This document shows positions 1-53,396 of a stretch of 53,396 nt of DNA, piece by piece. The stretch comes from Elusimicrobiota bacterium (lineage in GTDB: Bacteria; Elusimicrobiota; Elusimicrobia; UBA1565; UBA9628). Position 1 is the first letter of the stretch, and every line of letters begins with the position of its first letter. A program made the position numbers and the translations under genes. The notes beneath the pieces are model-generated. The model ran no database searches. It saw only the letters and a program-made list of their open reading frames with translations, and was not told the DNA's origin. The stretch covers positions 1-53,396 of the forward strand of contig DAHVNA010000009.1 in NCBI GenBank assembly GCA_027319565.1, given 5' to 3'.

Positions 1-414
1 TTCTTTTGAGCGAACAAAAGCCCCCGACTCCGGATCATAAAAGCCGTCTAAAAATTCAATCAAGACACGGCCGGATTCCTTAAACTCCTCGGTATGGAAA
101 AAAGAAAATGCGTCAAAAAAAAGCCGCGCCCATTGAGAGGCGGCAAAGAAATGCTCTTTTGATTTAAAAGAAAGAAAGAATTGAGAGCCGGAAAATTTTT
201 GAGCGGCTTCCAATAATTGATTCTTAACGAGATCCTGGCTGATTTCTTTTTTCTCAGCCGCCGCGTAAAGAAGAAGACCGAGGGAATCAAAACCGAGAGA
301 TTGGTTTTGGCTTAATTGGGCCTCGAAATCCTTAAGAACGCGCGAAAACAAACTGGAATCAAAACCTAAAGCCGCTTTAGAAGATCCAGAAAGCGCGCCC
401 CAGCCGTTTCCCAT
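1..414 (-). CDS. Partial (5' end only) hypothetical protein, weakly resembling the helical region of YyaL/SPATA20-type proteins
   Basis: Manual translation from ATG at 414, which overlaps the nadA stop (TAATG): MGNGWGALSG...WARLFFDAFSFFHTEEFKESGRVLIEFLDGFYDPESGAFVRSKE. The frame stays open to the window edge. The family resemblance is by eye only. Confidence 0.55.
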   Translation of the reverse strand, partial: MGNGWGALSGSSKAALGFDSSLFSRVLKDFEAQLSQNQSLGFDSLGLLLYAAAEKKEISQDLVKNQLLEAAQKFSGSQFFLSFKSKEHFFAASQWARLFFDAFSFFHTEEFKESGRVLIEFLDGFYDPESGAFVRSKE

Positions 415-1478
415 TAAAGCGCAGCTCCGTCTTCGGCCATCTCAAACATCTTTTCAATCGGGCGCTTGGCGCACTCGGCGATTTCAGAGGGAACCTCGAT
501 GACGCTGGACGGACGAGGATTTTCCAGAGCGCGCAAGATAGCCTTTAAATCGGTCGCCCTCATATGGGGACACAAACGGCACATCGGGACAAACGTTTTT
601 TCCGGAAATTTCGTTCGCGCCAGATCCCCCAGGCCGCACTCGGTAATGAGCATGTAATGCGGGGCCTTGGTTTTTTCGACATAGCGCATCATGTCGCCGG
701 TTCCTCCGACTAAGTCAACCAAAGAGACAAGACTTGGGCTGCATTCGGAATGAGCTAAAATTTTAACCCCGGGGTAAATCTTCCGGTAATATTCAATTGA
801 AGAAGCGTCAAAATTTTCATGGACGATGCAGCTTCCCTTCCAGACGATGAGCTCGCTGCCAATTTTTTTGTCCAGCGCTTTCGCCAAATTTTTTCCCATC
901 ATCTCGTCCGGCAAGAAAATGACTTTCTTATGCGTCTCAAATAGTTTTGAGAGGATCTTGGGCGCGTTGGCGCTCGTGACAATCACGTCGGACTCCGCCT
1001 TAACCGCGGCCGAGGTGTTGATATAGGTCGAAACCGGAGCTCCGGGGTGTTCCGCGCGCAAACGGCGAACGTCTTCTGGGGCGATGCTTTCAGAAAGAGA
1101 GCAGCCAGCTTCGGGGGCCGGCAACAGCACCTCTTTTTCCGGATTTAAAATCTTGGCGGTTTCGGCCATGAAGCGCACGCCACAAAAAATGATGAGTTCA
1201 GCGGAATTTCCTTGGCAGAGGCGGGCTAGCTTATAAGAATCCCCGATAAAATCGGCCACCCCGTGCAAAATCTCGGCGCGCTGATAGACATGAGCCGGAA
1301 TGACGGCATTTCTTTCCCGCTTAAGGGCGTTGATTTTCCAAGTTAGCTCCGCGCAGCGAAGCAGATCATCTTCGGAATAGCCTAAATCTCCGAGACCCTT
1401 GGAAAACAGGCGCTCGGCCTCAAGCTCGATATCTTTTTCCGTCGGTTTTGGAGATTTTGAGAGCGTTTTAGAAGTCAT
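414..1478 (-). CDS. nadA: Quinolinate synthase A ([4Fe-4S])
   Basis: Motifs AHVYQ, GDSYKL, FCGVRFMAETAK, AGCSL, YINTSAAVKA, GSCIVHE, AHSEC and CPHM; three cluster-ligating Cys present. Confidence 0.95.
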   Translation of the reverse strand: MTSKTLSKSPKPTEKDIELEAERLFSKGLGDLGYSEDDLLRCAELTWKINALKRERNAVIPAHVYQRAEILHGVADFIGDSYKLARLCQGNSAELIIFCGVRFMAETAKILNPEKEVLLPAPEAGCSLSESIAPEDVRRLRAEHPGAPVSTYINTSAAVKAESDVIVTSANAPKILSKLFETHKKVIFLPDEMMGKNLAKALDKKIGSELIVWKGSCIVHENFDASSIEYYRKIYPGVKILAHSECSPSLVSLVDLVGGTGDMMRYVEKTKAPHYMLITECGLGDLARTKFPEKTFVPMCRLCPHMRATDLKAILRALENPRPSSVIEVPSEIAECAKRPIEKMFEMAEDGAAL

Positions 1479-2178
1479 TTTTCATTTCCGGAAAATTACT
1501 AAAAATTCCGTCTACTCCTATCTTGTCGAGGCGCCTGGCCTCTTCGATTTTGTTGACCGTATACACCAACACTTTAAACCCCTTCCGATGGGCTTGAGAG
1601 ACAATCTGAGCGCTTACCTGACTTGCGCTTAAGTTCAGGCTCTCGGCCTTTAAATCCGCCATTTCCTCAAAAGCCCTCGATAAAGAAGTTCGCCCCAAAA
1701 GATAACCGATGCGAGCTCGGGAGTCCAAGGCCCTAAAATGGAACAAAGCCTCATGATCGAAACTGGAAATTAAAACCTGGGACTTGAGAGCCCTTCTTTT
1801 CAATAAACGGTAAAGCTTCTCTTCTATTTTAGGATAAATTCGGCACCCTCCCTTCATCTCGACATTAATTTCCGCTTTTTTCCCGACGAGTTCAAAAACA
1901 TCCTCTAAAGTGGGGATGCCTTCCCCAGAATACCTTTCCGAAAACCAGGAACCGGCGTCCATCTTTTTAAGCTGAGCCGCAGTGTAAGTCTCGACTCGGC
2001 CAGGCAACCCCGCCACCCTTTTGAGATTGTCATCGTGAATGACGACCAGGCGACCGTCTCGACTCTCGGCAATATCCAGCTCGATGGACCGAGCCTTCAT
2101 TTGAAGGGCCTTTTTAAAAGAGGCCAAGGTGTTTTCCGGCGCGTGAGCGCTGGCCCCTCTATGCGCGATAAATTCCAT
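1468..2178 (-). CDS. Glycerophosphodiester phosphodiesterase (GDPD family)
   Basis: IAHRGASAHAPENTLASF, ELDI, VIHDD, EMK, YTVN, GVDGIFSNFP. Start reassigned to the ATG at 2178. Confidence 0.92.
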   Translation of the reverse strand: MEFIAHRGASAHAPENTLASFKKALQMKARSIELDIAESRDGRLVVIHDDNLKRVAGLPGRVETYTAAQLKKMDAGSWFSERYSGEGIPTLEDVFELVGKKAEINVEMKGGCRIYPKIEEKLYRLLKRRALKSQVLISSFDHEALFHFRALDSRARIGYLLGRTSLSRAFEEMADLKAESLNLSASQVSAQIVSQAHRKGFKVLVYTVNKIEEARRLDKIGVDGIFSNFPEMKNDF

Positions 2179-2986
2179 GCGGACACGCCTCCAATCGCTT
2201 GAGAAACTCTTGGTAAACCTCATCCGGGATTTCAACACCAAAAACCTTGTCTCGCCCGCTGCCCGGACCATGGAAGTCGCTGCCGCCGGTCAAAAGAAGA
2301 TTTTTCTCCTGCGCTAAATTTCGCCATTTTTGCGGATGATTTAAATCGGCATAATAGCCTTCCAGGCCCTCAAGCCCCCATTCAATCCATTCAGGGATTT
2401 TTTCGGATTTTTTGATGATATGCGGGTGCGCCAAGGAGGCAAAACCGCCAAAACTGCGGATGAGTTCAATGGCTTCTTTCGGAGAAGGCCCCAAGGACTC
2501 GACGTATCCGGGTTTTCCTCCGCTTAAGAGTCGGTCAAAAGCCTCCTGGCGGCTTTTGAGCAAGCCTTTTTTGACCAGGGCATCGGCGATATGGGGCCGA
2601 CCCAAACTTTCTTTAGAGACTTGCCCCACATCCTCAAAATCAATCGGAAAGCCCAGAGATCTGAGTTTTTCCAGCATTTTTTCAACCCGCAAACGCCGAC
2701 GCGCGCGAAAATCCGATAGAGTTTCCATCAGCAAAGGCGAATCCCACTTTAGGCCATAGCCCAAAATGTGAACGCCGGAATCCGCGGTATTAATTTCAAT
2801 TCCACAGGCCACGGAAACTTGATGGAGTTTGGCGGCCTCAAGCAGTTCGGGGAAACCGGCCACGGTATCGTGATCGGTTAAAATCAAAAGCTCAAGACCC
2901 GCTTTTTCCGCGCGCCGAGCGAGATCTTCCGGGCGAGAAGTGCCGTCTGAATAATGGGAATGGGTATGAAAATCTATTTTCTTCAC
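2159..2986 (-). CDS. PHP-domain metal-dependent phosphoesterase (TrpH/YciV-like)
   Basis: DFHTHSHYSDG, LTDHDT, GIEI, HILGY, GRPHIA, LAHP, GGSDFHG. Confidence 0.92.
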   Translation of the reverse strand: MKKIDFHTHSHYSDGTSRPEDLARRAEKAGLELLILTDHDTVAGFPELLEAAKLHQVSVACGIEINTADSGVHILGYGLKWDSPLLMETLSDFRARRRLRVEKMLEKLRSLGFPIDFEDVGQVSKESLGRPHIADALVKKGLLKSRQEAFDRLLSGGKPGYVESLGPSPKEAIELIRSFGGFASLAHPHIIKKSEKIPEWIEWGLEGLEGYYADLNHPQKWRNLAQEKNLLLTGGSDFHGPGSGRDKVFGVEIPDEVYQEFLKRLEACPHGIYRA

Positions 2987-3219
2987 GCCAAGATAACTGC
3001 TTTAACTTCCGGCGCCTTGGATTTGACCGCTCTTTCAATTCCGCCCTTGAGAGTCGCTCCCGCGCTCGGGCAGCCCTGGCAAGCCCCTTTAAGAGAAACC
3101 CGCACGACTCCGGTCATCTCGTCGACATCCACCAAGGAAACCTTGCCCCCGTCCATCTCGATATAGGGACGCACTTGATCTAAGGCGCTCAAAACTCGAG
3201 CGGTCAGACCGGAATTCAT
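2983..3219 (-). CDS. NifU-C/NfuA-type Fe-S carrier
   Basis: VRPYIEMDGG...LKGACQGCPS CxxC motif; lies in the suf operon. Confidence 0.92.
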   Translation of the reverse strand: MNSGLTARVLSALDQVRPYIEMDGGKVSLVDVDEMTGVVRVSLKGACQGCPSAGATLKGGIERAVKSKAPEVKAVILA

Positions 3220-3662
3220 CTCAGCGCCTCCGTGGAAATTGGGGTCGCCTCAGGTTCTCCCATCAATTGCTCGATGGTCACGGAATCAAGATAGTTCTCG
3301 ATTAAATCCCCTAATTTTTTCCAAACCGGAGAAATCGCGCAAGAACTTTGGTGACGACATTCCCTCTCGCCAGATTCATATTTATCGCATACGCCTTCCA
3401 AAATCCGCCCGTTCATTCCACGCAAAACGTCTCCGAGCTTAATTTCAGAGGGAGGCCGCGAAAGGGTATAGCCGCCGCCCGCTCCACGCCGACTTTCAAC
3501 CAAGCCCGCCCGGCGCAAATGCATCAAGATTTGATCGACAAAGTCCGCCGGAATATTTTCAATTTCCGCGAGTTTTTTTGAAGCAATCGAATCCCCGCCG
3601 TAGAATCTTCCCAAAGCGACAATCAAGCGCGTCGCGTATTCAACCGAACTTGTAATTTTCAT
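3216..3662 (-). CDS. Rrf2-family transcriptional regulator (IscR-like, three Cys)
   Basis: MKITSSVEYA, LVESRRGAGGGYTL wing motif, C-x9-C-x5-C. Start reassigned to the ATG at 3662, preceded by GAGG. Confidence 0.92.
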   Translation of the reverse strand: MKITSSVEYATRLIVALGRFYGGDSIASKKLAEIENIPADFVDQILMHLRRAGLVESRRGAGGGYTLSRPPSEIKLGDVLRGMNGRILEGVCDKYESGERECRHQSSCAISPVWKKLGDLIENYLDSVTIEQLMGEPEATPISTEALR

Positions 3663-3673
3663 AAAGGCCTCGC

Positions 3674-4003
3674 CTAAAATAACCCCAACTGTTCTTTGGC
3701 CTCTTCGCTGGCCATGGTCTTTGGATCCCAAGGCGGATCAAAGACCAAATCGATGTCGACTTCCTCCATCCCGACGATTTTAGCCAACGCGCCGTGAGCC
3801 GAGGAAAGAAGCATCGGCCCATAAGGACAAGCCGGCGAGGTCAAGCTCATGTAGACCTTAACCATCGGCGTTTCTCCTTTGCGAATTTCCGCTCCGTAGA
3901 TGAGCCCCAAATCGACGATGCTCATATGAATCTCGGGATCAAAAACCGGTCGCAGGGCTTCTCCAATTTCCTTAAAAGTAATCTCTTTGGTCAATTCGCT
4001 CAC
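3674..4003 (-). CDS. sufT: SufT/DUF59 metal-sulfur cluster assembly factor
   Basis: VFDPEIHMSIVDLGLIY, LTSPACP, FDPPWDP. GTG start overlaps the sufU stop, with GGAGGAG upstream. Confidence 0.88.
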   Translation of the reverse strand: MSELTKEITFKEIGEALRPVFDPEIHMSIVDLGLIYGAEIRKGETPMVKVYMSLTSPACPYGPMLLSSAHGALAKIVGMEEVDIDLVFDPPWDPKTMASEEAKEQLGLF

Positions 4004-4455
4004 GAGCGTTTCTCCTCCGGAAAACTTTTTTGAATCGTGTTCCATGCCAGCGTCGCGCATTTAACGCGCAGGGGAAATTTCCGGACCCCTTCAAGAGCCT
4101 TCATCACCTCAAGCTCGGCGGGCAACAAATCAAGAGACGTCTTTGAAAGCATCATGTCTTTAAACGCCAAAACCAAGTCGCGCGCACGCTCAGGCGTTTT
4201 GCCCTCAAGACACTCCGCCATCATGGCCGCGGAAGCCTGGCTAATCACGCAGCCATGCCCGCTATAGCGAATTTTCTCGATGACTCCCGAGGGATTTTTG
4301 ACGTCCATCGCAATTTCAATTTCATCTCCGCAAACGGGGTTAATCCCGCGCGAGTGGAAGTGGGGATTCTCGATTTTTCCCTTATGCGCCCCGCTTTGGG
4401 AATAATCGAGCAAAACATCCTGATAAAGCTCTTTGAGCTCTTGGTCGCCTTCCAT
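4000..4455 (-). CDS. sufU: SufU (NifU-N family) Fe-S assembly protein
   Basis: NPVCGD, GCVISQASA, RVKCATLAW. Confidence 0.93.
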   Translation of the reverse strand: MEGDQELKELYQDVLLDYSQSGAHKGKIENPHFHSRGINPVCGDEIEIAMDVKNPSGVIEKIRYSGHGCVISQASAAMMAECLEGKTPERARDLVLAFKDMMLSKTSLDLLPAELEVMKALEGVRKFPLRVKCATLAWNTIQKSFPEEKRS

Positions 4456-5708
4456 TATTTAACCCCAACGGCCTTAAGCCTCGGCTTAAAAAATTGAATG
4501 GTTTTCCGAAGGGCGCGGCCAAAAATTTCAACTTCCTCAAGCGTGTTATAGAAATAAAAACTCGCGCGTGCCGTTCCACCCACTCCCAAGCGGCGCATGA
4601 GCGGCTGGCAACAGTGATGACCGCTCCGCACCGCGACTCCTTCTAAATCCAAAGAGGTACCGACATCATGCGGGTGAAGACCTTTAAGATTAAAGGAAAT
4701 CACTCCGCCGCGGCCTTCAGCCAAGTCAGACCCGTAAAGCTCGATTTCCGGTTCGTTTTTCAAAATTTCAAGGGCTCGATGCAAAAGAATCTTTTCCTGG
4801 GCTTCCATTTCGGCAAATCCGATTTTAGACAAATAATTTAAAGCCTCCGGAAAAACAGCGGCTTCCGCGATCGCCGGCGTTCCCGCCTCAAATTTCGCGG
4901 GCAAAACATTTGGAGTAAAGGTCTCAAGCTCAACTGTCTCAATCATGTCCCCGCCGCCCAAAAAAGGATCCATCTCCTCAAGCAGGCTTTCCCGGCCATA
5001 GAGAACCCCAAGCCCGGTGGGCCCCAACATCTTGTGCGCGGAAAAAGCCAGGAAATCGCATCCCCATTTCTGGACATCCGTTTTAAAATGCGGAGTCCAC
5101 TGAGAAGCGTCCACCAAGGTTTTGGCGCCAAATTGCTTAGCCAGAGTAATCATCTCCAACACCGGCGGAAGCGTTCCTAAGACATTAGAAGCCGCGGTAA
5201 AAGAGACCAGCTTAGTTTTTTCTGAAAACAATTCTCGAGCGGCGAACAAATCCAGATCTCCCACGCGGGTAATGGGAATAAAGCGCAGTTTAAGCGATTT
5301 TTCCGCGGCGAGAATCTGCCAAGGCACTAAATTTGAATGATGCTCGAGTTCGGTTAAAACAATTTCATCTCCGGCTTTTAAAAATTTGCGGCCCCAGGAA
5401 TGGGCCACCAAATTAATGGCCTCGGTGGCGTTGCGGGTAAAAATAATCGTTTCCGGCTTCGGAGCATTAATAAAATCCGCGGTTTTTTGGCGAGCGTTTT
5501 CAACCAAAGTGGTCGCTTCATCGGAGAGTGTATGGGCTCCCCGATGGATGTTCCCGTTATGGTTTTCGTAAAAAGAACTCAGAGCGGCAATGAGGGCCTT
5601 GGGCTTTTGAGTGGTCGCCGCGTTGTCAAAATAAACCAAGGGCTTGCCATGAACCTGGCGGGAGAGAATGGGAAAATCTCGCCGAATTTCCAGAATATCA
5701 AGGCTCAT
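4455..5708 (-). CDS. sufS: Cysteine desulfurase SufS
   Basis: YFDNAATTQKP, EHHSN, SAHKMLGPTG (PLP lysine), RSGHHC catalytic cysteine. Confidence 0.96.
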   Translation of the reverse strand: MSLDILEIRRDFPILSRQVHGKPLVYFDNAATTQKPKALIAALSSFYENHNGNIHRGAHTLSDEATTLVENARQKTADFINAPKPETIIFTRNATEAINLVAHSWGRKFLKAGDEIVLTELEHHSNLVPWQILAAEKSLKLRFIPITRVGDLDLFAARELFSEKTKLVSFTAASNVLGTLPPVLEMITLAKQFGAKTLVDASQWTPHFKTDVQKWGCDFLAFSAHKMLGPTGLGVLYGRESLLEEMDPFLGGGDMIETVELETFTPNVLPAKFEAGTPAIAEAAVFPEALNYLSKIGFAEMEAQEKILLHRALEILKNEPEIELYGSDLAEGRGGVISFNLKGLHPHDVGTSLDLEGVAVRSGHHCCQPLMRRLGVGGTARASFYFYNTLEEVEIFGRALRKTIQFFKPRLKAVGVK

Positions 5709-7029
5709 GGGATAAATCTCCCAAGCCTGACTTTTGAGACAAGAGACCCAAAATGGCGGTCCGAACGCTTTCTACTGGAATAGCGTTGATGATCTCGCTT
5801 TGAAAGGCGTAGATCAGGGCTTCTCTGGCCTCTTTATCTCCCAAGCCGCGGCTCTTTAAATAAAAAAGCGCGCTCAAATCCATCTGTCCGATGGCCGAGC
5901 CATGCTTGCAGCGAACATCATCGGCCTCGATTTTAAATTCCGGGCTAGTATGAACTTGGGCTTCTTCAGAGAGAATCAGGTTTTTATTATGGAGGCTCGC
6001 GTCGGTTTTTTGCGCCTCGGGCTTGACCGCGATTAAGCCCTCAAAGGCCGCTTTTCCCTGCCCATCCAAAATGCCCTTATAAAGCTCGACGCTGCGGGTA
6101 TTCGGTTTAAAATGGGTAATGGTCGTCTTGATATTCTTGCTTTGAGAAGCGCTTGGATGGTAAAGGCCGTTGATTTGGCACTCGGCATTTTCCCCTTGAA
6201 GCTCGACGGATATTTCTTGTCGAGAAGAAGATTCTCCCAAGAAAACCGAAGAAACCGAAAACCGGCTATGAGACGCCTGGTGAACGGCGATTGATTCCAA
6301 GTGAAAAGAGCCCGCTCCTTCTCTTTCCAGAATAATTAAATCTAACTGCGCGCCTTCATCCAGAAAAATTTCAGTGACGGTATTATTCAAACAAACCCCG
6401 GCTTGCCCGGCGTATTCCTGAATAATCACCGCCTTCGAGCGCGGGCCCAACGCAATTAAATTCAAGGGATGCGTCATCGCGGCATGATTGAGCGGATGAT
6501 TGAGGGAAAAAAGATGGAGAGGATTGAGCGAAGAAAACCCCTGGGGCAAAACGATCGCCACTCCATCTTGAAACAAAGAGCCGTTAAGCGCCTCAAAAGC
6601 CCCCAAACCTCCAACCGGGCGATGCCCCCAAAAATTTTCAAAGCGCTCCGGGTTGTTTTTTAAAAGGGCGGCGAGACTGGCCGCGATGAAGCCTTCCGAA
6701 TGCGGACTCTTGAGATCGGGCAGACAATAACCATTAAAAAAAGTGAGCGAAAAATAATTTTCTTTGGCGAAAAGCGAAGAAGGCTTTAAATCCGCGACCC
6801 GCGCATTCAGGGGGAACTCAAATAACTTCCAGGGAGTCTCTTGAATTTTAGAAGCGGGAAAAAATTTCCAACCCGGAGTTTGTTCGCCGGGAAAGCCGGT
6901 TTGGGTAAAACGCTCGAAAGAACGCTTTCTTAAGCGTTCAACCCATGGCGCTTCCCCGGCCGGAAGATAAGGCAAGGCCTGCTCAAACTCAACTTCAAGG
7001 GGAGATTTTTCCAAAACCGCTTCCTTCAT
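5698..7029 (-). CDS. sufD: Fe-S cluster assembly protein SufD
   Basis: AQKTDA, PEFKIEADDVRCKHGSAIG, LFYLKSRGL. Confidence 0.93.
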   Translation of the reverse strand: MKEAVLEKSPLEVEFEQALPYLPAGEAPWVERLRKRSFERFTQTGFPGEQTPGWKFFPASKIQETPWKLFEFPLNARVADLKPSSLFAKENYFSLTFFNGYCLPDLKSPHSEGFIAASLAALLKNNPERFENFWGHRPVGGLGAFEALNGSLFQDGVAIVLPQGFSSLNPLHLFSLNHPLNHAAMTHPLNLIALGPRSKAVIIQEYAGQAGVCLNNTVTEIFLDEGAQLDLIILEREGAGSFHLESIAVHQASHSRFSVSSVFLGESSSRQEISVELQGENAECQINGLYHPSASQSKNIKTTITHFKPNTRSVELYKGILDGQGKAAFEGLIAVKPEAQKTDASLHNKNLILSEEAQVHTSPEFKIEADDVRCKHGSAIGQMDLSALFYLKSRGLGDKEAREALIYAFQSEIINAIPVESVRTAILGLLSQKSGLGDLSHEP

Positions 7030-7787
7030 CCTTTTAACCCCGCGAATTCTTCCTTAGCCCAGGCATAACCTTCTTTTTCAAGCTGATAGGCCAATTCCTT
7101 GCCTCCGGAGCGGATAATGCGCCCATCGGACAACACATGGACAAAATCAGGAACGACGTAATCCAACAGCCGCTGGTAATGAGTGATCACCAAAAACGAG
7201 CGCTGCGGGTTGCGCATCACGTTGATGCCATGAGAAACAATTTTAAGGGCGTCGATGTCGAGACCGGAATCGGTCTCATCTAAAATGGCGAGTTTAGGCT
7301 CCAAGGCCGCCATCTGGAGAATTTCATTCCTTTTCTTTTCTCCCCCCGAAAATCCCGCGTTGACCTGCCGGCTTAAAAGCGCCTCATCCATCTCAACGGT
7401 TTTAGCTTTTTCTTTGACAAAAGAAAGAAATTGGCCCGCGCTCATTTCAGGCTTTCCCTGATGCCTGAGTTTGGCATTGACGGCCGCCTTGAGAAAATAT
7501 TTATTCGTCACTCCGTGAATCTCGACCGGATACTGAAAGGCGAGAAAAACGCCTTCCCGGCTTCTGACCTCGGTGGGCATTGAGAGTAAATCCTTGCCTT
7601 CATAAAGGACATTGCCCTCGGTCACTTCATAACCTTCTCTCCCGGCCAAAATATAGGACAAGGTGCTTTTCCCTGAACCGTTGGGGCCCATAATGGCGTG
7701 AACCTCTCCGGGATTGACGGTCAAGTTGATTCCCTTTAAAATCGGCTTGTCTCCGATTTTCGCGCACAAATTTTTAATTTCGAGCAT
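7026..7787 (-). CDS. sufC: Fe-S cluster assembly ATPase SufC
   Basis: GPNGSGKST, FQYPVEI, GFSGGEKKRNE, LDETDSGLDIDAL, ITHYQR. Confidence 0.97.
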   Translation of the reverse strand: MLEIKNLCAKIGDKPILKGINLTVNPGEVHAIMGPNGSGKSTLSYILAGREGYEVTEGNVLYEGKDLLSMPTEVRSREGVFLAFQYPVEIHGVTNKYFLKAAVNAKLRHQGKPEMSAGQFLSFVKEKAKTVEMDEALLSRQVNAGFSGGEKKRNEILQMAALEPKLAILDETDSGLDIDALKIVSHGINVMRNPQRSFLVITHYQRLLDYVVPDFVHVLSDGRIIRSGGKELAYQLEKEGYAWAKEEFAGLKG

Positions 7788-7798
7788 AAAGTTTCTCC

Positions 7799-9247
7799 TT
7801 ATCCTACCGCGCCTTCAAGACTGATGCTGAGCAGCTTATGGGCCTCCACCGCAAATTCAATGGGGAGTTCCTGAAAAACTTCTTTACAAAAGCCGTTGAC
7901 GATCAGCCCCACCGCGTCTTCCGCCGAGAGGCCCCGGCTTCTAAGATAAAAGAGTTGGTCTTCCCCGATTTTTGAAGTCGTGGCCTCGTGTTCAATTTGA
8001 GACGAGGTGTTTCCCACCTCCAAGGTCGGGAAAGTGTGCGCCCCGCACTGATTGCCCATCAAAAGCGAATCGCACTGGGAATAATTGCGGCTTGACTCCG
8101 CGCCCTTGGCGATTTTGACGAGACCGCGATAGGTGTTTTGCCCATGTCCGGCGGAAATTCCTTTTGAAATAATCGTACTCTTGGTGTTTTTGCCGACGTG
8201 AATCATCTTCGTTCCGGTATCGGCCTGCTGATAATGGTTAGCTAGCGCCACGGAATAAAATTCCCCGACGGAATTGTCGCCCAACAACAAACAGCTGGGA
8301 TACTTCCAAGTGATCGCGGATCCGGTCTCAACCTGGGTCCAGGAAATTTTGGAATTTTTTCCTTGGCATTTGCCGCGCTTGGTCACGAAATTATAAATAC
8401 CGCCCTTTCCATTTTTATCCCCGGGATACCAATTTTGAATCGTCGAATATTTAATCTGCGCGTTATCCAAGGCCACGAGCTCGACAATGGCGGCGTGGAG
8501 TTGATTTTCATCCCGCATCGGGGCCGTGCAGCCTTCGAGATAGGACACCGACGCGCCTTCTTCGGCGATGATTAAGGTGCGTTCAAATTGCCCGGTCTCC
8601 TTGGCGTTGATTCGGAAATAAGTTGACAGTTCCATCGGACAGCGAACGCCCTTGGGAACATAACAGAAAGAACCATCTGAAAACACCGCAGAATTGAGGG
8701 CGGCGAAGAAGTTGTCGGTATAAGGCACGACCGAACCCAGATATTTCTCGACCAAGTCCGGATGTTCGATGGCCGCTTCCGAAAAAGGGCAAAAAATGAC
8801 TCCCGCCTCCGACAAGGTCTTTTTAAAAGTCGTCGCCACCGAAACCGAGTCAAAAACCGCATCCACCGCCACATTCGAAAGCATCTTTTGCTCTTCCAAC
8901 GGGATTCCCAATTTCTCGAAAGTCTTTCGGACCTCGGGATCGACTTCATCCATGCTGGAAAGTTTTTTCTTCGGCTTGGGCGCGGAATAATAGACGATAT
9001 CCTGATAATTAATCGGCGGATAATGGACATTGGCCCATTGCGGCTCTTTCATCTTCAGCCAATGCCGATAGGCTTTCAAACGAAATTCCAGGAGAAAAGC
9101 CGGCTCTTTTTTCTTCTGAGAGATCAGGGTAATGACCTCTTCATTGAGCCCCTTGGCAATTTGATCGGCCTCCACTTCGGAGACAAAACCATATTGATAC
9201 TCGCGTTCGGTAATTTGATTTAGGACATCTGGTTTCCCGTTAGCCAT
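7799..9247 (-). CDS. sufB: Fe-S cluster assembly protein SufB
   Basis: [56 protein letters not shown]. Confidence 0.97.
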
Positions 9248-9253
9248 ACCCTT

Positions 9254-9282
9254 AGTGTAACATATCCGACTAAAATACTCAA
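9254..9282 (-). promoter_or_regulatory. Sigma70-type promoter of the suf operon (-35 TTGAGT, 17 bp spacer, extended -10 TGtTACACT)
   Basis: Minus strand reads TTGAGT-attttagtcggatatgt-TACACT-aagggt-ATG. Confidence 0.75.
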
Positions 9283-9286
9283 GTTA
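9262..9286. promoter_or_regulatory. IscR/Rrf2-type operator overlapping the suf promoter
   Basis: ATATCCGACTAAAATACTCAAGTTA closely resembles the IscR type-1 consensus ATASYYGACTRWWWYAGTCRRSTAT; an Rrf2 gene lies in the operon. Confidence 0.7.
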
Positions 9287-9342
9287 TTTTTTAAGGCCCT
9301 AAGGCAGGCGCAACAGGGAGGAAATTAAGCTATATTTATATT

Positions 9343-10710
9343 ATGACAAAAAACCGATCTATTAAAAAAGCCGCGTCTCTTTTTATTTTGTCTTTAGCCG
9401 GACTGAGCCTGATTCCACGCCTATCACTCGCGCAAGATGAAACCACAACCCCGCAATCAAGCGCTCCGGCCAGCGCCCCAAGCGCTTCTCCCGCCCCGTT
9501 AAAATCAAAAAATAAAGAGCGCAAGAAAAAGCCCCGGCGCAAACACAAAAAGAGTCCTTCAACTTCAAACGCCTCCGCCCCAAATTCCAGCAAAACTCTT
9601 GATAGAGAAGCGGAATGGAAATTTCTCAGCTCCGAACCTCTTCCACGCAACAAGAAAGAGGCTGCCGGACTCGCCAAAGCCATGAGCTTTTTTATCGCCG
9701 CCAACCCGTCTTTCCCCAAAGCGCCCAAAGCCTGGATGCTTTTAGCCTCCTTTCATCAAGCGGCCAAACACAACAAAAAAGCCCTGATGGATTACCTGTC
9801 TCTCATTTACGAATATCCCACTTCTTCCGAAGCTTTGGAAGCGCAATCTAATTTTCTGACCTTGGCCAAAAAAACATTGGGGCGACATTTAAAACCGGGA
9901 TGGCAAAATCTCGCGAGCCCACCGCAGGGGATGAACAAAGAAGAGCGCCTGGCCGCGATGCTTGAAAACATTCCTTTATATACGGGAGGCTCGCTTAGAA
10001 AAGTAGCCGAACGGGAATTCCGGCGTTTCGAGGTGCGCTTTCCCCTCTATCCCCACTCTGACGATATTTTAATGCGCTTAGCGCAACTTTTCGAGGCTGA
10101 CTCTCAACGGCACAAAGCCATTATCTTTTTCCGGGAAGTTTTTTCCGCCTACCCTGAAAGCCTCCATGCCCCCAAAGCTGAATTCGAGGCGGCGGCTCTC
10201 TATACAAAGGTCGGAGAATATAAAAACGCGATCGGGACCTATCAAAAACTGATTGCCGATTATCCTCAAAGCGATCGGGTACAGCCCGCTTTGGAAGCGC
10301 TCAGCGCCCTTTTCTCCAAACTGGATCAATGGACCCTGGCGATCAAAACCGATCAACAGATCATTAAACTTTATCCCAACACCCCCGTTTCCAAAAAAGC
10401 TTTCAAAAACGCGATTAAGGGATCGGCCGAAATGTCTGATTTCTCCGGCGAGGTTTCTTTCCTGGTCGCTTTTGCCGACGCCTTCTCGCAAAGCCGAGAG
10501 GCGCCTATTTTCCTTTATAAGGCCGCCGGGCTCTGCTACGAAAAAACGCGGGATCCCGCGCGCGCCGAACAGCTTTATCAAAGATATCTCACCTATCCCG
10601 GACATTGGTATGACCCGGCTTCTTGGTGGAGACGGCACCGCGCACGGCACCGCCTGAGCGTCTTGTCTCCTCTTGAAAATCAAGGAAGCGCTCCTGCAAC
10701 TAATTCATGA
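9343..10710 (+). CDS. Exported tetratricopeptide-repeat protein (BamD/YfiO-like repeats)
   Basis: Signal peptide ending ...SLA-QD; repeated helical units ending in YP/FP (IYEYPTS, FSAYPES, IADYPQS, IKLYPNT). Confidence 0.8.
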   Translation: MTKNRSIKKAASLFILSLAGLSLIPRLSLAQDETTTPQSSAPASAPSASPAPLKSKNKERKKKPRRKHKKSPSTSNASAPNSSKTLDREAEWKFLSSEPLPRNKKEAAGLAKAMSFFIAANPSFPKAPKAWMLLASFHQAAKHNKKALMDYLSLIYEYPTSSEALEAQSNFLTLAKKTLGRHLKPGWQNLASPPQGMNKEERLAAMLENIPLYTGGSLRKVAEREFRRFEVRFPLYPHSDDILMRLAQLFEADSQRHKAIIFFREVFSAYPESLHAPKAEFEAAALYTKVGEYKNAIGTYQKLIADYPQSDRVQPALEALSALFSKLDQWTLAIKTDQQIIKLYPNTPVSKKAFKNAIKGSAEMSDFSGEVSFLVAFADAFSQSREAPIFLYKAAGLCYEKTRDPARAEQLYQRYLTYPGHWYDPASWWRRHRARHRLSVLSPLENQGSAPATNS

Positions 10711-11696
10711 AACCTTTCTTTTTTAGGATAGCGCCGCCTCTTTTATTGGCGTTACTGATTCCTTTCCGTTCAAGCGCCGACGTTCAAATTAGCGAGGAAT
10801 ATCAAAATAGCGGTTTTATGGGAATCGGAGCCAGCAGAGGAAAAACCATCCAGAAAATCAAAGGAAACGATTCTTCTATCGATTCCGTGCAGGATTTTTC
10901 CGGCGGCATGATGGGGCTGATCGGCGGCGCGCAAAGCGGGCCCAAGCGAAAAATAGATCTCATTCGGCTTGATGACCAAAAAAGATGGATTCTTAATCCC
11001 GAGAAAAAGACCTATACCGAAGTCCCGCTTGAGGCTAAAACCCCTAAGGAGCCGAATATGTCCCATATTCCGGTCCGGCTGAAAGGGACTTCATTTAAGA
11101 TGGCCCCCTCAAAGACTCGCAAAATCATCCACGGTTTTAAGACCCGCCTTTATAACGCCGAATTTATTATGAAATTGGAGAATACCGAAAACAAGCAAGT
11201 TTCCACTTTCAAGGTTAAGCTCAAGATTTGGGTCGCGCCCTGGACTCTCACTTTGAGAAAAGCCCATCGGGAAATCGAAGCCTTTAATTCCAAATATCTC
11301 AAGGCCGCCGGGACGGGCTCCGTTGGCCTGGGCGCTCAACCCCTGGGTCTTGAAATGCTCAAATCCATGACCCACTCCAGCGGAACGGCGTTGACCAAGG
11401 GAATCACCGAGTTTAGAAAAAAGATGTCGGAGATACCGGGCTTTCCAATTGAGATGGAAAGTAACTGGTATGTTTCTCTTCCGAAACAACAATCCCAAAA
11501 CCCCGCGGCCTTAGAAGGACTTAAATCCGCCAATTTGCCGGAGGCGACAAAAAATCTCCTGACTGGACTTTTAGACGCCGCAAACCCAAACGGCGCCACG
11601 CCGCTTATTTCCATGACCAGCAGCGTTTCCTCAATTAAGCTCGCGCCGCTATCGGAAAAAAACTTTCAGATTCCCCAGGGATATCGGCGCAAATAA
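10707..11696 (+). CDS. Exported hypothetical protein, DUF4412-like
   Basis: Signal peptide; LIRLDDQKRWILNPEKKTYTE, KIIHGFKT, PGFPIE and C-terminal FQIPQGYRRK; ATGA overlap with the upstream gene. Confidence 0.7.
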   Translation: MKPFFFRIAPPLLLALLIPFRSSADVQISEEYQNSGFMGIGASRGKTIQKIKGNDSSIDSVQDFSGGMMGLIGGAQSGPKRKIDLIRLDDQKRWILNPEKKTYTEVPLEAKTPKEPNMSHIPVRLKGTSFKMAPSKTRKIIHGFKTRLYNAEFIMKLENTENKQVSTFKVKLKIWVAPWTLTLRKAHREIEAFNSKYLKAAGTGSVGLGAQPLGLEMLKSMTHSSGTALTKGITEFRKKMSEIPGFPIEMESNWYVSLPKQQSQNPAALEGLKSANLPEATKNLLTGLLDAANPNGATPLISMTSSVSSIKLAPLSEKNFQIPQGYRRK

Positions 11697-11708
11697 AGAC
11701 GGAAAAGC

Positions 11709-13031
11709 TTATCTGAGCGCCAACGTTTTTAATTGAGAATATTCCTCCATGGCATAGCGCACGCCTTCCCGCCCAATTCCGGAACTTCTATTGCCTCCGT
11801 AAGGCATCGCGTCCGAGCGAAAAGCCGGGATATCATTGACAATCACCCCGCCATATGGAAGTTCATTCCAAGCGCGATGGGCCAATCTCAAATCATTGGT
11901 GAAGATTCCGGCCTGAAGCCCATAAGAGCCTTCGGACATTTTTTTAAGGGCTTCATCCGAATTTGCAACTCGTTCGATAGTGGCGACAGGCCCAAAAACT
12001 TCCTCGCAACTGAGTTTGCAATTTTGAGGCGCATTCTCAATGAGTGTCGGCATAAAAATCCCATCCCGGCTTTTGCCCCCGCACAAAACCCGCGCGCCTT
12101 GATTAACCGCCTCTGAAATCCAATCTTCCACTCGCTGTTCCGATTTTTGATCGATCAAGGGGCCGATATCGGTGTTTTCATCTTTGGGATCTCCCAACTT
12201 GAGAGCCGCTATTTCTTTAAGAAGCAAATCTTTAAAGGCCTCATAACAAGCATCTGCGACTAAAATTCTCTGAACCGAAATACACACCTGACCGCTATAG
12301 TAAAAAGCTCCCCACGCCGCTCTTTGAGCCGCAAAAGCCAAATCGGCGTTTTGATCAATAAAAAGAGGCGCGGTTCCGCCCAGTTCTAAAACCACGTGTT
12401 TTTTCCCGGACAAGGCTTTTAATCTCCATCCCACTGGCGCGCTGCCGGTAAAAGAAAGAATGGCAAACAAATCGCTTTGGACCAGGCGCTCGGCCGTCTC
12501 ATTTGAACACGGCAAAACCGCAGCCGAGCCTTTGGGCCAACCCGACTCAAAGATAATCTCCATCAATTTTTGGGCGGTTTTCGGAGACTGCGGCGCGGGC
12601 TTCAGCACAAAGGGAATTCCCAAGGCCATGGCCGGCGCCACCTTGTGCGCGACCAGGTTAAGCGGGAAATTAAACGGCGAGATCAAAAGCGCCGGCCCCC
12701 GGGGAAAGCGGCGCGTTAAAGCCAAGCGGCCTATATTGGGCTTGTCCAAATCCAAGGGCAAGACCTCTCCGCCAAAGCGCTTGACTTCCTCAGATGCCCA
12801 ATTAAAAGTAAAAACCGCGCGAGAAACCTCCCGGCGCGCTTCTTTTAAGGGTTTTTTAACTTCCTCACAAATCAGACGCGCGAAATCCTCGAAGTTCTCC
12901 TGTATTTTGGCCGAAACTTTTTGCAATATCTCGGCTCTCCGATAAGACGGCAAGACCCTCGTCTCGCTAAAAGTTTCCGACACCTTTCTTGCCGCTTCCA
13001 ACGCCGTATCGATCTCTTGAGTTTTATCCAT
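11709..13031 (-). CDS. NAD(P)-dependent aldehyde dehydrogenase
   Basis: ISPFNFPLNLVAHK, LKPA, FTGS, LELGG, GQVCIS catalytic Cys, EEVFGP, SGIGREG. Alternative GTG start at 13043. Confidence 0.93.
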   Translation of the reverse strand: MDKTQEIDTALEAARKVSETFSETRVLPSYRRAEILQKVSAKIQENFEDFARLICEEVKKPLKEARREVSRAVFTFNWASEEVKRFGGEVLPLDLDKPNIGRLALTRRFPRGPALLISPFNFPLNLVAHKVAPAMALGIPFVLKPAPQSPKTAQKLMEIIFESGWPKGSAAVLPCSNETAERLVQSDLFAILSFTGSAPVGWRLKALSGKKHVVLELGGTAPLFIDQNADLAFAAQRAAWGAFYYSGQVCISVQRILVADACYEAFKDLLLKEIAALKLGDPKDENTDIGPLIDQKSEQRVEDWISEAVNQGARVLCGGKSRDGIFMPTLIENAPQNCKLSCEEVFGPVATIERVANSDEALKKMSEGSYGLQAGIFTNDLRLAHRAWNELPYGGVIVNDIPAFRSDAMPYGGNRSSGIGREGVRYAMEEYSQLKTLALR

Positions 13032-13068
13032 GGAACATTCCACCCCTTTTCTGCATTATAGCGCATCA

Positions 13069-13098
13069 TTGACAGCTGCTAGGCGTAATTTATAGCTT
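13069..13098 (+). promoter_or_regulatory. Sigma70-type promoter (TTGACA-18-TAGCTT) for response regulator-fixC-fixX
   Basis: Perfect -35 TTGACA at 13069-13074 and TANNNT at 13093-13098, 6 nt before the ATG. Confidence 0.6.
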
Positions 13099-13104
13099 AG
13101 AAAC

Positions 13105-13479
13105 ATGGAAAAGAAAGTTCTTATTATTGACGATGAGCCGGAAATGCTTAAAATGATCTCTTATGCTCTTGAAAAGGCGGGGTTTAAGACCGCGACTTGC
13201 GACAGCGGAAAACAAGCGCTGTCTGCCATATCCACGCATAAGCCGGATCTTCTGATTTTAGACGTCATGCTTCCGGGTATCGACGGATATTCTCTGGGCC
13301 AACAAATCTCGGAAAACCCGGAAACTAAAAACATTCCCATCATTATCTTGACAGCGCTTGAGCCCTCTAAACCGCTCTTCCAGAAATTCTCTCAAGTCGT
13401 TTCTTTTATGACCAAGCCCTGCGATGTCGAGGCCTTGGTCTCTCAAGTACAAAAATCGGTCGGACACGCGACGGCATAG
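13105..13479 (+). CDS. Single-domain response regulator (receiver only)
   Basis: VLIIDDE, LILDVMLPGIDG, IILTA, FMTKP. Confidence 0.93.
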   Translation: MEKKVLIIDDEPEMLKMISYALEKAGFKTATCDSGKQALSAISTHKPDLLILDVMLPGIDGYSLGQQISENPETKNIPIIILTALEPSKPLFQKFSQVVSFMTKPCDVEALVSQVQKSVGHATA

Positions 13480-13481
13480 CC

Positions 13482-14777
13482 ATGGCCGACGAATATGACG
13501 CGCTCGTAGTCGGGGCTGGCCCGGCGGGGCTTTCTGCCGCGATCACGATGGCCCGCGCGGGCCTTAAAGTCGTTGTTCTGGAACGCGGAGAATATCCGGG
13601 AGCCAAAAACGTTCAAGGGGCCGTTCTCTATTCTAAGATGCTCCATGAAATCGTTCCTAATTTCTGGAAAGAAGAAAACGCGCCGATCGAGCGTCCGGTC
13701 GTCGAGCAAAAACTCTGCATCACCACCGAGGATTCCTGGGTCACGACCGGATACCGCTCGCTTAAATTTCTCGATGGAATTCCCAATTGTTATACCATCA
13801 TTCGCGTCAAATTCGACCGCTGGTACGCCCAAAAAGCGGAAGAAGCGGGAGCCGAGGTTTTTTGCGGGGTCACCGTTAAAGACGTCATCAAGGAAAACGG
13901 AAAAATTCTCGGAATCAAAACCTCGGAGGGAGACGAGCTTCGGGCTTCGGTCATCATCGCGGCCGACGGGGTTAATTCCATGATCGCGCAAAAAGCGGGT
14001 TTTATCGACGAACTCAAGCCCGCGGAAGTGGCCCTGGGCGCCAAGGAAGTCATCGCGCTTGACCCCAAAATCATCGAGGATCGCTTTCAACTCAATCCCG
14101 GAGAAGGGTCGACCATGGAAATGTTCGGCTCGACGACCTTGGGCATGATGGGATACGTTTTTCTCTACACCAATAAAGAAAGCGTCTCTCTGGGGGTCGG
14201 CTGCAAATTTTCGGATTACCAAAAGAAAAACATTCGCCCCTCCGACCATCTCGAATACGTAAAAACCCATCCCTTGATTAAAAAATTGATATCCGGCGGA
14301 AAGACCTTGGAATACTCCGCTCACTTAATTCCGGAAGGCGGGCTTAAATCCATGCCTCCCCTGGCCTCGGACGGGTTCTTGGTCGCGGGAGATGCCGCGC
14401 AGATGACCAACCCCGCTTACCGCGAAGGTTCCAATCTCGCGATGACCTCAGGAAAACTGGCGGGAGAAACCGTCATCGAGGCCAAAAAGAAAAACGACTT
14501 TTCCAAAAGCTCTCTTTCTTCTTACGTTCGAAAATTAAAAGACAGCTATGTTCTCAAGGACATGGAAGAAGTCAAGGATTTGGAAGACGCGGTCGAAAAA
14601 AGCCCAGGCTTTCTTGAGTTTTACCCAAAACTCGCCTGCGACTTGGCTCATTTACGTTTTTCCGCCGATGGGCGGCCCAAAAAAGGCCATATCAAAGAAG
14701 CTCTTCAATTAATCGGGAAGCGCGGGTTTTTCCGCATCGCCAAGGATCTTTGGCCGCTGAGAAAGGTGGGAATCTAA
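13482..14777 (+). CDS. fixC: FixC-family ETF-quinone oxidoreductase flavoprotein
   Basis: VVGAGPAG, ERGEYPGAKN, AADGVNS, EYSAHLIPEGG, AGDAA, EGSNLA; followed by fixX. Confidence 0.9.
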   Translation: MADEYDALVVGAGPAGLSAAITMARAGLKVVVLERGEYPGAKNVQGAVLYSKMLHEIVPNFWKEENAPIERPVVEQKLCITTEDSWVTTGYRSLKFLDGIPNCYTIIRVKFDRWYAQKAEEAGAEVFCGVTVKDVIKENGKILGIKTSEGDELRASVIIAADGVNSMIAQKAGFIDELKPAEVALGAKEVIALDPKIIEDRFQLNPGEGSTMEMFGSTTLGMMGYVFLYTNKESVSLGVGCKFSDYQKKNIRPSDHLEYVKTHPLIKKLISGGKTLEYSAHLIPEGGLKSMPPLASDGFLVAGDAAQMTNPAYREGSNLAMTSGKLAGETVIEAKKKNDFSKSSLSSYVRKLKDSYVLKDMEEVKDLEDAVEKSPGFLEFYPKLACDLAHLRFSADGRPKKGHIKEALQLIGKRGFFRIAKDLWPLRKVGI

Positions 14778-15100
14778 TGGAAGAAAATAAGCTTGCCGCC
14801 GCCGTCAAGGAAACGACCGAAGCTAAACTCGGAACCCTGGAATGGAAAAAATCTCCTAACGCCCATATCCATCTAAAAGACTCTTCCGCGAATTCTCCCT
14901 GCGCCAATCAGTGCAAGGACAAAACCTGCGTCACGGTATGTCCGGCCAAGGTCTATGAATGGCATGAAGAAAAAAAATCCGTCGTCGTCAATTATGAAAA
15001 CTGCATCGAGTGCGGCGGATGCCGGATGCTATGCCCCTTTGACAATATCGTCTGCGATTGGCCGGAAGGCGGTATGGGCGTAAAGTATAAATACGGTTGA
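14777..15100 (+). CDS. fixX: FixX-type ferredoxin
   Basis: CVTVCPAKVYE, YENCIECGGCRMLCP, WPEGGMGVKYKYG; TAATG overlap with fixC. Confidence 0.9.
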   Translation: MEENKLAAAVKETTEAKLGTLEWKKSPNAHIHLKDSSANSPCANQCKDKTCVTVCPAKVYEWHEEKKSVVVNYENCIECGGCRMLCPFDNIVCDWPEGGMGVKYKYG

Positions 15101-15107
15101 TGATCCG

Positions 15108-17534
15108 TTAGTTAAGCCCTAAGCGCCCCAGTTCCGACTGATACAAATACCCAAAATGCCAGGGGCCGACGATTTCAGGAAAGCGCTTTGGCATTTTGGC
15201 CTCTAAATTCTTGCCGATTCTTCGCCAGGAAGCGCCACGCTCCAGCCAATCCAAGGCGGAAAACAAAACTTCGTTATCAACCCGGTAATATCCGGTTCCC
15301 TCATTGGCCAAGACGACGCACTTAGGACACGCCTTTTTAATCTCCGTAATCTGATCGACCGAACGGCAAGAACCCAAAAAAACCAGTTTCGGCTTATTGC
15401 CCGCATAGCTTTTCAATAAATCCGGCGTCGTCGCGGTAAACCAAGGCTCACCCCGCATCGCCATCCACTGGGATCCGGAAACGCGGCTTTTAAGATGGAC
15501 GGATTTTTCCCATTGTCTCCATTCCTCGCTGGTTCGGTGAACCCAGCGAAATCCTTCTTGTCCACGGGGCGGACCGATGAGTTCCATCCGAACAAAACCG
15601 CGTTTTAAGACAATTTTAGGACCGGTCTCAATGACCTTGTAGCCGCGAACAAGGGCTTCCTTCAAGAAATCCCTAAATTGCCGGTATTGATCAAAGGCGA
15701 TAAAACCTTTCATTTGCCGGCGGCTCTTCCCGAAAATAAGATCGGGGTTAATCGCGGGGGAACGCGCAAAATTGCCGGGCAAGGTGACCGAAGAGTTAAC
15801 GAGACTTTTCTCTTGCTCGGTCAAACGATTGCCGTAATAATCGCGAAGGGCCGACAAAAGAGCGTCCAAGCGTTTTGAGTCAATGCCCGTTGAATGCCTT
15901 TTCTGGCGGACCAAGCCCAAGATAAAGGCAAAGCGGTCTTTTTGAGGCCAAGAAGACAACGCTCCGTCGCAAAAAGCGCCTATTCGTACGGCATCCCAGC
16001 CGCCATGGGCGCCATCGGAACCAGGGGGAAACACATAGGAAGAAAGCTCCATGGCCAATGAAGGATTTTTCTCAAGAAGCGGGGTCAATAAATCCATCTC
16101 GGAAAGCCTCAGGAAAAAATTTCTCGTCTCGGCCTTGTTTGGGTCCTCGGTATTGAGCCAATCGAGAAACCCTTCTTTCTTTCCATTTATTTTTTTCTCA
16201 ATATTAGCGAGTGCCGCCGTTCCCACATCATGAGCATGAATGGGGCTAATCGCCAAAATCGCATAAAGCGCGTCCGAGTTAGTCAAGGAATCAAAAAGAC
16301 GCTTCTGATCATCAGAGCTAGACTCAAACAATAAGTGGGACTGTTCGACCATATACCCTAAAACGCTTTGGGCCTGATATTTAAGAGAATGAGCTTGGGA
16401 ATTGGAATTTTGAGTGGATAAAACCTTCGCGAAAACAGCCACCTCGCTCATCATCCGGGCCGCCTGCGGGTCCAAGGAAAAAGAGACGCTGGACTTAAGC
16501 CCTAAACGCTCTAGAAATAAAGACAGGCCCAGGTCGTGTCCTTGTTCTTGGGCTTTATTTAACCGGATAAAATCCGCGCGCAAAATATTTAAAGCGACCT
16601 CTAGCGATTCTCCTCGGTCTGATTTTGAATCGATCGCTTTAGAGACCATGCCTAAGGCCGCGCTTAAAGAGCGCGAGTCCCGGCTGCGGTTTAAGGCCGT
16701 CAGAATTTTACCTCTGACATAATCGTCTTTTTCCTTTTGGAACAAATCCCAAAGATCATCGACCGCTTCAGGGCCGCCCAAGGCTCCCAACCAATGAACA
16801 GCAGAAGCGCGCACCCAGCGAGAGGAGTCGGTGTTTGCGATTTTATTGAGTTTAGGCAAGGACGAAAATCCGGAAAGCCCTAAAATACGAACGCCATTGA
16901 TTCGTTCAAATTCATTGGGGCTTTTCAGCTCCGTTTGGAGGAAGGGAAAAATCGCGGGTGCGGGATTAGCCTGGCCTGGCGCCAAAGGCCCTCCCGCCGA
17001 AGGCGGCAAAGAGGAGCCGTCAAAAAGCCAAGCCCAAGAATTATTTCCGGAGGACAAAGAAGAACGAATTCGGCTGATGACGCGATTATCCAGGCGAACA
17101 GCGATTAAGGAACGTAATATTTCGGGATGGGACGCCAAATATTTTTGGGCCGATTTTTGGGACGATTGGGAAAGTTTTAAGCGGCTGACAAGAGATGCCG
17201 CCGAAGAGGAATTAAAGTTTTTTAAGTTGTCGATAATTTGGCGGAGTTCGCCGCCTCTGGCATATTGAAGAGGCTTGATGACGGAAAAATTCTTTAAATC
17301 CAGATGAATAAAGGCTCCGCCTTTAATTCCAATTCCATAGGCTTTGAGAAGCTCAAAATGAGATCCCGTCAGTCCCGCGATTTCTTGGCCCAATTGTCCA
17401 TCCACGAAATGAGGCCTCTCAAAGGCGATTTCATGAGCTAGAGTTGAACTGTTCGCCGAATTGGAGCGCAAAACAGAAGCGGCAAAGAGAGGAGACAAAA
17501 GAAAAGCGAAAAGAAAGCGAAATTCAATAGGCAT
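15108..17534 (-). CDS. Large exported hypothetical protein with HEAT/PBS-lyase-like repeats
   Basis: Signal peptide; WVRASAVHWLGALGGPEAVDDL and DYVRGKILTALNR repeats; C-terminal alpha/beta region with VFLGSCRS. Confidence 0.7.
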   Translation of the reverse strand: MPIEFRFLFAFLLSPLFAASVLRSNSANSSTLAHEIAFERPHFVDGQLGQEIAGLTGSHFELLKAYGIGIKGGAFIHLDLKNFSVIKPLQYARGGELRQIIDNLKNFNSSSAASLVSRLKLSQSSQKSAQKYLASHPEILRSLIAVRLDNRVISRIRSSLSSGNNSWAWLFDGSSLPPSAGGPLAPGQANPAPAIFPFLQTELKSPNEFERINGVRILGLSGFSSLPKLNKIANTDSSRWVRASAVHWLGALGGPEAVDDLWDLFQKEKDDYVRGKILTALNRSRDSRSLSAALGMVSKAIDSKSDRGESLEVALNILRADFIRLNKAQEQGHDLGLSLFLERLGLKSSVSFSLDPQAARMMSEVAVFAKVLSTQNSNSQAHSLKYQAQSVLGYMVEQSHLLFESSSDDQKRLFDSLTNSDALYAILAISPIHAHDVGTAALANIEKKINGKKEGFLDWLNTEDPNKAETRNFFLRLSEMDLLTPLLEKNPSLAMELSSYVFPPGSDGAHGGWDAVRIGAFCDGALSSWPQKDRFAFILGLVRQKRHSTGIDSKRLDALLSALRDYYGNRLTEQEKSLVNSSVTLPGNFARSPAINPDLIFGKSRRQMKGFIAFDQYRQFRDFLKEALVRGYKVIETGPKIVLKRGFVRMELIGPPRGQEGFRWVHRTSEEWRQWEKSVHLKSRVSGSQWMAMRGEPWFTATTPDLLKSYAGNKPKLVFLGSCRSVDQITEIKKACPKCVVLANEGTGYYRVDNEVLFSALDWLERGASWRRIGKNLEAKMPKRFPEIVGPWHFGYLYQSELGRLGLN

Positions 17535-17553
17535 AATGACAAAGCCTATTGTA

Positions 17554-18747
17554 TCAATTTATCGACGGCAGTGCCGCCAGTATCATCAATGCGGACAGAA
17601 CCGTCAGCAAACAAGAGCCAGATTTAGAATCTGAATTTAAAGGAATTTTGACTGTAAACACGCTTCCGCCGCCCGGACGATTATCTCCGGAAATAATCCC
17701 TCCAAGCACCTCAACGGCTATTTTGCAAAAGGCTAGCCCAATTCCAGCGCCGCCAATTCCACGGGAAGCCCCTTGAGAGAAGGAAGCATATTTTTTGAAA
17801 AGATTTTCCTTGACTGATTCGCTGAGCCCCGGACCGCGGTCTAAAACCGAAAAAACCGCCATTTTATCGGTCTGTTCACCGCGAATTTCGATAACTCCGC
17901 CTTTAGGAGAAAACTTGACGGCATTAGAAACTAAATTGACCAATATCCGCAAAAACAGATTTTGGTCTGTCTCTAATTTCAATCCAGGTTCGAAATCGTG
18001 GTTAATCTTCACCTGCCGCCTCAAGCAAACCCCTTCAAACAGCGTCTCTATTTTCTTGATGATATCAGGCAGAGAAACCTGTTGAATATGAACTTGAAGA
18101 CCCTTTTCTTCATAGCGGGAAATATCAAGAAAATTATTTAACATCAAAAGCATATAATTGGCAGACTCCCCAGCATGGGCAAGCAGTTGAGAAGCCCTTT
18201 CATCGGCGACAAGCCCGCGAGAATTAATAATATCCAAACTCCCCTTAATTGAAGCCAGCGGCACCTTTAAATCATGAATCGTCGCATCCAACATATCTTG
18301 CTGGACCCGGGAAATAATTTCCTCGTTGATTTCCTTTTCAACTTCCTTAGACCGGCTGGTTTTGGAAGGATTTTGAAGCGGAAGATGGATGTTGACGCGG
18401 GCTAATAACTCTTCGATGATGAAAGGTTTTTGGATGTAATCCTGAGCGCCAGCTTTAAAGGCCTCGAGCTTGCTTTCAAGATCGCCCCGAGCCGTCAAGA
18501 CGATAAAGGGAACAGGGTTGCCTTTGGAACGAAGATATCTAAGCGCATCCAAACCGCTTCCATCAGGCAAGCCTATGTCGCTAATGACCAGATCGGGCTG
18601 AGAGGATCCCAACAACTCTAGCGCCTTGCGTAGAGAATCCGCCGAGAGAACCGAAATATGCGCGTAGGTAAGCGCTCTTTCAAGCAAACTGAGCGTTTCC
18701 GGGTCATCTTCAACAATAACGACAAGACCAGCGGAATCCACTGCCAT
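17554..18747 (-). CDS. Hybrid response regulator / histidine kinase (REC-HisKA-HATPase)
   Basis: IVEDD, ISDIGLPDGSG, GAQDYIQKPF; HDLKVPL H-box; NLVSNAVKFS, DRGPG, GAGIGLAFC. Confidence 0.92.
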   Translation of the reverse strand: MAVDSAGLVVIVEDDPETLSLLERALTYAHISVLSADSLRKALELLGSSQPDLVISDIGLPDGSGLDALRYLRSKGNPVPFIVLTARGDLESKLEAFKAGAQDYIQKPFIIEELLARVNIHLPLQNPSKTSRSKEVEKEINEEIISRVQQDMLDATIHDLKVPLASIKGSLDIINSRGLVADERASQLLAHAGESANYMLLMLNNFLDISRYEEKGLQVHIQQVSLPDIIKKIETLFEGVCLRRQVKINHDFEPGLKLETDQNLFLRILVNLVSNAVKFSPKGGVIEIRGEQTDKMAVFSVLDRGPGLSESVKENLFKKYASFSQGASRGIGGAGIGLAFCKIAVEVLGGIISGDNRPGGGSVFTVKIPLNSDSKSGSCLLTVLSALMILAALPSIN

Positions 18748-18778
18748 GTTTCCCTCAACGTCTATTGAATCGACGGTT

Positions 18779-20023
18779 TTACGCGAGAACGGCCTCTTTC
18801 TGTTTAGAAGCGGATTCTTTAATAATCATCATCGCGATCTCATTTCTCTGAATCTGATTGGTGCCCTCATAGATTTGAGTGATCTTCGCGTCCCGCATAT
18901 ATTTCTCAATGGGGAAATCCCGCATATAGCCAATTCCGCCGCACATCTGAACGCAATCGGTCGCGACCTTCATCGCGGTGTCGGAACAAAGCACCTTGCA
19001 CATTCCGGATTCCTTGGTCCATCTCTTCACATTGAGTTTGTTCATCTCATCGTAGACGATGGTCTGATTTTGAACCGCGGCATCTATCGCCGGTTGCATG
19101 GCTTTGTCCATGGCTTTGGCCGTCGCGTAAAGAAGCGCGCGACCGGCTTCAAGAGCCGTCGCGCAATCGGCCAGCATATGTTGAATGGCCTGAAAACTGG
19201 CGATCGCTTGACCAAACTGTTTTCTTACTCTCACATAAGACAAGGTCTCATCCAACGCTCCTTGTCCGATGCCCAAGGCCTGCGCCGCGACTCCGGGGCG
19301 CGACATATCAAAGGTGTTCTGGGCCACAAAAAGGCCATAGCCTTCTTTATAGAGAACGTTTGATTTCGGAATTTTGCAGTTGTTAAAGACAAGCTCGTAA
19401 GTCGAAGAGGCGCGGATTCCCATTTTTTGCTCTTTTTTGCCGAACGAGAATCCCGGAGTCCCTTTTTCAACCACAAACGCCGTAATTCCGCGCGCGCCCC
19501 TGGCCGGATTGGTCGTCGCAAAAGTCGTATAGATCTCGGCGGCGTTTCCGCTCGAACAGAAGTTTTTGATTCCATTGACGATATAGTGGTCGCCTTCCAA
19601 TTTGGCCATGCATTTGGTCGCGGTCGCGTCCGAACCGGCACCCGGCTCGGTCAATGCGAAAGCTCCCAAGCGCTTTCCCGAGGCCAAATCGGGAATCCAT
19701 CTTTTTCTCTGTTCGGCATTGCCAAAGAGCAGAATCGGTATAGCGCAAAGGCCCGAAGCCGCCATGGAAAGAGCGATTCCGCCGCAAGCGCGGGACAGCT
19801 GCTCGACCACCAGCACGAAATCCATCGTGCCGCCGCCAAGACCGCCGTATTCCTGGGGGAGATAAACGCCAAATAAATCCGATTTTCTCATCTCTTCGAT
19901 AATCGGCCACGGAAATTCTTCGGTTTGATCGTAATGCTCGCGAACCGGCCTAATTTTTTGTTGGCCTAACTGATAAGCCAAAGACGCCACTTCCTGTTGC
20001 TGTTCATTTAATTCGTAGTCCAT
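18779..20023 (-). CDS. Acyl-CoA dehydrogenase
   Basis: FALTEPGAGSD, KMGIRAS, RKQFGQ, GGIGY, RDAKITQIYEGTNQIQR. Confidence 0.95.
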   Translation of the reverse strand: MDYELNEQQQEVASLAYQLGQQKIRPVREHYDQTEEFPWPIIEEMRKSDLFGVYLPQEYGGLGGGTMDFVLVVEQLSRACGGIALSMAASGLCAIPILLFGNAEQRKRWIPDLASGKRLGAFALTEPGAGSDATATKCMAKLEGDHYIVNGIKNFCSSGNAAEIYTTFATTNPARGARGITAFVVEKGTPGFSFGKKEQKMGIRASSTYELVFNNCKIPKSNVLYKEGYGLFVAQNTFDMSRPGVAAQALGIGQGALDETLSYVRVRKQFGQAIASFQAIQHMLADCATALEAGRALLYATAKAMDKAMQPAIDAAVQNQTIVYDEMNKLNVKRWTKESGMCKVLCSDTAMKVATDCVQMCGGIGYMRDFPIEKYMRDAKITQIYEGTNQIQRNEIAMMIIKESASKQKEAVLA

Positions 20024-20032
20024 AATTTCTCC

Positions 20033-20767
20033 TTAGCGAGCCTTTTTTTGACTCTCTTCTTTAATTGATTTTAAAGCTTCTCGCGCGGCATTTTGTTCCG
20101 CCGCTTTCTTGTTTTTTCCCCGCCCGCAACCGCGGATGATTCCTCCGATGTCGACAGTGACCTCGAAGGTCTTATCATGATCCGGACCCACCATTTTTAT
20201 AATCTGATAGACTGGCGTAATTCTCGATTTCTTTTGGGCATATTCCTGGAGTTCGCTTTTATAATCGGATTCGCCTTCAAGCGGTTCTTTACCCATCTCA
20301 AGAAGGCGGCGGATGAATTTTTCGACGGCGGGGTATCCGCCGTCCAAATAAATCGCCCCAATCAAAGCCTCCAAAGCGTTTCCCAATAAGCTTGGCCGTG
20401 AGCGACCGCCTGACTGTTCCTCGCCGACCCCTAAGTAGAGATACGCGCCAAGGTTAATCCGCGCCGCCCACCGCGCCAAACTCAGACGAGAAACGATCCG
20501 AGATTTGCGTTTTGAAAGATGTCCTTCATCCTCATCTGGGTATTCCAGGTAAAGGTGATGCGCGACCACTGTCGAAAGGACGCTGTCTCCCAAGAATTCC
20601 AGACGCTCATTGCAGGCGCTGTCGCCCGATTCGGCGGCGTAAGAGCGGTGCGAAAGGGCTTCTTTGAGGAGAGTCGCAGAAGAAAAGCGATAACCGATAA
20701 CCCTCTCTAAAGGAGGGTTATCGGCTGTATTCCCCAGAAAAGCACCATCCTCGGGGACAAGCGTCAT
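20033..20767 (-). CDS. rnc: Ribonuclease III
   Basis: NERLEFLGDSVL signature, EALIGAIYLDGG, dsRBD with DYKSELQE...AEQNAA. Confidence 0.96.
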   Translation of the reverse strand: MTLVPEDGAFLGNTADNPPLERVIGYRFSSATLLKEALSHRSYAAESGDSACNERLEFLGDSVLSTVVAHHLYLEYPDEDEGHLSKRKSRIVSRLSLARWAARINLGAYLYLGVGEEQSGGRSRPSLLGNALEALIGAIYLDGGYPAVEKFIRRLLEMGKEPLEGESDYKSELQEYAQKKSRITPVYQIIKMVGPDHDKTFEVTVDIGGIIRGCGRGKNKKAAEQNAAREALKSIKEESQKKAR

Positions 20768-20801
20768 TAGCTCTCCGCCCGCCGACATGGGGGCGCAATC
20801 G

Positions 20802-21056
20802 CTATTTCTTCGCGTGCGCTGTGACGTAGTCGATCGCTTGGCCGACGGTCTGGATTTTCTCCGCTTGATCGTCGGGAATTTCGGTGTCAAATTCTTCTTC
20901 GAGCGCCATGACCAACTCGACGGTATCCAAAGAATCTGCGCCTAGATCGTTGACGAAATGGGCTTGGGGAGTCACTTCTCCCGGATCAACGCCCAATTGC
21001 TCAACAATGATTTTTTTCACGCGATCACTAATGCTGCCGCTTGCTGTTTCAGTCAT
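20802..21056 (-). CDS. acpP: Acyl carrier protein
   Basis: [20 protein letters not shown]. Confidence 0.97.
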
Positions 21057-21072
21057 GTTTCCCCCTAGTTTT

Positions 21073-21858
21073 TTACATGTACCCGCCGCCGTTCACATTT
21101 AGAACGTGGCCAGTAATATACGACGAATCCTCTGACGCTAAGAACAAAACGGCCTTGGCGATTTCTATAGGCTCTCCAATCCGACCAAGAAGAACGCTGG
21201 ATAAAAATTTCTGTTTTTCCGATTCGGGCACCATATCGGTCATACGAGTTTTGACAAAGCCCGGCGCGACGGCGTTACAAAGGATGTTGCGGGAAGCGAA
21301 CTCTCTGGCGCAGGACTTCGTAAAGGCGATCAAGCCTCCTTTAGAAGCCGCATAATTGGCCTGACCGGCATTGCCTTCCTCTCCGATAACCGAGGCGATA
21401 TTGACAATGCGCCCATAGTGGGCCTTGAGCATTGGGCGCACCACCGCTTTCGTGAAATTAAAAGGGCCTTTTAAATTGATATTGAGAACCATATCCCAAT
21501 CGGCGTCGGACATTCTCATCAGCAAATTATCTCGGGTGACGCCGGCATTGTTAACAAGGATATCAATTTTCCCGAATTTCGCGATCGTTTGCTTGACTAC
21601 TTCCTCGCAGGAATCAAATTTAGTGACATCGCAAGCCAGACCTAATGACTCAAAACCTTTTGAGGAAAAATCTTGGGCGGCCGCGGAAACTTTCTGACCA
21701 TCCACGTCAACCAAAACAACCTTGGCTCCTTCTTTTAAAAAGAGATCCGCAATCGCAAGGCCAATTCCCTGGGCCGAACCTGTAACAATCGCGACCCGGT
21801 CTTTCAGTCTTTGATGGGACACAGCCGAAGATTTATTTTCCGCCATTGTGGTTTCCAT
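21073..21858 (-). CDS. fabG: 3-oxoacyl-ACP reductase
   Basis: [34 protein letters not shown]; adjacent to acpP. Confidence 0.95.
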
Positions 21859-21874
21859 AACAACCCCCTAGTTG

Positions 21875-21907
21875 ATGTTGCAAAATTTAAACCCGGCATT
21901 GCAACAT
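21875..21907. promoter_or_regulatory. 9-bp inverted repeat ATGTTGCAA-N15-TTGCAACAT in the fabG/cbiX divergent promoter region
   Basis: Direct reading of the sequence; function inferred. Confidence 0.45.
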
Positions 21908-21958
21908 TCATTTCGATTTTAAAAAAACATCCGCTAAAAATAGATATACTATATTGTG

Positions 21959-22462
21959 ATGAAAAAATACACCATCTTAGTCGGGCACGGCGCCGTTCCC
22001 AAGGACGCGCCTAAATCCTTAGTGGAAGAATTTAAGCGTTTAGAGAGAACTTCGCCAGGTTCTCCCGAACTGAGAGAGGTTGACCAGAAGTTGCGAAACT
22101 GGCCGAGAACGCCCCAAACCGACCCTTATAAAGAAGGCCTTGAGAAAATTGCGAAGTCTCTCCAGAAGCGCATGCCCGGCCACTCAGTGCTTGAGGCCTA
22201 TAACGAGTTTTGTTCACCCAGTCTGGAAGAAGCTTTAGAATTTGCCGCCCGCCAAGGGGCTGAGAGCATCACTGTGATTCCGACCATGTTTACCCGGGGC
22301 GGCATTCACAGCGAGACGGAGATTCCCGATATCATCAAGAAGTTTTCAAAAGAGCGCCCCGAGATTTCGACGAATTACGTCTGGCCATTTGATCTAGAAA
22401 CTATCGCCGCGATGTTGTCCGAAGAGATTAATCGCGTCGAAAAACCCGCGGTCTCTTCTTAA
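21959..22462 (+). CDS. CbiX/SirB-family class II chelatase (single domain)
   Basis: ILVGHG, AYNEFCSPSLEEAL, VIPTMFTRGGIHSETEIP. Confidence 0.85.
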   Translation: MKKYTILVGHGAVPKDAPKSLVEEFKRLERTSPGSPELREVDQKLRNWPRTPQTDPYKEGLEKIAKSLQKRMPGHSVLEAYNEFCSPSLEEALEFAARQGAESITVIPTMFTRGGIHSETEIPDIIKKFSKERPEISTNYVWPFDLETIAAMLSEEINRVEKPAVSS

Positions 22463-22487
22463 TTAATTTTAGTTTTGCCGCGAGCTC

Positions 22488-24323
22488 ATGGAGAAACCAA
22501 CCCTCCTTTACGACGGAGACTGTTATTTCTGCCGAAGCTGGGTTGCGCGCTGGAAAAAAACCTCCCAAGGCCGCGTTGAATTCCGCGCTTATCAGGAAGC
22601 TGGGCATCTATTTCCGGAGATTCCACCGAAAGATTTTGAATCCGCAATCCAGCTCATTGATTCCCATCAACGTTTTTCGGGCGCAGAAGCTATTTTTAGA
22701 ACCCTCGCCCTAGGCGGGAAAAAATGGCCTCTTTTTCTCTATCAAAAACTCCCACTTTTTAAGCCTCTCAGCGAAGGAAGCTATCGCCTTATCGCTTCTC
22801 GCCGCGGTTTTTTTTCTAGGATTACTAGGCTTTTGTGGGGACATCATCTGGAAAAGCCGGGATACGCGTTTTCTTCCTGGGTTTTTACGCGACTTCTGGG
22901 CGCCGCTTATTTTTTCGCTTTTGGAGCGCTCATATTTCAATGGAAGGGTCTGTGGTCGAGAGAAGGAATACTCCCCTCTGGGATTTATCTTGACGCGCTA
23001 AAATCTCACCTGGGGTTTAAGGCCTATTTTTTTTCTCCCACCCTTTGCTGGATATTCCGCCAAGACGCATTTTTAGGCTTTTTAGCGTGGGGCGGCGCCC
23101 TTTTTTCCTTATTAATAGCCTGCGGAATCTGGGAGGGCCCTTCCATTTTAATGTGTTGGCTTTTCTACTCTTCCTTGGTCGGAGTAGGGCAGGACTTTCT
23201 CAGTTTCCAATGGGATATCCTGCTTTTGGAAACGAGCCTTATCGCCTGTTGGATGTTTCCATGGAGATTTTGGAGAGGCCTTGAAATTGAAGAACCCCGA
23301 GTAATCCCACGAATTCTCTTAACGCTTTTGTTGTTTAAACTTTTTTTCGAGTCCGGCTTGGTCAAGGTTTTAAGCGGAGACCCCACCTGGAGTAATTTTA
23401 CGGCGCTGTTTTACCATTACCAAACCCAGCCGCTCCCGACCTGGATTGGTTGGTGGGCCGCCCAATGTCCCCATTGGTTTCTTGAAATCTCCGTGGCGGC
23501 CGTTTTAGCCATCGAGTTGGGAACGCCTTTTCTGCTGTTTTTCCCCCGCCGGGTCAAAATGTTGGGAGGAACGCTCATGATTTTCCTTCAAACCTTGATT
23601 GCCCTGACCGGAAACTACGGTTTTTTTAATTGGCTCGCGATCGCCCTTTGCGTTCTTTGTTTCGACGATTTTTTCTTTCAAAACTTTTTTCGAAAATGGA
23701 GCTTAAAATTTCGCCTAATTACCGCAGAATCTCAGCTCCCAGGATGGAAAAAAGCGCTTCTCTTTTCTTTTGCCGGGCTGTGGGGAATTCTCTCTTTGAC
23801 GCAATTGACGGAAATGATCAGGCCTCAAGCGGCGCCCCAAATCCTTGAACGAATGGATGCCGCTTTAAGCCCGCTTCATATCGCCAGTTCCTATGGCCCT
23901 TTCGCGGTGATGACGACCCATCGCTACGAAATCGTCATCCAGGGAAGCGCGGATGGAATCGCTTGGGAAGACTACGATTTTAAATGGAAGCCGCAGGATC
24001 TTAGCCGCGCGCCCTCTTTCATCGAGCCCTATCAGCCGAGGCTTGACTGGCAAATGTGGTTTGAGGCCCTCGAGCCGTATCAAAGACGCTCCTGGTTTAC
24101 CGCGTTTCTGGTGCGGCTGCTTGAAGGTTCTCCCAGCGTATTGTCTCTTTTAAAAAGCAACCCTTTTATCGCGGGTCCGCCCAAATACGTGCGCGCTCTC
24201 TTTTACGAATATCATTTCACGACGCCCAAGGAACGCCGTTTGAGCGGACATTGGTGGAAACGGGAATTTAAAGGGGCCTATTGCCCTATTTTAGCCTTAC
24301 AAGGAGATCAAAATGGCTCTTAG
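22488..24323 (+). CDS. Lipase maturation factor (LMF1) family membrane protein with N-terminal DCC1/DUF393 thiol-disulfide domain
   Basis: LYDGDCYFC; FLSFQWDILLLET, HYQTQPLP, TGNYGFFNWL, PYQPRLDWQMWF. Confidence 0.9.
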   Translation: MEKPTLLYDGDCYFCRSWVARWKKTSQGRVEFRAYQEAGHLFPEIPPKDFESAIQLIDSHQRFSGAEAIFRTLALGGKKWPLFLYQKLPLFKPLSEGSYRLIASRRGFFSRITRLLWGHHLEKPGYAFSSWVFTRLLGAAYFFAFGALIFQWKGLWSREGILPSGIYLDALKSHLGFKAYFFSPTLCWIFRQDAFLGFLAWGGALFSLLIACGIWEGPSILMCWLFYSSLVGVGQDFLSFQWDILLLETSLIACWMFPWRFWRGLEIEEPRVIPRILLTLLLFKLFFESGLVKVLSGDPTWSNFTALFYHYQTQPLPTWIGWWAAQCPHWFLEISVAAVLAIELGTPFLLFFPRRVKMLGGTLMIFLQTLIALTGNYGFFNWLAIALCVLCFDDFFFQNFFRKWSLKFRLITAESQLPGWKKALLFSFAGLWGILSLTQLTEMIRPQAAPQILERMDAALSPLHIASSYGPFAVMTTHRYEIVIQGSADGIAWEDYDFKWKPQDLSRAPSFIEPYQPRLDWQMWFEALEPYQRRSWFTAFLVRLLEGSPSVLSLLKSNPFIAGPPKYVRALFYEYHFTTPKERRLSGHWWKREFKGAYCPILALQGDQNGS

Positions 24324-25107
24324 AATTCTCATTACCGGAGCCTCTTCCGGCATTGGACGCGCGATGGCCGTTCAACTGGCGAAAGAAAAAAATAAAATCG
24401 CCATCACCGGAAGGCGAGAAGACAAATTGCGGGAAACGGCCGAAGAAATTAAAAAAGCGGGCGGAGAAGCGCTGTTGTTGTCCGGAGACACCTCCGAGCC
24501 TCAAACCGTCACCAGGCATTACGGCGAGATTCGTGAAAAATGGGGCGGCCTTGATTGGGCCATTCTCAATGCCGGCATTAGCCTCAGAAACCCGGGAAAT
24601 CATTTTTCCGCTGATATCTACAAAAAAACTTTTGAAACCAATGTGTTTGGCGCCGCTTATTGGCTTGAAGCCGTCATCCCCGACATGGTCAAAGCCAAAA
24701 ACGGCGTTATCGCGGGCATTTCAAGTCTCGCCAGCTTTGTCGGGCTTCCGCAATCGGGGGCCTATTCTTCAAGCAAAGCGGCTCTTTTGATTCTCCTGGA
24801 ATCCCTGCGGGTTGACTTAGCCGCGTTTAATGTTTCAGTGGTTACAATCTGCCCCGGATTCATCAAAAGCGAGATGACCGACAAAAACGACCCGCGGGAT
24901 ATGGTTTTTGTTTTGGACGCCGAAATCGGCGCGAAAAAAATCATCGACGCGATTAAAAAGAAAAAACGCCTGTTTTATTTTCCTTGGCCGCTCGCGATTC
25001 CGATGACGTGTATTTTGCCGAACCTCCCTCGAGGCGTTTACGATTTCATCGCCCAACACGCCATCAAAAGGCGTCTTAAAAAAGACGAGCAAAAAGCGGC
25101 TCCGTAA
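24313..25107 (+). CDS. Short-chain dehydrogenase/reductase
   Basis: ITGASSGIG, LNAG, YSSSK, ICPGFIKS. Confidence 0.92.
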   Translation: MALRILITGASSGIGRAMAVQLAKEKNKIAITGRREDKLRETAEEIKKAGGEALLLSGDTSEPQTVTRHYGEIREKWGGLDWAILNAGISLRNPGNHFSADIYKKTFETNVFGAAYWLEAVIPDMVKAKNGVIAGISSLASFVGLPQSGAYSSSKAALLILLESLRVDLAAFNVSVVTICPGFIKSEMTDKNDPRDMVFVLDAEIGAKKIIDAIKKKKRLFYFPWPLAIPMTCILPNLPRGVYDFIAQHAIKRRLKKDEQKAAP

Positions 25108-25142
25108 AACGAACCCTCAAAAATGTTAGAATAGCCCCAGTT

Positions 25143-25219
25143 GGGGTCGTGGTGTAGTTGGCTAACACGCCGCCCTGTCAAGGCGGAGATCGCGGGTTCA
25201 AGTCCCGTCGGCCCCGCCA
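25143..25219 (+). tRNA. tRNA-Asp (GTC)
   Basis: Acceptor stem GGGGTCG/CGGCCCC, anticodon arm CCGCC-CTGTCAA-GGCGG, T-loop GGTTCAAGTCC, encoded CCA end; extended -10 TGtTAGAAT upstream. Confidence 0.97.
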
Positions 25220-25290
25220 GTTCTTTCCCGACGTTCAAAAAAACCCCGATTTAAAGACAAATCGCTTCTCCAAAAAGGTAGAATAGACCC

Positions 25291-26040
25291 ATGAGTTCCG
25301 TTCAAAACGCGACTATGGAAATGGAAGAGAAAAAACTCGATCTGCGGGAAAAAGGCAGCATTAAAGACGGCCAGGCGCAGTTTCTGGATGAGAGGTTGTT
25401 TATTCAGATTCAGGTTTTCACCGGATGCGAGGACCTAAAAGCCTTAATCCCTTCCCTTGAAAAATCAAACATCCCAGCCGTTCTTTACGAAAGCCTGCAT
25501 GATCCAAAGGGAATTGGGCTTTTGACTATGAGCAAAAATCCCGCGGATTTTTTCACCCGCGCGCGCGGCCTTTTTGCCTTAAGTCCCTGGAAGGAATTAT
25601 CTCTTAAGCCCGGCTATTCTTTTTTTGGCCGCACGTATTCCCTGGGATATGAGCCGAATCTGGAAGACTGGCTCTTGAAGCGCCCAAAGCGCGTGGTTTT
25701 AGACGAGCAATTTCCCTGGGCCGTGTGGTATCCGCTCAGAAGGACCGGAGCTTTCTCCCGGTTAGCTCATCAGGAACAAATGCAGATTTTAAAAGAACAT
25801 GGTCAAATCGGCCGCCTCTTTGGAGATTCGGGCCTAGCCCAGGACATACGGCTGTCTTGCACGGGTCTTGACCCAAACGACAACGATTTTGTCATCGGTC
25901 TCATCGGCAAAGAGCTTTTCCCCCTCTCGGCTTTAGTGGAAAAAATGAGGCCGACACAACAAACCTCGACCTACATCCAAAACATGGGACCCTTTTTTAT
26001 AGGACGGGCAGTCTGGAAAAGCCCAAAAACGGAGGATTAA
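25291..26040 (+). CDS. Chlorite dismutase/HemQ (ChdC) family heme-binding protein
   Basis: WYPLRR, LKEHGQIG (proximal His), CTGLDPNDNDFVIG, MGPFFIGR. Confidence 0.8.
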   Translation: MSSVQNATMEMEEKKLDLREKGSIKDGQAQFLDERLFIQIQVFTGCEDLKALIPSLEKSNIPAVLYESLHDPKGIGLLTMSKNPADFFTRARGLFALSPWKELSLKPGYSFFGRTYSLGYEPNLEDWLLKRPKRVVLDEQFPWAVWYPLRRTGAFSRLAHQEQMQILKEHGQIGRLFGDSGLAQDIRLSCTGLDPNDNDFVIGLIGKELFPLSALVEKMRPTQQTSTYIQNMGPFFIGRAVWKSPKTED

Positions 26041-26043
26041 ACG

Positions 26044-26493
26044 ATGACTCAGCCAACCGCGGAAAAACGCATTTTTAAAATCAAGATGTCCAAGCGATGC
26101 TTTCGCTTTAAACCCGAGGCTTTGATGAACCACGCCCCGCACGCTCCGGGAATTTATGAGTTCGTGGTTTTTGACGCCCAGGGAAACGGGACTATTCTCT
26201 ACGTCGGTTTGGCTCTTCCGCCCTTGACCATCCATGAAGCGCTCAGGCGACATTTGGAAAACGAGATGTCTCCCAAAGCCGAAGTTCTTTTCCAGAAAAC
26301 TCCCGATGTCTACTTTGATTATGTCGCCGGTGGAGATATCGAATCGACAGATGACCTCAAGGATATCGCCTCTTCTCTCTTTCAAAAAAACAAGCCCGTC
26401 CTCAACGAAAAGCCGTGGGACGCTTCCGGACGATACGCATCCGTTGAGACAGAAGAAATGGAGCAGGGCCCTGGCGGAGGCTGCCGCTCATAA
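26044..26493 (+). CDS. Hypothetical protein with a GIY-YIG-like fold
   Basis: PHAPGIYEF...ILYVGLA...KPVLN pattern; sits between two genes with tight spacing. Confidence 0.6.
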
Positions 26494-26504
26494 AGGAGAA
26501 AGCC

Positions 26505-27878
26505 ATGGCTTCTTATAAAAAAATTCAAGTTCCTCAGGAAGGGAAAAAAATCGAATTAAAAAACGGAAAACTGTCCGTTCCCGATTTCCCCATCATTCCC
26601 TTTTTCGCCGGAGACGGAACCGGCCCCGATATCTGGCGGGCGACCCGGCATGTTTTAGATCAAGCTGTTAAGACCGCTTACTCCGGCAAGAAAAAAATCG
26701 TCTGGATGGAAATTTATGCCGGGCTCTCGGCCCTCAAGCGCTACGATAAAGACACTGTTTTACCGCAGGAGACCTTGGACGCCATCAATGAATTTCGCGT
26801 CGCGATAAAAGGTCCCCTCACCACCCCGGTCGGCGGACACAAATTCGTCTGTCTGGTCTGTTCGGCCGAGCAAAACGAGGAAAACGGGCGGCGTCCGGAA
26901 AAATGCGTTAAATGCGGTTCCGAATGGGTCACGCCGCGTTTTCGTTCCGTCAACGTTCAACTGAGGCAAAAGCTGGATCTTTACGCCTGCGTCAGGCCCG
27001 TTCGCTGGTTTAAAGGCGTTCCCTGCCCGGTCAAAGAGCCGGAAAAATTTAACATCGTCATCTTCCGCGAGAATACCGAGGATGTCTATGCGGGCATTGA
27101 ATTTGAGAATGGAACTCCGGAACAAAAAAAGGTCTATGAATTTTTGACCAAGGAAATGGGAAAAAAATTTAACGCCGACAGCGGGATTGGAATTAAACCC
27201 ATCTCCAAAACCGGCACCCAGCGTTTGGTGCGAATGGCCATTCAATACGCCGTCGATCACCAAAAGCCGTCGGTCACCATTGTTCACAAGGGCAATATCC
27301 AGAAATTTACCGAAGGCGCCTTCCGCGATTGGGGATATGAAGTTGCCAAGACCGAGTTCCGGGATAAAATCGTCACCGAGGCGGAGTTGTGGGATAAACA
27401 CAACGGGAAAATGCCCGCGGGAAAAATCCTCATTAAAGACCGCATCGCCGACCAAACCTTTCAGCAGCTCCTCTTAAGGCCCGATGAATACAGCGTTTTG
27501 GCGACGCCCAACCTCAACGGCGATTATATTTCAGACGCGGCCGCGGCCCAGGTCGGAGGTTTGGGAATTGCCCCCGGCGCCAATATCGGGGATCAAGCGG
27601 CTCTCTTTGAAGCGACCCACGGCACCGCGCCGAAATATACCGACAAGGACATGGTCAACCCCGGCTCATTAATTTTGTCGGGAGTCATGATGCTTGAGCA
27701 TCTCGGCTGGCAGGAAGCGGCGAACTTAATTGTCTTGGCTCTTGAACAGACGATTCAAGATAAAACCGTGACCTATGATCTTGAACGCCAGATGACGGGG
27801 GCCAAGAAACTCAAAACCTCCGAATTCGGGGAAGCCATCGCTCGCCACATGGGAAAAGCGGCTTCTGTTGCGGCGTGA
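26505..27878 (+). CDS. icd: Isocitrate dehydrogenase (NADP, E. coli-type dimeric) with a Cys4 insertion
   Basis: [79 protein letters not shown]. Confidence 0.96.
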
Positions 27879-28831
27879 ACGAAAAAAACCAAAACCTTAG
27901 CGTCATCATTCCGGTCTATAATGAAGAGGAAAGCCTTCCCTCCTTCGCGGAAGAGTTGATTGCGGCGGTCTCAAAAATCCCGATGCCTTGGGAGATTATT
28001 TTTGTCGACGACGGCTCTTCCGACAAGTCCCAAGAGACGATAAAAAAAATCGCCTCTACCGACAAACGGGTCAAGGGCGTATTTTTGGGAAGAAACGCGG
28101 GGCAAACCTCGGCATTATCTGCCGGCATTCAAAAATCTTCGGGAACCCTGATCGCCTGCCTTGACGCCGACGGTCAAAACGACCCCAAGGATATCGAACG
28201 CCTCATTTCCAAACTCAACGAAGGCTATGACGTCGTCAGCGGATGGAGAAAACACCGCAAAGACCCTTGGCTTAACCGCAGGCTTCCCTCTCAAATAGCC
28301 AACGCGCTTATCTCCCGGGTCACCGGAGTCTATTTGCACGACTATGGATGCAGTCTTAAACTTTACAAGGCCGAATATCTAAAACCGATTCGGCTTTACG
28401 GAGAGATGCACCGTTTTGTCCCGGCCTTCGCCGGATTTCTGGGAGCCAGAATCACGGAGCTGGAAGTCAATCATCGCCCTCGTCTGAAGGGAAAATCCAA
28501 ATACGGAATTTCCCGGACGCTCAAAGTCATTCTAGATTTGGCGACCGTTAAATTCATGGATTCCTATATGGCCAAGCCCATTTACCTTTTCGGCGGAGGC
28601 GGAATCCTCATGATGTTTCTGGGAATGCTTGCCGCGGCAATCACCCTCTACAAAAAGCTCGCTCTGGGAATCTTTGTCAAGGATCAGCCGCTCTTTCAAG
28701 TGGCGATTTTCTTTTCTTTGATTGGTTTTCAGCTTCTGCTCTTGGGGCTTTTGGCCGAGATTTTAGTCCGCACCTATTTTGACATCAAGGATAAAAATTC
28801 TTATTTTATCCGCGAAACGGTCGGTTTTTAA
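27875..28831 (+). CDS. Glycosyltransferase family 2 (ArnC/GtrB-like, membrane-anchored)
   Basis: [32 protein letters not shown], two C-terminal TM helices. Confidence 0.93.
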
Positions 28832-28860
28832 GTAAAATATCCTTCCAGGAGATTATTTCA

Positions 28861-29088
28861 ATGCCTAATCCAAAAAGAAAACATACCCGTTCCAGAAGAG
28901 ATAGCCGCCGCTCTCAAAATTGGAAACTTGAGCGTCCGTCTTTAAGTCCGTGCCCGAACCCGGACTGCAAAAAGATGCGTCCGGCTCACACGGTCTGTCC
29001 TCACTGCGGCTTCTACAAAGGGCGCATTGCCGTCATGCCCAAAGTGGAAAAAGCAAAACCCCAAAACGAAGGCGAAGCGGGATCTTAA
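28861..29088 (+). CDS. rpmF: 50S ribosomal protein L32
   Basis: MPNPKRKHTRSRRDSRR...CPNPDC...HTVCPHCGFYKG; SD AGGAG. Confidence 0.95.
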   Translation: MPNPKRKHTRSRRDSRRSQNWKLERPSLSPCPNPDCKKMRPAHTVCPHCGFYKGRIAVMPKVEKAKPQNEGEAGS

Positions 29089-29097
29089 ACAAAAAGG

Positions 29098-29133
29098 ATA
29101 AGGGGCGGGGTTTCAATCTCGCCCTTTATTTTT
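29098..29133 (+). terminator. Intrinsic terminator after rpmF
   Basis: ATAAGGGGCGGGGT-ttca-ATCTCGCCCTTTAT stem (with G:U pairs) followed by a T run. Confidence 0.65.
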
Positions 29134-29137
29134 AGCC

Positions 29138-30205
29138 ATGTCTTTTCTTTTTTCTCCCCTTAAAATTCGAGAGATCACTTTTAAAAACCGTATTTTTGTC
29201 TCTCCGATGTGCCAGTATTCAAGCGAAAATGGGAAAGCGACCGACTGGCACTTGGTTCACTTGGGTAGCCGGGCTGTTGGAGGAGCCGCATTAGTCATCG
29301 TTGAAGCCACCGCCGTTTCCCCAAAAGGACGCATCTCTCCCGATGATATGGGGCTGTGGTCTAAAGAACAAGCTGTCGCGCTCAAAAAAATTACCTCTTT
29401 CATTAAAAGTCAAAATTCAATTCCTGGAATCCAAATCGCTCACGCGGGAAGAAAAGCCTCAACCCCAAAACCATGGGATCAAAAGCACAAGGTTTTTATC
29501 CCTGCCTCCGCTGGCGGGTGGACGCCTTTAGCGCCTTCGGCCATTGCCTTTGGAGAAAATTATCCCACGCCTCATAAATTAAGCTTAAAAGAAATCCAAA
29601 AAATAATCCAGGAGTGGCAAAAAAGCGCCTCGCTTGCCCTTCAAGCCGGATTTCAAACCCTGGAACTTCATTTTGCCCATGGATATCTCATCCATTCTTT
29701 TTTATCGCCCCTTTCCAATCACAGGACCGATGAGTTCGGCGGAACTTTGGACAACCGGATGAAGCTGGCCATTCAAATCGCGGAAAAAGTCAGAAAGGTC
29801 TGGCCGCAGGAATATCCTCTTTTTGCCCGCATTTCTTCCACCGATTGGATAGAAGGCGGTTGGGACCTTCCAAGCTCAGTGGAACTGGCGAAAAAATTAA
29901 AATCGGTCGGAGTCGATTTAATCGATTGTTCGAGCGGAGGACTTGCCCCTCACGCAAAAATTCCCGTCGCCCCGGGATATCAGGTTCCCTTCGCGGAAGA
30001 AATACGCAAAAAGGCTTCTATTCTCACCGGAGCCGTTGGCATGATCACAGAACCCCAGCAAGCCGAAGATATCCTCTCATCTCAAAAAGCCGACGCGGTT
30101 TTAATGGCTCGAGAATTCTTGCGCAATCCTTACTGGCCCTTGAAGGCCGCTAAGGCCTTAAACGAAAAACTAGAAGGCCCGCCTCAATATCTAAGGGCGC
30201 TTTAA
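29138..30205 (+). CDS. NADH:flavin oxidoreductase, old yellow enzyme (YqjM/NamA-like)
   Basis: SPMCQYS, AHAGRKAS, HFAHGYL, RTDEFGG, PGYQVPFA, QYLRA. Confidence 0.94.
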   Translation: MSFLFSPLKIREITFKNRIFVSPMCQYSSENGKATDWHLVHLGSRAVGGAALVIVEATAVSPKGRISPDDMGLWSKEQAVALKKITSFIKSQNSIPGIQIAHAGRKASTPKPWDQKHKVFIPASAGGWTPLAPSAIAFGENYPTPHKLSLKEIQKIIQEWQKSASLALQAGFQTLELHFAHGYLIHSFLSPLSNHRTDEFGGTLDNRMKLAIQIAEKVRKVWPQEYPLFARISSTDWIEGGWDLPSSVELAKKLKSVGVDLIDCSSGGLAPHAKIPVAPGYQVPFAEEIRKKASILTGAVGMITEPQQAEDILSSQKADAVLMAREFLRNPYWPLKAAKALNEKLEGPPQYLRAL

Positions 30206-30672
30206 ACTTTTTCGATGAGTTCCGCGACGTGTCCTGAAACCTTGACCTTGCGAAAAACTTCTTGAATGCGTCCGTCAGGGCCGATGACAAAAGTCGAACG
30301 CTCAACTCCCATGTATTTGCGGCCATACATCGATTTCTCTTTCCAGACGCCATATACCTCGCAGATTTTTTTATCTTCATCTGCTAAGAGCGGAAAAGGA
30401 AGATTATACTTGGACTTAAACCCTTGATGGGATTTTGCCGAATCAGGGCTAACCCCCAGCACCACTACGCCTTTTTTCAAAAACTTTCCGAAGGAATCGC
30501 GAAAATCACAGGCTTCTTGGGTGCAACCCGAGGTATTGTCCTTGGGGTAAAAGTAGACAATGACGGTTTTGCCTCTATAATCTTTGAGCGCATGCTTTTT
30601 TCCGGTCTCATCTTGCGCCTCAAAATCAGGGGCAAGGTCGCCGATATTGATTTCCCGGTGAAGCGTTTTCAT
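30202..30672 (-). CDS. bcp: Peroxiredoxin BCP
   Basis: YFYPKDNTSGCTQEACDFRD, ERSTFVI. Confidence 0.95.
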   Translation of the reverse strand: MKTLHREINIGDLAPDFEAQDETGKKHALKDYRGKTVIVYFYPKDNTSGCTQEACDFRDSFGKFLKKGVVVLGVSPDSAKSHQGFKSKYNLPFPLLADEDKKICEVYGVWKEKSMYGRKYMGVERSTFVIGPDGRIQEVFRKVKVSGHVAELIEKV

Positions 30673-30690
30673 TGTGATTTCCTCCCACTC

Positions 30691-32460
30691 TCAAGATACC
30701 GCGCCCGGTCGCCCAAAGCGGCGAGCCAATTCCGTGCGGTTTAAAGCCAGCATCGTAGGCCTTCCATGGGGACAATTTCGGGCCTGACGCGCCTTGGATA
30801 AATCTAAAAGAAGAGTGCGGGCTTCCTGTTCTCCCAGGAAATCATGCGCTTTAACCGCCGCCTTACACGCCATTGTCGCCAGGCTCTTGCGGCGAACTTC
30901 GGCTAAGCTCGTCGCCGCGTCCGAAAAGTCTTCCGCGATTTTGTGAAGAGCTTCTTCGAGGTCTTTTTCTTTTTTGAGCATCGGAGGAGTCGCCGTGACT
31001 TGAATCATCCCTTTCCCGAAGGCTTCAACCTCAAACCCTAAATCGAAAAGATTTGGTTTCTGATCCATGATCGTGGAAACCGTTGAGGCTGGCAGAGATA
31101 CCGCAATCGGCAAAATGAGTCTTTCGGAAGCGACGCGCCCTTTAAGCAAAAGGTCGCCGTATTTCTCAAAGAGAACGCACTCGGAAGCCGCATGCTGGTC
31201 CAAAATAAAAATCCCGCCCGCGGCTTCAAAGACAAGATAGCTTTGTTCGATCTGACCCAAATAACGATAAGGCGGGGTAAACCAATCCGGCTTTCGCTCT
31301 TCTGAATCTTTTGAAAGAAGAGGTTCACTCAAAGGCAAAGAAACGGCAAAAGCCCTCGAAATTTGAGGAGTCAAAGAGTAAGAAGAACCCTGTTCCAAAA
31401 CCTGACTACTTCCCGCATTTGACGGCGAAGACTCCGGGAAATAAGAATCCTTAATTAAAACCCTCGGCGTCAAAGACTGCGCTAAGGCCCCGGAGACCGC
31501 GCGGACAATTAAATTAAATATCTCTTTTTCATTTCTAAAGCGAATTTCTCTTTTGGCCGGATGGACATTGATGTCAAAATCCGAGGGCTCCAGCTCCAAA
31601 TAAGCGACGCAAACTGGATGCCGCCCTTGAAGCATCTGGGGTCCAAAAGCCCGGTAGAGAGCTTGCTGCAAAAGGCGCGAATCAATGGGACGGCGATTGA
31701 CAAACCAATGCTGATATTTCCGGTTATTGACCAGGCCCGCTTCGGTGGAAACAAAAATTCTTAGACCAATCCCTTTTTCTCGCGCTTGGGCGACAGTCAA
31801 GCGCTGACCCAAATTCTCTCCCAAAACCGCCGCAATTCTGTCTTTTTCCGCCTTTGCCGCCTCAAAAGCCAGTCGGTTCTTGCCTTCAGAATCAAGAAAA
31901 AAAGCGGTCGCGGGGTTGGCCAAAGCCGCCTCTTCTACCACGGAAATAATTTTTCCGCGCTCAAACTCATCTGATTTCAAGAATTTAAACCGCGCGGGAG
32001 TGTTGAAAAACAGATTTTGAACCGCGATCGTCGTTCCGACAACTCCCAGAGACGGAGACTCTTCCTTGATTTGTCCGGCCTGAGCCTTGACCTTCCATCC
32101 TTGGTTTTGACCCTTCAAACAACTAGAGACGACAATTTCGGAAACGGCGCAAACCGCCGCCAAAGCCTCTCCGCGAAAACCAAAGGTTGAGAGCCGTTCA
32201 AGGTCTGAAATCGAGCCAATTTTACTTGTCGCATGCGGTTCTAGACACAGACGGCAATCTTCGGGGTCCATGCCTGTTCCATTGTCTGAAACGCGCAAAA
32301 GTTTCTTTCCCGCGCCTTCGATTTTGACATCAATTCTGGAAGCCTCGGCATCCAAGGAATTTTCAATCAGCTCTTTAAGAACCGAAGCCGGACGCTCGAC
32401 GACTTCCCCCGCCGCGATCTTGGAGAAAACGGCCTCCTCCATCCTTAGAATTTTAGGCAT
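30691..32460 (-). CDS. mutL: DNA mismatch repair endonuclease MutL
   Basis: IAAGEVVERPASV, ENSLDA, GFRGEAL, DINVHPAK, DQHAASE, MACKAAVK, CPHGRP. Confidence 0.96.
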   Translation of the reverse strand: MPKILRMEEAVFSKIAAGEVVERPASVLKELIENSLDAEASRIDVKIEGAGKKLLRVSDNGTGMDPEDCRLCLEPHATSKIGSISDLERLSTFGFRGEALAAVCAVSEIVVSSCLKGQNQGWKVKAQAGQIKEESPSLGVVGTTIAVQNLFFNTPARFKFLKSDEFERGKIISVVEEAALANPATAFFLDSEGKNRLAFEAAKAEKDRIAAVLGENLGQRLTVAQAREKGIGLRIFVSTEAGLVNNRKYQHWFVNRRPIDSRLLQQALYRAFGPQMLQGRHPVCVAYLELEPSDFDINVHPAKREIRFRNEKEIFNLIVRAVSGALAQSLTPRVLIKDSYFPESSPSNAGSSQVLEQGSSYSLTPQISRAFAVSLPLSEPLLSKDSEERKPDWFTPPYRYLGQIEQSYLVFEAAGGIFILDQHAASECVLFEKYGDLLLKGRVASERLILPIAVSLPASTVSTIMDQKPNLFDLGFEVEAFGKGMIQVTATPPMLKKEKDLEEALHKIAEDFSDAATSLAEVRRKSLATMACKAAVKAHDFLGEQEARTLLLDLSKARQARNCPHGRPTMLALNRTELARRFGRPGAVS

Positions 32461-35086
32461 CAGACACCTTTTTCTTAAGCTCCGTTAAAGCCGACAAGGC
32501 TTCCAGCGGAGTCATTCGATCGGGGTTTAAAAGCTTAAGGGTCTGAACAATAGGCAAGGAACCGGAAAAATCTAGCTCCATCTGGGGAGAAGGATTTGAG
32601 ACTTTGACCGGAGCGCAAGCGCGCGACTCAGTTTCAAGCTGATTTAAAATCTCTTGAGAACGGGTTAAAACCTGGGCTGGCAGCCCAGCCAAAGCCGCGA
32701 CGTGAATCCCATAGGATTTATCCGCCGGTCCCTGGGAAACTTTATGAAGGAAAACAACTTCCGTTTGCCCGGCGGGATTGACCCATTCCTTGGCCGACAC
32801 ATTGGCATTAAAGACGCCCTTAAGCGTCTCGGCCAATTCCGTCAGCTCGAAATAATGGGTCGCGAAAAGAACCTTGGGGCCGCGAACGCCTTCAGCGTGT
32901 TTTGACTGATAGTGAGAATTGAGATATTCAAGAATCGCCCAGGCAATTGAAATACCGTCAAAAGTCGAGGTCCCGCGGCCCACCTCATCGAGAATAATCA
33001 GGCTCCGCGGAGTGGCGTTTTTGAGAATATCGGAAGTCTCTTTCATTTCCACCATGAAAGTCGACGATCCTTCCGCCAAGGCGTCAAAAGCCCCGACGCG
33101 AGTTAAGATCCTATCGATCATTCCCACGCGAGCGGACTTGGCTGGCACAAAAGAGCCCATTTGAGCCATCAAAGCGATCAAGGCGTTTTGCCTGAGATAA
33201 GTCGATTTTCCGGACATATTGGGACCGGTCAATATCATAATCTGCAAATCGCGCCCGTCAAGCATAATCGAGTTTGAAACAAACGACCCTGGCGGCAAAA
33301 CCGAAGCGACAATGGGATGGCGTCCTTCGACAATCTCTAAATCATAACCGAGGTCGACCTCGGGCTTGGCCCAGTCGTTGAGCCCGGCGTTTTGAGCCAA
33401 GGCTAAAAAAACGTCAAGTTCCGCCAGAATCTTCGATAAAATGGACAGAGAATCGCAATAAGCCAGAATCTGACTGCGGATTTCCTCAAATATCTTTTTC
33501 TCAAGCCGGATTATTTTTTCTTCCGCGCCCAGAATCTTATTTTCCAACTCCTTGAGTTCGCTGGTCACATAGCGCTCGGCATTGGCAAGGGTCTGCTTGC
33601 GGGTATAACGGGAGGGAACCTTGGGAATCTGCGATTTAGTGACCTCAAAATAATAGCCAAAAACGCCGTTAAATCCGGCCTTGAGATTTTGAATTCCAGT
33701 TGACTGCCGCTCTTGAGCTTCTAAATTCTCAAGATGCTGGCGGCTGCCCGATCTCAAAGAACGCAGCTCGTCTAACTCGGCATTAAAGCCGGCTTTGATT
33801 ATCCCGCCTTCGGAAATCCGAATCGGCGGCGCGTCTACCAAGGCCGAAGATAAAAGTTCGGATGCCGGAGTTAAGGCCTTCATGAGCTCGTTGAGCAAGC
33901 GGTAAATATGCGATAAATTCTCCAAACGAATCAGCCCAGAATCTTCCGGCTCAACGCTTGAAGACAAAATAGAAACAAGCTCCGGAAGCCCCTTTAAGGA
34001 ATCCCGAATTCCGCCCAAATCCCTCGGGAGAAGCTGAAAACTTTGAAGCCGGCTGACAATTCGCGGAATATCGGCAAATTTTCCAAGAGACGCGGCTAGG
34101 GAATTGCGCAGCTCCAGACGGCCGACCAACTCTTCAATACAACCCTGCCTGCGCCGAATTTCCTGAATGTCTAAAAGCGGACGCAAAATCCAATCTTTAA
34201 GCAGGCGGCTTCCCATAGAGGTCTTGCACAAATCCAAAAATCCCCACAGGCTGTGCTTGGCCTGGCCGGAGAAAGATTCGATGAGTTCTAAAGTTTTAAT
34301 CGCGGTCGCGTCCAAAAGGAGTTCTGATTTCTCCGCCCGCAAAGAAGGAACGGGGAAATTCTTAAGCAGTTTTGAGCGCATCGCGTAAGACAGGCAATCG
34401 AGCGCCGCGCGCCGCGCCAGAGGATGGTTTTGCCATTCTGGGCGCGTGGCCCAATCGGGGGAAATGTTTTCAGATGAAGAAAACGCCGTCAAGCAAACGC
34501 CGGATAAGCGCAAATTCTCTAATTTAAGCGAATGAATCGTCTCTTGAGAGGCAATGATTTCAGAGGGCTTAATTTGGGCGATCCACGCATCTAAAGACCG
34601 GGCTACTTCATTTAAAGACTCATGTGCCCAAAATTCTCCGGTTGAAATATCAAGCCAAGAAATCCCCCAACCCACGATATCGGAAGAAAGGGCTAAGAGA
34701 AAATTAACTTCCTTGGGAGAAAGGAGATCCTCTTCAATCACGGTTCCCGGGGTGACGACCCGGACCACTTCCCGGCGAACCAGCTTTTTTCCGGCGCCGG
34801 CCTCTTCCATTTGTTCTGCCACCGCGACCTTGTGCCCGGCCTTGAGAAGTTTCGCGATATGGTGAGAGCTGCTGTGGAAAGGAACTCCGCACATCGGCGT
34901 TTCTTGCCTGGCCGTTAGAACAAGACCCAAAATAGGCGCGGCTCGTTTCGCGTCTTCTCCGAACATCTCGTAGAAATCCCCAAGACGAAAAAAGACAATC
35001 GCGTCCGGAAAAGACTTTTTAATTTCTTGATACTGACGCATCAAGGGAGTATCGACGGATGATTCAAGTTCCGAAGCTATCGCCAT
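32453..35086 (-). CDS. mutS: DNA mismatch repair protein MutS
   Basis: TPLMRQY, FRLGDFYEMF, TGPNMSGKST, STFMVEM, DEVGRGTST, FATHYFEL, SYGIHVA. Confidence 0.97.
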   Translation of the reverse strand: MAIASELESSVDTPLMRQYQEIKKSFPDAIVFFRLGDFYEMFGEDAKRAAPILGLVLTARQETPMCGVPFHSSSHHIAKLLKAGHKVAVAEQMEEAGAGKKLVRREVVRVVTPGTVIEEDLLSPKEVNFLLALSSDIVGWGISWLDISTGEFWAHESLNEVARSLDAWIAQIKPSEIIASQETIHSLKLENLRLSGVCLTAFSSSENISPDWATRPEWQNHPLARRAALDCLSYAMRSKLLKNFPVPSLRAEKSELLLDATAIKTLELIESFSGQAKHSLWGFLDLCKTSMGSRLLKDWILRPLLDIQEIRRRQGCIEELVGRLELRNSLAASLGKFADIPRIVSRLQSFQLLPRDLGGIRDSLKGLPELVSILSSSVEPEDSGLIRLENLSHIYRLLNELMKALTPASELLSSALVDAPPIRISEGGIIKAGFNAELDELRSLRSGSRQHLENLEAQERQSTGIQNLKAGFNGVFGYYFEVTKSQIPKVPSRYTRKQTLANAERYVTSELKELENKILGAEEKIIRLEKKIFEEIRSQILAYCDSLSILSKILAELDVFLALAQNAGLNDWAKPEVDLGYDLEIVEGRHPIVASVLPPGSFVSNSIMLDGRDLQIMILTGPNMSGKSTYLRQNALIALMAQMGSFVPAKSARVGMIDRILTRVGAFDALAEGSSTFMVEMKETSDILKNATPRSLIILDEVGRGTSTFDGISIAWAILEYLNSHYQSKHAEGVRGPKVLFATHYFELTELAETLKGVFNANVSAKEWVNPAGQTEVVFLHKVSQGPADKSYGIHVAALAGLPAQVLTRSQEILNQLETESRACAPVKVSNPSPQMELDFSGSLPIVQTLKLLNPDRMTPLEALSALTELKKKVSDA

Positions 35087-35114
35087 GTCAACATTTTACC
35101 AGATTCTTCGACGA

Positions 35115-36017
35115 TTATAAGTCGAAGGCAAGAGCCACGTTCGCGTAATGCTGGCGCTCGAAATAAAATTGTCCAAAGGGAGAATGCCCGTCAAAATATC
35201 CCAGCTGAAGGCGAACGACTCTCCCGCTTTTGCGCGCCTTCATCCCGATTCCGGCCACGGTATTGGTGTTGATGTTCCACTGGTTATACTGGTGAGACTC
35301 CGCGTCTTCCGCCAAATAAACAAAAAGAGGCCTTTTGATTTTCAGAGCGTGAAAGTCCGGACCCGTCAGTTCAAAGCCAGCCTGAGCGGCCCCGCGGCCC
35401 AAGGAGGTCGGGGCCACGTCCAGCAGATAAGACCCGCCGCCATAGATTCTAAAAATACGGCCAAAATCGCGCGAGAAAACGGATCTAAACCCGTTGACGC
35501 TGTAGTTAAACCCGAGATCCCCGGTTTGCCGGATATAACCGTCTCCCAAATGCGAACTTTCATGAAAAAGCATAATCTCGGCGGAATAGGGCCCGCGCCG
35601 AATTTCAAGAGGGAGATTGGCAATATAATCAATTGTCTCCAAATAGTTGATGCCAAGCCCCACCTGAAAGCGCGAATAGGCCATTCCCTCTAAATCCCAT
35701 TGATACTGATCGCCCCAGCGATCGCTCCAACGATCCATTCCCCAGCGATGCCCCAAGGCTACGTCACCCATATTCTCATGCTGAAGCCGGTAATAAGACA
35801 TCAAAAGCTGAACTTGTCTGGGATCAGCTATCAGTTTATGGAAAAGATGGCCATCGGGGTAAAGCCCTGAATCATCTTTGGGCTGACAGACAACGGCGGC
35901 GCTGGATGAAGAGACGGTTTGGGCGAAAGAAGAAATAGGGAAAAAATAAAAAAGGGATAAGAGTAGCGGCGCGAATAATAAATTTTTAAAGAAGCGAGTT
36001 GATGTCTTTGACCACAT
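35115..36017 (-). CDS. Exported DUF1207-like (probable beta-barrel) protein
   Basis: Signal peptide, LIADPRQ, FHESSHLGD, YFDGHSPFGQF, C-terminal ...LAFDL. Start codon uncertain. Confidence 0.7.
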   Translation of the reverse strand: MWSKTSTRFFKNLLFAPLLLSLFYFFPISSFAQTVSSSSAAVVCQPKDDSGLYPDGHLFHKLIADPRQVQLLMSYYRLQHENMGDVALGHRWGMDRWSDRWGDQYQWDLEGMAYSRFQVGLGINYLETIDYIANLPLEIRRGPYSAEIMLFHESSHLGDGYIRQTGDLGFNYSVNGFRSVFSRDFGRIFRIYGGGSYLLDVAPTSLGRGAAQAGFELTGPDFHALKIKRPLFVYLAEDAESHQYNQWNINTNTVAGIGMKARKSGRVVRLQLGYFDGHSPFGQFYFERQHYANVALAFDL

Positions 36018-36492
36018 CCTCATAGGAAACAGCCCCAATATACTCGTGCCGAACAATTCCATTTTTATCAATGAGGAATGCGGTGGGAAGGCCGGAGATA
36101 TCATATCCCGCCGGAACATGATCTCCGGCAATAACCACGGGGTAAGGAATTTGAGCCTGGTTCACAAAAGGCTGGACCACGGATTTTCCAAGGGCATCAA
36201 CGGAAACGCCAAGCACCACTAAGCCCTTTGAATTTTTTTCCTGATAGAGACGAATCAAATCGGGAATTTCTTCCCGACAAGCATCGCACCAGGTGGCCCA
36301 GAAATCCAAGAAAACCACTTTCCCCTTGAACTGCGAAAGAGAAACATCTTTGCCCGAAAGATCTGGGAGCGTAAAATTAGGAGCGGGAAAACTCGCATCT
36401 TGATTGCCAGCTCCTCCTCCCTGAATAAAAAACCAGAAAACAAATCCCGCTAAAATTAGAGCGGCAAGCGCTCCCAACCATTTTTTATACAT
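35986..36492 (-). CDS. TlpA/ResA-like membrane-anchored thiol-disulfide oxidoreductase
   Basis: TM anchor, APNFTL, DFWATWCDAC, LPTAFLIDKNG; SD AGGAGA before the ATG at 36492. Confidence 0.92.
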   Translation of the reverse strand: MYKKWLGALAALILAGFVFWFFIQGGGAGNQDASFPAPNFTLPDLSGKDVSLSQFKGKVVFLDFWATWCDACREEIPDLIRLYQEKNSKGLVVLGVSVDALGKSVVQPFVNQAQIPYPVVIAGDHVPAGYDISGLPTAFLIDKNGIVRHEYIGAVSYEDVVKDINSLL

Positions 36493-36646
36493 CGAAATTC
36501 TCCTAGAAGAGGCCGCCGCCTTCTTTGAATCGTCCTCATCACGCCAAACAATTGCCATAAATGAAGCCTGAACATCTATTTTAAATTATTAGAGCCCCAG
36601 CAGGCAATTAAAAAATTACACCCTGGAAATTGGAGGCGGTTTTTTC

Positions 36647-37357
36647 CTAAATATCGCCCTTGAGCCACGACAAGAGTAGCGGCAAGCGGTTAAAAAAGAT
36701 TAAAAGCCCCATCAAAACTAAAAAGAGCCCCGAGACGCGTTCAATCCAAGGCAAAGCGCCCTTATAGCGCTTAAAAAGTTTTAGAAATGAGCTGAGTCCG
36801 AAAGCCGAGGCGATAAAGGGAATTCCCAAGCCCAAGGAATAAACCGCCAAGAGCCGCATGCCTTCCACCAAAGTTTTCTGGGTGGCGGCCAAGGCCAAAA
36901 TCGCGCCCAATATCGGCCCAATGCAGGGAGTCCAGCCGAAAGCGAAGGCAAGCCCCATGACAAAGGCCCCCAGAAAACTTGGGCCCACTTGGGCCTGGGC
37001 CCGCTTTTCATAGTAGAAAAACCGAATTGGAACGATTCCGCTCATATGTAGGCCGAAAAGAATAATGACGCCTCCAGCGATCCGATCCAGCAAAAGGCGA
37101 TGCATGAAAAATTCTCTTCCAAGCGCCGAAGCAGACGCCCCCAAAGCGATAAAGACAACAGAAAAACCCAGAACAAAGAAAATAGAGCCTAGGCCCGCCC
37201 CCTTAAAAATGCCGGCATCTCCCTGATTAGATAATTCGTCTAGAGACAGGCCGGAAATAAAGGAAAGATACCCGGGGATGAGCGGCAAAACGCAAGGAGA
37301 TAAAAAGGAAGCCAATCCCGCCAGAAAAGCGGTCCCAAGACCCAGATGAACGCCCAT
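36647..37357 (-). CDS. ccdA: Cytochrome c biogenesis / DsbD-type transmembrane electron carrier CcdA
   Basis: SFLSPCVLPLIP and FGWTPCIGPILG motifs. Confidence 0.93.
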   Translation of the reverse strand: MGVHLGLGTAFLAGLASFLSPCVLPLIPGYLSFISGLSLDELSNQGDAGIFKGAGLGSIFFVLGFSVVFIALGASASALGREFFMHRLLLDRIAGGVIILFGLHMSGIVPIRFFYYEKRAQAQVGPSFLGAFVMGLAFAFGWTPCIGPILGAILALAATQKTLVEGMRLLAVYSLGLGIPFIASAFGLSSFLKLFKRYKGALPWIERVSGLFLVLMGLLIFFNRLPLLLSWLKGDI

Positions 37358-37438
37358 TTTTGTATTTTAGCATCTTATGGGCCGGGTCATTTACCTTTAG
37401 GCCGAATAAATACTACGCTTTCTCAAGGCTGAAATTTT

Positions 37439-38641
37439 ATGGGACGCAGGCAAGAACTGGAAAAGAAACAATCGCTTCTCTCGAGATTTGGAACATCCAT
37501 CGCCTCGGAAAACAGACTAGAGAGTCTGCTGAGTCGAATCGCTCAGCAAGTCTGCCAAGTTCTCAACGCCGACCGATGCTCAGTTTTTCTCATTGATCAA
37601 AATAAGGGAGAAATCTGGACGACTGTCGCTCTTGGAATGGAAGAAAAAATATTTAGAATGCCCATCGGACAAGGCGTGGCGGGCCAGGTCGCCAAAACGG
37701 GAAATGCCATCAACTTAAAAGACGCCTATAAAGATCCTCGGTTTAGGGAAGATTTAGATCGCATCATTAATTATAAGACGCGTTCGGTTCTCGCCGTTCC
37801 TCTTAAGAATCGGGAAGGAAAAGTCAGCGGAGTCTTTGAGGTCGTCAATAAAATTCGCGGAATATTTACCGAAGAAGATGAAGGGCTCTTGTCCATTCTC
37901 TCGACCATGGCGGCGTCCTTTATCGAAAACGCCACCCTTTATGAGGAATTACGAAAATCCCATCTGGAAACCATCTACCGCATGGCTCTAGTGGCGGAGT
38001 TTCGCGATCAAAAAGACACAGCCAAACATCTGAGAAGAATGAGCCGATTTTCCGAAATACTCGCGCTCGCGATGGGGTTTTCTCACCAAGAAGCCGAAGA
38101 CCTCCGCTATGCCGCCCCACTACATGATATCGGTAAAGTCGCCATCCCCGATTCCATCTTAAGAAAGCCGGGGCAATTGACGCCCGAAGAATACGAGGAG
38201 ATGAAAAAGCACACCATCTATGGAAGCAAGATGCTCGCAAACGCCGAGAGTAAACTCTTGCGCATCGCCTCAAAAATAGCCGTCGCCCATCACGAACGCT
38301 ATGACGGATCCGGATATCCATATGGGCTTAAGGGAGAAGAGATTCCCTTGGAAGCTCGGATTGTCTCGGTCGCAGACGTATTTGACGCCCTCGTTTCCGA
38401 AAGAGTCTATAAAGGAGCTTGGACTCTTGAAGACGCCAAACAATACATCAAGGCCCAGGAACGCAAGCTCTTTGACCCCGCGGTAGTCGCGGCTTTCTTT
38501 AAATCGTTTAATTCCTTGGTTATCGCCATGGAAGAAGAAAATAACCGCATGGGTCTTGAAGGCGAAATGGGATCCGTTTTGGTCTCGCCCCCTCCACATC
38601 AAGACCGGAGAAATAGGTCTAAAGGCCTAGATCACAAATAG
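37439..38641 (+). CDS. GAF domain + HD-GYP cyclic-dinucleotide phosphodiesterase
   Basis: ADRCSVFL...DAYKDPRF...YKTRSVLAVPL GAF domain; HDIGK, HHERYDGSGYP, ADVFDAL. Confidence 0.93.
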   Translation: MGRRQELEKKQSLLSRFGTSIASENRLESLLSRIAQQVCQVLNADRCSVFLIDQNKGEIWTTVALGMEEKIFRMPIGQGVAGQVAKTGNAINLKDAYKDPRFREDLDRIINYKTRSVLAVPLKNREGKVSGVFEVVNKIRGIFTEEDEGLLSILSTMAASFIENATLYEELRKSHLETIYRMALVAEFRDQKDTAKHLRRMSRFSEILALAMGFSHQEAEDLRYAAPLHDIGKVAIPDSILRKPGQLTPEEYEEMKKHTIYGSKMLANAESKLLRIASKIAVAHHERYDGSGYPYGLKGEEIPLEARIVSVADVFDALVSERVYKGAWTLEDAKQYIKAQERKLFDPAVVAAFFKSFNSLVIAMEEENNRMGLEGEMGSVLVSPPPHQDRRNRSKGLDHK

Positions 38642-38694
38642 GTCTTTTGCCTCAGGTCTTATCTTTTATTTTTATCTATCCTATGTAAACAATT

Positions 38695-40881
38695 ATGCCC
38701 CCGTTGAAACGCGCGCTCGCAGTGGTCTTAACCGCGGCCATTTTCGTTAATCTGGCGCCCGTCTCCGCAATCCAAGCCGCCCAAATTTCCGACCCCGGAG
38801 AAAACATCCCGGGAATTCAAAATATCAAGGGAGCGCTCAACCCTGATTTTAATCTGGAAGGAAATCTCAATTTCCAAACACCCGATTTATCCTCTCTCGC
38901 GCCCGGAAATTTAAGTTCAAATAATTTAGAGCCGCTGCGCGCCGGGGAAACGATTTTCCCCGTCTCCAACAAGGAGGCAAAGACTTCTCTTCCGCTGCCC
39001 AAGGCTTCCCAGCCAAGCGCCGTTTCTCCTAAGGCGCAGACTTCAAAATCGTCTCAAGAATCCTTTTCTCTTCCGGTAAACGCCAAGGCTCTTTCCGAAC
39101 TGTCGCCGCAGTCCAAGACTTTTCCAACCAAGGCCTCTTCTATTTCGGAATCTCTCTTTGACGGTTCAAAATCTCATGCCAATAGCTTACCCCAACCGGA
39201 AGCCGAGCCTCTCTTTCCCGCTTTTTCTCACATTCTCCAGCCCGCCGAACGCGCGCGCTCAATTTCAAGCTCCAATGGCGATTATTCTTTGCCCCAACCC
39301 CCGCAACAAAAAGACGATAAAACCAAGGTCAAGCTTCCAAAATCATTGTGGTCTTTGTTTTGGGCTTCCAGCATCCTGACTTCTTTTGGCGCTTATTTTT
39401 ATATTTTAAGCCAACCGTTTTTGGTCATGCAAGCTCTCAAAAAGAGTAAGACCATGATGGGAGTTTTGCGCAATATTCAATTGGGAACAATGGCCGTGGT
39501 CAATCTTCTTCCGGTCGGCCTCATGGTGGATAAAACAAACTTTAGAATTTTGTTCGTGTCCACCATGTTCGGGCGAACAGCGCTCATGGCCGCGGTTCCT
39601 CTCTTGTTTTTTATCGGACACTTTAGCTTTCTCGCCTTGGCGGGCGTGACCGTCGCCAACGCCGTATTCCAAGGAATTCAAGCCATCGTCTACGGCGCGG
39701 CTTCAAACGCTTTTGTCGGGACCGACGGCAAACTAAACAAGGAAGCCTCCGCCGTCATCACCAAATATTCTTCCCTGGCGGGGATTATTTTCCCCATCGC
39801 GGCTGGCGCGATCGTCGGAACGCTGGTCGGGCATTTCGGCTTTGCCGGTTATGCCATCGCCTACGGACTCTATAGCCTCTTTTTGCTTTCGGCAATCCCG
39901 GTCTATTGGTTTGGGATTAAAGACCCCCGACAAAACCTTGAGATTAATACCTTCGGCCAGTTTTTTAGAGCCGCCGGCCGATTGATTGGAAATTTATTCA
40001 AAAAGAGTTCAATATCCGCGTTTCAGACGCTCAAGGATTTGTCGAAAAGCTTTCAATTCAAGAATTCCGATGAGACCCATTCGCGGTCTTTGTGGCTAAA
40101 CTCCCTATTAGCATTTCTATCTCGACACGAGGCGACCCAGGGCCTCGCCTATATCCTTAAAAACAGGATACTCAAAGTCTGGCTTTTCTCATCGTCTCTT
40201 GACTCTCTTCTGAGCGACGCGCTCCCGATGGTTGTTTTCCCGATCTTTATCGGGAAACTTTTAGTTCCGCCGGTGCATTTACCGGCCATTTTGGCTTCCC
40301 TGTTCGGAACGGCGGGCGGAGTTTTAGGACTGACCTTTGCGGTTGAATCCCTAGGGCTTTTCCTCGGAGCCTGGATGATGCAAGGCTCCAGAGGGGATTC
40401 CTTGATTCAAAAATTTGGAGTCAAGGGGTTTTACCGCATCGCGGGAATTAGTTCTCCGCTTTTTTGGCTGATGTGGCTTTTTCCGGCGGTCCTTTTTCCG
40501 GGGGCTTTCTGGGTGAATCTCCCAATGGTTCTTGCGGTTCAATTCTTGACGTCCTTTTTCCACACCCCCATCGGGGTTGCGATGGCGCCGGTCGTCCGCA
40601 AAGAAATCCCAGATGACTATTTAGGCCGGGTAGCCAGCGCCTTTTTTATCATTCAGATTCTCTCCTCCGCCTTGGGCGGAATAAGCATGGGGGTATTGCT
40701 TGATTTTGTTCCAATCGGTTCGGCGATGATCATCGCCGCCGCCAGCGTGACTTTAATGGGCGTCATCGACTGGATTATTCCGCATTGGCTTTCCGGAAAA
40801 ACAAACGCGCCCTTAAAGGCCGCGGGGCAAAGCGATAAAATCGCGATGATAGGCTTTGCAACCAATTTAAGGTTTGCCTAA
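38695..40881 (+). CDS. MFS transporter with a ~210-aa N-terminal signal peptide plus low-complexity extension
   Basis: About 12 hydrophobic segments from residue ~215, GLMVDK, EIPDDYLGRVAS; the N-terminal region is S/P-rich. Confidence 0.8.
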   Translation: MPPLKRALAVVLTAAIFVNLAPVSAIQAAQISDPGENIPGIQNIKGALNPDFNLEGNLNFQTPDLSSLAPGNLSSNNLEPLRAGETIFPVSNKEAKTSLPLPKASQPSAVSPKAQTSKSSQESFSLPVNAKALSELSPQSKTFPTKASSISESLFDGSKSHANSLPQPEAEPLFPAFSHILQPAERARSISSSNGDYSLPQPPQQKDDKTKVKLPKSLWSLFWASSILTSFGAYFYILSQPFLVMQALKKSKTMMGVLRNIQLGTMAVVNLLPVGLMVDKTNFRILFVSTMFGRTALMAAVPLLFFIGHFSFLALAGVTVANAVFQGIQAIVYGAASNAFVGTDGKLNKEASAVITKYSSLAGIIFPIAAGAIVGTLVGHFGFAGYAIAYGLYSLFLLSAIPVYWFGIKDPRQNLEINTFGQFFRAAGRLIGNLFKKSSISAFQTLKDLSKSFQFKNSDETHSRSLWLNSLLAFLSRHEATQGLAYILKNRILKVWLFSSSLDSLLSDALPMVVFPIFIGKLLVPPVHLPAILASLFGTAGGVLGLTFAVESLGLFLGAWMMQGSRGDSLIQKFGVKGFYRIAGISSPLFWLMWLFPAVLFPGAFWVNLPMVLAVQFLTSFFHTPIGVAMAPVVRKEIPDDYLGRVASAFFIIQILSSALGGISMGVLLDFVPIGSAMIIAAASVTLMGVIDWIIPHWLSGKTNAPLKAAGQSDKIAMIGFATNLRFA

Positions 40882-40902
40882 AACCGACGCGATTTTGCGC
40901 GA

Positions 40903-41643
40903 TTAACTCCCTTTCCGGGACTTCAAAAGATCCGAGAAAAAGTCGATGGGAATTGGGAAAACGATGGTCGAACTTTTCTCCGTGGCGATCTCGGATAAAG
41001 ACTGCAAATATCGAAGCTGAATGCTGACGGGATTATCCGAAAGCACCAAGGCGGCTTCCCTAAGCTTCTGAGATGCCTGAAACTCTCCATCGGCTCGAAT
41101 GATCTTCGCCCTTCGCTCGCGCTCGGCCTCGGCCTGCATGGCGATCATCCGCACCATGTCCTCCGGCAGATCAATATTTTTAACCTCGACTTTTATCACC
41201 TTGACCCCCCAAGGCTCGGTATCATTATCGAGTATTTGCTGAAGTTCGGAATTGACCTTGTCGCGGTTGGCTAATAGTTCATCCATCTCCATTCGCCCAA
41301 GAACGCTTCTTAAAGTCGTCTGAGAGAGCTGACTGGTCGCGTAAAAAAAGTCCTGAACCGCCAAAATGGCTTTTTCCGGGTCGACCACCTTGAAATAAAC
41401 CACGGCGTTGACCTTGACGGAGACATTGTCTTTCGTGATGATGTCTTGAGGCGGCACGTCATGAACCACCACGCGCAAAGTAATTTTTTGCGCGCTCATC
41501 AGACCAGGAACGACAAAAACAATCCCAGGCCCCGACACGCCCTGAAATTTCCCTAGAAAGAAAAGAACCAGCCGATCATATTCCGTGACCACGCGCACGC
41601 TCGCAAGCCCCAACGCAAACACCGCGACTAAGAAAATAAGCAT
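40903..41643 (-). CDS. SPFH/stomatin-like (slipin) membrane protein
   Basis: PQDIITKDNVSV, QTTLRSVLG, PWGVKV, QAEAERERRAK, QLRYLQ, IVFPIP. Confidence 0.95.
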   Translation of the reverse strand: MLIFLVAVFALGLASVRVVTEYDRLVLFFLGKFQGVSGPGIVFVVPGLMSAQKITLRVVVHDVPPQDIITKDNVSVKVNAVVYFKVVDPEKAILAVQDFFYATSQLSQTTLRSVLGRMEMDELLANRDKVNSELQQILDNDTEPWGVKVIKVEVKNIDLPEDMVRMIAMQAEAERERRAKIIRADGEFQASQKLREAALVLSDNPVSIQLRYLQSLSEIATEKSSTIVFPIPIDFFSDLLKSRKGS

Positions 41644-41679
41644 AAACCCCCCTTGATTTTTATTGACCCAAACGCAAAA

Positions 41680-42156
41680 CTACTCAAACATGTAATCCTG
41701 ATACGGAATATGACGAGCGTCCAACTCCTTTTTCCAAAGAGATAAAGTTTTCGGCATTTCCTGTCTAGACAGCTTGACCCAACGGCTCTCCGGCGGCGAA
41801 AAAAGTTTGACTGCCGTTTGAAACCAGATGTAAGCGTATTTAAGAGAACTTTCGGACACGCGCTCTTTTTCCCTAAAGCGCGCCAACTCAATTTTTTGAA
41901 CTTCTTCCGCCTGAGTCAGCCTCCCGCTTTTAAAATCCGCTTCTATGCGCTTTTTTCTTTGCGCGAAAATCCGCTCATAATAATCCCTTTTTAATTCCGG
42001 ATGCTCGTTCCAGTCAAGATATTTTTCTCCCTCAAGATAGGCCGCACGCGCGCGAAAAATCAAATCGACATAGGCCATGGCATAAACCGCGACAGCCGAG
42101 AAAAAGAAAATAAGCCCCCAATGGAAAAAGAGCCCCTTCTTTTGCATACCCTTCAT
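41680..42156 (-). CDS. Hypothetical membrane-anchored helical protein
   Basis: N-terminal TM helix; co-oriented with the SPFH gene. Start could be 42147, 42156 or 42183. Confidence 0.7.
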   Translation of the reverse strand: MKGMQKKGLFFHWGLIFFFSAVAVYAMAYVDLIFRARAAYLEGEKYLDWNEHPELKRDYYERIFAQRKKRIEADFKSGRLTQAEEVQKIELARFREKERVSESSLKYAYIWFQTAVKLFSPPESRWVKLSRQEMPKTLSLWKKELDARHIPYQDYMFE

Positions 42157-42221
42157 TAAATCAAAACTAATGCCGCCGTTCAATGTAAAGATTTTGCAAC
42201 AAAAATACGCAAAAATGGAGT

Positions 42222-44510
42222 ATGGCGGAAAGGGAAGGAGAAGGCTTTGGGAAAATAGAGAATCTCGAAGCCGCGCACCTCGCCTTGCGCGGCGCCCTAG
42301 AAACGATACGCAATCTCCAATCGGTCAACGAGCGCCTTAAATCAGAGAAAAAAGAGGAGTCCTACCAAAAAAAGGCCTTAGAAAATAAAGTCCTTGATCT
42401 TGAGAACGGTCTCAAAACCCTCAAGGAAAATCTCGCCCGCCAAGAAGCGATAGAAAAAGACCTCAGAGACCGCCAAGAGCGTTCCCAAAACGAGATGCGA
42501 CTTCAAATACGATCCGAAGAGCGCTCTCGCATCGAAGCCGATCAAAAACGCCTGGAAGAGGCCTTGTCTATCGCCCAGGCGGAAATAGAAAAAATCGCCC
42601 GCAGTTCCGCGGAAAAAGAAAAATCCTGGGCCGAAGCTTTAAAGAAAATCGAGGAAAGAGAAGCCTCTCTTCTTCAATCCGAAAAAGAGAAGCTTGAGCT
42701 CGCCGAAAAATATCGGCAAGACATCGGGAGAATTGAAGTCGTCCGACAAGAAAGAGACCGCGAAATCGCCGCTATCTTGCGAACGCGGGAAGAAGATCTA
42801 AAAACAATCCTTGAGGAAAGATCCGCCCTTAAAAGCCAAAATGAAAACCTGGAACGCCGTCTTGAGATTTTAGCCAAGGAAATAGAAATTAAAGTCGCGG
42901 AGAGAGAAGAAAAACTCATCAAGGAATATCGCGCACGGGAACAAGAGCTTCGCGAGAAATATGCTCGGCGCGAAAGCGAACTGCAAGCTTCCTGGGGAGA
43001 GTTGGAAAACGGGCTTTGGCAGAGAGTCAAACAAGCGCGCGAAAACCTAGACCGGGCCGCCAATCAGCAGTTTGAAGAACGCGCCAAAGCCCTGGCGGAG
43101 CGCTCCCAGGAAATAGACGAACGCCTGAGAATAGAAAGGAAAAATCTCGAAGAAGAGTTCCAGCAAAAAGCGGCGTCCTATGAAGCGCGTTATACGGAAC
43201 TTGAAAGCCGCCTCAGAAAGCAATGGAGCGATAAAGAAGAAAAACTCATCCGGCATTTTGAAGAAGAACTCGCGAAAGAAAAACTTCCTCTCCAGAATCA
43301 AATCGCGGAAAAACTTAAAGCCCTCGATGAAGAATATGCGCTCAAGCAAAGAGAACTGGCGAGAAAACAAGAGGACCTTGAGGAAAAATTCCGCAGAAAA
43401 GAAGCCGAGCTTGAAAGCGAAACCTTAAGACTAAGAGAAAACAGGATTCAAGAATTAAAACGCGAATTCGAAAGAAAAAGTTCGGAACTTGAAGGAATCT
43501 ACCAAGATCGCGCAAGACAACTCGCGGAAAGACAAAACGAAATAGAGGAAGAAGCGAGAAAACAGAAATTGTCCCTTGAACAATTTTTTGCAAACCGTGA
43601 AAACGAATTAAGAGAAGCTCTCAAACAAGACAAGGAAAATTTCCTCAAGGAGCAGACCTCGCGCCTGGAACTCGAAAAAGCCGCCATTAAGGCTGAATAT
43701 GAGGAAAAGAGCCGCGCCTTAGACGCGGCTTTTGCCGCTAAAACCGCTGAAATCGAGCGAATACAGCAGTCTCAATCCCAGGAGTTTAAAGATTGGAAGG
43801 CCCGCGTTATCTCAGATTATGCCCTTAAGGAAAAAAATCTCGACAAGCAATGGGGTCTAAGAGAAGAAGAATTAGTCCGTCGCTATGAATCCGAGCTGGA
43901 ACGCCAAAGGCGGGAATTCGCTCAACAGCTGGTCAAGGTCAAAGACGAAATGGAAGAAAGAAGGAAAAAAGAAAAAGAAGAAGCTCTGGAGCGAGAACAC
44001 GAGCTCCAGCGATATTTTAACTCCAGGGAAGAAGCCCTCAAAAGGGAAATGGCCCGCCGGGAAGAGGATTTAATCTATAACCACGAAATTCAAATCGCCG
44101 AAATGCGCGAGCGTCACGCGGAAGAACTCGCCCGCAAAGAAAAAATGATTGAAGCCCGCTTTGAAAGGCGCAAAGCCGATATGGAAGCGGAAATTGCCAA
44201 GGCCAAGGAAACCGCCGAAAAATTTGAAGCCGAGGTTTTAAAACAGCAATCCAAAGATCTCGACACTCTCAGAAAAGAGTTGCAAGAGGAGTGGAAGCGT
44301 CGTTCTTTGGAACTAGACCGAAGAAAAGTAGAGCTTGAAAAAAACTATTTTGAAAAAGAAGAGAGAGCGAAAGAACTTTTAGCGCGCAGAGAAAAAGAAC
44401 TTTCCGCCAAAATTCAAGAGATTAATTCTCAAGCTTCTCAGTCGAAACCCTCTCAATCGGAAGAAGTGCGGCCAATTAAAGACGTAGACCCACCGGACGA
44501 CGCCTCCTAA
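42222..44510 (+). CDS. Long coiled-coil protein (E/K/R-rich, hendecad repeats)
   Basis: 762 aa, nearly devoid of Pro and Gly, charge-rich, with 11-residue periodicity. Confidence 0.85.
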   Translation: MAEREGEGFGKIENLEAAHLALRGALETIRNLQSVNERLKSEKKEESYQKKALENKVLDLENGLKTLKENLARQEAIEKDLRDRQERSQNEMRLQIRSEERSRIEADQKRLEEALSIAQAEIEKIARSSAEKEKSWAEALKKIEEREASLLQSEKEKLELAEKYRQDIGRIEVVRQERDREIAAILRTREEDLKTILEERSALKSQNENLERRLEILAKEIEIKVAEREEKLIKEYRAREQELREKYARRESELQASWGELENGLWQRVKQARENLDRAANQQFEERAKALAERSQEIDERLRIERKNLEEEFQQKAASYEARYTELESRLRKQWSDKEEKLIRHFEEELAKEKLPLQNQIAEKLKALDEEYALKQRELARKQEDLEEKFRRKEAELESETLRLRENRIQELKREFERKSSELEGIYQDRARQLAERQNEIEEEARKQKLSLEQFFANRENELREALKQDKENFLKEQTSRLELEKAAIKAEYEEKSRALDAAFAAKTAEIERIQQSQSQEFKDWKARVISDYALKEKNLDKQWGLREEELVRRYESELERQRREFAQQLVKVKDEMEERRKKEKEEALEREHELQRYFNSREEALKREMARREEDLIYNHEIQIAEMRERHAEELARKEKMIEARFERRKADMEAEIAKAKETAEKFEAEVLKQQSKDLDTLRKELQEEWKRRSLELDRRKVELEKNYFEKEERAKELLARREKELSAKIQEINSQASQSKPSQSEEVRPIKDVDPPDDAS

Positions 44511-44585
44511 TTTCCCCCACCAATCCAAAATTGGTTTGCATTTTTTTTTCACTTATGGCACAATGGGGCTTAATAAGGGGGCTTT

Positions 44586-45587
44586 ATGTCCAAAAAGAAA
44601 AAACTATTCTTTCTGCCAGCCGCGATGTTATCTGTCTGCTTAATTCTCTCCCAAAATTCTTTTAGCGGTTCTTCCGTTTCCAAAGAAAGCTTCTTGCCTA
44701 CCAATCACCTCAAAAATCCGATTACTTCCATGTCGGCCAAGAGCGGCATCACCGAAGAGCAATTTAACCAGGTCATCGACGAGGTTCAGGCCGTCTATGC
44801 CCCAATTGTCGCCGCCCATGGCGGGACACTGGTCTTTAACCGCCTATGGAATGATCCGACCGTTAATTCCGATGCCGAAGAAATCAACGGACAATGGATT
44901 ATCAACAGCTATGGAGGCTTGGCGCGGGACAAACATATGACCCAAGATGGTTTCGCCTTGGTCGCCTGTCATGAAATGGGGCACCATTTAGGCGGAGCGC
45001 CCAAGTATGGCGGCGGGGATAATTGGGCTTCTGATGAAGGAGAAGCCGATTATTTCTCAACCTCTAAATGCCTCCACCGCGTTTTCGCCGATTCAGGATC
45101 CGCTCAATTTACCCGCTTTTGGGGCAATAAAGATTCTATCTTCGTTAGAAAGGCCTGCGCGAAATCTTATCCCAACAGTCAAGGAGAAATTTCAATTTGC
45201 GTGCGTGAAGCCATGGCCGGGCTTTCCGTTTCAGGGCTTTTGGCGGAATTAACACGGGACCACAAGCCGCTTCATTTCTACACTCCGGATCCCCATATCA
45301 TCCATCAAACCTATGACGGCCATCCCGCCGCCCAATGCCGGTTAGACACTTATTTTCAGGGCGCTCTATGCAACAAGTCTTATTTAGTCGACATGAGCAA
45401 CACCGATCCCGCGGTCGGGGCTTGCGTTCTTTCCCAAGGCTACACTTCAGGAATGAGGCCTTTATGCTGGTATAAACCATCTCAAGATGAATTGCCAGCC
45501 TCGACTGATACCGCAAATATCGCTTCGGCTCTTAAGGCCAACGCGATGAGCTTTCTTAAAAGCCCGTCTTTATGGAAAGACCGCTAG
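44586..45587 (+). CDS. Secreted zinc metalloprotease (HExxH)
   Basis: Signal peptide; VACHEMGHHLGGAP and downstream DEGEADYF third-ligand motif; multiple Cys. Confidence 0.8.
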   Translation: MSKKKKLFFLPAAMLSVCLILSQNSFSGSSVSKESFLPTNHLKNPITSMSAKSGITEEQFNQVIDEVQAVYAPIVAAHGGTLVFNRLWNDPTVNSDAEEINGQWIINSYGGLARDKHMTQDGFALVACHEMGHHLGGAPKYGGGDNWASDEGEADYFSTSKCLHRVFADSGSAQFTRFWGNKDSIFVRKACAKSYPNSQGEISICVREAMAGLSVSGLLAELTRDHKPLHFYTPDPHIIHQTYDGHPAAQCRLDTYFQGALCNKSYLVDMSNTDPAVGACVLSQGYTSGMRPLCWYKPSQDELPASTDTANIASALKANAMSFLKSPSLWKDR

Positions 45588-46294
45588 CGCTTTTGGGAAA
45601 CCGCAGAATTTTTAGCGATCCAAGACAATAGACGCTCGACAAACCCGGGATGGGCCAACATCTGAGCCCCATGCCCGGAGGAAGCCTGCAAGAAAACCAC
45701 GTTAGGTATCGTCAGCAAGGACAAAGCGGTTTGAAACGCATATGAATCCTGCGGAGAAGCCGCGACGCATAGTCTTACATTTTGAGGGATTCTCAGGCGA
45801 ACCCCGCGATATTCTTGTCCCGGAGAAAGAAGCGCCGCCCACGGCAGCTTTAACTGATCGGCCACTCTAGAAGCAAGGTTTGCCCCAATTGAACCGCCAA
45901 TTAAACCTATCTGTTTTGCTTTAAACCCGCGTTTATTTAAGAAACGAACGGCGGACTCGACGTCTTTCTGAGCGGAAGCCCAGTCGGAATCGGAAAATTG
46001 GCTCCATTTTTTTTTCCCCGCCAGCGCGCTATTTCCATGTCCCCTTAAATCAATCGCCAAGGTTCCAAGCCCCATTTCCCAAAGCTTTGGCTCCAAGGTG
46101 TCCCATTCGCCAAATCCCGCGCCAACTCCGTGCACCAAGACAACCGCTCCCTTGGCTTTAGGCGGCGCGTAATAGACGCCGGCAATATTCCAGCCATCCG
46201 AAGTCTTAAAATGGATGAGACGAGTTTTGGGCGCAACGCCGGCAAAGCCAATGGTAACGCAGAGAATTCTAGCGAGCGCGTAAAGCGATATCAT
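45584..46294 (-). CDS. Alpha/beta-fold hydrolase
   Basis: VLVHG, IDLRGHGNS, GGSIG nucleophile elbow, GHGAQM. Start approximate. Confidence 0.85.
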   Translation of the reverse strand: MISLYALARILCVTIGFAGVAPKTRLIHFKTSDGWNIAGVYYAPPKAKGAVVLVHGVGAGFGEWDTLEPKLWEMGLGTLAIDLRGHGNSALAGKKKWSQFSDSDWASAQKDVESAVRFLNKRGFKAKQIGLIGGSIGANLASRVADQLKLPWAALLSPGQEYRGVRLRIPQNVRLCVAASPQDSYAFQTALSLLTIPNVVFLQASSGHGAQMLAHPGFVERLLSWIAKNSAVSQKR

Positions 46295-46931
46295 AAGCAG
46301 AATTATACAGCGAAAAAACCTCTCCCTGCAAGCGATAGAGACTTCGAATGAAAAATTGAGATTGGTAGACAAACAAGGGAGATTCATCATCGGGATGAGA
46401 CTCAATGACCTTGTCATCGGCCATGGCATCCAAATACAGGGAATTGACTTCCAATTGAAGGCGCTTGATTTCCGCCAGAATCAGAAGAGAATTTTGATAG
46501 ATCTGCGGATCCGGCAAAGCCTGGGAAAACGCGATATTAGAGCGCACCGTCAAATAAGCCAAATTGTTTTTGACCTGGACCATTCCCTGCCCGAGAGTGC
46601 TCAGATTAAGGCCCACGATCTTGAGGCTTGCGCTTGGATGATCTTGGTTAAAAGCGTAGCGAAGGCTGCCCAATTGCGTCTTGACATAGGAGTCGATCTG
46701 GCCGACATTGGCGGCTTGCTGCAAGACTTCCCCCGCGATTGAACGCAAAACAGGAACGAGATTGGGATCGCTTTCCGAGCGGCTCTGCCGGTCTCGAGCC
46801 TCAATAAGAGCGTCAAAATAATAGCGCTCTTGCCATAGAAGCGGAACAGAAGCGGCAAAAGTTGCTCGCTGGTCAATCAACAGGCAGAAGACAATCCCAA
46901 TAGACGCGCGAGGAAGACAAAATCGTCTCAT
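46269..46931 (-). CDS. Hypothetical exported helical protein
   Basis: Signal-peptide-like N-terminus; TAATG overlap with the upstream M23 gene. Confidence 0.65.
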   Translation of the reverse strand: MRRFCLPRASIGIVFCLLIDQRATFAASVPLLWQERYYFDALIEARDRQSRSESDPNLVPVLRSIAGEVLQQAANVGQIDSYVKTQLGSLRYAFNQDHPSASLKIVGLNLSTLGQGMVQVKNNLAYLTVRSNIAFSQALPDPQIYQNSLLILAEIKRLQLEVNSLYLDAMADDKVIESHPDDESPLFVYQSQFFIRSLYRLQGEVFSLYNSAYDIALRAR

Positions 46932-47851
46932 TAGCCCCTGCCGATTTCTTTGATGGGGTTGAGCGGGCGCCCATACTTATCTCTAACCTCAAAATGAAGA
47001 TGCGGGCCTGTTGAAAGCCCCGTAGATCCCACGCGCCCGATCAAGGTTTTCCCGCGCGACACCCATTGTCCGGGCCTCACGTAAATTTTTGACAAGTGTC
47101 CGTATCGAGTGGTAGCCCCGTCGGCATGTCGGATGACAATCAAAAGCCCATAGCCCTCCGACCACCCCGCGCGAATGACCTTTCCGCTTCGGGCGGGATA
47201 AACGGGCGTTCCCCATGGGCGGGGAAGGTCCAAACCCTCATGAAAGCGCGTGCGCTTAAGTATCGGGTGATAACGCATCCCAAAACGCGAACTAATTCTC
47301 CCCCAGCCCCAGCCGTGGAAAGGAAAATGGAAAGTATCGAAGCTGACGTGGACCTTGGGAAGAAAAATGGGCGTCCCTTTCGGCAACCGGTAGCCGTCCA
47401 TCAAAGCGGTGGCGGGAATACGGTTATAGGCCAAAACCAGCAGCTTAAACTTGTTTATCTCCTCAGGCCGTCGGTAGTATTTTTTGGCAATCGAGTTCAA
47501 AGTCTCATGACTTGATTGTGTCCGATATAATTCTCCATTTTGATTGAGGACAGTGATCTCTTTTCCTATCGGAAGAAAAATCAGCTCGCTCTGGTTGGTG
47601 GCCTCTAAAGCCGCGGCGGTCGTCCCATATTTTTTGGCGAGAATATACGCATTTCCGTCTTGCCTTTCCACTCGGTGTTCGGAATAAACCAGGCTCTTAA
47701 TCTCGCGAAAGGAATTGGGAGAAGGCTCTTGTGGACCCGCGGGAGTCAAGACGGAATAGCTAAGCCAATTTTCCGGTAAAGCCGCGGCGGCAAAGGCGGA
47801 AAGCCCCAAACTCAGGCCTAAAGCGAAGAAAATAAATTTTTTAAACGCCAA
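46931..47851 (-). CDS. M23 family peptidoglycan endopeptidase with degenerate LysM-like domains
   Basis: HEGLD, YGHLS, STGPHLHFEVR; LAKKYGTT and ETLNSIAKKY segments; signal peptide. Confidence 0.92.
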   Translation of the reverse strand: MAFKKFIFFALGLSLGLSAFAAAALPENWLSYSVLTPAGPQEPSPNSFREIKSLVYSEHRVERQDGNAYILAKKYGTTAAALEATNQSELIFLPIGKEITVLNQNGELYRTQSSHETLNSIAKKYYRRPEEINKFKLLVLAYNRIPATALMDGYRLPKGTPIFLPKVHVSFDTFHFPFHGWGWGRISSRFGMRYHPILKRTRFHEGLDLPRPWGTPVYPARSGKVIRAGWSEGYGLLIVIRHADGATTRYGHLSKIYVRPGQWVSRGKTLIGRVGSTGLSTGPHLHFEVRDKYGRPLNPIKEIGRG

Positions 47852-49192
47852 TTATTCCTCGCTTAAATTTGACAATTCCATTGATTTCAAGAAATCGGCG
47901 TTTGATTTGGTTTGAAGGATTTTGTCTCTTAATAGCTCCATCGCCTCGACCGAGGAAAGGGGAGCCAAGACCTTTCGCAGAATCCACATTTTATTGATTT
48001 CATCTTCCGATAAAAGCAGCTCTTCCTTGCGCGTTCCCGAGCGGTTGATCTCAAAAGCGGGGAACATGCGCCTATCGGCGAGCTTCCGGTCCAGATAGAC
48101 TTCGCTATTGCCGGTTCCTTTGAACTCTTCAAAGATGACCTCATCCATGCGGCTTCCGGTATCGACTAAAGCGGTCGCGATGATGGTTAAAGATCCGCCT
48201 TCCTCGATGTTTCTGGCCGCCCCTAAAAAGCGTTTCGGCCTTTGAAGAGAAGTCGCTTCAATTCCGCCGGAAAGAACCCGCCCGGAAGACGGAGTGATGG
48301 TATTATAAGCCCGAGCCAAACGGGTAATTGAGTCTAGTAAAATCACGACATCTTTCCCGAGCTCGACCTGCCTTTTAGCCTTTTCAAGCACCATCTCGGC
48401 GACTTGAACGTGCCGATCGGCGGGTTCGTCAAATGTCGACGAAACCACTTCTCCCTTAACGCTCCTCTGCATTTCGGTGACTTCCTCAGGCCGCTCATCA
48501 ATCAACAAGACCATAATGACGACCCCTTTATGATTGGCCGCGATAGCATTGGCGATTTTTTGGAGAATAACCGTCTTTCCGGTCTTGGGAGAAGCGACAA
48601 TCAGGCCTCTTTGGCCTTTGCCGATGGGAGAGATTAAGTCCATCAAGCGAGTCGTCAATTCCATTCTTTCCGTTTCAAGAGTGAAGCGCTGATTCGGATG
48701 CAGCGGAGTCAAATTGTCAAAAAAAGTTCTGTCTTTGAGCGTTTCCGCCTCGACCCCGTTAATTTTTTTAACCTGTAAAAGAGCGAAGAATCTCTCTCCG
48801 TCTTTCGGCGGCCGGACATGCCCGCCGACAGTGTCCCCTTTACGAAGCCCGAAACGCTTAATCTGGGAAGGCGAGATATAAATATCATCGGGACCCGGCA
48901 GATAGTTATAATCCTGGGAGCGCAAAAAGCCAAAGCCGTCCGGCAAAATTTCAAGCACGCCTTCGTCATAAATCATGCCGTTGGCCTTTAATTGGCCTTC
49001 AAGGATTTTGGCGATCATCTCTTGTTTCCGAAGGCCGGAAACGCCCTCTATTTTCAAATCCTTGGCGATTTGAGAAAGGCCGGCAACCGTCATTTTGGAA
49101 AGCTGCGTCGCATCCAAATGAGAGACTGCTGGCTGGGGATTTTGAGCTTGCGGCGGGTTTTGGGCCGGCGAACCTTGAGCTGTCGTTTCCAT
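47852..49192 (-). CDS. rho: Transcription termination factor Rho
   Basis: [63 protein letters not shown] before the ATG at 49192. Confidence 0.97.
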
Positions 49193-49194
49193 AC

Positions 49195-49818
49195 TTATTC
49201 TCCTAATGATCCTATCTTGGCTTTTGCCATCAGACAAAAAGCCCGGTAATACTCCGCGACTTTCCGGCGAAAGCCGGTTAAGTCGCCATCGTTATCGATC
49301 GCGATATCCGCGCGCTTCCTGCGTTCTTTATCCGAAATCTGGGAAGACATCCTTTCTTTTATCTCCGAAAGCGAAAGCGGGTCTCTTTTTGAAACGCGGC
49401 AAAGCCGCAGCGAAATAGGCGCGAGAATCGCCATGGTCGCGTCAAAATATTTTTCATGAGATCCCTCGAAAAGAAGCGGAACATCCGCGACCACGATTCC
49501 AGAGAAACGACTCATGCGCCTGAGCATTTCTTTTAAGATTAAAGGATGCGTCAAGTTTTCCAAACGCTTTAGAGCCGCCCCGCTGGGAAAAACCCGTCCA
49601 GCCAGTTTCCGGCGATCGATGCGCCCCGTTTCATCTAAAATTCCCGGACCAAAGGCCCTGACAATTTTTGAAAAAGCCGGTCCTCCGGGAAGAGCTTGGG
49701 ACCGCGCGATCTGATCGAGAGAAATCGTCAAAGCCCCCAGGGCTGAGAATTGGCGCAGAGCTTCCGTTTTTCCCGAGCCCATGCCGCCGGTCAGCCCCAC
49801 CAAAAAGCGCCTAGGCAC
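49195..49818 (-). CDS. coaE: Dephospho-CoA kinase
   Basis: [32 protein letters not shown]. Confidence 0.95.
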
Positions 49819-50660
49819 TAGGCATTTCCTCCCTTATTGGAATAGCGGCGCATAATCGCCTTTTCTTCTTCCGTCAACGAATCAATACCGCTGACTAAAA
49901 TCTTATCGAGAATCTTATCGATTTCAGTCATCGAGGAAGCGAGATTATCCTGGGAAACATTCTCTCCGCGAGAAGGAGACTTGACAGCGCGCCTAATTCC
50001 GGGCCTGATAGCGCCCTGGGAGAATGAATCTCTCCATAAAGATTTAACCTTAATCTTGAGCACCCACCACCATCTGAGATAGAGGTATCCCGTGATCATT
50101 CCACCCAAATGGGCAAAACGCGCGATTCCCGGGGTGGCATTGGTCGCTCCGGCGAAAAATTCAACCAAGCCAAACAAAATAGCCACATGGGCCGCCTTGA
50201 CCGGAATGAGAAAATAAAGATACACAACGGCGTCGGGATAAAGCATCGCGAAAGCGACTAAGAGCCCGTAAATCGCGCCCGAGGCGCCGATGACGGGAGA
50301 CATCGAATGGGGAGATAAAATAATAGAGCCCGCCGCCGCGCCGAGCCCGCAAATAAAATAATATTTCAAGAAATCTCTGGGGCCCCACTGCGCCTCAACC
50401 GGAACGCCGAACATCCAAAGCGCGAATAAGTTGAGAAGCAAATGCATGATGCTGCCATGAACGAACAAATACGAAATCGGCTGCCAAACCCAGCGATCGG
50501 CCAAAACGCGGTGGGGAACCAAACCGAAAAGGTCGAAAAACGAATTCCCAACCAAGGTCGCGACGATAAAAACGACGACGTTAGCGATAATCAAAGACTT
50601 AAGGGCCGGGGGGAGCCGCCGGTAATTCATCGGCTCATGGGAAAAAACTTCAGGACTCAT
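49818..50660 (-). CDS. Rhomboid intramembrane serine protease
   Basis: HLLLN, GASG (Ser), AHLGG (His), C-terminal IDKILDKI...SLTEEEK helix; ATGA overlap with polA. Confidence 0.93.
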   Translation of the reverse strand: MSPEVFSHEPMNYRRLPPALKSLIIANVVVFIVATLVGNSFFDLFGLVPHRVLADRWVWQPISYLFVHGSIMHLLLNLFALWMFGVPVEAQWGPRDFLKYYFICGLGAAAGSIILSPHSMSPVIGASGAIYGLLVAFAMLYPDAVVYLYFLIPVKAAHVAILFGLVEFFAGATNATPGIARFAHLGGMITGYLYLRWWWVLKIKVKSLWRDSFSQGAIRPGIRRAVKSPSRGENVSQDNLASSMTEIDKILDKILVSGIDSLTEEEKAIMRRYSNKGGNA

Positions 50661-53227
50661 CTTAAAACCTCCAAATCTCGCCAATTGCGCCCGGCCTTAA
50701 CGGACACGACCAAGGGAACATCCAAGGAAACCGCCTTCTCCATTTTCTCTTTGACCCAAAGAGAAAAACGCCCGACGGCTTGGTCTGGGACCTCAAAAAC
50801 TAGTTCATCGTGTATCTGCAAAAGCATCTTGGCCTCAAACTCATTTTTCGCAGATAGATTCCGAGCGATTTGAACCATCGCGATTTTAATGATGTCAGAG
50901 GCCGCGCCTTGAACCGGCGTATTGCGCGCCGCTCTTTCCGCGTATTGACGAAGAACCGCGTTCTTTGCGTCGAGTTCCGGCAAATAGCGCACCCGTCCCA
51001 AAAAGGTCCGGGTCTTTTTTTCTTTTTTCGCCTCGGCTAAATTTTGTTCAATCCAGCGCGAAACTCCCTGATAGCGTTCAAAATATTTTTTGATAATCGA
51101 AGCGGCTTCTCCCTGCGGTATCCGAAGCTCCTGCGCGAGCCCAAAGGCCGTCTGACCATAAGCGATTCCAAAATTGACCGCTTTCGCGCGCCTTCGCATC
51201 TCCGCGTCCACATTTTCAAGCGGCACATGAAAAATGGCCGCGGCCGTTCGGGCATGAATGTCTTCGTTATCCGCGAAGGACTGTTTTAAAGACGGGTCTT
51301 TTGAGACATGGGCCAGAACCCTCAATTCAATTTGAGAATAATCGGCGCAGACCAACTTCCAATTCTTGGCCGCGATGAAGGCGCGACGAATTTTCTGCCC
51401 CGCCTCGGTCCGGATAGGGATATTTTGCAAATTGGGGTTTGAACTCGACAATCGGCCTGTCTCTGCCCCCGCTTGATCAAAATGGGTGTGGATTCTCCCA
51501 GTGTCTGGATCAATGCGGGACAAAAGGCCGTCGACATATGTGGATTTAAGTTTAAAGGCCTCTCGGAATTCGAGGATCTTCCCCGGCAGAGGATGCTGCT
51601 GGGCTAAAGCGCTCAGGCAGTCTTCATCGGTGGAGCGACCGCCCTTGGCGGTCTTATGAATGACGGGAAGATACAATTTATCGAATAAAAGTTCGGCCAG
51701 CTGTTTTGGAGAATTCACGTTCAACGGAAATCCCGCTTCCTGATTGATTTCCTCTTGAAGAGCGGTAATCTGTTGGTCAAATTCCTTGGAAAGTTTCTCC
51801 AAATAGGGTTGATCAACCCCAATTCCTTCCCGTTCCATTGAAGCCAAAACATGAATCAAGGGAAATTCAATGTCTTGATAAATGTGAAAAACTCCTTCTT
51901 CTTTAAGACGGTCTTTAATGGGCCCGGCGTTTAAAGCCTGCTCCAGCTTCCAAAAGGAGCGCTCTTCCCAACTCGATTTTTTATCCAAGGCGCCTTCTCT
52001 CGGCCTCACCGGATTAAGGCAATAAGACGCCATCCGAACGTCAAAAGCGGGAGACGGATGGGGCAAACCCATTTCCATCGAAAAGGAATAGACTTCCTTA
52101 AGGTCATAGGCGACCTTGATTGCCGAATTTTCAAAGATTTGAGACAAGTCGTTTTTATATTTTTGAATTTGATCGTCCTTGAGAAAAGAGACCCGGCGAT
52201 CCGGCAAAGCCAAGGCCAGTCCCGCCTCATCCGGTTCAAGAGAAACGGCTACCGCTATTTCGCGGGCCTGGGCGAAAGCCGGCTTTAAATGACTAAAAGG
52301 CGTTTCTTGAAACACAAAAGTCTCTTTTCCCAATTGCCCGGTTGAAACTTTTCCGTTTATTTTCTCAAGAGAAAATTCTTGCAAGAGAGAGTTAAAGCCT
52401 AAGCGCTCAAAACTGCTTTTTAATTTCTCCGGATCCGGCTTCGCATAAACGCACTGCGAAGGCTTTAGTTTAAGCGGAACGTCTTTTTTAAGCTCTAAAA
52501 GGCGAATCGCCGCCGCCGCGGATTCCTTCCCTTTTATCAGAGAATGCGCCGCCCGCGGGTTGAGGGCCAAATCGCCCGAATCCGCCGCGTGAAAAATCTG
52601 ATTCAAATTTCCATATTGGTGGATTAATTTGACCGCCGTCACGGGGCCGATGCCGGGAACGCCGGGAACATTGTCGGAGGAATCTCCAATCAAGGCCAGG
52701 TAGTCCACGACTGAGCGGGGAGAAACCCCCAATTTTTTCTGGACTCCGCTCGCGTCCATCCATTCTCCTTTGCTGACATCGCGCAAGACCTTGACTCCCC
52801 CTCCCACCATTTGAAGGGCATCCTTGTCTCCCGTCACCAAAACCGCGTCAATTCCTTCTTGTTCGGCGCGACTGGCCATTGTCGCCATTAAATCATCGGC
52901 CTCATAGCCGGGATAAGCCAAACAGGGAAACCCCATATCCTCGGCAAGGCCGGGCGCAGCGCGCAATTGAACCAAGAGATCTTCGTCTATTTTTTTACGA
53001 GTGGCTTTATATTCTTTATAAATCTCGTGTCTAAAGGTCGGCCCGGGAGAATCGAAACAAACAGCGATAAAATCCGGCTTTTCTTTTTTTAGAATTAAAA
53101 CCAGCATCCGGGCAAAGCCGTAAAGCGCCCCCACCGGCTCCTTGGCCGCGTTGGTTAAAGGCGGCAAGGCATGATAAGCCCGATGGAGATAGGCATGAGC
53201 GTCGATGAGATAAATACGGGGCTTCAT
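50657..53227 (-). CDS. polA: DNA polymerase I
   Basis: 5'-3' exonuclease motifs (EYKATR, YEADD, GDSSDNVPGV); polymerase motifs TGRLSS, DYSQIELR, KAVNFG, QIHDEL. Confidence 0.97.
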   Translation of the reverse strand: MKPRIYLIDAHAYLHRAYHALPPLTNAAKEPVGALYGFARMLVLILKKEKPDFIAVCFDSPGPTFRHEIYKEYKATRKKIDEDLLVQLRAAPGLAEDMGFPCLAYPGYEADDLMATMASRAEQEGIDAVLVTGDKDALQMVGGGVKVLRDVSKGEWMDASGVQKKLGVSPRSVVDYLALIGDSSDNVPGVPGIGPVTAVKLIHQYGNLNQIFHAADSGDLALNPRAAHSLIKGKESAAAAIRLLELKKDVPLKLKPSQCVYAKPDPEKLKSSFERLGFNSLLQEFSLEKINGKVSTGQLGKETFVFQETPFSHLKPAFAQAREIAVAVSLEPDEAGLALALPDRRVSFLKDDQIQKYKNDLSQIFENSAIKVAYDLKEVYSFSMEMGLPHPSPAFDVRMASYCLNPVRPREGALDKKSSWEERSFWKLEQALNAGPIKDRLKEEGVFHIYQDIEFPLIHVLASMEREGIGVDQPYLEKLSKEFDQQITALQEEINQEAGFPLNVNSPKQLAELLFDKLYLPVIHKTAKGGRSTDEDCLSALAQQHPLPGKILEFREAFKLKSTYVDGLLSRIDPDTGRIHTHFDQAGAETGRLSSSNPNLQNIPIRTEAGQKIRRAFIAAKNWKLVCADYSQIELRVLAHVSKDPSLKQSFADNEDIHARTAAAIFHVPLENVDAEMRRRAKAVNFGIAYGQTAFGLAQELRIPQGEAASIIKKYFERYQGVSRWIEQNLAEAKKEKKTRTFLGRVRYLPELDAKNAVLRQYAERAARNTPVQGAASDIIKIAMVQIARNLSAKNEFEAKMLLQIHDELVFEVPDQAVGRFSLWVKEKMEKAVSLDVPLVVSVKAGRNWRDLEVLR

Positions 53228-53259
53228 ATGGATGTAAAAGAGAAACTGGACCGCTAAAT

Positions 53260-53299
53260 CGGCCCGCCCCGCCTTAGAAGAGGCGGAGCGGGAATGCCG
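53260..53299 (-). other. GC-rich stem-loop between trxA and polA
   Basis: Minus strand CCCGCTCCGCCT-cttcta-AGGCGGGGCGGG pairs fully with one G:U; there is no immediate U-tract. Confidence 0.5.
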
Positions 53300-53310
53300 G
53301 GACGTCTAAA

Positions 53311-53396
53311 TCAATGCTGCGGGACAGAAATGAGGTTGTCGAGAATCTTCTTGATTTCGGCCTTCGAATGAAGCCCCACCAACTGCTCTGCCACCT
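53311..53396 (-). CDS. Partial (3' end) thioredoxin-like protein
   Basis: Manual translation ...VAEQLVGLHSKAEIKKILDNLISVPQH* matches the pattern of a thioredoxin C-terminus; truncated by the window edge. Confidence 0.65.
   Translation of the reverse strand, partial: VAEQLVGLHSKAEIKKILDNLISVPQH

Follow-up and report, generated by a model that had tools for sequence, protein, structure and literature searches.

Described systems that resemble the enzyme and its insert

Isocitrate dehydrogenase (IDH) is among the most thoroughly studied enzymes, and its phosphorylation loop is the textbook example of control by phosphorylation in an active site. In Escherichia coli Icd, Ser113 binds isocitrate and is the target of AceK; the loop in which it lies, also termed the C-d loop, touches the NADP ribose and isocitrate in IDH complexes and is disordered in an apo archaeal IDH (accessible part of PMC6313988). 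The IDH of Bacillus subtilis (1hqs) also belongs to the type I NADP-IDHs and has an insertion specific to its lineage, which alters access to the phosphorylation site and limits that of the E. coli kinase/phosphatase, according to the accessible part of PMC3590139.

A zinc knuckle in a mobile active-site cover is described for adenylate kinase, an enzyme of different function and fold: the lid of the Gram-positive enzyme contains a Cys-x2-Cys-x16-Cys-x2-Cys/Asp motif (bioRxiv 10.1101/840603, accessible part). This lid is native to all adenylate kinases, whereas the module described below has been inserted into the enzyme and is missing from most IDHs. The best single-domain sequence match to this module is the rubredoxin-like zinc β-ribbon of the Pf0610 type (PF23470; 2gmg), which stays below the cut-off of 26 bits. 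The matches to PF23470 and 2gmg cover the second knuckle only, and Pf0610 is an archaeal protein that stands by itself rather than within an enzyme.

At least 256 IDHs of poorly known phyla have a conserved predicted metal-knuckle module in that very phosphorylation loop. They are unstudied enzymes from uncultivated bacteria. An IDH with this module is encoded in the window analysed here, i.e., the whole 53,396-nucleotide stretch of an Elusimicrobiota contig.

The gene and its product

The gene is read from the forward strand and preceded by a ribosome-binding site:

26494..26498, + strand: ribosome-binding site AGGAG, 6 nt 5' of the ATG at 26505 (read off the sequence)
26505..27878, + strand: gene for an NADP-dependent IDH of 457 aa, E. 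coli type, homodimeric class (TIGR00183, NF005425, Pfam Iso_dh, AF2 model)

The encoded protein belongs to the prokaryotic homodimeric NADP-IDHs (TIGR00183, type I). It scores 648.9 bits with the curated family model TIGR00183 (cut-off 567.3) and 624.4 bits with NF005425 (cut-off 490), while the Pfam Iso_dh match (297.8 bits) is split into two stretches. With E. coli Icd (1ai2, 1cw1) it shares approx. 60% identity, the fold, the catalytic and NADP residues and the predicted dimer. Its full-length AF2 model (mean pLDDT 90.9) superimposes on E. coli 1cw1 with a Z score of 53.2 and an rmsd of 1.8 Å over 403 of 415 residues, and the Z score to 2iv0 is also 53.2.

The motifs HGTAPKY and TYDxxR, which looked intact in the preliminary description, are found at residues 372-378 and 423-428 (TYDLER). 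Also kept are K102, T106, T107, S148, N150, R154, R164, R188, Y195, K262, D316, D340 and D344, together with H372, K377, Y378, Y424 and R428. The ten residues from S148 to D344 are invariant or at least 90% conserved in an alignment of 111 sequences (A1), and we take their E. coli counterparts to be the catalytic and substrate-binding residues S113, N115, R119, R129, R153, Y160, K230, D283, D307 and D311. K377, Y378, Y424 and R428 presumably correspond to the NADP-specificity residues K344, Y345, Y391 and R395 of E. coli. Both the catalytic and the NADP-specificity sets are intact.

The enzyme is predicted to form the canonical homodimer. Dimer prediction, proposed as a check in the preliminary description, gave a score of 0.87, versus 0.53 for the best of three controls, with at least 96% of contacts shared between runs and a partner pLDDT of at least 91. 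Of 30 proteins solved as one-chain pairs, 20 come up to the mark applied, as does 1 of 23 solved as single chains, and the pass may reflect prior exposure of the predictor to solved structures, as IDH dimers are already among them. Named at the predicted interface are the clasp and helices known from IDH dimers, and residue 109, which lies just ahead of the insert. None of the residues named at the interface lies within the insert, and the tool treats unnamed residues as uncertain.

Position and predicted fold of the insert

The insert and the residues that define it are located as follows:

26838..26939, + strand: insert of 34 residues (112-145) within the C-d 'phosphorylation' loop, predicted to be a zinc ribbon (PDB alignment, script, AF2)
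26850..26861, + strand: first knuckle, Cys116-Leu-Val-Cys119 (both Cys invariant in 111 aligned sequences)
26904..26915, + strand: second knuckle, Cys134-Val-Lys-Cys137, followed by Gly138 (both Cys invariant)
26946..26948, + strand: codon of Ser148, which aligns with E. coli Ser113 (PDB alignment; invariant in A1)

In a phmmer search against the PDB, residues 5-111 align with residues 3-109 of 1ai2 and residues 146-449 with residues 111-416, and a single Gly of E. coli Icd (G110) is replaced by 34 residues that include four cysteines. The insert runs from HKFVC to VTPR with the pattern C116-x2-C119-x14-C134-x2-C137, and Ser148, within FRSVN, follows three residues later. The preliminary description had placed a Cys4 zinc-ribbon/rubredoxin-like module with exactly these coordinates and cysteines in the phosphorylation loop of an otherwise intact NADP-IDH and had equated Ser148 with Ser113; the analysis supports the former, and the alignment to 1ai2 confirms the latter.

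In the PDB list, each of the best 20 chains of E. coli-type IDH aligns in two stretches with a gap at the insert, and none of them contains it. The alignment to 1hqs also breaks at residues 111/146; the B. subtilis enzyme is therefore without this insert, and its own insertion lies elsewhere in the chain. To our knowledge, no zinc site has been reported for the B. subtilis insertion. The architecture had not been recognised as a described one, and indeed no description of the insert was found in the literature searched or in the PDB. In the accessible part of an Elusimicrobia preprint (10.1101/765248), IDH appears only as a KEGG accession. The ESM Atlas gave no usable match for residues 110-147 and holds no model of this IDH.

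The insert is predicted to be a three-stranded knuckle in which two CxxC turns are brought together. In the full-length AF2 model, its blocks have pLDDT values of 91, 92, 95 and 92; DSSP assigns strands 114-116 and 142-144, which flank both knuckles, and bridges at 122-123, 126 and 129. Folded alone, the insert reaches a pLDDT of 75.3. The best Foldseek rows of the isolated insert are Cys4 zinc or iron knuckles, all of them weak (E 0.35 or worse, with no match at E ≤ 0.001). They include Trm1 (3axs, rmsd 2.2 over 34 residues), rubrerythrin (1nnq, 2.0 over 37), MCM, RPB12, PolD, rubredoxin and the zinc finger of thioredoxin 2 (3p2a, 7d6l). Several adenylate kinase zinc lids are among the best 50 rows, including 1zin (TMq 0.60, rmsd 2.8 over 35), for which the E value of 0.56 denotes likeness to the insert and not demonstrated kinship.

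Sequence profiles gave a similar picture. No zinc-ribbon Pfam model exceeded its cut-off; the score of PF23470 was 14.4 bits for this IDH and 25.3 bits for the related protein P0099. A profile of the insert matched Pf0610 (2gmg) in the PDB with E 0.0064. Matches to C2H2 zinc-finger arrays (2i13, E 3.5e-08) were rejected as evidence of kinship, because the score is a sum over repeats and reflects finger-linker likeness plus the first CxxC.

Conservation, spread and selection

Alignment of homologues, suggested in the preliminary description, showed that the insert and its cysteines are kept in relatives. Among the at least 256 distinct insert-bearing proteins collected, 244 contain CxxC-x9-15-CxxC, and in an insert-centred search the CxxC...CxxC pattern is present in all 120 matches listed. 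With this retention, the four-Cys pattern is not a product of chance. The source labels cover Elusimicrobia, KSB1, Cloacimonadota, Eisenbacteria, Acidobacteria and others. Two large clades of IDHs, A and B, which are distant relatives of each other, contain the insert; in clade B, a related one of the pattern CxxC-x9-CxxC occupies this site.

In alignment A1, V115, C116, C119, E122, C134 and C137 are invariant, and L117, R130, P131, S139, W141, T143 and R145 are at least 90% conserved. The mean frequency of the top residue is 0.74 inside the insert versus 0.81 in the rest of the IDH. The last Cys is followed by Gly in 177 of the 244 Cys4 proteins.

Purifying selection on the insert equals that on the catalytic core in strength. 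In four same-genus pairs, pN is 0-0.025 and pS 0.41-0.63 for the insert (34 codons only), compared with pN 0.016-0.027 and pS 0.42-0.53 for the rest of the gene. That the insert is a tolerated passenger, a neutral loop expansion without a role, is hardly credible in view of this selection, of the ligands kept in 244 of 256 proteins and of its retention in two distantly related clades, even though the insert entered a Gly-rich loop on the surface, one that is disordered in other IDHs (accessible part of PMC6313988).

In 12 of the 256 proteins, which form a nested subgroup, the insert has its usual length but only two of the four cysteines. Ligand-poor lid variants also occur in adenylate kinases of other lineages, and the IDH insert resembles the lid in this respect as well. 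The subgroup suggests a structural module rather than an obligatory Cys4 sensor. Its members share an invariant Cys, His, Cys set that may itself bind metal, and the case that ligands can be lost is therefore weaker.

The insert may have arisen once or twice. A quick IDH tree requires at least two changes of insert state. A careful tree of 63 rows, from which six long-branch insert-free rows were left out, requires two changes in 200 of 200 bootstrap trees, with a backbone support between the clades of only 48-74. Constraining all 49 insert-bearing rows to group together gave a slightly better tree in both tests of this kind (lnL +33.96, p-AU 0.815; lnL +1.82, p-AU 0.525).

A probable metal-stiffened flap and the alternatives to it

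The insert is a predicted zinc ribbon that, on balance, probably serves as a flap, stiffened by metal, where the active-site cleft of an intact NADP-IDH opens. One Zn(II) per subunit would join both knuckles into a rigid body, sitting on a loop that is flexible in other IDHs and touches both isocitrate and the ribose of NADP. This loop would be pre-organised or lengthened by the module, which would move with it on cleft closure, and the effect on the loop would tune substrate or cofactor binding, or stability. What the insert does to the kinetics we purely infer. Six positions separate insert-bearing from insert-free IDHs (L74, L77, V85, L295, G301 and P304; the insert-free set is 20 heterogeneous rows) and could form a docking surface for the insert. 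If its role is structural, nature has here enlisted a zinc knuckle to make a catalytic loop stiffer, much as in the lid of adenylate kinase, and the module would be a useful marker for annotating this IDH subfamily.

A rather unlikely alternative is a thiol redox or zinc-availability switch, in which oxidation of the Zn(Cys)4 site would free zinc and disorder the Ser148 loop, thereby reversibly stopping IDH and its NADPH and 2-oxoglutarate output under oxidative or metal stress. Zn-Cys4 redox switches occur elsewhere, as in Hsp33 and RsrA, but structural Cys4 sites are mostly not switches. The four invariant cysteines, three to thirty-two residues from the catalytic Ser, would suit such a sensor, as would the thioredoxin 2 zinc finger among the weak Foldseek rows, whereas the proteins that hold the insert with only two Cys argue against it. 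The sequencing runs containing this DNA carry the label mine drainage metagenome, which denotes an oxidising environment rich in metals, although four of the six rows may be the source sample; the runs listed include no RNA. Redox-related genes for AhpC/TSA, OYE and a Cld-like protein lie near the IDH gene, but they are not conserved beside it outside the genus, and the upstream pair recurs in only 4 of 32 other loci. Were the switch real, the TCA cycle would be controlled in a new way. Still somewhat less probable is its extension to an undescribed IDH subfamily that spans phyla and whose Zn(Cys)4 module, as a reversible thiol/zinc switch, would gate TCA flow and NADPH output at the very spot where AceK acts in enterobacteria, as convergent control by a different chemistry.

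It is improbable that the ribbon acts as a docking platform, recruiting a regulator or pathway enzyme to the mouth of the active site through protein or nucleic-acid contacts. Zinc ribbons often mediate macromolecular contacts, as the RPB12, MCM and PolD rows illustrate, and the likely surface residues E122, Q123, R130, P131, S139 and W141 are strongly conserved in clade A. This conservation (at least 90% for E122, R130-P131, S139 and W141) exceeds the needs of a bare scaffold, which also counts against a purely structural flap, and points to some specific ligand or contact. Clade B does not share these residues, however, so that no single binding surface is universal across insert-bearing IDHs. 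The insert also has a net charge of approx. +1, counted from its sequence, unlike a nucleic-acid binder. A recurrent neighbour is an ArnC-like GT2 gene, which overlaps the IDH stop codon here and follows IDH in 24 of 32 other loci; at locus L036 from Cloacimonadota it is absent from the 2 kb of downstream sequence, and no candidate partner is kept across the clades.

Sequence alone reads the predicted Cys4 site equally as a Zn or an Fe site. A rubredoxin-type Fe(Cys)4 centre that exchanges electrons with the active site or with an outside acceptor is nevertheless very improbable. The CxxC...CxxCG knuckles would fit it, as would the CPxC of the short-spacer variants, which is also the reading in rubredoxin, and there are weak matches to rubredoxin 1rb9 (E 0.016 over 17 residues) and to rubrerythrin and rubredoxin structures. 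Against this, the typical aromatic core of rubredoxin is not evident, and the Pfam rubredoxin model is absent among the matches listed at E ≤ 10. The NADP-specificity residues, whose roles are those of their E. coli Icd counterparts, are intact, and hydride transfer therefore needs no one-electron centre.

Genome context and the question of AceK

According to the preliminary description, the module could take the place of AceK-type control of TCA flux or block it; this idea finds no footing here. While Ser113 of E. coli Icd is phosphorylated by AceK (accessible part of PMC6313988), no aceK (PF06315) was found in the genome of this organism, which is 91.65% complete, or in any of 41 genomes of the order, some 40 relatives with and without the insert in their IDH among them; the E. 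coli control was positive. The sole match of the isocitrate lyase family in the same genome is the methylisocitrate lyase PrpB (NF008455, 376.7 bits, cut-off 353), which adjoins a fragment of 2-methylcitrate synthase on a contig of 943 bp. It scores 68.5-68.7 bits with isocitrate lyase models, whose cut-offs are 275.9-562, and no isocitrate lyase was found in this incomplete genome. No branch point between IDH and isocitrate lyase is thus seen. With methylisocitrate lyase only and no aceK, a replacement of AceK has nothing to act on here.

Ser148 itself is kept, but its loop is split by the 34-residue module. The insert is likely to act as a rigid flap and not as a substitute for control by a kinase, and we infer that the enzyme has this module throughout the lineage and that it is not a regulator added in this genome.

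Range in sequence collections

At 50% identity, clade A falls into clusters whose representatives are mostly without the insert. Among the 150 representatives listed, two have a Cys4 insert (P0125 and P0195), 60 have none, 87 are off the loop pattern, mostly as fragments, and one is a spurious match. A scan of genome contigs with a 61-aa segment was dominated by the generic AIKGPLTT pattern and says little about range, but the insert was present in 3 of the 80 loci kept from it, namely L035 from Elusimicrobia and L036 and L037 from Cloacimonadota.

The IDH gene and its insert

The NADP-isocitrate dehydrogenase (IDH) of this contig is encoded by a single long ORF, with AGGAG read from the sequence 6 nt upstream of its ATG, and passes the curated prokaryotic NADP-IDH equivalog cut-offs (TIGR00183, 648.9 bits versus 567.3; NF005425, 624.4 bits versus 490).

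26505..27878, + strand: NADP-isocitrate dehydrogenase ORF, 457 aa
26838-26939, + strand: insert, HKFVC through VTPR, residues 112-145 (located by script), with Cys116, Cys119, Cys134 and Cys137; Ser148 lies within FRSVN

Pfam Iso_dh covers the protein as two stretches and skips the insert. A phmmer comparison with the PDB splits the protein into two blocks on E. coli IDH, 5-111 pairing with its residues 3-109 and 146-449 with 111-416, which means that 34 residues replace a single E. coli Gly. ORF and motif placement reproduced exactly the coordinates and Cys spacing that the preliminary description had given, and the phmmer alignment confirms its equation of Ser148 with E. coli Ser113. The interrupted loop is the C-d (phosphorylation) loop. 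According to the accessible part of PMC6313988, this loop bears Ser113, bridges the NADP ribose and isocitrate in ternary complexes and, in one archaeal apo-IDH, is disordered.

None of the best 20 E. coli-type chains in the PDB search contains the insert, and the alignments all break at this point. A full-text literature search, covering a minority of subscription journals, returned no description of the insert in IDH. Source records name the insert-bearing proteins merely NADP-dependent isocitrate dehydrogenase, and in the accessible part of an Elusimicrobia preprint IDH appears as a KEGG accession only. The enzyme is well known; what is new is that its most famous loop bears a conserved, widely distributed and undescribed insert, predicted to be a metal knuckle.

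Enzyme core and dimer model

The catalytic and NADP motifs checked for the preliminary description had looked intact, and all 18 aligned key residues are indeed present: K102, T106, T107, S148, N150, R154, R164, R188, Y195 and K262, as well as D316, D340, D344, H372, K377, Y378, Y424 and R428. They align with E. coli positions that we take, from the E. coli literature, to serve catalysis, metal binding and NADP specificity, and each is invariant or at least 90% conserved across 111 insert-bearing homologues.

The AlphaFold2 model of full-length IDH (mean pLDDT 90.9, pTM 0.91) gives Z 53.2 against E. coli IDH 1cw1, at an rmsd of 1.8 Å over 403/415 residues. Modelled as two copies plus two zinc ions, following an earlier suggestion to predict the dimer, the protein is predicted to form the canonical IDH dimer with a score of 0.87 versus 0.53 for the best of three controls, a mark reached by 20/30 known one-chain pairs and by 1/23 proteins solved as single chains. 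At least 96% of contacts agree between runs, partner pLDDT is at least 91, and the interface parts named are the canonical clasp and helices together with residue 109. Since solved IDH dimers exist, this pass may reflect memory of them.

Fold of the module

The insert blocks of the full-length model have pLDDT values of 91, 92, 95 and 92. Strand 114-116 enters the first knuckle, bridges occur at 122-123, 126 and 129, the second knuckle leads into strand 142-144, and helix d runs from 149. On its own, predicted from an alignment of 28 rows, the insert reaches pLDDT 75.3. This isolated model has zero Foldseek matches at E <= 0.001; many of its best 50 rows are Cys4 knuckle modules.

Foldseek rows among the best 50 for the isolated insert
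Trm1 3axs: rmsd 2.2 over 34
Rubrerythrin 1nnq, rubredoxin-like domain: rmsd 2.0 over 37
Adenylate kinase 1zin, zinc lid: rmsd 2.8 over 35
Archaeal and eukaryotic MCM, RPB12, thioredoxin 2, rubredoxin

PF23470 scores 14.4 bits for this insert and 25.3 bits for that of P0099, a retrieved homologue, both under the cut-off of 26, and the insert profile has weak matches to Pf0610 2gmg (E 0.0064) and rubredoxin 1rb9 (E 0.016). On these sub-threshold scores and weak fold matches, the insert is therefore named a predicted zinc ribbon, its membership in any curated zinc-ribbon family being not proven; it presumably holds a metal.

Distribution, conservation and origin

A first search, with scoring restricted to residues 98-160, found 135 proteins from 1160 candidates, labelled Elusimicrobia, Cloacimonetes and KSB1. 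Among the matches listed, 120/120 have CxxC...CxxC, with the pairs separated by 14 residues, or by 9-10 in a shorter form. An exhaustive search of 50%-identity representatives added P0125, a 52%-identical IDH whose Cys4 insert differs but occupies the identical site. Its insert region as query returned 42 proteins (33 Cys4, 9 two-Cys). A third search gave 434 proteins at E <= 0.001 from 7059 candidates, the low-scoring end of which may contain IDHs that lack the insert and match through their conserved flanks; 12 of the 120 listed are two-Cys, 1 lies outside the pattern and the remainder are Cys4. The divergent set around P0125 (clade B) bears MAG labels from the source records: Gemmatimonadetes, Eisenbacteria, Latescibacterota, Krumholzibacteriia, Acidobacteria/Holophagae, Myxococcota, Planctomycetota and Deltaproteobacteria.

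In total, at least 256 distinct insert-bearing IDHs were collected. The preliminary description had advised mapping Cys conservation and range among homologues: 244/256 are Cys4, with labels from many phyla; the spacers are 9 (124 proteins), 14 (83), 10 (34), 15 (2) and 12 (1). Twelve clade-B IDHs (P0303-P0314) have a 32-residue insert that retains just the first of the four Cys; an invariant His takes the place of the fourth, and a Cys stands two positions after it; their metal site could be altered or lost.

Within its own phylum, the 44-aa insert segment matches 44/401 sampled genomes, clustered in the family UBA9628 (37/47 genomes), with 0/118, 0/47 and 0/89 in three large other families. 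In two genomes of the same order (G024 and G039), IDH aligns as two pieces split at 111/146, and these enzymes are insert-free. In another genome, G022, the IDH match on contig C121 (~25916-27197) consists of two overlapping pieces in different frames, with the break near the insert's first knuckle; a frameshift, pseudogenisation or faulty assembly could each account for it.

Across the 111-row alignment, V115, C116, C119, E122, C134 and C137 are invariant, and L117, R130, P131, S139, W141, T143 and R145 reach at least 90% conservation; averaged over positions, the top residue has a frequency of 0.74 within the insert versus 0.81 in the rest of IDH. Against four same-genus genes (Nei-Gojobori), the insert has pN 0-0.025 and pS 0.41-0.63, counted over just 34 codons, and the rest of the gene pN 0.016-0.027 and pS 0.42-0.53; pairs beyond the genus are saturated.

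Trees were built without the insert columns from each fourth of 110 clade-A rows (IDHs related to the present one), each second of 40 clade-B rows and 20 insert-free representatives. Clade A forms a single clade (SH-aLRT 95 in the first tree, 100/96 in a careful tree of 63 rows with six long-branch insert-free rows excluded), as does clade B (100/100), with the two-Cys forms nested within. The careful tree separates A and B in 200/200 bootstrap trees, with backbone support of only 48-74, and a constraint uniting all 49 insert-bearing rows is not worse (lnL +33.96, p-AU 0.815; second test, lnL +1.82, p-AU 0.525). The trees fit one origin of the insert or two. Both clades have the insertion site in common, as well as the motif V-C-L-x-C...Q...C-x-x-C-G...[VI]-T-x-R-F, which would favour a single gain, then loss or transfer.

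Proposed mechanism and alternatives

Residue 109, two before the insert, contacts the other subunit in the dimer model, which would place the module where the active-site cleft between the subunits opens, at its lip. A single zinc would join both knuckles into one rigid body, which would make the flexible loop stiffer and longer and travel with it during cleft closure. It would most closely resemble the zinc lid of Gram-positive adenylate kinases, which surfaced unprompted in the fold search with the isolated insert. This lid has the pattern Cys-x2-Cys-x16-Cys-x2-Cys/Asp (accessible part of bioRxiv 10.1101/840603).

Possibly, the insert acts as a redox or zinc-availability switch, an idea somewhat weakened by the two-Cys subgroup, although its invariant Cys, His and Cys may still bind metal.

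The proposal that the module replaces or blocks control by the IDH kinase/phosphatase AceK is not supported, and such a device would have no target here: AceK (PF06315) was not found in this genome (2.03 Mb, 111 contigs, 91.65% complete) or in 41 genomes of its order, with a positive E. coli control, and no glyoxylate shunt was seen in the same 91.65% complete genome. A check for aceK and aceA had been advised; no isocitrate lyase was found, the sole match to that family being a methylisocitrate lyase on a 943-bp contig, C91 (NF008455, 376.7 versus cut-off 353). There, the PrpB gene precedes the first part of a 2-methylcitrate synthase gene, a pair that points to the methylcitrate cycle, not the glyoxylate shunt. 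Citrate synthase, aconitase and one 2-oxoacid:ferredoxin oxidoreductase were found, and this IDH is the only one of the genome, the other Iso_dh match, on contig 56, being a paralogue with 38% identity.

Source and gene neighbourhood

The IDH gene is present in public runs labelled mine drainage metagenome, of which four may be the source sample; a fifth comes from another study, with a share of 0.25, and the share of the sixth is small.

22488-24323, + strand: 611-aa protein, DCC1-like thiol-disulfide oxidoreductase domain and lipase-maturation-factor (LMF1) domains
25291-26040, + strand: chlorite-dismutase/HemQ-like protein (Pfam 46.9 bits, weak; HemQ models far under cut-offs)
26044-26493, + strand: 149-aa ORF, ending 12 nt ahead of the IDH start; no Pfam or NCBIfam family
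27875-28831, + strand: ArnC-like family-2 glycosyltransferase (Pfam Glycos_transf_2; NF007986 219.8 bits, under cut-off 529)

The GTG start of the glycosyltransferase overlaps the IDH stop by 4 nt (GTGA), and tblastn places this gene immediately 3' of IDH in 24/32 other loci of relatives (L006-L037), several of those without it being truncated at contig edges; it was not found by tblastn beside the Cloacimonadota locus L036. An IDH-glycosyltransferase operon is unexpected. Upstream, the 149-aa ORF recurs in four same-genus loci only, and the chlorite-dismutase/HemQ-like gene is conserved near IDH within the genus only. Both families of the 611-aa protein, DCC1-like and LMF1, are better known from eukaryotes.
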